Shown here in pieces: positions 1 to 33,620 of a DNA stretch of 33,620 nt; the first letter of the stretch is position 1; every line of letters begins with the position of its first letter. Under the pieces are notes generated by a model that worked only from the letters and a program-made list of their open reading frames with translations, was not told the DNA's origin and made no database searches. Where the stretch lies: the IMG/VR virus record IMGVR_UViG_3300043451_000065, positions 1-33,620 of that record; one strand, 5' to 3'. The position numbers were made by a program, and so were the translations under genes. This DNA comes from a virus. Its lineage: Duplodnaviria > Caudoviricetes.

Positions 1-521
1 AGGATAAGGAATGAAAAATATCTGCTTTATAAACGTAAACACGATCAAGGAAAGAAGCGCGCTTCATTCTAACGTCGATGACAAATTGATCCTTCCGGAA
101 ATCCTTACAGCTCAGGACATGTATTTACTTCCTGCTTTAGGCACTGCTTTATACAATCGCTTGCAGGCAGGGATCGAAAATAATAATTTGACAGCGGATG
201 AGGTGGACTTACTAGATAATTTCATCACTAATCCTTTGGTATATTACACGCTTTCAGAGCTTCCGGTAGGATTGTCTTACCAGTTCTATAATAAGGGCTT
301 AGTTCGCAAAACAAGCGACAACACAGACACGCCTCAGATGCAGGATCTGATCGATGTCGCTTCAAGATACAGAACACGCGCGGAGTTTTATACTCAGCGA
401 TTGATCAAACACTTAAAGCAGGTATCATCTACTAGCGATAAGTTCCAGGAATATGTGAACTACGGTACTGGTGTTGATATTATCAAGCCAGAGAGAGACG
501 CTTACCAGGCTTCGATCTGGT
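1..521. repeat. Terminal direct repeat, copy 1 (circular/permuted genome overlap)
   Basis: 1-521 matches 33100-33620 (offset 33,099) except at 127, 199, 212, 247, 265, 304, 349, 391 and 394. Confidence 0.97.
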
Positions 522-592
522 TAGGAGATGACTGTGACTGTAAACCGATGAGCTTCGAGGAAAGATACCAGGGAGAAAACGGAATTTGTTAA
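11..592 (+). CDS. Putative head-tail connector/adaptor
   Basis: 193 aa; directly follows the portal on the circular map; resembles Bacteroidota phage adaptor proteins (AQDMYLLPALGTALYNRL). Confidence 0.6.
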   Translation: MKNICFINVNTIKERSALHSNVDDKLILPEILTAQDMYLLPALGTALYNRLQAGIENNNLTADEVDLLDNFITNPLVYYTLSELPVGLSYQFYNKGLVRKTSDNTDTPQMQDLIDVASRYRTRAEFYTQRLIKHLKQVSSTSDKFQEYVNYGTGVDIIKPERDAYQASIWLGDDCDCKPMSFEERYQGENGIC

Positions 593-604
593 AACAAAAA
601 AGAT

Positions 605-718
605 ATGCCGAAAGCTTATAGCACAAAAAATATCAAAAAATTAGAAGTTTACCTAGCGACTCAACAAAATGGCAATCAGACAGCTGACATTAAATCAAAC
701 AATAAAGCTAATAAGTGA
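605..718 (+). CDS. Small basic hypothetical protein, 37 aa (not in ORF track)
   Basis: MPKAYSTKNIKKLEVYLATQQNGNQTADIKSNNKANK; A-rich leader; fills the gap between two structural genes. Confidence 0.45.
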   Translation: MPKAYSTKNIKKLEVYLATQQNGNQTADIKSNNKANK

Positions 719-1127
719 TTTAGCCTCCTCGCATGAGCAGATAAATACTGTTTATTTCGGGGATGTATGGGAATTTCTTAACCAGGCTGATAATGTTTAT
801 CCAGCTATGTTCTATTCTTTGACTGGATCGTCGATCTCTGGAAAAGAATTATCACTAAATTTCTCTCTTTACTTCCTGGATCGACAGCTCCAGGATGAAT
901 CAAACGAGAACGATGTTCTATCGGATCAGTTATTGATCGCGCAGGATATTGTATCGATGATGAGATACCCAAAGTTTGACTGGGAGATCGGAGATAGTGT
1001 GAACTTAGAATTTTTTACAGAGAAAGAAGAAGATTATTTAGCAGGAGTAAAGGCAGATGTGACCGTTTCCTTCCCGATGCTTTCTGACAGATGTCAGGTT
1101 CCAACAGATTTTAATTATCCTAACTAA
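669..1127 (+). CDS. Putative tail terminator/tail completion protein
   Basis: 152 aa, acidic; YPAMFY...F.LYFLD...D.LAGVKADV pattern; position after the adaptor. Confidence 0.5.
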   Translation: MAIRQLTLNQTIKLISDLASSHEQINTVYFGDVWEFLNQADNVYPAMFYSLTGSSISGKELSLNFSLYFLDRQLQDESNENDVLSDQLLIAQDIVSMMRYPKFDWEIGDSVNLEFFTEKEEDYLAGVKADVTVSFPMLSDRCQVPTDFNYPN

Positions 1128-3478
1128 TGGCAAATAAAAAAGTAAGTCAATTAACGACAAAACCTTCGATCCTTACTGGAGATATTATTCCTTTGGCTGA
1201 TCCAACAACTGGCCAGCTTTACAAAGCTACGCTTTCATCTTTGGGAGCTGTGATCGGTTCGGCTGTAGCTTCTGTAAATGGTTTAGTAGGTACTGTAGTT
1301 TTAGATACAGATGACATCCAGGAGCTGGCTAGTCCAACGAATAAATGGTACACAGATACCAGGGCTAGAGCTGCGCTTTCTGCTGCTTCTCCTTTGACTT
1401 ATAATAGTGGGACTGGAGCTTTTGGTATTCAAGCGGCTAACGGCTCACAGAATGGATATTTAAGTTCTACTGATTGGACGGCTTTCACTAACACAGTTAC
1501 TGGCTTAGCATTAAAGTTAAATATAACGGATGCCGTTTCGACTTATCAGAGAATCGATAAAATGGTTTCTAATTTGCTAGCAAGCGACACAGAGTATCCT
1601 AACTCTAACGCTGTTCTAGCTAAGTTAGCTCTTAAAGCAGATACTACTAACCCAGTATTTGACGGTTATATGACAATCGGTGGAGCTTATCCTAAAATTT
1701 ATTTAACGGACTCAGATAATAACCCAGATTATTTTATCGGTAACGACGACGGTTATTTTAGAATTTACGACCAGACTAATACTACAAGTAGATTTTATAT
1801 AACTTCTGGGGGGGCTTCGATATTTCCTGGAGCTGTAACGGTAGGCTCTATCGCTAAGGATGGAGGAACTTCTGCTCAATTCCTTAAAGCGGATGGCTCA
1901 GTAGATTCTAGTACTTATGCGACTACTAGTTCATTAAGTTCTTATTTAACTATAAGCACTGCCGCTTCTACTTACAATAGAATTGATAAAATGGTCTCTA
2001 ACCTTTTGGCTAGCGACACTGAGTACCCAAATAGTAACGCGGTACTAGCAAAATTAGCATTAAAAGCAGATGCTGCCGACCCGGTATTTACTGGTAATTT
2101 AACTATAAGCGGAGCAGCTCCGAAATTATTCTTTGTAGATACAGACCAAAACCCAGACTATACACTTTTTGCAGACGCTGGTTATTTCTATATCTATGAC
2201 CAAACAGCTGGAACTTCAAGATTTTATATTACTCCTTCTGGAGTAGCAACTGTACCGGGTTCTATGGTGGTAGGTTCTATCGCTAAATCTGGCGGTTTAT
2301 CTACTGAATATTTAATGGCTGACGGTTCAGTAAGTACTGGAGGCGGTGGCTCAATGACTTACCCTGGTGCTGGTATTGCAGTCTCTACTGGGACAGCTTG
2401 GGGTACTTCAATCACTAATAATTCTAGTAACTGGAATACAGCCTACGGATGGGGTAATCATGCTGGATTATATTTACCAATAGGTGGAGGTACTTTAACT
2501 GGAGCTTTAAGCGGTACAAGTGCTACGTTTAGCGGTACAATTACCACTAATAATGTTTTAGCTTTAAAATTAAATTATGCTGGCTCAGTAAATGATATAC
2601 AATTAAGCGCTGGTACACCAGTAAGAATTGTAAATCAGGCTTATAATTCAGTTTTATTCGAATTAAATAATAGTGGAACTGCTAATTTTTCCGGTAATCT
2701 AGGAATAGGGACAACTTCTCCATTAGCATTTACAAGCTATAGAACTACTCAAGTTTCAAATACTGCTGGGGCTTTAATGATTGTTGAAAGTACAACAGGA
2801 AGCATTTTAGGTCAATTAGTAGCAGATAATGGGTTTGGTGGAGGTGCAGCGGTTGTACTTGGTGCAAGGTCAAATCACCCAGCTGTTTTTACTACTAATA
2901 ATACAGAACGTGTGCGAATTAATACTTCTGGTCATTTATTGATAGGTCAAACTGCAGCAAATGGTGGAGCTAATGGTGTATATATTAGACCAGGAGTAGA
3001 GTCTGGATTTATTGTAACAAGTGATATAGCTTTACAATTAGGAAGATTAGGAACTACTGGAGATATTCAGACTTTTTATACTGGCTCTACAAGAGTAGGT
3101 AAAATAGCTGTAGGAGGTTCGTCTATAACTTTTGAAAGTGCTGGTAATGGAGGTCTTACGATAGCAAGTACTGGAGCTGCTACATTTGTTAGTTCAGTAA
3201 CTGCTACCGGTTTTTTTGAGTCTTCAGATAAAACTATCAAGACTTTAATCGAGGACAATTACCAGGCTAAAGGAATCGAAAACGTAACTGCAAAGCTATA
3301 TTTAAAAAATGGAGTAGAAGAATTAGGATATTTTGCACAAGATGTACAGCCTATTCTACCTAGCGCAGTTAGCAAAGGAGAAAACGGTTTATTAAATCTA
3401 TCTTATCGCGAAGTTCATACGGCTAAAATTGCTAGATTAGAAAAAGAAATCGAAGAACTAAAAGCTAAATTAAACTAA
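1127..3478 (+). CDS. Tail fibre/receptor-binding protein with C-terminal peptidase S74 intramolecular chaperone
   Basis: G/S/T-rich 783 aa; fibre motifs VASVNG, GNLGIGTTSP, TNNTERVRI; C-terminal SSDKTIK...GYFAQDV...coiled coil. Confidence 0.88.
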   Translation: MANKKVSQLTTKPSILTGDIIPLADPTTGQLYKATLSSLGAVIGSAVASVNGLVGTVVLDTDDIQELASPTNKWYTDTRARAALSAASPLTYNSGTGAFGIQAANGSQNGYLSSTDWTAFTNTVTGLALKLNITDAVSTYQRIDKMVSNLLASDTEYPNSNAVLAKLALKADTTNPVFDGYMTIGGAYPKIYLTDSDNNPDYFIGNDDGYFRIYDQTNTTSRFYITSGGASIFPGAVTVGSIAKDGGTSAQFLKADGSVDSSTYATTSSLSSYLTISTAASTYNRIDKMVSNLLASDTEYPNSNAVLAKLALKADAADPVFTGNLTISGAAPKLFFVDTDQNPDYTLFADAGYFYIYDQTAGTSRFYITPSGVATVPGSMVVGSIAKSGGLSTEYLMADGSVSTGGGGSMTYPGAGIAVSTGTAWGTSITNNSSNWNTAYGWGNHAGLYLPIGGGTLTGALSGTSATFSGTITTNNVLALKLNYAGSVNDIQLSAGTPVRIVNQAYNSVLFELNNSGTANFSGNLGIGTTSPLAFTSYRTTQVSNTAGALMIVESTTGSILGQLVADNGFGGGAAVVLGARSNHPAVFTTNNTERVRINTSGHLLIGQTAANGGANGVYIRPGVESGFIVTSDIALQLGRLGTTGDIQTFYTGSTRVGKIAVGGSSITFESAGNGGLTIASTGAATFVSSVTATGFFESSDKTIKTLIEDNYQAKGIENVTAKLYLKNGVEELGYFAQDVQPILPSAVSKGENGLLNLSYREVHTAKIARLEKEIEELKAKLN
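1550..2071 (+). repeat. Intragenic tandem duplication in the fibre gene (period 429 nt, 143 aa)
   Basis: RIDKMVSNLLASDTEYPNSNAVLAKLALKAD encoded at 1550-1642 and 1979-2071; similarity continues about 90 aa further to ADGSV. Confidence 0.92.
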
Positions 3479-3479
3479 T

Positions 3480-3923
3480 ATGTCTTGGGCTAGTATTTCA
3501 AGTAATCAATCTGTAACCTGGGAGAATCTGTTAGATGCTTGTAATAATGGTATATTCTTACAGCTTTTAACTATTCCACCTAGTGGGGTTTCTTCTAAAA
3601 AATGTGTTAGAAAAGACCAAGTACAATCTTATGTTGAAGTTCAATCTTCGCCTTTATCTGGTACAGCATCTAATCAGACTGTAGCAAAAAGTAAATTGAT
3701 AGCTGTATCCTATACATATTACCAGCTTACTTCATGTAGTGGCGCTCCGACAGCTTATACTAGAGTAGCGCCGACTTTGGGAACTGGACAGCGTTACATT
3801 TTACCAAGTAGTACACCTACATATTACTATTATAACGGTACTTCTGTAGGGCCACAAACTACAATACCTAGTGGATATAATGGAAGTATTCAGATAGTAA
3901 CTGGTCAAACTTATTGCCCTTAA
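3480..3923 (+). CDS. Tail fibre-associated protein
   Basis: S/T/Y-rich, Cys-containing; 1 nt after the fibre gene. Confidence 0.45.
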   Translation: MSWASISSNQSVTWENLLDACNNGIFLQLLTIPPSGVSSKKCVRKDQVQSYVEVQSSPLSGTASNQTVAKSKLIAVSYTYYQLTSCSGAPTAYTRVAPTLGTGQRYILPSSTPTYYYYNGTSVGPQTTIPSGYNGSIQIVTGQTYCP

Positions 3924-3948
3924 TTTTAAACTTTAAAAAATAAATAAT

Positions 3949-4290
3949 ATGGCTTTCACTTGGGTAATCTCTCAATTAGACTCTATTCCTTCCATTGATG
4001 GAATGGAAAAAGTAATAAATACTATTCACTGGCGCGCTCAGAAATATCTTTTAAAAGACGAAAAAATACAATTCACTGCCGACACTTACGGAGCTTTAGG
4101 AGTAGATGCTCCACACGAAGCAAGCTTCACTCCTTACGACCAGGTTACAAAGGAAATGGTAGAAGGATGGCTTGAAGCTGGACTTGATACTGAGAAAATT
4201 GATGCAAACTTAGAGGCTCAAATTCAGAATTTTTTAAATCCTCCAGTGGTGGCTTATCCACTTCCTTGGGAAGGATCCGAAAAAATCTAG
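3949..4290 (+). CDS. Conserved phage protein, possible tail fibre assembly factor
   Basis: FTWVISQLD...IHWR...FTPYDQVTKEMVEGW...LPW, a pattern commonly found after fibre genes. Confidence 0.5.
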   Translation: MAFTWVISQLDSIPSIDGMEKVINTIHWRAQKYLLKDEKIQFTADTYGALGVDAPHEASFTPYDQVTKEMVEGWLEAGLDTEKIDANLEAQIQNFLNPPVVAYPLPWEGSEKI

Positions 4291-4302
4291 GATTTTTGCT
4301 AT

Positions 4303-4311
4303 CTATTTATA
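4303..4311 (+). promoter_or_regulatory. Putative late-promoter motif CTATTTATA
   Basis: Intergenic; the CTATTTA core recurs at 14701, 18575, 28462 and 30731 before late genes. Confidence 0.45.
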
Positions 4312-4338
4312 GATTAATAAATTAAAACAAACCAAACG

Positions 4339-4608
4339 ATGAAATTAGATTTCAATTTCGACCTAGTCGGTCTTGATCAGCAACCTATTGAGGGTGCAAA
4401 TGCAGGTAAATTATTGGCTAATGCTTTAGCCCAGGGATCAAAAGGCGATGCCTTAAAATTCTGGGATTGGGCAGTAAGCTTAAACAAAGGAGAGATCCTG
4501 GATCTTGATTCGTCAGACCAGGAAACGATCAAAAACTTTGTGAAGGATTGCGAAAGTTTCACAGTCCTAGCAAAAGCTCAATTATTACAAGTTTTGAAAA
4601 AAGACTAA
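4339..4608 (+). CDS. Hypothetical protein
   Basis: 89-aa ORF with A-rich leader. Confidence 0.75.
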   Translation: MKLDFNFDLVGLDQQPIEGANAGKLLANALAQGSKGDALKFWDWAVSLNKGEILDLDSSDQETIKNFVKDCESFTVLAKAQLLQVLKKD

Positions 4609-4611
4609 TTA

Positions 4612-4932
4612 ATGGATTTAAATGATATTCTTGGGCAATCTGTAACTGGAGGAATTGCGGCATTGATCGGCTGGATAGTAGGAAGGCGCAAAGAAAAAGC
4701 GGACCTTAATACAATCGAATTAGAACAGACCACAAAAGCGATCGAGATCTGGCGCCAGATGGCTCAAGAAATGTCAGACAAAGTGAAGGAGCTTAGCGAT
4801 AAGATCGATATCTTAACGGCTGAAGTTCACTCTTTAAAATCCGAGAATTCAAACCTGAAAACCAAACTAGGAATAATTGATGAAAGTCACGAAGATAAGC
4901 CAAAAAGGTCTCGATCTAATAAAGCAGTTTGA
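4612..4932 (+). CDS. Putative holin-like membrane protein
   Basis: N-terminal hydrophobic helix (GGIAALIGWIVG) then RRK and a coiled coil; overlaps the lysozyme start. Confidence 0.5.
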   Translation: MDLNDILGQSVTGGIAALIGWIVGRRKEKADLNTIELEQTTKAIEIWRQMAQEMSDKVKELSDKIDILTAEVHSLKSENSNLKTKLGIIDESHEDKPKRSRSNKAV

Positions 4933-5335
4933 GGGATTAAAACTTAAGCCCTACCTTTGTCCAGCTGGGATCCCAACTATTGGATACGGTAATACTTACT
5001 ATACTGACGGAAAGAAAGTAAAACTAACAGATCCGTCAATAACTCAAGCAAAAGCCGACGAGCTTTTAAAATTCTTAATTCAATCCTACGAGAAAGACGT
5101 CGATAGTTTCTGTCGCGACGATATCAGCCAGCATCAATTCGATGCGCTGACTTCCTTTGCTTACAACTGCGGATCCAGAAACCTAAAATCCTCTACTTTA
5201 TTAAAGAAAGTAAATTTAAATCCTAATGATCCAACGATCAGAGCTGAATTTATGAAGTGGAATAAGGCAGCCGGAAAGGTTTTACCTGGATTAACTAAAC
5301 GACGTCAAGCGGAAGCTGACCTTTACTTCTCCTAA
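4880..5335 (+). CDS. Endolysin, GH24 phage lysozyme
   Basis: LIKQFEG...YLCPAGIPTIGYG, QFDALTSFAYNCG, GLTKRRQAEADLY; ATG at 4880. Confidence 0.95.
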   Translation: MKVTKISQKGLDLIKQFEGLKLKPYLCPAGIPTIGYGNTYYTDGKKVKLTDPSITQAKADELLKFLIQSYEKDVDSFCRDDISQHQFDALTSFAYNCGSRNLKSSTLLKKVNLNPNDPTIRAEFMKWNKAAGKVLPGLTKRRQAEADLYFS

Positions 5336-5337
5336 TC

Positions 5338-5784
5338 ATGCGAAAATTACTTATTCTTTTGGCTTCTGTCGCGTTCTTTTCTTGCAAGCAATCAAAGAGC
5401 CTAACTGAATACAAAGAAACGCTTAGAATCGATACTATTAAAAGCGAGAAAATCGTAGAAAAATTTAGAGCGGTCCACGATACGCTCACGATCTCGAATC
5501 CTTGCGACTCCTCTGGGATCCTTTCCTCTTTTTATTCCAGGTTAATTCTTCCGAATGGATCAGTGACGATCAAGTCTGACAAGGGCCAGATCAGAGCGAC
5601 GATCGATATCGATTCGATGCGCCAGGAGATCGAGAATAATTACCGGAACTCGCAAGTAAAATGGATCGAATACAGAGACAAGGAAGTGATCAAGTATCGG
5701 GTGCCTACCTGGGTGGTCATGCTACTATTCGCTGAGGCTGTCATGTTGATTGCTTATTTATATCTTAAATTCGGCTTAAAATAG
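5338..5784 (+). CDS. Putative unimolecular spanin
   Basis: Lipoprotein signal MRKLLILLASVAFFS-C plus C-terminal TM helix; directly after the lysozyme. Confidence 0.7.
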   Translation: MRKLLILLASVAFFSCKQSKSLTEYKETLRIDTIKSEKIVEKFRAVHDTLTISNPCDSSGILSSFYSRLILPNGSVTIKSDKGQIRATIDIDSMRQEIENNYRNSQVKWIEYRDKEVIKYRVPTWVVMLLFAEAVMLIAYLYLKFGLK

Positions 5785-5978
5785 TGTACGAAATAAACAT
5801 AGAAGGAATCGAAACTCCCCAAAATAAAACTAGCCAGCTATTGCAGACTATGCTCGACGTAATGGAATCCATTGAGCAGATCGACGATGCTGGTTTTGTG
5901 CTTCGTATGAAGCTATTAAATAATATAGAGTTCTTAGTGGACCAACTAATGGAAGAATATGAGCAACGACAACGCTAA
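5784..5978 (+). CDS. Hypothetical protein
   Basis: 64 aa, GTG start, overlaps both neighbours. Confidence 0.6.
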   Translation: MYEINIEGIETPQNKTSQLLQTMLDVMESIEQIDDAGFVLRMKLLNNIEFLVDQLMEEYEQRQR

Positions 5979-6951
5979 AGCGGAGGCAATAAAAAAGCAC
6001 TTCTACTCAACCAATATGACACGCGCAGATTTCGAGCGTGAAAACTGGGAGAATTACGGTTATAAAGACTTAACTACCTTCCATCGCCAGATGACTAGAT
6101 TCGGAATCTCTGTGAAGGATCGATCGGAATACTTTAAAAAGACAAGACCAAACGCCAAGATAGAATCATTCAACCTGGATGAGGTCGATAGCTTTGGGAT
6201 CGAGCCAGGGATCGGAAAGGAATACACCAGTGCTCGCCTTCCAGATCACTTAAAAAAGATCGGGATCCTATCTGATATTCACGTTCCTTTTCATTCCTTA
6301 GAAGCGCTTACCTGCGCGATAAAATATCTAAGAGATCAAGAGATCGATTGCCTTTATTTGAACGGAGATACATTCGACTTCTATTCGATATCCAGGCATG
6401 AGAAGGAGAAGGATCTCAGAGACTTTCCGCGCGAGATCGAGATGGCTAGAAACTTTCTTCAGAAGCTTCGTGATATCTTTCCGACGATACCGATCTATTT
6501 CAAAGCAGGCAATCACGAGAATCGCTTCCAGCGCTATCTGTTTAGCCAGGCGGAAGAGTTCGCTGGCCTCCACGAATTGCAGTTCGATAAGTTCTTCCGT
6601 ATGGATCACTTAAAAATCGAGTGGGTGGAAGACTGGCAAGGTATGGAAATGGGCGATTTATTAGTCTGCCATGGTCACGAGCTCATGGCTGGAGGGATGA
6701 ATCCTTCGCAAACGACGTTTAATAAAACCTTCTGCAATACTTTGATAGGTCACGTCCACAGAACGACGAGCACGATCAAGAAAAACGGCTTTAAAAAGTT
6801 CATTCACTCCTATTCAACTGGGTGCTTGACTCACTTATCTCCGAAATACTATCCTTTTGCCCAGCATAATCACGGCTTTGCACTGGTAGAAATTAAAGAT
6901 GGCTTATCAAAAGTTCAAAATCTTATGATAAAAGACGGAAAAATTGTGTAG
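5959..6951 (+). CDS. Calcineurin-like metallophosphoesterase
   Basis: Motifs SDIH, GDTFD, GNHE, HGH, GHVH. Confidence 0.92.
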   Translation: MSNDNAKAEAIKKHFYSTNMTRADFERENWENYGYKDLTTFHRQMTRFGISVKDRSEYFKKTRPNAKIESFNLDEVDSFGIEPGIGKEYTSARLPDHLKKIGILSDIHVPFHSLEALTCAIKYLRDQEIDCLYLNGDTFDFYSISRHEKEKDLRDFPREIEMARNFLQKLRDIFPTIPIYFKAGNHENRFQRYLFSQAEEFAGLHELQFDKFFRMDHLKIEWVEDWQGMEMGDLLVCHGHELMAGGMNPSQTTFNKTFCNTLIGHVHRTTSTIKKNGFKKFIHSYSTGCLTHLSPKYYPFAQHNHGFALVEIKDGLSKVQNLMIKDGKIV

Positions 6952-7006
6952 CTTTGTAGAAATTAATTGTTTTTCATAGTGTTTTTATAGGTTTAGATGA
7001 CATTAG

Positions 7007-7039
7007 AAAGCCCTGGGATATTATCTCCGGGCTTTTTTG
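7007..7039 (+). terminator. Rho-independent terminator
   Basis: AAAGCCC...GGGCTTTTTT stem-loop with U tract. Confidence 0.8.
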
Positions 7040-7097
7040 TGCTTGAAAATAATTTAAAAATAAATTTAAAATAATTTTTTAGTATCAAAAAAGGTAG

Positions 7098-7145
7098 TAT
7101 CTTTGTCATGTAGTCAGCAACGAAGCAACTACAAAACATCTAAAC
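7098..7145 (+). promoter_or_regulatory. Early-type promoter, copy A
   Basis: TATCTTTG (Bacteroidota -7 TAnnTTTG) + ATGTAGTCAG + ACATCTAAAC, shared with copies at 27969-28050 and 28354-28435. Confidence 0.75.
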
Positions 7146-7147
7146 TC

Positions 7148-7378
7148 ATGGAAAACTTAGCGCAAAACACAGTTTATTTTTACGAGGGTTCTTATCAATT
7201 TCAATCAGATAAAACTCATTTAAATATCTCTGAAGATTACGTTCAAATGATACTTGCAAAACAATATGAGTATCGTCCAACTACTGAAACTTTATGGGCG
7301 GATGTTAAAATCGATGGAATTACAAAAAGATTTATTTTTGATTATAACAAAGGTTTGACTTTGAAATCTATATTTTAA
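7148..7378 (+). CDS. Early hypothetical protein (76 aa; start revised from 7103)
   Basis: The in-frame ATG at 7148 follows the promoter leader; the track start lies inside the promoter. Confidence 0.7.
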   Translation: MENLAQNTVYFYEGSYQFQSDKTHLNISEDYVQMILAKQYEYRPTTETLWADVKIDGITKRFIFDYNKGLTLKSIF

Positions 7379-7389
7379 TTATACACCGA

Positions 7390-7407
7390 GCCAGGCGGAT
7401 TCCTGGC
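7390..7407 (+). other. Intergenic GC hairpin
   Basis: GCCAGG-cggatt-CCTGGC; no strong U tract. Confidence 0.5.
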
Positions 7408-7428
7408 AATCTTTAATCATCTATAAAA

Positions 7429-7539
7429 ATGAGAGAATTATTAAAAACCATCCCAGGATCTGAAGTAGCTCAAGCTACCATCCTAACGCTGATCGTCATC
7501 GGCATCTTATCAATCATCACAATTATTTCAAACCTTTAA
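7429..7539 (+). CDS. Small single-TM membrane protein, 36 aa (not in ORF track)
   Basis: MRELLKTIPGSEVAQATILTLIVIGILSIITIISNL; A-rich leader; fills the intergenic gap. Confidence 0.65.
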   Translation: MRELLKTIPGSEVAQATILTLIVIGILSIITIISNL

Positions 7540-7550
7540 TTTTTATTATC

Positions 7551-8192
7551 ATGTCTAACAAAACTTCAATTATCGCCTCATCAAACGGAGGCTCAAACTA
7601 CGAGCCGATCGCGGCCGGTACTTACGTCGCACGATGCTATTCCATGATCCACATCGGAACGATCAAGGAATCCTACCAGGGAGAAGAAAAATTCATTAAT
7701 AAGGTCCGCTTATCTTTTGAGCTTCCGACTGAGTTAAAAGTTTACAAGGAGGAGAACGGCGAACAGCCGGCTGTATTATCGAAGGAGTTCACGCTCTCAC
7801 TATCTGAGAAATCAAACCTTCGAGCTTTCTTAAATTCCTGGAGAGGAAAGGCTCTGACAGAAGAAGAATGCAAGTCATTTGATATCACTGTTCTAGCTGG
7901 CAAGGCTTGCACTTTATCTGTGATCCATAAGACATCCAAGGTAAGTGGTAAGACTTACGCTGAGATCGCCTCGATCGGAGGAGTAATGAAAGGAATGGAA
8001 GTTCCAGCGATCATGAATCCGGAGATAGTTTTCTCTGTGAATAACTTTGACCAGGTAGCTTTTGATTCCTTCCCTGATTTCATCAAAGAGAAGATTCAAT
8101 CTTCGAACGAATACAAGGCGCTATTAGAAAGCAGTCCAACTCAAGCACTGACAGAGCCAGCTGTGATCGATGAAGATGATTTACCCTGGTAG
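7551..8192 (+). CDS. Putative single-stranded DNA-binding/replication protein
   Basis: AGTYVARC...KVRLSFEL...EFTLSLSEKSNLRAFLNSWRG; acidic tail EDDLPW. Confidence 0.65.
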   Translation: MSNKTSIIASSNGGSNYEPIAAGTYVARCYSMIHIGTIKESYQGEEKFINKVRLSFELPTELKVYKEENGEQPAVLSKEFTLSLSEKSNLRAFLNSWRGKALTEEECKSFDITVLAGKACTLSVIHKTSKVSGKTYAEIASIGGVMKGMEVPAIMNPEIVFSVNNFDQVAFDSFPDFIKEKIQSSNEYKALLESSPTQALTEPAVIDEDDLPW

Positions 8193-8194
8193 TC

Positions 8195-8542
8195 ATGTAT
8201 AAGCAGGACACATGCTTCATGTTTAAAAATTCGATCGATTGGTCAGTGAGTTACTGGAATGATTTTGAGACCAAGACTGACTTTGATCAATGGATGGATG
8301 AGCGAATGAAGGAGGGGCTGGTTTATATCGGGGAAAAATCTAAAGAGATACCAGCCTATCCTCAAGTTTTAAGACTAGACTTGAAGTATATCTTAGGAGG
8401 ATATTATACTACGATAGAGAGATTCTCATCTAGTGAAGAATATACCAGGTATTGCGACTGGAAATTATCGCAAGGGTACAAAGTAATAGGCTCAGCGCCT
8501 TACATGGAATTAAAAACCGGCAAAGAAAATGGCACGAATTAA
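8195..8542 (+). CDS. Hypothetical protein with two similar halves
   Basis: DFETKTDFDQW...GLVYIG resembles RFSSSEEYTRY...GYKVIG. Confidence 0.65.
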   Translation: MYKQDTCFMFKNSIDWSVSYWNDFETKTDFDQWMDERMKEGLVYIGEKSKEIPAYPQVLRLDLKYILGGYYTTIERFSSSEEYTRYCDWKLSQGYKVIGSAPYMELKTGKENGTN

Positions 8543-8723
8543 AAAAATGGATATCTACAAAGAGGTAGCAGAAAGATTAAATGCTAAGGGGAAGCTTCCC
8601 TTTAGCGCCAGGGAGTGGAATACTGGCCTAGTCCAGCAGACAGTCTACGGGAAACTAAAATACCCGGAAGTAATGGAGGAATTAAAATTAATCATGCAAG
8701 AATATGAAACAGCAGAAGCTTGA
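8529..8723 (+). CDS. Hypothetical protein, possibly DNA-binding
   Basis: 64 aa; YKEVAERLNAKG pattern; overlaps neighbours. Confidence 0.6.
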   Translation: MARIKKMDIYKEVAERLNAKGKLPFSAREWNTGLVQQTVYGKLKYPEVMEELKLIMQEYETAEA

Positions 8724-8889
8724 TTTTAACGCCTGGATGGATCACATATCTAACCAGCTCCAGGAGGATTACAGAAAACTTTATTATTCATCTAAATTCA
8801 AACAAGATGCTAACATTTCAAGAGTATCACGAAAGGAATCCAAGGATATACGAAGAGTTCAAACGCTTCGCCTTTTTGCTGATCAATAA
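8704..8889 (+). CDS. Hypothetical protein
   Basis: 61 aa; overlaps the next gene by 83 nt. Confidence 0.45.
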   Translation: MKQQKLDFNAWMDHISNQLQEDYRKLYYSSKFKQDANISRVSRKESKDIRRVQTLRLFADQ

Positions 8890-9073
8890 TGGTCACAAAA
8901 AAATAGGAGCCAAGCAGATCTTCGAGAGGATCCGCTGGGAGTCAATGATTGAAAAGACTGATCGATACAAAGTAAATAATAATTACACGGTCGATTATGC
9001 TTACAAATTCGAATCAGACTTCCCATACCTGGAAGGAATTTTCTTCCACAGAACAAGGAGAATAAAAAATTAG
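8807..9073 (+). CDS. Conserved phage hypothetical protein (start revised to ATG 8807)
   Basis: FQEYHERNPRIYEEF...IFERIRWE...YKVNNNY, a recurrent phage pattern. Confidence 0.7.
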   Translation: MLTFQEYHERNPRIYEEFKRFAFLLINNGHKKIGAKQIFERIRWESMIEKTDRYKVNNNYTVDYAYKFESDFPYLEGIFFHRTRRIKN

Positions 9074-9111
9074 TACATTTGTAAACCAGGGCCGGTCAAG
9101 TAGACCGGTCC
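9074..9111 (+). promoter_or_regulatory. Promoter -7 element followed by a 5' hairpin
   Basis: TACATTTG at 9074-9081; 9-bp stem GGGCCGGTC-aagta-GACCGGTCC; then ACATCTAAC like the early leaders. Confidence 0.6.
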
Positions 9112-9127
9112 ACATCTAACCAAGATA

Positions 9128-9319
9128 ATGACAAGAAAGCAATTTGCCGTAAGTTTAGTGAAGCGTTTCCAGGAAGCACATCCACAGATCAAGAAAAATA
9201 AAGAGGAGGCGATCGCTTCCGCAATCCTAGGAGCCGAGATAGTTATGGAAGCGATTCACGCTGGAGATATTGATCTTAGCTACTGGGCAGAATTAAGAGA
9301 GGATCTTATAAATCTTTAA
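9128..9319 (+). CDS. Small phage hypothetical protein (similar to 14189-14380)
   Basis: MTRKQFAVSLVKRF...AIASAIL...YWAELREDL. Confidence 0.7.
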   Translation: MTRKQFAVSLVKRFQEAHPQIKKNKEEAIASAILGAEIVMEAIHAGDIDLSYWAELREDLINL

Positions 9320-9322
9320 GCC

Positions 9323-9514
9323 ATGACACTAGAGGACCAATGCTTTCACGCTGTGGTAAACGTGCGGATCGCACACGAACAGCAAACGATTTCGGACTAT
9401 TCTAAGATCATGAAGTATTATAATCCAGAGGTCAAAGCTTTTGATCTGATCCTGGATAAGATCAGCGAAGCGGAGGCTGAGATCCAGAGACTAACCGAGC
9501 TATTAAATAGTTAA
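9323..9514 (+). CDS. Hypothetical protein with coiled-coil C-terminus
   Basis: 63-aa ORF in operon context. Confidence 0.6.
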   Translation: MTLEDQCFHAVVNVRIAHEQQTISDYSKIMKYYNPEVKAFDLILDKISEAEAEIQRLTELLNS

Positions 9515-9520
9515 AAATAG

Positions 9521-9551
9521 TTTGTGAATCAAAAATTTTATTTTAATTTCG
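9521..9551 (+). promoter_or_regulatory. Bacteroidota primary-sigma promoter for the replication operon
   Basis: TTTG (9521-9524), 19-nt spacer, TAATTTCG (9544-9551). Confidence 0.65.
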
Positions 9552-9555
9552 GACA

Positions 9556-9647
9556 TATTCAGCGGAAGGGGTGAGAGTCTTCCGGTGAATACGGGTTAAA
9601 AACCACTAAGCCAGTCTGATCTCTCACTCAGCTGGCTTTTTTATTTT
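9556..9647 (+). ncRNA. Structured leader: two hairpins with complementary loops, the second terminator-like
   Basis: Stem 9556-9591 with loop GTGAGAG; stem 9608-9638 with loop CTCTCAC; U tract follows. Confidence 0.65.
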
Positions 9648-9653
9648 AAAATC

Positions 9654-10355
9654 ATGGCAGCATTTAGAAAAATATCGGTCACATTCTGGAGCGATTCCTT
9701 CATTGGGGATCTGACTCCAGAGCAAAAATACTTTTACTTGTATTTGATGACTAATGACAAGACTACCCAGTGCGGTATTTACGAGACATCGATCAGAAAG
9801 ATGTGCTTCGATACTGGATATAACTCAGAGACGGTCCTTAAATTATTAGATTTCTTCCAGGAGAAAAATAAAATCAGATTCTCGAAAGAGACGAATGAAA
9901 TCGCGCTTTTAAACTGGGTTAAGTTTAATGACTCGAATTCTCCTAAAGTTTTGTCTTGTGTTGAAAAAGAGCTAAAGAACGTCAAGAATAGAGTATTGAT
10001 ACAGTATCTATACAGTATGGATACCGAATCGCAAGAAGAAGAAGAAGAAGAAGAAGAAGAAGAAGAAGAATATAAAAGCGATGAGTTTGAAATCTTCTGG
10101 AATTCTTACGGAAAGAAAGTCGATCGTGTAAAATGCGAAAAGGCTTGGAAGAAATTAAAGAAGCAAGAGATCGAGAAAATCCTGGAGACAGTTAATCGAT
10201 ACGTCGGAGCTAATCCAGATATTCAATATCGAAAGAATCCACTTACCTACCTGAATGGGAAGTGCTTCAACGATGAGCTTCCAGGATTAGCGAGAAATCA
10301 AAATAATACTTTACCTTTGAACGACAAACCTATAATACCAATCGAATGGCAATAA
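9654..10355 (+). CDS. Phage replication initiator (replisome organiser, DnaD/lambda O-like)
   Basis: FRKISVTFWSD...LTPEQKYFYLYLMTN...CGIY N-terminus; FEIFWNSYGKK...KAWKKL...PLTYLNG C-terminus; precedes DnaB. Confidence 0.8.
   Translation: MAAFRKISVTFWSDSFIGDLTPEQKYFYLYLMTNDKTTQCGIYETSIRKMCFDTGYNSETVLKLLDFFQEKNKIRFSKETNEIALLNWVKFNDSNSPKVLSCVEKELKNVKNRVLIQYLYSMDTESQEEEEEEEEEEEEYKSDEFEIFWNSYGKKVDRVKCEKAWKKLKKQEIEKILETVNRYVGANPDIQYRKNPLTYLNGKCFNDELPGLARNQNNTLPLNDKPIIPIEWQ
9989..10070 (+). repeat. Putative replication origin: four 11-bp iterons plus (GAA)12
   Basis: TAGAGTATTGA/TACAGTATCTA/TACAGTATGGA/TACCGAATCGC at 9989-10032; GAA x12 at 10035-10070. Confidence 0.6.
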
Positions 10356-11755
10356 AGCTAAACCTTAGCGATCTACACCTTGAGAAGGATATCATCGCTC
10401 ACTTACTCAGCTATCCTCATCTATTTTCGGAGGCTGATAAAATAATCAATAGCGAATCGTTTACTGATGCTTTATTCAAGGCGTCATATTTGGCGTTTAA
10501 GGAATTATCGCTAGAAGATAAGAGGATCACTAGAGCAGATGTATTTCGTGTCCTTAAAAGCAAAGAAAAAGAGAAAGGAATTTCTTCGGAGCTGGTCCTG
10601 AAACTAATGCCAGACCGAGTGATCAACCTGGAAGATTCGTGCTATGCACTAAAAGAGACAGAAGGAAAGAGAAGATTTCACGATCTGGCCTTTAAGATCC
10701 AGGCAGCGATCCTAGATAACAAAGAAGTCTCAGACTTACAGACGATCATCGAGAAGGAGATGGACTCTCTAGAGCGATCTATCGAATCGACAGAGGTGTT
10801 CGACATCGCTAATCTATACGACGATGTGATCAATCGCCTAGAAGAAAATGCTGGAAAGATAAAATTCTCAGGTATCGACACTGGATCGCGTGAACTTAAC
10901 TATATCCTTGGAGGATTCCAGGAAGGAATGACGGTCATTGCTGGGCGTCCAGGTATGGGAAAGACAGTAGCTGGATTACAACACGCTAAGAGCGCTGCTA
11001 AATCTGGTAAAAGAGTTCTATTCCTTTCGCTTGAAATGCCAAAGGAGTCGCTCATGTATCGTCTTATCAGCTCTGAGAATTGCGACTATAAATATAGCGA
11101 TCTAAAAGCTAATCGAGTGAAGCCGGACGATATACTTAAAATCCGCAACTCTAACGCGTCGATCCTTAAATCGCTTCCGATCTTCTTTTATGACTCCGAT
11201 AATCGAGACATCAACTATCTGTCTATGATTCTGACATCGGAAGCAAAGCGTAATAAAATTGACCTGGTAGTTATCGACTATTTGCAACTGATCAGAGACA
11301 ATCAGCTCAAGGATCAGTCAGATTTTGCTCAGGTTTCTTCCGTATCGAACAAGATCCAGAAGCTAACCAGGAAGCTAAAGATTCCGATCATCGCTTTGTC
11401 TCAGCTATCTAGGGGAATCGAGGGAAGATCTTCAAGAATTCCACAGCTCTCGGACATTAGGAGCTCTGGGAATGTCGAGCAGGACGCGATCGCAGTGATC
11501 GGACTATATCGCGACGATTACTATAAATACACTGACGCCAGGGCTAACAATACAGCCAAGGGACCGGATGATAATATCCTGAACTATGTGATCCTAAAAA
11601 ATCGAGACGGGGAGACTTGCACGATCGATCGCTATGTGGATATTACTACAAACCGGATCGCTGATTCTTACGAAGAGCTCCAAGGGTTTAAGCCAGTCTA
11701 CCAGGATAGCGCGATCAATACGATTAATCACACCTTTGAGGAGGCTAAATTTTAA
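10346..11755 (+). CDS. dnaB: Replicative DNA helicase, DnaB family
   Basis: AGRPGMGKT, FLSLEM, VVIDYLQL, ALSQLSR, DIRSSGNVEQDA, KNRDG. Confidence 0.96.
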   Translation: MAIKLNLSDLHLEKDIIAHLLSYPHLFSEADKIINSESFTDALFKASYLAFKELSLEDKRITRADVFRVLKSKEKEKGISSELVLKLMPDRVINLEDSCYALKETEGKRRFHDLAFKIQAAILDNKEVSDLQTIIEKEMDSLERSIESTEVFDIANLYDDVINRLEENAGKIKFSGIDTGSRELNYILGGFQEGMTVIAGRPGMGKTVAGLQHAKSAAKSGKRVLFLSLEMPKESLMYRLISSENCDYKYSDLKANRVKPDDILKIRNSNASILKSLPIFFYDSDNRDINYLSMILTSEAKRNKIDLVVIDYLQLIRDNQLKDQSDFAQVSSVSNKIQKLTRKLKIPIIALSQLSRGIEGRSSRIPQLSDIRSSGNVEQDAIAVIGLYRDDYYKYTDARANNTAKGPDDNILNYVILKNRDGETCTIDRYVDITTNRIADSYEELQGFKPVYQDSAINTINHTFEEAKF

Positions 11756-11759
11756 AAAG

Positions 11760-12140
11760 ATGGAAAATGAATTTGTAACATACGAGCAAGCATTAGCCTT
11801 AAAGGAATTAGGGTTTGATGAAAAATGTTTTAAGTATTGGGTAGGAGAAATCCACGAGAAAAGCATAGAGTTTGTGTTAGATAGCGAAAAGCTAAATGAT
11901 GATGAATTATTTGCACCACTTAAACAACAAGTATTTAGATGGTTTAGGGAAAATTATAATAAAAATTCATTTATTGAATTAGTTTATCAAGATGGGCTAA
12001 AATATGACTACGTTTTATATGTAGATAAAAAAAAAGAAGAATGTGAAAATTATGGCGACGGGCCATTCAATACCTACGAAGAAGCAGAGAATGCTTGTAT
12101 AGATAAACTTATAGAGATAGTTAAAGAATCAAAATCATGA
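11760..12140 (+). CDS. Hypothetical protein (start revised to 11760)
   Basis: MENEFVTYEQALALKELGFDE...APLKQQVFRWFRE...TYEEAE; AT-rich, no GATC. Confidence 0.75.
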   Translation: MENEFVTYEQALALKELGFDEKCFKYWVGEIHEKSIEFVLDSEKLNDDELFAPLKQQVFRWFRENYNKNSFIELVYQDGLKYDYVLYVDKKKEECENYGDGPFNTYEEAENACIDKLIEIVKESKS

Positions 12141-12484
12141 TCACAATCAAAGGCCAGGTTCCTAGCAAGTCAAACGGATACCGGATAGGAGGGAATCGCC
12201 TCTATAAGACTGTTGATCTGAAGGAGTACGAAGTGAGCTTCGAGTGGCAGATCCGTAAGCACAAAGTAATTACAATTACAGAGCCCTTCGAGATCTGGAT
12301 CGATGTCTACTTCCAATCTAACAGATCTGACCTGGACAACGCGGCGAAGGTAATACTTGACTGCCTCCAGAATTGTGGCATGATCCAGAACGATCGACTC
12401 TGTTCGATCCTGGTCATGAGAAAGCACATCGATAAAATGGATCCTAGAATTGAGTTTGAGATAAAAAAAATAAATGAAAAATAA
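12137..12484 (+). CDS. rusA: RusA-family Holliday junction resolvase
   Basis: VPSKSN, RSDLDNAAKVILDCL, IQNDR, PRIEFEI. Confidence 0.85.
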   Translation: MITIKGQVPSKSNGYRIGGNRLYKTVDLKEYEVSFEWQIRKHKVITITEPFEIWIDVYFQSNRSDLDNAAKVILDCLQNCGMIQNDRLCSILVMRKHIDKMDPRIEFEIKKINEK

Positions 12485-12809
12485 AATGGAAAATAAAATG
12501 GAAAGAATTTTTAGAATGGGAGATGAAGTTTATCATCACAAATTTGGCTGGGGCAAAGTCATGGCTTCAACTGATAGAATTGTTACGGTTACATTTAAAG
12601 ATAAATATGCGGAGCTTTTTGGAGAAGATTTAGAATTATTGTCTTTTAGTGCATATTCAGTAGAATTAATCGGGTTTACTCAAGAGCAACCAGAGAGAGA
12701 AATTACTTGGACTTCCATATGGGAAGATTATTGTGATGAAGGCTATATTGGAGCTTCGCAATTCGTTGTATATTTAACGGAAAGATATAAGCTTCCAGAG
12801 AAACTTTGA
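12474..12809 (+). CDS. Hypothetical protein with SH3-like N-terminus
   Basis: FRMGDEVYHHKFGWGKV; start uncertain because there are three in-frame ATGs. Confidence 0.65.
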   Translation: MKNKMENKMERIFRMGDEVYHHKFGWGKVMASTDRIVTVTFKDKYAELFGEDLELLSFSAYSVELIGFTQEQPEREITWTSIWEDYCDEGYIGASQFVVYLTERYKLPEKL

Positions 12810-12817
12810 TCTTTCAA

Positions 12818-13048
12818 ATGGACACTAATAAAAATCTGCCAGACAATTATAAGCTGTGCATCGCCTGGATCGAGTCAGAATTGACACGAGAGACACGATC
12901 TATCATATTGCCTGGTGTTCATATCCAAGACTTAAATCATTCGCTTAGAATCAATCTATTGAGAATTTTAAATAATCATGGGGCGGAGCGAAGGGCTGCC
13001 TTCCTGCGGACCAAAAGAATAAAGGACTATCTAAATAAAAAGCCATGA
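12818..13048 (+). CDS. Hypothetical protein
   Basis: ATG at 12818; ATGA overlap with the next gene. Confidence 0.65.
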   Translation: MDTNKNLPDNYKLCIAWIESELTRETRSIILPGVHIQDLNHSLRINLLRILNNHGAERRAAFLRTKRIKDYLNKKP

Positions 13049-13389
13049 AAAAGTTAAAAGAAAAAGAGACGATCATCATCTACGCTGGTTTGATCAATTC
13101 ACTTATCGATCACATCGAGGCAGACTTCCGGCCGTCGATCTTTAATCGCCAGGCGCTCAAGATGAAATCCAAGAGCGTTCTGGATGAACTGCTCAAGATC
13201 GAGCAAGAGATCTACAAAGGGGATCCGAGCGGAGAGGTCACTGATCAGTACTTAGATGCTGGGAAGCTTATGATCCTATTCTTTCGACTGGGTTTGGAGA
13301 TGACTGAAATGACAGAGACTAAGAGCGAAGGGCTTAATACTCAGCTGAATATATTATTAAAAAATTACGGAGTTAGTTTGGAGTTTTAA
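13045..13389 (+). CDS. Hypothetical protein
   Basis: 114-aa ORF, translationally coupled. Confidence 0.7.
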   Translation: MKKLKEKETIIIYAGLINSLIDHIEADFRPSIFNRQALKMKSKSVLDELLKIEQEIYKGDPSGEVTDQYLDAGKLMILFFRLGLEMTEMTETKSEGLNTQLNILLKNYGVSLEF

Positions 13390-13423
13390 AAAAGATTTTT
13401 TAAACTTTGCCTAACCAAACGAA

Positions 13424-13693
13424 ATGAAAATGAATAGTAACGCTGAGCAAGTGGTCAAGCCTGATCACTATCAAGGAAAGGGAGGACTCCAGGCGATCGA
13501 TGTAATCGATGCTTTCGGGCTTGGGTTCTCCCTAGGTAACGTAGTAAAGTACGTTCTAAGAGCTGGCAAAAAACAAGATCGTCTTCAGGATCTAGAGAAA
13601 GCGATGGAATACTTAAAGTATGAAATCGAAAACACGAAGAAGATCGTGAAGGAGGTCGAAGCTTACATCGCCAGTTTACCAGAGGATTTATAG
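13424..13693 (+). CDS. DUF3310/SaV-like protein
   Basis: PDHY...AIDVI...FSLGNVVKYVLRAGKK...DLEKAMEYL. Confidence 0.88.
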   Translation: MKMNSNAEQVVKPDHYQGKGGLQAIDVIDAFGLGFSLGNVVKYVLRAGKKQDRLQDLEKAMEYLKYEIENTKKIVKEVEAYIASLPEDL

Positions 13694-14196
13694 TGAAGAG
13701 CAGAAACGAGATAATCGAGGAGCTTTACCTTTCGAAGGATATAAGCCAGGCGCTTCGTAAGATGCAACCGGCTAGCCTCCGCGACGATCTTAGGCAAGAG
13801 ATGTTTATCTCTCTTTGCACTCTAAGCGATGAGAAGTTCTGGAATCTTTACGAGAATAACGCGCTCAAGTTCTACCTAGTTAGGGCCATGCTAAACATGA
13901 TCCGAAGCACTGGGATGAATCAGCCTTTCTTTCGTAACTTCCGGGCTAAGTTCGAATCAATAGAGGAGATCGAAAACCTGGAAGATCAGATCGATAACTC
14001 GAAGGACCAGAAGGAAATTCTTTTCGATTTGCTAGATAGTAAGAGAAAGACGCTGTGCTGGTATGAAGACAGACTGCTGGATCAATACGTCGAATCTGGT
14101 TTCAATCAGATGGACGTCCACAGAAAGACAAAAATACCATACCCGTCGATCGTCAAAACTATCGCGTTAATCAAAAAGAAACTCAAGGATGAATAA
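13693..14196 (+). CDS. Sigma70/ECF-like transcription factor
   Basis: DDLRQEMFISL (region 2-like); C-terminal HTH-like LCWYEDRLL...VHRKTKIPYPSIVKTI. Confidence 0.65.
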   Translation: MKSRNEIIEELYLSKDISQALRKMQPASLRDDLRQEMFISLCTLSDEKFWNLYENNALKFYLVRAMLNMIRSTGMNQPFFRNFRAKFESIEEIENLEDQIDNSKDQKEILFDLLDSKRKTLCWYEDRLLDQYVESGFNQMDVHRKTKIPYPSIVKTIALIKKKLKDE

Positions 14197-14380
14197 GAAG
14201 CCAGATGAGACAGCCCGAGAGCTGTTCAATAATTGCCTTTATTTCACTGGCTCCAAAATTATGGCAAGAGAGTGCGCTCTGTTTATGTGCCAGAAGTTTA
14301 TCGACATGTCCAAGCGAATGGATGATAAGTGCTACTACCTGGAGGTAAAAGAAGAGCTCTATAAAATAGAAATAAAATGA
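14189..14380 (+). CDS. Small phage hypothetical protein (similar to 9128-9319)
   Basis: PDETARELF...ARECAL...YYLEVKEEL. Confidence 0.7.
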   Translation: MNKKPDETARELFNNCLYFTGSKIMARECALFMCQKFIDMSKRMDDKCYYLEVKEELYKIEIK

Positions 14381-14616
14381 TTCAACTTATTGCCTCAGTG
14401 GCTTTCGTCACGTTCTGGAATATGAACAATATGCCATACGATCTAAGGATCAATTTTAAGCCGTTCAATTGCGCGCCTTGCCTGGCATTCTATGTGGCGC
14501 TTGGATTGATGTTTGCGCCTGAGTTACTATCGACGATTGTCGCGACTTCATTCGGGGCTGGCGTGATCGCTGCGGTGGTGGAGAAGCTATTAATTAAACT
14601 ACTTACAAAGCTATGA
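14377..14616 (+). CDS. Small membrane protein with CxxC
   Basis: Hydrophobic segments flanking KPFNCAPCLAF. Confidence 0.7.
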   Translation: MIQLIASVAFVTFWNMNNMPYDLRINFKPFNCAPCLAFYVALGLMFAPELLSTIVATSFGAGVIAAVVEKLLIKLLTKL

Positions 14617-14768
14617 AGCACATAAGTCTTAGAAAAATAGTTAGAAAGCAAAAGGCAGACGAACAGAGAAGAAAGGAATTAGATAGTCAAAATGGCATTA
14701 CTATTTATACTTCGCTTAAAGACGAAAAATGGTGGATTGATTTTTTTAATGGGAAAATAAAAATATAA
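14613..14768 (+). CDS. Hypothetical protein, 51 aa (not in ORF track)
   Basis: MKHISLRKIVRKQK...KWWIDFFNGKIKI; ATGA and TAATG overlaps with both neighbours. Confidence 0.65.
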   Translation: MKHISLRKIVRKQKADEQRRKELDSQNGITIYTSLKDEKWWIDFFNGKIKI

Positions 14769-15055
14769 TGACTGACAAAGACATAAAATTCATCCAAGAC
14801 AATATCATCAACTTCGAATCGGTAGCGCTTGGATTTACTCGAAACTTAGACCACGCGGTCCTTAATGAGTATCACGAAATCTACAAGCGATCACTGGATC
14901 CAAGCTTCGTTTTGAATGCCTGGTGCGGAGGCTGTGTCTTCGACATGCTCAAGCGCTTAAAGCATCACTACGAGAATGTGATCTCAGCTCAACAAACTAA
15001 CCAAACCAATGACAAAATCAAAGCTAAGAATCCTGGCGGTAGGAAGTCAAAATAG
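14768..15055 (+). CDS. Hypothetical protein with CxxC
   Basis: WCGGCVFDML; basic tail. Confidence 0.7.
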   Translation: MTDKDIKFIQDNIINFESVALGFTRNLDHAVLNEYHEIYKRSLDPSFVLNAWCGGCVFDMLKRLKHHYENVISAQQTNQTNDKIKAKNPGGRKSK

Positions 15056-16031
15056 TGGCGTAACTTACCACAGACTGGCGCTTCCTTTGTCGATCATGGA
15101 GAAGGAGTACTGCCTAATCACTGACACGATCACAGAGGATCTATTGAAAGAAAAGAATTTCAATGTCGTAGTGGTAAATCGGTTCCTGGAATCGACGCCA
15201 CTTCTTCAGCTCCTAGAATGGCGCCAGAAGTTTGGCTTTAAATTGGTGGTAGATATCGATGACTACTGGACTCTGTTCGATAAGCATCTAAGCGCGCCTA
15301 CCTATCGCAAGCTTGGAGTGACTAGGATTATCAAGGACTACATTCGTTTTGCTGACCTGGTTACAACGACTCACAATCGCCTCCGCTTGGAGATCGTCCA
15401 GATCAATAAAAACTGCGAGGTACTTCCGAATGCCTTGCCATTTGATAAGGATCAATTCACAGCTATCAAGAAGGAGAATGAGAAAGTAACGATCGCACAC
15501 ACTGGATCGATCACTCACTACCCGGATATTCAGCAACTCAAGAAACCGATCGAAGAGCTGGCGAAGTCAAGGGTATTCAGAGAGAATACCAGGATGCTTC
15601 TGTGTGGATGGAATGAGTTCAACAAATGGCACTGGGAACAGATGGGAAATCTATACACTGCTAATGAGAAGCTTGACTATAAGATCCTCGAGTCGATGCC
15701 GGTCGATCTATACATGAATTTTTACTTAGAGGCAGACATGCTTTTAGTTCCTTTGCTGGATAATAAATTCAACAGACTAAAGTCGAATCTTAAAGCGCTG
15801 GAGGCAGGAGCGAAAAACATCCCGATCCTAACCTACAAGCGAGCGCCTTATGAAGATATCCCGACGATCTTCGAGGTCGATAACTGGGAGCGCGACATAA
15901 AACGAATGGCATTCAGTAAGCAGATGCGCGATGACTTTGGATATAGGAACGGAGAATATGTCCGCGAACATTACGATATCTTTAAAATTAACGAGGCACG
16001 ATTTGCTACTTACTCCAAACTAATCGAGTAA
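15009..16031 (+). CDS. Glycosyltransferase (GT-B fold, GT4-like)
   Basis: SGVTYHRL, LVVDIDDYW, ADLVTTT, LPNA, LVPLLDNKFNRLKSNLKALEAG. Confidence 0.85.
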   Translation: MTKSKLRILAVGSQNSGVTYHRLALPLSIMEKEYCLITDTITEDLLKEKNFNVVVVNRFLESTPLLQLLEWRQKFGFKLVVDIDDYWTLFDKHLSAPTYRKLGVTRIIKDYIRFADLVTTTHNRLRLEIVQINKNCEVLPNALPFDKDQFTAIKKENEKVTIAHTGSITHYPDIQQLKKPIEELAKSRVFRENTRMLLCGWNEFNKWHWEQMGNLYTANEKLDYKILESMPVDLYMNFYLEADMLLVPLLDNKFNRLKSNLKALEAGAKNIPILTYKRAPYEDIPTIFEVDNWERDIKRMAFSKQMRDDFGYRNGEYVREHYDIFKINEARFATYSKLIE

Positions 16032-16035
16032 AATT

Positions 16036-16464
16036 ATGCCAGTCATAAAATGCAATAATGGAAAATACAGAATCGGATCAGGTGCTTGCATCTATGACAC
16101 CGAAGAGAAAGCTATCGAAGTCTACCAGGCGATCCTAGCCGGTGGAGCTTTTGCTGAATCGTTTAATGACTATCCAGAGGCAGCGACAAACAACGCCAAG
16201 AGAGCGCTTGCTTATGCTGAGAAAAATGGCTGGGGATCATGTGGCACTCCAGTAGGAAAAGCCAGAGCTAACCAGCTAGCAAACAAGGAGCCGATCTCAC
16301 GCGACACGATCGCAAGAATGGCGAGCTTTAAAAGACACCAACAGAATAAAGACGTTCCTTATGGCGAAGGCTGTGGAGGTTTAATGTGGGATGCCTGGGG
16401 AGGCACCGAGGGGATTGAATGGGCGATTAGAAAATTAGACCAGATAGATAATGCAAGCAACTGA
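16036..16464 (+). CDS. Putative minor head/virion-associated protein
   Basis: FNDYPEAATNNAKRAL...WGSCGTPVGKARANQLA...LMWDAWGG, a module I recall from phage head-associated proteins. Confidence 0.5.
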   Translation: MPVIKCNNGKYRIGSGACIYDTEEKAIEVYQAILAGGAFAESFNDYPEAATNNAKRALAYAEKNGWGSCGTPVGKARANQLANKEPISRDTIARMASFKRHQQNKDVPYGEGCGGLMWDAWGGTEGIEWAIRKLDQIDNASN

Positions 16465-16984
16465 AAAGGAGTTTTTCGATTACGAGATCAGCATCGGAGT
16501 AACTCCAGAGAATCCAGACTACTGGGCTCTCATGGATGGCACTGCGAACATCATTAAAAACTACGCTCAGTCTGTGATCGAGATCGGTGCTGGTATGGGA
16601 ACGCTAGGCGAATGCTTAGAGCACAAAGGAATCGAATACTATGGCATCGAGCCAAACAAATATCACAGAGACTTTGCACGATCCAGGGGAATAAACCTAA
16701 AAGATTTAGGCAATTATCCTGGAAAATGTGGAATGATCGTCTCGATCGAGGTGTTTGAACACCTAACAGACGAGCAGATCAACGAGTATTTAGAGAGTAT
16801 CGAGGCTAATTACCTGCTTCTTTCTTCCACTCCATACACTACCACAGAAGAATTTGATGCCTGGTGGGGCCATATTAACATAAAACAGACCGATCAATGG
16901 ATCGAATTTATGGCAGAATATGGATATTCGCTGTATCATCGCCTAACTATACCGACTGATTGGACCTTATTATTCAAAAAATGA
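16451..16984 (+). CDS. Class I SAM-dependent methyltransferase
   Basis: VIEIGAGMG, GIEPN, SIEVFEHL, GHINIK; lacks DNA-methyltransferase catalytic motifs. Confidence 0.85.
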   Translation: MQATEKEFFDYEISIGVTPENPDYWALMDGTANIIKNYAQSVIEIGAGMGTLGECLEHKGIEYYGIEPNKYHRDFARSRGINLKDLGNYPGKCGMIVSIEVFEHLTDEQINEYLESIEANYLLLSSTPYTTTEEFDAWWGHINIKQTDQWIEFMAEYGYSLYHRLTIPTDWTLLFKK

Positions 16985-17424
16985 AAGAGAAAAAACCAGT
17001 AAAAGCAAAAGCACCAGTCGAAAAGATCAGAGAAGCTGACCTGATCCTGGAGTGGGCGAATAAATACATCGACTTCTGCCTAGATTCTACTAAGGAAGTA
17101 GCGACTGGGGCAGGCGTTCGGATCATTCGTGAACGTCACTTGCCTACGATCAGCTACTTTTTACTGATATGGCTACCAAGACAAGGCGCTCAATTTTACA
17201 AGCGATCTAATTGGTATAATGTCCTAGGCAATTCTGATCATCCACTACACAAAGAAGTCAAAGAGATAGACGAAATGTTTCGCGCTCTAGCGGCCGATAT
17301 TGTGGCTAATGAAGGAAAGGGTATCTTCTACGCTAAGAATCTATTAGGATGGACGGATCGAGCTAAGAACGAGGAGAAACAAGAAGTAATTATAAGCTTT
17401 GCAAACGAAGATCACACTTCCTAG
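16981..17424 (+). CDS. Putative terminase small subunit
   Basis: Directly upstream of TerL; GIFYAKNLLGWTD C-terminal pattern; ATGA overlap at 16981. Confidence 0.7.
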   Translation: MKEKKPVKAKAPVEKIREADLILEWANKYIDFCLDSTKEVATGAGVRIIRERHLPTISYFLLIWLPRQGAQFYKRSNWYNVLGNSDHPLHKEVKEIDEMFRALAADIVANEGKGIFYAKNLLGWTDRAKNEEKQEVIISFANEDHTS

Positions 17425-18571
17425 ACCACACACTAACCAAGCGAAGGTCTTAAACTCAAAAGCAAGGTTCAAGGTGTTAATGTCCGGCAGACGATGGGGG
17501 AAGTCCTTAATCTGCCAGGTAATCACATGCCTGGAATCCATGCAAGGAAAGCGCGTAGCTTACATAACGCCGACTTACTTGCTAGCCAAGGCGTTCTTCG
17601 ATGAGCTAGCCTTATTGATGCCGGCAAACGTAGCGATCCCTAATAGATCCGATCTAACCTTCAAGCTAATCACTGGGGGATCGATTAGATTCTTTACTGG
17701 AGAACGCCTGGATAATCTCAGGGGTTTAAAGTTTCACTATGTGATCATCGATGAGGCGTCGTTTATTCCTAACCTGGAAGAGGGCTGGAATAATGCCATT
17801 CGTCCAACGCTCACAGACTTCCAAGGGAAGGCGATATTTTTATCAACTCCGAAAGGAAAGAATTTCTTTTACTCACTTTACCTTAAAGGACTCGATCCAT
17901 CTGGAGAGTGGGAGTCATTCAAATACAGCTCTTACGATAATCCACATATTGCAGACGAAGAGATCGACAGCGCTAGACTTGCTTTACCTGAGGTAGTATT
18001 CGAGCAGGAGTACATGGCTAATCCAGCAGAGAACAGCGCGAATCCTTTCGGATCTCAGGCGCTTTCAAAGTGTATCTCCGCTATGTCTCAGGAGCCGGTC
18101 CGCGTATTTGGGATTGACCTTGCAAAATATAGCGACTGGACTGTGATCATTGGATTAGACGGCGCTGGGAATGTGGCTTACTTCGATCGCTTCCAGAGCG
18201 ACTGGGCAAGTACACAAAATAAAATCAGAATGCTTCCAAAGGTTCCGATGCTAGTCGATAGTACTGGTGTAGGCGATCCAGTGGTCGAGCAATTACAGCG
18301 CGAAGGATTAGCGATCGAGGGCTTCAAGTTTACTAGCCAATCGAAGCAGGAATTAATGTTAGGCTTGCAGGTGGCAATTCATCAAGAGAAGATCCACTAC
18401 CCTGCCGGCATGATCCAGGAAGAGCTCGAAATCTTTGAGTATCAATACAGCGCTAATGGTGTAAAGTATTCAGCTCCGAGCGGTTTTCACGATGACTGTG
18501 TGATGGCTTTGGCTTTAGCATGGAGAAAGCTAGACTTCAAGGCTGGCACCGGTAAATACAATTTTGTTTAA
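17399..18571 (+). CDS. terL: Terminase large subunit
   Basis: SGRRWGKS, VIIDEA, STPKG, nuclease GIDLAK...HDDCVMALALA. Confidence 0.96.
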   Translation: MQTKITLPRPHTNQAKVLNSKARFKVLMSGRRWGKSLICQVITCLESMQGKRVAYITPTYLLAKAFFDELALLMPANVAIPNRSDLTFKLITGGSIRFFTGERLDNLRGLKFHYVIIDEASFIPNLEEGWNNAIRPTLTDFQGKAIFLSTPKGKNFFYSLYLKGLDPSGEWESFKYSSYDNPHIADEEIDSARLALPEVVFEQEYMANPAENSANPFGSQALSKCISAMSQEPVRVFGIDLAKYSDWTVIIGLDGAGNVAYFDRFQSDWASTQNKIRMLPKVPMLVDSTGVGDPVVEQLQREGLAIEGFKFTSQSKQELMLGLQVAIHQEKIHYPAGMIQEELEIFEYQYSANGVKYSAPSGFHDDCVMALALAWRKLDFKAGTGKYNFV

Positions 18572-18589
18572 ATGCTATTTAATAACGAT

Positions 18590-19237
18590 ATGACTTGGAA
18601 AGATGTAACTGTATGGCAGTGGATCCAGCTCCAGAATCTCCTTCAAAAAACTGAAGGACTGACAGAGCTCGACATCGCTGTAAAATCCTTGGCTATTCTG
18701 ACTAACCAAACAGAAAACCAAATAGACTCTTTATCTGTAAAGAATCTAAATAAGCAATTATTAGAAATAAAGTTTATCACTGACACGCTCCCAGAGCCTA
18801 AGCCAGTGGACTTTATTAAGACGCCTGGTAGACGATATCGGTGCATCTATGACGTTCGAAATATACCCTACGCCAGGTACCTAGAGACTAAGTTTTTCGG
18901 GGATGACGTAGCGATGAACATTCATAAGATCGCGGCTTCTATGGTCATGCCTATGAAGAGGACCTGGAGAGGATGGAAGGTAGCTAAGTATGATTCAGCA
19001 AAACACGAAGAGTATGCTGAGGATATCTTAGAAGCGCCATTCGAGCAAGTCTACGGATCGATAGTTTTTTTTTGTCAAGTATTCAGCGACTCGATAAGGA
19101 ATTTAGCGGGCTATTTCAAGATGGAGTCAATGAAAGCGGGGATGACGGAAGAGGAGGCAGAGACAATGGCGCAGGGTTTATGCGACGCTTTGGATGGATA
19201 TACCAGGCTACTATCATCGCAGAACACGAAAGGATAA
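18590..19237 (+). CDS. Tail assembly chaperone (gpG-like); alternative start 18572
   Basis: Contains a T9 slippery run with an overlapping -1 ORF. Confidence 0.7.
   Translation: MTWKDVTVWQWIQLQNLLQKTEGLTELDIAVKSLAILTNQTENQIDSLSVKNLNKQLLEIKFITDTLPEPKPVDFIKTPGRRYRCIYDVRNIPYARYLETKFFGDDVAMNIHKIAASMVMPMKRTWRGWKVAKYDSAKHEEYAEDILEAPFEQVYGSIVFFCQVFSDSIRNLAGYFKMESMKAGMTEEEAETMAQGLCDALDGYTRLLSSQNTKG
19064..19074 (+). other. Programmed -1 ribosomal frameshift site
   Basis: GTT TTT TTT TGT gives heptamer T TTT TTT; the -1 frame stays open to 19353. Confidence 0.8.
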
Positions 19238-19353
19238 AATTATCTGAAGTTTACGAGCTTCCGACGATCCAGGCTTTGAATGATCTGTCTTATTTAAAGA
19301 GTAAAAACGCGAATGATCGCGAACAAATAAAACAAGCGTATGCCAAGCATTAG
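19072..19353 (+). CDS. C-terminal part of the frameshifted chaperone (gpGT-like)
   Basis: Begins at the slippery site in the -1 frame; FGWIY...VYELP...LSYLK. Confidence 0.75.
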   Translation: MSSIQRLDKEFSGLFQDGVNESGDDGRGGRDNGAGFMRRFGWIYQATIIAEHERIKLSEVYELPTIQALNDLSYLKSKNANDREQIKQAYAKH

Positions 19354-20035
19354 TCAAGCTCAAGCTTCTTTAGGATCTGACTTCACAGCTGGAGGAATCT
19401 CCAAAGGTGGCGAGGTCGTTTTTAATGCTGTCGAGGCTATCATGACTCAGGCAGCTTTTGAGTTTATACAGCTGGCTAAAAAAAGACTAACACAGCGAGG
19501 TAAGATCGACACTGGTAATCTGTCTGATATCGTAGTAACAGAAGTAAAGCAGAGCGGTACGAAGTATTCTCTTACGATCGGATACGATAAAAATAATCCA
19601 GCGTCTGAGTACTATGACTATAACGATAAGGGGGTAAAAGGAATAGGCGGATTCAAAGGATCACTTCCTAGGGCATTTCACGAGCCGACGAATAGTCCTT
19701 ATAGCTTTAAGAATTTACGCCTTTCTAGTGGCTTTATTACGTCCATCACTAAGTGGTATTTAAGACATAAGTCTTATATCCGCAACGAGGACCAGAGAAA
19801 GAATCTGGCCGGCTTACAGCGCAAAAGAAAAACGCTTGGAAATGTGGTAGACGAGACAGATAAGATCAGAAGCCTGGCGATTGCAACAGCTAAAAACATA
19901 AAAAGAAAAGGTATTTCTAGGACTGGATTCTTCGAAGACAATATCGAGGAGGCTTTCGGTCAAGACTTCCAGATCAAACTAGCTAAGGCGCTAGGCCAAG
20001 ATATAGCTTTAAACATTAAACAAACATTCAAATAA
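19340..20035 (+). CDS. Putative neck/tail completion protein
   Basis: Basic; DTGNLS...Y.DKGV...IKRKGI...FF pattern typical of neck proteins. Confidence 0.5.
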   Translation: MPSISQAQASLGSDFTAGGISKGGEVVFNAVEAIMTQAAFEFIQLAKKRLTQRGKIDTGNLSDIVVTEVKQSGTKYSLTIGYDKNNPASEYYDYNDKGVKGIGGFKGSLPRAFHEPTNSPYSFKNLRLSSGFITSITKWYLRHKSYIRNEDQRKNLAGLQRKRKTLGNVVDETDKIRSLAIATAKNIKRKGISRTGFFEDNIEEAFGQDFQIKLAKALGQDIALNIKQTFK

Positions 20036-21186
20036 TGGCGATCACTATTGAAAGCATCCCAGCAAGTTATTCTTCAGCTCATGACGCGCTATGGTTCGTC
20101 GTAAGCTCTAGCAACATAGGGCAATCTAATTTTAAATATGTATTTGACATACAAATTAATTCCGCAACAGTCGCAACCTTCAAAGTCTACCCAGATCCTA
20201 ACAATTTGGGGATCATCGATTTCGGCCCTATTGTCAGAAATTACTTTGCAAGCCAACTTATCGATGACGGCTCAGGCTTTGTCCGCAATGCAGACGGCTT
20301 CTTACATGTCGATTTCACGATCCTATACGGCGAAGAATACGGAGGAGTAACTTATCCGAATCTTACTTCCGGATCCTATAAAGGCTGGAACTTCTCGCTT
20401 GATCCTTTCCGTACTCCGATGACTACTTATGCAAATAAGTTCTTAACATCACGCGATCGGACTCAGGCTAAGGTAGCTTCTGGAGAATCTTTCTTGATCA
20501 CTTTCTTTAATTCAGACTTAGCCAGTTCGCTAACTGCTACGATCCAGAATCTAAATGAGGACGGATCAAATAACGGAAGCGCATCGACTGGATCTAACTT
20601 CTTACCTAGCGCGGTCCATGGAATCCTTTTGGATCTATCTCCGGCTTCGATAAACGCTTACCTTGGCACGACTAAGATCACTGCTAGCACTTATGCTTAT
20701 CGCGTATCGATCGGCGCTGATTCGATAACTATTACACAGACTTGCGCTCCTAGATTTACGCCGGTTCAGATCGTATTCCAAAATCAGTTTGGAGGATACG
20801 ATCAATTCGCGTTTAGATTATTATCGAGACAGAATAAAAAAATGAATCGTAAAACTTACACACGCTCTGGATATGAAATTAACTCTAGCACAAAAACGAT
20901 GGATTACAAGAATTCGTCTAATGTTTTTTATGGCGGTTCAAGAAGCTTCACGACTGGCATCGATTATTCTTACCTTGTAACTAGCGACTACTTATCGATC
21001 GATGACTATAACCTGGGATCTCAGCTTCTAGCATCTAATGAGATTTATTACAAGCTAGATGGTAATTACTACCCGGTCGTTTTTACTGGCACTACATGGC
21101 AGGAAAAAAATAATAGCTCAGATAAGATCTTCAATTACGAATTGAACTTCGATTTAGGTATCAAACAGTTTAGCCAGTTTAAGTAA
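20035..21186 (+). CDS. Tail structural protein (distal tail-like)
   Basis: Beta-rich; FQNQFGGYDQF C-terminal motif; tail operon context. Confidence 0.55.
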   Translation: MAITIESIPASYSSAHDALWFVVSSSNIGQSNFKYVFDIQINSATVATFKVYPDPNNLGIIDFGPIVRNYFASQLIDDGSGFVRNADGFLHVDFTILYGEEYGGVTYPNLTSGSYKGWNFSLDPFRTPMTTYANKFLTSRDRTQAKVASGESFLITFFNSDLASSLTATIQNLNEDGSNNGSASTGSNFLPSAVHGILLDLSPASINAYLGTTKITASTYAYRVSIGADSITITQTCAPRFTPVQIVFQNQFGGYDQFAFRLLSRQNKKMNRKTYTRSGYEINSSTKTMDYKNSSNVFYGGSRSFTTGIDYSYLVTSDYLSIDDYNLGSQLLASNEIYYKLDGNYYPVVFTGTTWQEKNNSSDKIFNYELNFDLGIKQFSQFK

Positions 21187-23342
21187 TGATCACAGAAATA
21201 ATAGTAGAAAATAGTAGGCTTGACATCTACCAAGATCTTGGCCTTGAATTAAATTTGGCGATTGATGACATTAAAGACTTTAGCTCTCGAAACACGACGT
21301 ACTCTAAAACTATTACAGTTCCAGGGAATGCTAATAACAATAAAATTTTTGGGCATATTTATAGCCTTACTAGTGCTAATAATTACGGGATTAATACAGA
21401 TAATCCAAGCGTTGGTTATAATTTCGATCCGACTAAACAAACTAATGCGAAGATATTTGTAAATAAAATCCAGGTATTTAAGGGCGTTCTTCGATTGCTA
21501 GAGATTAAGATCGACGAAGGACAGATCGAATATGAGTGCGCAGTATTTGGAGAGCTTGGAGGTTTCGCCTCCGCGATCTCAAATAAAACTTTGCAGGATA
21601 CTGAATTTTCAAACTACTTCACACAGTACAATCAAAACTGGAGCGAAACTAATATCGCTAATTCCTGGAATGCTTCAGGAACTGGCATCGTATTTCCTTT
21701 AATTGATTACGGTCTTTGCAAGCATGGAAGTATTGACTACCACATGGACGCGTTCAGACCGGCATTCTTTGTCTATGAACTGCTAGATAAAATAATTGAT
21801 TTCTCTGGCTATACTTATTCCTCAGATTTCTTTAATTCTACATTCTTTAGAAGCCTAATTATCCCGAATAATTTCGCGAACATGGAGCAGATTATTTCAA
21901 ATTTGCTAAATGCTCAAGCTGCTAATATTTCGATAACAGAATCGGATCAATTACTGACTTTTAATTCTACAAATTTATACCAGTTCACAGTAGCGACGTC
22001 TAATACTTTCACTTTTACTGGCACTACTGGGACCATTGGTAAATTTCAATTTCAAGGATACGGCACTGTTGTAACTCAACGCCAGGTAAATATCAAGCTA
22101 TACCAGAACAGCACTGTGATTTGGTCTGGAATTTTAGCTGATAATGACGATTCGCTTACAGAATTTTATATTAATCAAGAGGTCCAAGTAACTCTTACAA
22201 ATGGAGACACGTTTTATGTAGAAGTAACTACTAATCCTAGTAGCAATCCAAACTACGAATTTGTCTCTGAGAACTTAATGCTAGATTTCTTCTCTAATGA
22301 TCTACAGCCAGTTCAAGCTGTTTATGGATCTAGCTTATCGATGCCTAACTTATTGCCTAAAGGGATCCTGCAAAAAGATTTGTTTATTACTATTTGCCGG
22401 ATGTTTAATCTTTATGTCTACGAGGATAGAACAAAAGACAAGCACATCATGATCGAGCCTTTCATCGACTTCTATCAGATAGGTGGAGGCTTCTTGAGGA
22501 TTGACGATTTCGGTAGTTTAGTTTTACATGGAGAGCCAGGAGATTCGACTGGATTAGTTTTATTAGAAGATCCAGTTTCAAACGCTGTCAATTGGTCCAA
22601 TAAGGTAGACTATTCGCAGCCGATCAGCATCAAGCCTATGAGTGAGCTTAATGCGCGATTCTACGACTTTAAATATACAGAAGACGATGACTTCTATAAT
22701 GAGCGATATAATAAAAAATATAGCGAAAGTTATGGAGATCGCAAAGAGGATACTGGTTTTGAATTTACTAAAGATGTAACGAATATCGATATCATTTTTA
22801 GCCCTTCTGTTTTAGTCAAAAGAGCTGGAGATACTAAGCTTTGTGCAGCTTTATATGATCGTTCGGACAATGTCGAGGAAAGAAGGGATACTAATATCCG
22901 GATCATGCAGTTTAAGAAAATTACTGGAGTTCCTTCCTGGAATATCAAACAGCCAAGCGCTCAAGGAACTGGAAACGTAGGATCTGCGATCACTTACTAC
23001 GGTTATGCTGGGCACTTAGATCATCCGACAGCTCCGACTACTGATATTAATTTTGGGGTTCCTAAAGAATTATTGATCACGTTAAATGTTCAATATCCTT
23101 CAGCGAATTTATTCACTGCTTTCTGGGGGGATTATTTGGCTGAGATAATTGCTAAGGATAGTAAGCTCCTATCTTGCTATTTATACCTAGATCTGCAAGA
23201 CATCTATTCTTTAGATTTCTCTAAACTGATCCTAATTGATGGCGCGCTGTGGAGATTAAACAAAGTGAATGACTTTAATCCTAGCGTTCCAAAAACTACC
23301 CAGGTAGAACTATTGAGAGTAATTGAATTAACATACGAATAA
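21186..23342 (+). CDS. Tail tip/baseplate hub protein
   Basis: 718 aa; SKTITVPG..NNKIF, FPLIDYG, CRMFNLY; adjacent to tape measure. Confidence 0.6.
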   Translation: MITEIIVENSRLDIYQDLGLELNLAIDDIKDFSSRNTTYSKTITVPGNANNNKIFGHIYSLTSANNYGINTDNPSVGYNFDPTKQTNAKIFVNKIQVFKGVLRLLEIKIDEGQIEYECAVFGELGGFASAISNKTLQDTEFSNYFTQYNQNWSETNIANSWNASGTGIVFPLIDYGLCKHGSIDYHMDAFRPAFFVYELLDKIIDFSGYTYSSDFFNSTFFRSLIIPNNFANMEQIISNLLNAQAANISITESDQLLTFNSTNLYQFTVATSNTFTFTGTTGTIGKFQFQGYGTVVTQRQVNIKLYQNSTVIWSGILADNDDSLTEFYINQEVQVTLTNGDTFYVEVTTNPSSNPNYEFVSENLMLDFFSNDLQPVQAVYGSSLSMPNLLPKGILQKDLFITICRMFNLYVYEDRTKDKHIMIEPFIDFYQIGGGFLRIDDFGSLVLHGEPGDSTGLVLLEDPVSNAVNWSNKVDYSQPISIKPMSELNARFYDFKYTEDDDFYNERYNKKYSESYGDRKEDTGFEFTKDVTNIDIIFSPSVLVKRAGDTKLCAALYDRSDNVEERRDTNIRIMQFKKITGVPSWNIKQPSAQGTGNVGSAITYYGYAGHLDHPTAPTTDINFGVPKELLITLNVQYPSANLFTAFWGDYLAEIIAKDSKLLSCYLYLDLQDIYSLDFSKLILIDGALWRLNKVNDFNPSVPKTTQVELLRVIELTYE

Positions 23343-25219
23343 TGGCAGTAAACGAAACAGTAGGTATTAATCTAGTAGCCGACACGAAGAGTCTTAGAGG
23401 ACAGCTTCGTGAGGCTATGATGGAATTAGTAAAACTCCAGAATTCAGCTGGAGCCTCCGCTCAGGAGATTGCAAACGCTGCCAAAAAAGCCGCCGAATTA
23501 AAAGATAGGATTGGAGATGCTAAGGCTACGATCGAGGCTTTCGATCCAGATGCTAAATTTAAAGCATTCGGTCAATCAATCCAGGGCGTAGCTGGAGCTT
23601 TCGCTGCAACTCAGGGAGCTCTTGCCCTGGTAGGGGTAGAATCTGCTGAGGTAGAGAAGCAACTCTTAAAAGTTCAGGGAGCTTTGGCCCTATCTGAGGG
23701 ACTAAATACGGTCCTTGCCTCGATAGATGGCTTTAAAAACTTAGGGCTAGTAATCAAAACAAACGTATTAAGCGCCTTTGCTTCAATGAAAGCGGCTGCG
23801 ATTAGTGCTTTTACCACTATGAGAGGGGCATTAATTGCCACTGGAGTAGGTGCTTTTGCTATTGCTTTGGGTTTAATTGTCTCAAATTTTGATGCAATTA
23901 AGGAGGCGGTCCTTAAAGTGGTTCCTGGTTTGGCTAATGTAGGGAAAATTTTCTCTGGATTAGTTGAGAAAGTGACCGATTTCGTAGGGATCACAAACCA
24001 GGCAGAGCGCTCTTTGGAGAAATTCACTAAGACTTCAGAGCGTAGAAAGGAAGGTTTAGAGTCTGAGCTTAAAGTAATGGAGGCAGCAGGAGCCAGCGAG
24101 AAGGCTCTATCAGATAAACGTAAGGAGATAGTCAATACAGACTTAAATGTATTACGTCAAAAGCTAAAGACTAACGGAGAGCTAAGTGCTGAGGAAATGA
24201 AGAAATTCCGCGAGCTCAAGACTGAGCTTGTTGTAATTGATACCAAGTACAATAAATCTGTAACGGATGCAAACCAAAAGCGCAATGAAGAAATAGCCAA
24301 ACAAAATAAGGAGGCTAAAGACAAGGCAGACGCGGAGGCTAAGAAAGCTAAGGAAGAGGCAGACAAGAAAGCAGAGGAGGCAGCCAAGGAACTTAAAAAG
24401 AATAAGGAAAGAGTCGCTTCTGAGGATGAAGAACTAAGACTTAGAAATGCTGATAAATTTAAAAGTGAACAGCAGATCGAAGAAGAAGCGGTCCTTGAAA
24501 AATACACAAAGCAATTAGACGATCGAATTAAATTCGGTGGGGATGAGGCAGTGATCGAGGAGGCGAAGAATGAAGAGCTTCAAAAGATCAGAGAGAAATA
24601 CGAGCAGAAAGCGCTTGAAGATTTAAGTACTAATTCTGAGGAAGCGGTCCAAATAAATAGGGCTACTGTTCAGATGCAAACAGAGGACTTAAAGAAAAAC
24701 GTAGAGGCTAGAAAGAAACTTGCTGAGGAAGAAAAGAAGGCTAAGATTCAAGCTGCTTCTGCAACTGCTGACACTTTAGCAAACCTATCGAATCTATTAG
24801 GACAAGAGACGGCAGCTGGTAAGGCTATGGCTGTAGCCAGTGCTACGATCTCCGCAATCGTTTCAGCTCAGAAAGCTTATGAGTCTACGATCGGTATTCC
24901 TTACGTCGGTCCTATCTTAGCTCCGATCAATGCCGGGCTTGCTTTAGCTTCTGGATATAAATCGATTCAGAGTATCTTAGCTGTCCAGGTTCCTGGTGGA
25001 GCTGGAGGAGGCGGAAGCGCTCCAGGAATGCCAAGCATGCCAAGCGCAGGATCAGGAGCTCCTATAGCTCCAAGAGCAGCGGAGCCAGTTCCGACTTCAT
25101 TAGATCAGCGATCATTAAATACTATCTCAAACGTAACGACTCGCGCCTATGTGGTAGAGAGTGACATTACTGGATCACAGAAAAGAATTGAGCGTATCGA
25201 GAAAGCTTCAAGATTTTAA
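23342..25219 (+). CDS. Tape measure protein
   Basis: Ala-rich helical/coiled-coil protein with hydrophobic stretches; C-terminal RAYVVESDIT. Confidence 0.8.
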   Translation: MAVNETVGINLVADTKSLRGQLREAMMELVKLQNSAGASAQEIANAAKKAAELKDRIGDAKATIEAFDPDAKFKAFGQSIQGVAGAFAATQGALALVGVESAEVEKQLLKVQGALALSEGLNTVLASIDGFKNLGLVIKTNVLSAFASMKAAAISAFTTMRGALIATGVGAFAIALGLIVSNFDAIKEAVLKVVPGLANVGKIFSGLVEKVTDFVGITNQAERSLEKFTKTSERRKEGLESELKVMEAAGASEKALSDKRKEIVNTDLNVLRQKLKTNGELSAEEMKKFRELKTELVVIDTKYNKSVTDANQKRNEEIAKQNKEAKDKADAEAKKAKEEADKKAEEAAKELKKNKERVASEDEELRLRNADKFKSEQQIEEEAVLEKYTKQLDDRIKFGGDEAVIEEAKNEELQKIREKYEQKALEDLSTNSEEAVQINRATVQMQTEDLKKNVEARKKLAEEEKKAKIQAASATADTLANLSNLLGQETAAGKAMAVASATISAIVSAQKAYESTIGIPYVGPILAPINAGLALASGYKSIQSILAVQVPGGAGGGGSAPGMPSMPSAGSGAPIAPRAAEPVPTSLDQRSLNTISNVTTRAYVVESDITGSQKRIERIEKASRF

Positions 25220-25233
25220 CTAAAAAATAAAGA

Positions 25234-26532
25234 ATGAATTTACCTATTTATTTACTAGAAATTAATGAGGACCTAATGGATGGATCTGAAGTAGATTTCG
25301 TCGCTTTGGTAGACAAGCCAGCGATCGAAAGAAACTTCCTTCGCTTCAAAGAGGATCGCTTAAATTTTGAGATCCAGGACGAAGAGCGCCGGATCATCTC
25401 AGGTCCTATCATGCTAGCAGATACACCGATCTATCGTAACGATAACGGCCAAGAGTATTTCGTTTCCTTTCCAAAGGATACGATTTACAAGATCGTTAAA
25501 AAAATGTTCCAGAAGGGATATACTTCAAACGTGAATTTGATGCACGATCCTAACCAGGTGGTCGATGGCGTGACGATGTTTGAGTGTTGGATCACAGATG
25601 AGTCGAGAGGAATCAAACCAATGAAAGGATTTGAAGACGCTCCAGACGGCTCGGCTTTTGCCTCTTATTCGATCGATAACGAAGAGGTTTGGTCTAAAGT
25701 TAAATCTGGGGAGTTTAAAGGTTTCTCTGTGGAAGGTATGTTCAACTACAAGAAACAGCCAAGCGAGATGACTAAAGAAGAAAAGCTCTGGTCTGATATC
25801 GCAACGATCCTGGATGAAATTGATTTCGGTGGTCCTGGTAGTGGAAGACGTCCAGAAGGAGGGGCAGACAAAGAATCAAAGGGGGCTGGTAGAATGCCAA
25901 AGGTGGCGATCGTAAAACCAGGAGATCCAAGAGTTTCTAGTTTAATGGAAGGAGCTAAAGCTTCAGCTGGCGAAGTAGATAAAGTCGGCAAAGGTTATGC
26001 TGAAAAACTAGGAGGCGTAGTGACTCCGATCAACTTAAAATCTGAAGATAGTATTTTAAGAAAGGTAAACGACGAAGAAGGCGGAAAGGTAGACGCGATA
26101 AAAGATGCGGTCAGAAACACAGTCGTAATTGATCGAGAAAAAATCGGATCAGCTAGAGATCTGGCTAAGTCTGATCCTAGATTCAGCGCTGAGAATGGCG
26201 GAAGAATTAAGGTTCAGGAAGGCGATCAATTTTTCGGATATTCTGGAACGATCGTAAACTTCAAGACTGAAAATGGAACGATGGCAGAAATGCAAATTAA
26301 TACTCCAGCGATGATCTATGCGAAAGAAAAAGAAGGAAGCGCTAGAGCTGTTCTAGGAGACAAGAAATACGACGAGATCGCAAAAAGAACTGGTCTTCCT
26401 GGGGGCCAAGGTCATGCTCTATATGAGGAGATCAGAGTCTTAAACGCCGGACGTCCAACTGTGGAAAATGTTCAAAGGATCGAGGAGCTAAAATCACAGT
26501 CAATAAATTATTATAAAAACTTTGGTTTCTAA
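25234..26532 (+). CDS. XkdF-like prohead protease fused to a RelA/SpoT-type (Apk/Tas1-like) nucleotidyltransferase
   Basis: aa 1-198: VALVDKPAIE, ERRIISGPIM, NLMH, VKSGEFKGFSVEG; GGPGSG linker at aa 199; then LKSEDSILRK, IKDAVRNT, GYSG, EMQINT, HALYEEIR. Confidence 0.82.
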   Translation: MNLPIYLLEINEDLMDGSEVDFVALVDKPAIERNFLRFKEDRLNFEIQDEERRIISGPIMLADTPIYRNDNGQEYFVSFPKDTIYKIVKKMFQKGYTSNVNLMHDPNQVVDGVTMFECWITDESRGIKPMKGFEDAPDGSAFASYSIDNEEVWSKVKSGEFKGFSVEGMFNYKKQPSEMTKEEKLWSDIATILDEIDFGGPGSGRRPEGGADKESKGAGRMPKVAIVKPGDPRVSSLMEGAKASAGEVDKVGKGYAEKLGGVVTPINLKSEDSILRKVNDEEGGKVDAIKDAVRNTVVIDREKIGSARDLAKSDPRFSAENGGRIKVQEGDQFFGYSGTIVNFKTENGTMAEMQINTPAMIYAKEKEGSARAVLGDKKYDEIAKRTGLPGGQGHALYEEIRVLNAGRPTVENVQRIEELKSQSINYYKNFGF

Positions 26533-26555
26533 ATAAAATTTTATATATTGTAAAT

Positions 26556-26780
26556 ATGAGTGACTTGATGAATTTAGTAGAGCGCCTAAACAGCGTGCCA
26601 GTTTATTTGCTTTTAGAAAGCGAAGATCTGGTAATTAAAAGTCTTCCAGAAAATCCGAGCTTGATCGCAAAAAGAAAAGCCGGCGAAGAATTCCCTTTGG
26701 CATTCAACACCGACTTAGCGATCGAAGCGATCTATCAAGGAGGAAAAGAGATCAGCGAAGCTGAATATTTGAGCTATTAA
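26556..26780 (+). CDS. Small acidic protein, candidate immunity/antitoxin
   Basis: 74 aa, directly after the toxin-like domain; ends EISEAEY. Confidence 0.55.
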   Translation: MSDLMNLVERLNSVPVYLLLESEDLVIKSLPENPSLIAKRKAGEEFPLAFNTDLAIEAIYQGGKEISEAEYLSY

Positions 26781-27274
26781 TCTAGCTCAAAAAATTCCTT
26801 GATCTGATCAAATAAATATCTGTAATTTTCGCGGAGCAGGATTCTATAAAATATAGGATTCTGCTCTTTGTATTTGGCGAGCTTCTCATCATTATCATCC
26901 CTGATACAGCACGCTATATTTGCAAACCTATCGCAAACCTTAACGAAGATCGCGAGATCATCCTGAGCTACCTGGTTAAAATACTCTTCTGGGTTTGAGC
27001 TGTTCTTAGTCAGCAATTTAACGATCAATAAAATCCTTGGATTTAAGGCTCTTAAAATTTCATCCTGGGTGCATAGTGTATCTTCGAGGATATCGTGCAA
27101 ATAAGCGGCACAAATGACATCTTCAAGAGCTTCTCTTGGTATTAATTCAGAGTATAATCTGACTGCATTTACTACCATTTGTAAGTGATCTGAATAAGGA
27201 CTATTTCCGTACTTCTGATCCGCGTGATAAGAGAAAGCCAGTTCCCTGGCTCTCATGATTAATTGACTATCCAT
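26777..27274 (-). CDS. HD-domain small alarmone hydrolase (Mesh1/Aph1-like); start revised to 27274
   Basis: A.SYHADQKY..PYSDH, AAYLHDILEDT, IVKLLTK, VKVCDRFAN. Confidence 0.88.
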   Translation of the reverse strand: MDSQLIMRARELAFSYHADQKYGNSPYSDHLQMVVNAVRLYSELIPREALEDVICAAYLHDILEDTLCTQDEILRALNPRILLIVKLLTKNSSNPEEYFNQVAQDDLAIFVKVCDRFANIACCIRDDNDEKLAKYKEQNPIFYRILLRENYRYLFDQIKEFFELD

Positions 27275-27284
27275 ATTTTTATTT

Positions 27285-27851
27285 TTAAGCATACCAACTA
27301 CAATAAACACCTTCGTCTCCTTTGCTGTAAAGATTGATGATCCCGTGCTCACTTCTCAGATAGTAGCTAGGATTTCCTCCACTTACCCAGGCGTTCACGT
27401 TCTTTCTGATCGGCTCTCCGCAGAAACTATCTTTAACTGGGGCAGTTAATCCAGCCATGCTACTATATCCCTGGCTTGGGACCATCTTCCCCTGGATCGG
27501 CTGAATAACAACGCTTTTGTTTTTCACTTCGATTACCTGGTAGAAGTCGATGTTTGTCTGCTCATATCCCCAGCTGTCATAGACGATCTCTCCGACTTGG
27601 AAAGGATTATTTTCAAGCGCTTTCTTCTTCTCCGCTTTTCTTTCTTCATGGTAGGCTTGGATCGCTAATTTACGAATCAATTCTTTTCCAAGCCAAGCTT
27701 CCATTTGCTCAACATTTTTAAATCTATAATTGAAGAGCGGTTTAGCATTGGCGCTTTTTGCTCTCAAGTTACGGCCCAAAGCGACACATCTTTCGATATT
27801 GATTTCAAGACCAACATTAACAAGGGCGAATTTACTGATTAAATTTTTCAT
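27285..27851 (-). CDS. Early hypothetical protein
   Basis: 188 aa; VGEIVYDSWGYEQTNIDFYQV. Confidence 0.8.
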   Translation of the reverse strand: MKNLISKFALVNVGLEINIERCVALGRNLRAKSANAKPLFNYRFKNVEQMEAWLGKELIRKLAIQAYHEERKAEKKKALENNPFQVGEIVYDSWGYEQTNIDFYQVIEVKNKSVVIQPIQGKMVPSQGYSSMAGLTAPVKDSFCGEPIRKNVNAWVSGGNPSYYLRSEHGIINLYSKGDEGVYCSWYA

Positions 27852-27871
27852 GGGATTAGATATTTATAGGA

Positions 27872-27958
27872 TTAAAAACTGATTCTTCCGTTTCTTTGAA
27901 CTCGATCATTCAAGACGATCTGGAAAACAAGGGCGATTAAAATAAATAAGTAAATCAT
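27872..27958 (-). CDS. Small single-TM peptide, 28 aa (not in ORF track)
   Basis: MIYLFILIALVFQIVLNDRVQRNGRISF; starts just after the ATCTAAAC leader of promoter copy B. Confidence 0.55.
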   Translation of the reverse strand: MIYLFILIALVFQIVLNDRVQRNGRISF

Positions 27959-27968
27959 TTTTCAAGGG

Positions 27969-28050
27969 GTTTAGATTAGTAGCACACTGACTACATATCA
28001 AAGGTAATAAATTATTTCATAAATAAAAATAATTTTTAATAATTTTTTTC
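27969..28050 (-). promoter_or_regulatory. Early-type promoter, copy B
   Basis: Minus strand GAAAAAAATTATTAAAAAT...TACCTTTGATATGTAGTCAG...ATCTAAAC. Confidence 0.8.
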
Positions 28051-28055
28051 CTGGG

Positions 28056-28343
28056 TTAAATGTTCAGCCCAGGAAAGATTTCTTCTAGTTCTCCGGCTTC
28101 GATCGCCTTGAAGATTTTTACTAAGTTTTCTGGCTTGTATAAGTATTGAATAATTCGCAAAGCTTCTTTTTGATTACCTTCAGTAGCAACCATTATCTGA
28201 GCGTAAGCGTCAGCCATGCTAGGCTCTACCCAGTCTAAAATTTTGATTTGATTCTCATTCAATCCGGCGCGATCCTGGCGGTGGCTATTAAAGAAAGCAT
28301 TGTAAGCAGCACCGTAAGCAAGTTCTTTTAATTGAGCATTCAT
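28056..28343 (-). CDS. Early hypothetical protein
   Basis: 95 aa, flanked by promoter copies B and C. Confidence 0.75.
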   Translation of the reverse strand: MNAQLKELAYGAAYNAFFNSHRQDRAGLNENQIKILDWVEPSMADAYAQIMVATEGNQKEALRIIQYLYKPENLVKIFKAIEAGELEEIFPGLNI

Positions 28344-28353
28344 GATCTTTATT

Positions 28354-28435
28354 GTTTAGATGTTCTGTCGTTCTGACTACATATCAAAGATACAAAACTA
28401 TTCCAGAATAAAAAACATTTTTAATAATTTTTTTC
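28354..28435 (-). promoter_or_regulatory. Early-type promoter, copy C
   Basis: Minus strand GAAAAAAATTATTAAAAAT...TATCTTTGATATGTAGTCAG...ACATCTAAAC. Confidence 0.8.
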
Positions 28436-28492
28436 TTAAAGTATAAACTTTTTTTCTATCCCTATTTATAAGCAAAGTAAAAAACTAAAAAA

Positions 28493-29086
28493 ATGACGGT
28501 AAAAGAAGGAATCGAAAAAATCCGCTTGATGCTAGCCTCAGAAGGCGAAGCGGACCAAGTCGAGACTAATGAGCCAGAGGCACCCGTTTCTGAATTAGCT
28601 TTTGAATCTTACGATCTTAAAGACGGATCGAAGATTGACTTGAGCGGTTTAGAAATCGGAGCTGAAGCTTCTTTAGTAGACGAAACGGGGAACGCTTCCC
28701 CGGCTCCAGATGGAGAGTATGAGTTAGTAGACGGTACTATGATCACGATCGTAGGCGGTAAGGTAGAAGGCATTGAGACTCCTCAAGCTGAAGCTGAGCC
28801 GATTGAAATGCCAGAGGAAGAGATTCCAATGGAGTCGGACAAGTTCACAGAGATCGACGGCACGATCGAAAACTTAAAGGCAGAGAACGAAGCTTTAAAA
28901 GCTAAGATTGCATCTATCGAGGGTAAATTCTCTCAAGCGATCAACGATCTTTCTGACGTAGTTTTGGGTTTAGCTTCAACTCCTAGCGCTGGTCCTATCC
29001 AGGCACCAAAAAATTCTTTCTCTCAAGCAGAGAAAAGAGAAGAGAAAATCGAGAGATTTTTAAACAAAGTAAAAAATTTAAAATAA
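28493..29086 (+). CDS. Capsid scaffolding protein
   Basis: Acidic; PAPDGEYELVDG motif; coiled coil; basic C-terminus; precedes the capsid gene. Confidence 0.7.
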   Translation: MTVKEGIEKIRLMLASEGEADQVETNEPEAPVSELAFESYDLKDGSKIDLSGLEIGAEASLVDETGNASPAPDGEYELVDGTMITIVGGKVEGIETPQAEAEPIEMPEEEIPMESDKFTEIDGTIENLKAENEALKAKIASIEGKFSQAINDLSDVVLGLASTPSAGPIQAPKNSFSQAEKREEKIERFLNKVKNLK

Positions 29087-29106
29087 CAATTTAAAAAACA
29101 AAAAAG

Positions 29107-30069
29107 ATGGCATTTGTAGTATCTTCATTGGCTAACTATACAGAAGAGAACGCGACACAATTAGTAGCGTCTTCAGTATTAGGAGCAAAAACAATCTCTT
29201 TGATCAAGGATCAAGGTAACGTAATGTTAGGCGTAAAATCTGCTGAGACAGTAAACATCATGGACACTGACGCGTTCTTCCAAGATGGTTCTTCTTGCGG
29301 TTTCAACGCTTCTGGCACAACTACTTTCACACAGCGTACTTTAACTGTAGGAAAGATCAAAGTAAACGAGGCACTTTGCCCGAAAGATTTAGAGTCTAAG
29401 TATTTACAGAAGGCATTGCCTGCTGGATCTTCTTATGATTCTATCGTATTCGCTGCTGAATACTCACAACGTAAGGCTGACAAGATCGCTTCTCAATTAG
29501 AGATCGCGGTATGGCAAGGCGATACAGCTTCAGCTAACGGAAACTTAAACAAGTTCGACGGTTTCGCTAAGTTAATCGCTGCTGCTTCTGCTTCAGTAAT
29601 CCACGCTAATACGACTACTTACTACGGTACTCCTTTAGCTGCTTCAGCTGGTATCACTACTTCTAATGTGATCAACGTAATCGATGCAGTTTACAAAGCT
29701 TTACCTGCTGAGATCGTATCTAAGGACGATGCAACTATCTTCGTAGGAATGGATGTATTCCGTACTTACACTATCGCTTTAAAGAACGCGAATTTATTCG
29801 CTTACACTTTCGACGGTAAGGCAGATTCAGAATTGATGTTACCAGGTACAACTGTTAAGGTGGTAGCTGTTCAAGGTTTGAATGGTCTTTCTAAGATCTA
29901 TGGTGGTCGCGTTTCAAACATGTTCTACGGAACTGACTTATTAGATGAGCAAGAGCGTTTCGAATTGTTCTTTGCTAAAGAAGCTGATCAAGTTCGCTTC
30001 GTAGCTGAATTCAAGGCTGGCGTTCAGATCGCTTTCCCTGCTGAGATGGTAGATTTTATCTTAGCTTAA
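29107..30069 (+). CDS. Major capsid protein
   Basis: 320 aa; LCPKDLE, VWQGD, FDGFAK, FYGTDLL; follows the scaffold gene. Confidence 0.85.
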   Translation: MAFVVSSLANYTEENATQLVASSVLGAKTISLIKDQGNVMLGVKSAETVNIMDTDAFFQDGSSCGFNASGTTTFTQRTLTVGKIKVNEALCPKDLESKYLQKALPAGSSYDSIVFAAEYSQRKADKIASQLEIAVWQGDTASANGNLNKFDGFAKLIAAASASVIHANTTTYYGTPLAASAGITTSNVINVIDAVYKALPAEIVSKDDATIFVGMDVFRTYTIALKNANLFAYTFDGKADSELMLPGTTVKVVAVQGLNGLSKIYGGRVSNMFYGTDLLDEQERFELFFAKEADQVRFVAEFKAGVQIAFPAEMVDFILA

Positions 30070-30086
30070 TTCTTACCAATAAGTTC

Positions 30087-30120
30087 GGGGAGATCCATTG
30101 GATTGGACTCCCCTAATTTT
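30087..30120 (+). terminator. Stem-loop after the capsid gene (likely leaky terminator)
   Basis: GGGGAG(A)TCCA...TGGACTCCCC then TAATTTT. Confidence 0.65.
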
Positions 30121-30140
30121 AACCTTTTAAATTTAAAATA

Positions 30141-30653
30141 ATGGCTTGCGCATTAACTCAAGGATATACCTTAGATTGCAAAGATTCATTAGGCGGAATC
30201 ACGGAAGTGTATTTCATTGAAAAAGGTAACGTATCTAGCACGACTGAAGCAAGCGGTGTAATCACTGCAATCACTAAGGGAAGCGGTAAGGTTTTCAGAA
30301 AATATGAATTAGTTCCTGGAACTTCTTCTTTGACTGAGAACATCAACGCTAACGTGCAAAACGGGACTGTATTCTACGCTCAAGAATTGTCAATCATTCT
30401 TAACAAATTACAAGCTAATACAAGAAATGAAATTCTTTTATTAGCTCAGAATACTTTAGTAGCTGTCGTAGGTGATAACAACGGCAAGTACTGGTATTTA
30501 GGCAAGGTCCACGGACTTAATATGTCAGGTGGCAACGGTGCAACCGGTACGGCTCAAGGAGATCGTTCTGGATACACTTTGACATTCTCTGCTTCAGAAG
30601 GTGCTTTAGCTCCAGAAGTAGCAAGCGGTGTAATCTCAGGATTAACTGCTTAG
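30141..30653 (+). CDS. Major tail tube protein
   Basis: MACALTQG...CKDSLGGI...NGTVFYAQEL...GYTLTF. Confidence 0.75.
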   Translation: MACALTQGYTLDCKDSLGGITEVYFIEKGNVSSTTEASGVITAITKGSGKVFRKYELVPGTSSLTENINANVQNGTVFYAQELSIILNKLQANTRNEILLLAQNTLVAVVGDNNGKYWYLGKVHGLNMSGGNGATGTAQGDRSGYTLTFSASEGALAPEVASGVISGLTA

Positions 30654-30676
30654 TAAGATAGTCGTTTGGTTAGACG

Positions 30677-30706
30677 GGGAGGGGGCGAGAGCCTCCTCTT
30701 TTTTTT
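30677..30706 (+). terminator. Rho-independent terminator
   Basis: GGAGGGGGC-GAGA-GCCTCCTCT followed by a U tract. Confidence 0.85.
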
Positions 30707-30743
30707 GTTTTATAAAATAACTTTGCTTTGCTATTTATTATCG

Positions 30744-31130
30744 ATGATTCACTTGACTAAAGGACAAACGACTAAAATAGTAGTGACGCTAAAGGAGAAG
30801 CAAACCCTTTCGGCGCCTAATTACTTATTCTTCTTTAAGTCCAGATCGACAGATAAGACTAAAGCTTTTGTGCTTTTAAATGCTGCGGATCTATCAGCTT
30901 ACAAGGATAGATTCAACGCTTTTAATATCGTCACTAATAGCTATTTTGCTAATTATGACAGCGGAGAATATACTTATGCTATCTATGAGCAGACATCAAG
31001 TTCAAATTTAGATCCTGCTTTAGCTACAAATTTGCTAGAACTGGGGCAAATGTCACTTAAAAACTCGACAGAATTTGAATTCACTACATACAACCAGACG
31101 AATAATACCTTTATAGTGCGCGATATATGA
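30744..31130 (+). CDS. Putative structural protein (start revised to 30744)
   Basis: MIHLTKGQ...; the track start at 30666 runs through the terminator; ATGA overlap with the portal. Confidence 0.65.
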   Translation: MIHLTKGQTTKIVVTLKEKQTLSAPNYLFFFKSRSTDKTKAFVLLNAADLSAYKDRFNAFNIVTNSYFANYDSGEYTYAIYEQTSSSNLDPALATNLLELGQMSLKNSTEFEFTTYNQTNNTFIVRDI

Positions 31131-33106
31131 GCAATACAACGAATTTCTTGAACGTCCTTACCTTTGCGGAGGCCAGACAGCCAGAGTATCAAGAGAAAAA
31201 AGGCGAGAATGGTGGATACATTGAGTTTGGAAAAAAGAATGACTACCCTAATTACCTGGTAGATCTGTTTAGCAAGTCAGCTAAGCACAACGCGATCATA
31301 AAAAGCAAGGTAAACTATATCACTGGAAACGGTTTTAAGCCGATCGAAGAAACGGATCAAGCAGCTCAGGAGTTTATTGACAAACCAAACCCTTTCGAAT
31401 CACTTAATGATATCCTAAAAAAGGTATCGACAGACGTCGAATTATTTGGAGGTGCTTATCTTCAAGTTATATGGAGCCAAACCGGTGGACAGATTGCAGA
31501 AGTTTATCACTTAGACTATACTAAGGTCCGCACAAATGACGATAATACTCAGTTCTGGTATTCTGAAAACTGGCAAGACTCAAAATATAAGCGCTCTATT
31601 TATAACGCTTTTAATGACAAGCTTCCAGTAGGTACACAGATCCTATACTTAAAAGAATACCGTCCTAATCTTTCGGCTTATTCTTTACCTGGTTATATTG
31701 GAGCTTTGAATTATATCGAGTCAGATATCGAAGTTTCTAAGCACGTCTTAGGAAACGCGCAGACTGGCTTCAGTGCTTCTAAATTAATCACACTTCCTAA
31801 CGGCGAGCCTCAAGATGAAGAGAAGCGCCAAGTAGAGCGTAAATTTACAGATCGTTTCTCTGGATCCGACGGCAAGAAGTTCATTCTTTCCTTCGTGAAC
31901 GATGCTTCTCGCAAGCCGATCATCGAGGACCTGGGAGCTTCAGATATTACTAAAGAAGATTTTGCGAATGTCGATAAGATCATCGAGAAAAACGTGTATG
32001 CTGGACACCAGATTACGTCTCCAGATTTATTCGGTATTTCGACACCTGGTCAATTAGGATCACGCCAGCAAATGCGCGACTCTTACGAGATCTTCAAAAA
32101 TACATACGTCAATGATAAGCAAATATATCAAGAACAAGTATTCAGTTTACTTGCCAAATTACGCGGTTCTATCGATGGGCTACAAATAATCCCAGTAGAG
32201 CCAATCGGCATGGAATTCTCTGAAGCTACGATCGCGCAAAACTTAACTAAAGACGAGATCCGCGAAAAACTTGGAGCGCCTAAATTAGAGGCTAAGACTT
32301 CAGGAACTTCTCAGGATGTGATTGATGCGATCAATAGCTTATCGCCATTAGTAGCGAACAAGGTACTTGAGTCCATGACTCCAAATGAAGTCAGGGCCCT
32401 GGTAGGCTTAACAGAAGAGCAAGGAGGCGGAGAGCTAGAAGGCGCCGCTCCTGCTGCTACTAATTTACGATTTAGCGAAGATGATATCATCTCGATCTTT
32501 GATCAGTTCGGAGAGTCTAAAAGCAACTACTCCATATTTCGCACTAGAGACACGTTCTCAGCCTTGCCTAATGACTTAGAGGAGGCGATGAATTTGGACT
32601 TTGCTACTCAAGAATTAACACGCCTAGAGGCGAATGTCTTGGACCTGATCCAGAAGGATAAGAGAATCACTCCAGAGATAATCTCAGGCACGATCAAAAC
32701 TGATCTAGCGATCATTAATAAAATCATGGACTCCTTAGAGGAACGCGGTTTGATCAAGTCTACAAATGTTCGCGGAAATGTCGAGAGAGTTTTGACTTCT
32801 CCCCTTACTGAGATCACTGACACTAAGCCATCAACGCGTAGCTTCATGGTCCGCTATTCTTACGAGTGGAGATCATCGATCCCAGCAGGACAGAGAAACA
32901 CAGCAGCGCATCCAAGCAGACAATTTTGTGCGCGCTTGATGCAACTAGATAAACTATACACCAGGGCAGAGATCGAAGCGATCAGCTTGCGACTAGGTTA
33001 TTCAGTATTTGATCGTCGCGGTGGCTGGTGGACTATGCCAGACGGAGAACATTCTCCTTCTTGCCGTCATGTCTGGGCTTCTCAGGTAGTAATTAAAAAA
33101 GGATAA
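31127..33106 (+). CDS. Portal protein with C-terminal wHTH-like and MuF-like extension
   Basis: FGKKNDYPNYL...SAKHNAII...GNG, LFGGAYLQV, GHQITSP.LFG; C-terminal SRQFC...GG...CRHVW. Confidence 0.85.
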   Translation: MSNTTNFLNVLTFAEARQPEYQEKKGENGGYIEFGKKNDYPNYLVDLFSKSAKHNAIIKSKVNYITGNGFKPIEETDQAAQEFIDKPNPFESLNDILKKVSTDVELFGGAYLQVIWSQTGGQIAEVYHLDYTKVRTNDDNTQFWYSENWQDSKYKRSIYNAFNDKLPVGTQILYLKEYRPNLSAYSLPGYIGALNYIESDIEVSKHVLGNAQTGFSASKLITLPNGEPQDEEKRQVERKFTDRFSGSDGKKFILSFVNDASRKPIIEDLGASDITKEDFANVDKIIEKNVYAGHQITSPDLFGISTPGQLGSRQQMRDSYEIFKNTYVNDKQIYQEQVFSLLAKLRGSIDGLQIIPVEPIGMEFSEATIAQNLTKDEIREKLGAPKLEAKTSGTSQDVIDAINSLSPLVANKVLESMTPNEVRALVGLTEEQGGGELEGAAPAATNLRFSEDDIISIFDQFGESKSNYSIFRTRDTFSALPNDLEEAMNLDFATQELTRLEANVLDLIQKDKRITPEIISGTIKTDLAIINKIMDSLEERGLIKSTNVRGNVERVLTSPLTEITDTKPSTRSFMVRYSYEWRSSIPAGQRNTAAHPSRQFCARLMQLDKLYTRAEIEAISLRLGYSVFDRRGGWWTMPDGEHSPSCRHVWASQVVIKKG

Positions 33107-33620
33107 GGAATGAAAAATATCTGCTTTATAAACGTAAACACGATCAAGGAAAGAAGCGCGCTTCATTCTAACGTCGATGACAAATTGATCCTTCCGGAAA
33201 TCCTTACAGCTCAGGACATGTATTTGCTTCCTGCTTTAGGCACTGCTTTATACAATCGCTTGCAGGCAGGGATCGAAAATAATAATTTGACAGCGGACGA
33301 GGTGGACTTATTAGATAATTTCATCACTAATCCTTTGGTATATTATACGCTTTCAGAGCTTCCAGTAGGATTGTCTTACCAGTTCTATAATAAGGGCTTA
33401 GTGCGCAAAACAAGCGACAACACAGACACGCCTCAGATGCAGGATCTTATCGATGTCGCTTCAAGATACAGAACACGCGCGGAGTTTTACACACAGCGAT
33501 TGATCAAACACTTAAAGCAGGTATCATCTACTAGCGATAAGTTCCAGGAATATGTGAACTACGGTACTGGTGTTGATATTATCAAGCCAGAGAGAGACGC
33601 TTACCAGGCTTCGATCTGGT
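33100..33620. repeat. Terminal direct repeat, copy 2 (contains the truncated adaptor CDS from 33110)
   Basis: Matches 1-521 with 9 substitutions. Confidence 0.97.

Follow-up and report, generated by a model that had tools for sequence, protein, structure and literature searches.

Introduction

Among described systems, the closest to the locus reported here are the Apk2-IapK-Aph1 modules of temperate phages. According to PMC10083569, PMC12226406 and PMC5576092, a Tas1-type tail on a MuF head protein is followed there by a Tis1-like gene (IapK) and an HD hydrolase, and the C-terminal domains exchange among related phages. MuF toxins have been characterized as enzymes; they have been tied to lysogeny, and their role in the phage cycle is described as unknown. 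The closest solved structure for both toxin and immunity protein is Tas1/Apk1-Tis1 of Pseudomonas aeruginosa (PDB 6ox6), a system with a PAAR carrier, delivery by T6SS and no hydrolase partner. The polyvalent phage proteins of PMC5512222 are associated with the virion and combine several domains, among them RelA/SpoT, Zeta-like kinase and ART; cutting by a peptidase and injection have been predicted for them. An assemblin-like peptidase is seldom present there and then always at the C-terminus, and the RelA/SpoT and Zeta domains are reported from MuF. Prohead proteases of the T4 gp21/XkdF type, including gp01 of Nonlabens phage P12024, share a fold, a position ahead of scaffold and capsid, and a conserved His and GFS-Ser; known examples either stand alone or form one protein with the scaffold.

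Here we analyse a window of 33,620 nucleotides, positions 1 to 33,620 of virus record IMGVR_UViG_3300043451_000065, from a phage of a freshwater group whose 432-aa prohead protease has a predicted (p)ppApp-synthetase-like tail. In these apparently lytic phages a toxin of the same kind sits on a second carrier, itself an essential maturation enzyme, and the arrangement suggests a natural way of loading cargo into heads.

Results and discussion

A prohead protease fused to a Tas1-like domain

25234–25827, plus strand: XkdF-family prohead protease domain, residues 1–198 (Pfam, model, alignment)
25828–25914, plus strand: disordered linker starting GGPGSGRRPEGG (pLDDT, alignment)
25915–26532, plus strand: Tas1/Apk-like pyrophosphokinase domain, residues ~228–432 (sequence and fold searches)
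28493–29086, plus strand: putative scaffold
29107–30069, plus strand: putative major capsid protein

A preliminary description of this DNA held that the protease reads without a stop into a domain of about 200 residues, and ORF reading bears this out: positions 25234–26532 (+) form a single 432-aa ORF uninterrupted by a stop codon. The carrier is, as proposed, a prohead protease. PF14550 (XkdF) matches residues 45–169 (E = 9e-12, 45.5 bits against a cut-off of 24), the modelled protease domain resembles T4 gp21 (5jbl; Z 8.3, rmsd 2.9, 116 aligned residues), and H104 and S165 are kept in 107/107 aligned full-length fusions; Pfam score, protease fold, His/Ser residues and head-gene context together place it in the XkdF family. 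By analogy with the family, H104 and S165 are the putative catalytic pair, which is intact. A MuF/SPP1 gp7 match was absent from the fusion protein (P0001) in Pfam and NCBIfam, its N-terminus being PF14550; the carrier is thus XkdF, not MuF as in the Apk2 systems. TIGR01641 (SPP1 gp7/MuF) was matched in two other loci (L013 and L014), where the same toxin type sits on head proteins.

An assembly artefact or frameshift at the junction can be dismissed. Contigs from two other studies span it gap-free (25306–26601, X3 record 18; 25534–25854, X5 record 27), no stop or frameshift separates the domains, and about 107 among the 120 matches listed are full-length fusions of 46–96% identity. The fusion of an XkdF protease with a Tas1-like domain is real. 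The preliminary description had noted no earlier account of such a carrier; the papers searched contain no description of a toxin on a prohead protease. In contrast to the polyvalent proteins, it is the core head protease that stands at the N-terminus here, bearing one exchangeable toxin matched by a cognate antidote.

In phages with an empty site, the scaffold and capsid genes come directly after the protease, and in Nonlabens phage P12024S and three genome loci protease and scaffold form one ORF. Whereas known prohead proteases are of these kinds, here a toxin cassette lies exactly at the protease–scaffold boundary. Among cultured phages, only Nonlabens P12024 was matched (protease 35%, capsid 25% identity), apart from a single, unannotated record for the toxin domain.

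The linker begins with G199 at 25828 (F198, then GGPGSGRRP), and residues 196–223 have pLDDT below 50 in the predicted structure. Linkers are of the GGxGSG type in 98/107 fusions and RDxxGR(F/W) in the other 9/107. Position 198 is F, L or M in 102/107 fusions (L 62, F 34, M 6), and some bare proteases terminate at residue 198. Cleavage after F198 is a candidate event; a strict rule of cutting after Phe is unsupported by the residue counts at this position, and the corresponding motifs in capsid and scaffold are weak.

The toxin domain resembles Tas1 in sequence and fold

Tas1 is the top match of the C-terminal part by both sequence and fold, in line with the Tas1/Apk-type assignment first put forward. 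With phmmer, Tas1 (6ox6_A) was matched at E = 1.9e-30 and no other solved chain reached E ≤ 10, so the motifs are not a chance resemblance; a profile search gave E = 7e-53, and identity is ~35%. The fold comparison that had been suggested returned the Tas1 nucleotidyltransferase fold, with a Foldseek E-value of 1e-15 (others 4e-6) and a structural alignment of Z 22.2 (rmsd 2.3, 192 aligned residues; next SAS 12.6). The RelA/SpoT motifs occur in the order originally read, with K269, D291, R294, G335-Y336-G338, E352, Q354 and H394 invariant in 107/107 aligned full-length fusions. R330, E382 and Q384 of Tas1, named as catalytic or ATP-binding residues in PMC12691689, correspond to R294, E352 and Q354 (offset +21 on the PDB chain), and Tas1 K353 aligns with R324, an equivalent residue. 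The domain's dN/dS of 0.056–0.066 (4 pairs) indicates purifying selection.

One signature is displaced. The syn3 GxN motif, a signature of Apk (PMC12226406), has N370 in Tas1, whereas the corresponding position 340 is I, L or V in 107/107 fusions (Ile in this phage); an invariant Asn, N342, lies two residues past this site without an indel (107/107). With syn3 altered in this way, product or rate may differ. The domain as a whole is of Apk type and predicted to make (p)ppApp.

A Tis1-like immunity gene with its own promoter-like element

26521–26550, plus strand: immunity-gene promoter-like element TTTG-N19-TATATTG, 5 nt before the ATG
26556–26780, plus strand: 74-aa Tis1/IapK-like immunity protein (profile, complex model)

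The 74-aa gene directly 3′ of the toxin, previously read as an immunity gene, encodes a Tis1-like protein and is found at this position in 44/44 complete Apk loci. Single-sequence phmmer with the 74-aa protein returned nothing; the match came from the family profile, which among solved chains hits only Tis1 (6ox6_B, E = 0.0044), and one homolog (P0148) scored 26.2 bits against PF24154, whose cut-off is 27. The predicted complex of Apk domain and immunity protein scored 0.84 against 0.00 for the best control (contacts agreeing at ≥96%, partner pLDDT 91), on a scale whose mark was reached by 116/157 solved pairs and 2/215 mismatched pairs; since the similar Tas1-Tis1 complex is already solved, the model shows likeness only.

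A −7-like element lies 2–7 nt ahead of the immunity ATG in 44/44 Apk contigs and in 0/485 distinct control upstream sequences, for a pattern picked after inspecting the sequences; the exact 8-mer −7 box occurs in 15/44 and a 7-mer variant in 29/44, including TATATTG in the source phage and hence the window. Consensus and a spacing of 4–5 nt were taken from Bacteroidota promoters (PMC6847099). The immunity mRNA is likely leaderless, to judge from the distance to the ATG. A scan for sigma-70 promoters gave 7 against 8.2 in shuffles, without excess, as expected if phage promoters are of Bacteroidota type. RNA contigs (X23) covered 12/30 bins and carry neither strand nor timing information.

An alarmone-hydrolase-like gene converges on the immunity gene

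26777–27274, minus strand: 165-aa HD-domain small alarmone hydrolase-like protein (Pfam, solved matches)

The HD gene (−) overlaps the end of the immunity gene. Its convergent orientation and alarmone-hydrolase-like character agree with the initial reading; an Aph1/Mesh1 identity is less clear. PF13328 matches at E = 9e-7, and all 20 solved phmmer matches are RSH/SAH/MESH1 proteins, PaSAH (6yvc, E = 8.7e-8) being best and Aph1 not among them. The protein has the HDxxED, DR and N core of alarmone hydrolases (14/14), with H60, D61, E64, D65, D115, N119, K134 and Y135 invariant in 14/14 HD homologues. Of the Aph1 signature (D24, R96, D116, R119, K133, Y134), the last two correspond to the invariant K134-Y135, and the D24 site is Tyr by motif position. 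We describe the protein as predicted alarmone-hydrolase-like, resembling small alarmone hydrolases. In contrast to MuF Apk2, neither the syn3 GxN nor, as far as motif position shows, the Aph1 signature is fully present at this locus. The gene is no chance neighbour: it was absent from 16 whole records without Apk, with the control positive in 2/2 Apk genomes, and immunity and HD genes both accompany Apk in 44/44 complete loci.

These features bear on whether the enzyme makes something else. A Tas1-like fold could serve a mild host regulator that yields little product or another one ((p)ppGpp, mixed alarmones or pyrophosphorylated RNA), a reading prompted by the misplaced N370 and by an HD protein closest to the bifunctional PaSAH and devoid of a D24 equivalent. 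We judge it very improbable: (p)ppGpp and tRNA pyrophosphokinases score Z ≤12.6 against the domain as opposed to 22.2 for Tas1, syn2 (RNT) and syn4 (Q(I/V)N) agree with Tas1, and a Tis1-like inhibitor is always adjacent.

The cassette extends beyond the hydrolase and has early-type promoter-like repeats

25818–28435, strand not applicable: inserted cassette of toxin extension, immunity, hydrolase, two early genes and promoters (blastn)
27285–27851, minus strand: conserved phage protein of 188 aa whose C-terminal barrel is SH3/Tudor-like (model)
27987–28048, minus strand: early-type promoter-like repeat, −7 box TACCTTTG (27999–28006), upstream of the 188-aa and HD genes
28056–28343, minus strand: variable 95-aa early gene, found in part of the cassettes only
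28373–28434, minus strand: second early-type promoter-like repeat, −7 box TATCTTTG (28385–28392)
7056–7117, plus strand: third copy of the early-type repeat, opening the early/replication region

The unit had been thought to end at the HD gene. Its protease-toxin-immunity-HD core is as first described, but the real unit reaches 28435 and takes in a further two genes on the minus strand as well as three promoter-like elements: in blastn against five empty-site loci, matches of 85–92% identity on both sides stop at 25808–25817 and resume at 28436, delimiting a 2.6-kb cassette. The motif TAnnTTTGnnATGT occurs exactly three times in the window, against 0.1 in shuffles, and is marked as early because its third copy opens the early/replication region. 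Across 64 cassettes, the promoter element of the hydrolase operon was found on the minus strand in 62/64 and on the plus strand in 5/64. By this motif, the hydrolase lies in a putative operon sharing its promoter type with the early region. Unlike in MuF Apk2, the hydrolase is encoded on the strand opposite the toxin, behind an early-type promoter, and the immunity gene is preceded by a promoter-like element of its own. Both antidotes are predicted to carry host-sigma-type elements, which predict timing; an own host promoter would be of little use to a gene of the late operon unless early expression were required.

The 188-aa gene is present in 64/64 complete cassettes (Apk and Zeta) and 0/127 empty sites. 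Its best PDB match in a fold search was Z 5.8, the others being unnamed viral proteins. It accompanies both toxins and stands free in one of 13 empty-site phages (L241), and a role as a dedicated antidote is not supported. A PADLOC search with seven proteins gave no match.

Toxin-like domains exchange on near-identical proteases

Domains interchangeable after GGPGSG, as predicted earlier, were found. Among 201 de-duplicated viral contigs (212 loci less 8 duplicates and less 3 MuF/portal-Apk loci), the protease is bare in 129, Apk-fused in 46 and Zeta-kinase-fused in 21, a ratio that is not a natural frequency because loci came from targeted queries (best 80 matches). Immunity and HD genes occur in 44/44 complete Apk loci and neither in 20/20 complete Zeta loci; a different gene of 56–57 aa, by inference the antidote to Zeta, occurs in 20/20 Zeta loci and is absent from 44/44 Apk loci. 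All of these antidote genes are missing from 127/127 empty loci whose sequence extends as far as the scaffold. Different tails occur on proteases of up to 100% identity: identical domains carry Apk (L055, L060) or Zeta (L083). The tree has 18 state changes over 49 labelled rows, a count without shuffled comparison. A third, ART-like fusion form is a lead only. A conserved N-terminal carrier, an exchangeable C-terminus and an antidote changing with the toxin are the marks of polymorphic toxins, and this suggests that the protease carries exchangeable toxin-like domains, each with predicted matching antidotes.

The earlier impression of a phage lacking visible lysogeny genes also held: neither tyrosine integrase nor serine resolvase was found in 12/12 toxin-bearing virus records, controls being positive in 14 and 12 of 14. 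MuF toxins, in contrast, have been reported only from temperate phages. The toxin extension was found in 0/27 genome loci, and relatives of ≤50% identity lie in bacterial chromosomes; plasmid-like lysogeny of the toxin-bearing phages may be compatible with this evidence.

A proposed role for the fusion

We consider it an even chance that the protease-borne Tas1-like toxin is packaged, cleaved off and injected with the DNA, and kills cells where the genome stays silent. The fusion would be made late and kept inactive by the Tis1-like protein; the protease would enter the prohead with the scaffold, taking the toxin along; the linker would be cut near F198, the folded domain staying in the head; and the toxin would be ejected unfolded, shedding its inhibitor. 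Host RNA polymerase would at once transcribe the immunity gene, whose mRNA is likely leaderless, together with the hydrolase operon, and productive infection would block the enzyme and clear its product. Where the genome was silenced, be it by restriction, by CRISPR or because a resident rival phage excluded it, ATP and ADP would be drained, and the cell and any progeny of the rival lost. According to PMC10083569 and PMC12254948, delivery has yet to be demonstrated even for MuF toxins. With turnovers of ~100,000 per minute for Apk-type enzymes and ~478 ppApp per minute for Aph1, rescue by the antidote would amount to a race.

Antidotes made early would equally fit plain protection before late toxin synthesis. 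A rival reading holds that the active toxin never leaves the producing cell or head and acts there as a dead man's switch: when late-acting defences or a parasite stopped phage expression, the antidotes would run out and the cell die, the fusion supplying late expression only. Tight toxin–antidote pairing and early antidote promoters fit this as well, and prohead proteases such as HK97 gp4 often self-digest and leave the head. We hold it rather unlikely, because a separate downstream gene would give late expression just as well, whereas in-frame fusion through the same GGPGSG linker is found every time for two unrelated toxins, and the same toxin type is also fused to the head proteins with SPP1 gp7/MuF domains.

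The preliminary description had offered two purposes for injection, draining ATP to stall defences and killing any cell where the genome fails; the predicted antidote promoters fit the second better. Under the first, a short and self-limiting drop in ATP, or else signalling by (p)ppApp, would help the infection by stalling ATP-dependent defences or host metabolism until the antidotes act. Such an effect would be made reversible by the hydrolase, would accord with bacteriostatic Apk2 of B. caccae (PMC10083569), and could draw on a slower enzyme with altered syn3. We nevertheless consider this reading unlikely: the phage needs host ATP for early transcription, no RNA polymerase having been found among the phage ORFs scanned; a Zeta kinase of the cell-wall-precursor type fills the same slot, which points to killing and not to an ATP-specific trick; and phages that lack the cassette but are otherwise near-identical occur commonly (127 contigs).

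Returning to injection followed by killing, a broader version, to which we give somewhat less than even weight, is that the protease of lytic freshwater Bacteroidota phages serves as a self-releasing loader of swappable poisons (Apk, Zeta-like kinase, possibly ART), each paired with a leaderless early antidote. If true, the virion would deliver an ultimatum, toxin first and antidote in the genome, killing hosts that have defences as well as cells occupied by a rival sister phage without immunity, and would represent a polymorphic toxin system, independent of lysogeny, in conflicts of phages with one another and with host immunity. Virion delivery, self-release and inter-phage interference become directly testable, and near-identical proteases with Apk, with Zeta or without a toxin provide natural isogenic-like controls.

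A putative toxin cassette inserted behind the prohead protease

The genes concerned are as follows.
25234-26532 (+): 432-aa fusion of an XkdF prohead protease (aa 1-198), a GGPGSG linker and a Tas1/Apk-like domain
26556-26780 (+): 74-aa immunity candidate, Tis1/IapK-like
26777-27274 (-): HD gene, alarmone hydrolase-like
27285-27851 (-): 188-aa cassette gene
28056-28343 (-): 95-aa cassette gene

The preliminary description had an XkdF-like protease reading without a stop into an alarmone-synthetase domain. The 432-aa ORF is indeed continuous, with neither a stop nor a frameshift at the junction, which gap-free matches to contigs of two further studies also span. The protease half matches the XkdF profile, and its model matches T4 gp21 (Z 8.3); the C-terminal domain resembles Tas1 in sequence (E 1.9e-30) and in fold (Z 22.2; the next alarmone synthetase scores 12.6). 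The structure model shows disorder at residues 196-223.

An alignment of 107 full-length fusions (the window's and 106 of the 120 listed among 1278 matches) shows H104, S165, K269, D291, R294, E352, Q354 and H394 to be invariant, and dN/dS of the toxin part is near 0.06 for four pairs in which dS is nearly saturated. With a +21 offset applied to the PDB chain to map onto Tas1 numbering, I340 aligns with Tas1 N370, described as an ATP-binding residue (PMC12691689) and as belonging to the GxN signature (PMC12226406). This is a departure from Tas1; N342, two residues further on, is invariant in the 107 fusions. That the domain makes a different product or has weak activity seems to us very improbable.

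Compared with five empty-site phages, in which the scaffold gene comes straight after a 198-aa protease, the window contains an insertion at 25818-28435, with 85-92% identity on both flanks. Nonlabens phage P12024S and three genome loci encode protease and scaffold as one protein, from which we infer that the cassette is located at a natural processing boundary. Other protease variants were also seen. One locus (L109:3995-4909) encodes protease, GGPGSG linker and a helical tail of 117 aa, which may be a non-toxic or truncated cargo; the scaffold gene comes immediately after, without antidote genes. Proteases P0096, P0102 and P0110 and loci L050-L052 have an extra domain of ~105-130 aa in the N-terminal region, which in the three named proteases sits between two Phe-ending motifs, and protease P0327 has a tail that by eye is WYL-like.

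Exchange of toxin-like domains on one protease

Removal of 8 duplicates and 3 loci with the toxin on MuF or portal-MuF proteins from 212 viral loci left 201: 129 bare, 46 Apk-fused, 21 Zeta-fused, 3 with other extensions, 1 cut and 1 likely frameshifted. Each of the 44 Apk loci extending to the scaffold has the 72-76-aa gene, HD gene and 188-aa gene. In the complete Zeta loci (20/20) the 188-aa gene is accompanied by a minus-strand gene of 56-57 aa, and neither the 72-76-aa nor the HD gene is present; none of these four genes occurs in the 127 complete bare loci. The Zeta domain matches PF06414 (E 1e-24); one such fusion, UniRef A0A6J5KKZ6, is named for its toxin domain only.

The survey of XkdF homologues for interchangeable domains, proposed earlier, thus yielded bare, Apk and Zeta forms on proteases up to identical: the protease domains of Apk-bearing L055 and L060 and Zeta-bearing L083 are the same, and fused and bare domains are 97-98% identical. 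A tree of 51 protease domains (49 labelled rows; no shuffled control) requires 18 changes among the three states. Extensions of >45 aa occur in 71 of 150 50%-cluster representatives listed among 5365 matches; 51 are scaffold-like, 3 Apk and 17 other, including, among the matches listed, one Zeta and P0199. The latter, on a single short contig, has the same protease and linker with an ADP-ribosyltransferase (ART)-like tail (aa 200-375; Atlas score 0.88), and this putative form is a lead only.

Elsewhere, an Apk domain that keeps the GxN signature and is followed by a small Tis1-like gene lies on a MuF-like protein (L013:3014-4779) and on a portal-MuF fusion (L014:1700-4952).

Antidote candidates and their promoter-like elements

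The 74-aa ORF had been proposed as the immunity gene, and Tis1 is the sole PDB match of its family profile (E 0.0044). The predicted toxin/74-aa complex scores 0.84, against at most 0.00 for three controls (the mark is reached by 116/157 solved and 2/215 mismatched pairs), with at least 96% of contacts agreeing between runs and a partner pLDDT of 91. Because the Tas1-Tis1 complex is already solved, this modelled score shows likeness to that pair, not binding. The HD protein, earlier read as an alarmone hydrolase, keeps the residues of one and is closest to PaSAH. Of the Aph1 signature, KY is present but D24 apparently missing, so the protein is not classed here as Aph1. In place of the immunity and HD genes, 20 Zeta loci (L083:5451-5624 (-) and 19 more) encode a conserved 56-57-aa protein, which had no Pfam, PHROG, NCBIfam or PADLOC match and is a candidate new antitoxin.

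A 62-nt repeat, found once where the early region begins and once each ahead of the 188-aa/HD genes and the 95-aa gene, contains the Bacteroidota -7 box, TAnnTTTG (PMC6847099 and PMC2483708). The extended motif has 3 exact copies in the window vs. 0.1 in shuffles, and precedes the 188-aa gene on the minus strand in 62/64 cassettes and on the plus strand in 5/64. At the immunity gene, a pattern picked after looking at the sequences, a -7-like element ending 2-7 nt before the ATG, occurs in 44/44 contigs vs. 0/485 distinct control upstream sequences, with a TTTG -33 box in 33 of the 44; the 8-mer is exact in 15/44, and the window carries a 7-mer variant. The 4-5 nt spacing from -7 box to transcription start, as given in PMC6847099, places the start at or beside the ATG, so the message is likely leaderless. 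A related element precedes the ATG of the Zeta partner gene by 4 nt (20/20 vs. 3/434 controls), with TTTG 19 nt upstream in 17 of 20. Beside the first early promoter copy, a 13-pair stem-loop (28045-28078) overlaps the end of the 95-aa gene and is a possible terminator.

Proposed role and relation to known systems

Prohead proteases must enter the prohead, so the fused protease would carry the toxin inside, where it could cut it free at the linker. In a productive infection, both inhibitor and hydrolase would be produced immediately, from promoters read by the host polymerase. A cell in which the genome is silenced, or from which it is excluded because a sister phage is resident, would receive toxin without antidote. 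We put the chance that the cassette is such a virion-borne poison with genome-borne antidotes at about even. Exchange of two unrelated toxins within one phage lineage fits interference competition. A switch acting within the cell without delivery is unlikely, and a transient ATP drain helpful to infection slightly more so.

The Apk-immunity-hydrolase triad is known on prophage MuF proteins (PMC10083569, PMC12226406, PMC11699363 and PMC12691689). In the available text of PMC5576092, MuF genes bearing toxins are reported from temperate phages alone; that of PMC5512222 places RelA/SpoT and Zeta domains on MuF and describes assemblin-like peptidases as exclusively C-terminal, and that of PMC12254948 states the role of MuF proteins as unknown. 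XkdF is mentioned only as a head peptidase in PMC7824862 and is not named in the supplements of two Apk papers; 'prohead', 'assemblin' and 'XkdF' are absent from 300,000 characters of PMC3482391. The literature searched, whose coverage leaves out most subscription papers, yielded no description of a protease-toxin fusion, and eight uncultured-phage rows of one dataset could include such fusions unremarked. The protease-borne synthetase-like domain with partner genes first noticed in the window is confirmed and extended. The cassette would work like an Apk2-type polymorphic toxin, yet is not an Apk2 member: its carrier, the XkdF protease, is new, the phage is apparently lytic and the antidotes are separately promoted.

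Genome and host

Terminase, portal, tape-measure-like, capsid, DnaB and lysozyme genes identify a tailed phage. Its first 521 nt recur at the end (512/521 identical), which suggests a circular unit of ~33.1 kb; the IMG/VR entry lists a linear sequence of 52% completeness. Two relatives that have the empty site and end in direct terminal repeats measure 30.9 and 31.2 kb (IMG/VR completeness 58%), approximately 33.1 kb minus the 2.6-kb cassette. The scanned ORFs yielded no integrase, resolvase or repressor, and integrases and resolvases were likewise not found in any of 12 toxin-bearing virus records (completeness 90% or higher in 10). Near-identical DNA occurs in freshwater and aquatic metagenomes, and the host is inferred to be a member of Bacteroidota, as 25/27 genome loci with a related protease are so titled, most being Chitinophagaceae.

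In the 659-aa portal (31127-33106), a long C-terminal extension includes an HTH-like part and a tail containing Cys/His residues, and no toxin; no MuF profile matched it, and the tail presumably resembles a MuF-type end. Directly 5′ of the terminase, glycosyltransferase and methyltransferase-like genes (15009-16984) form a possible DNA or surface modification module.
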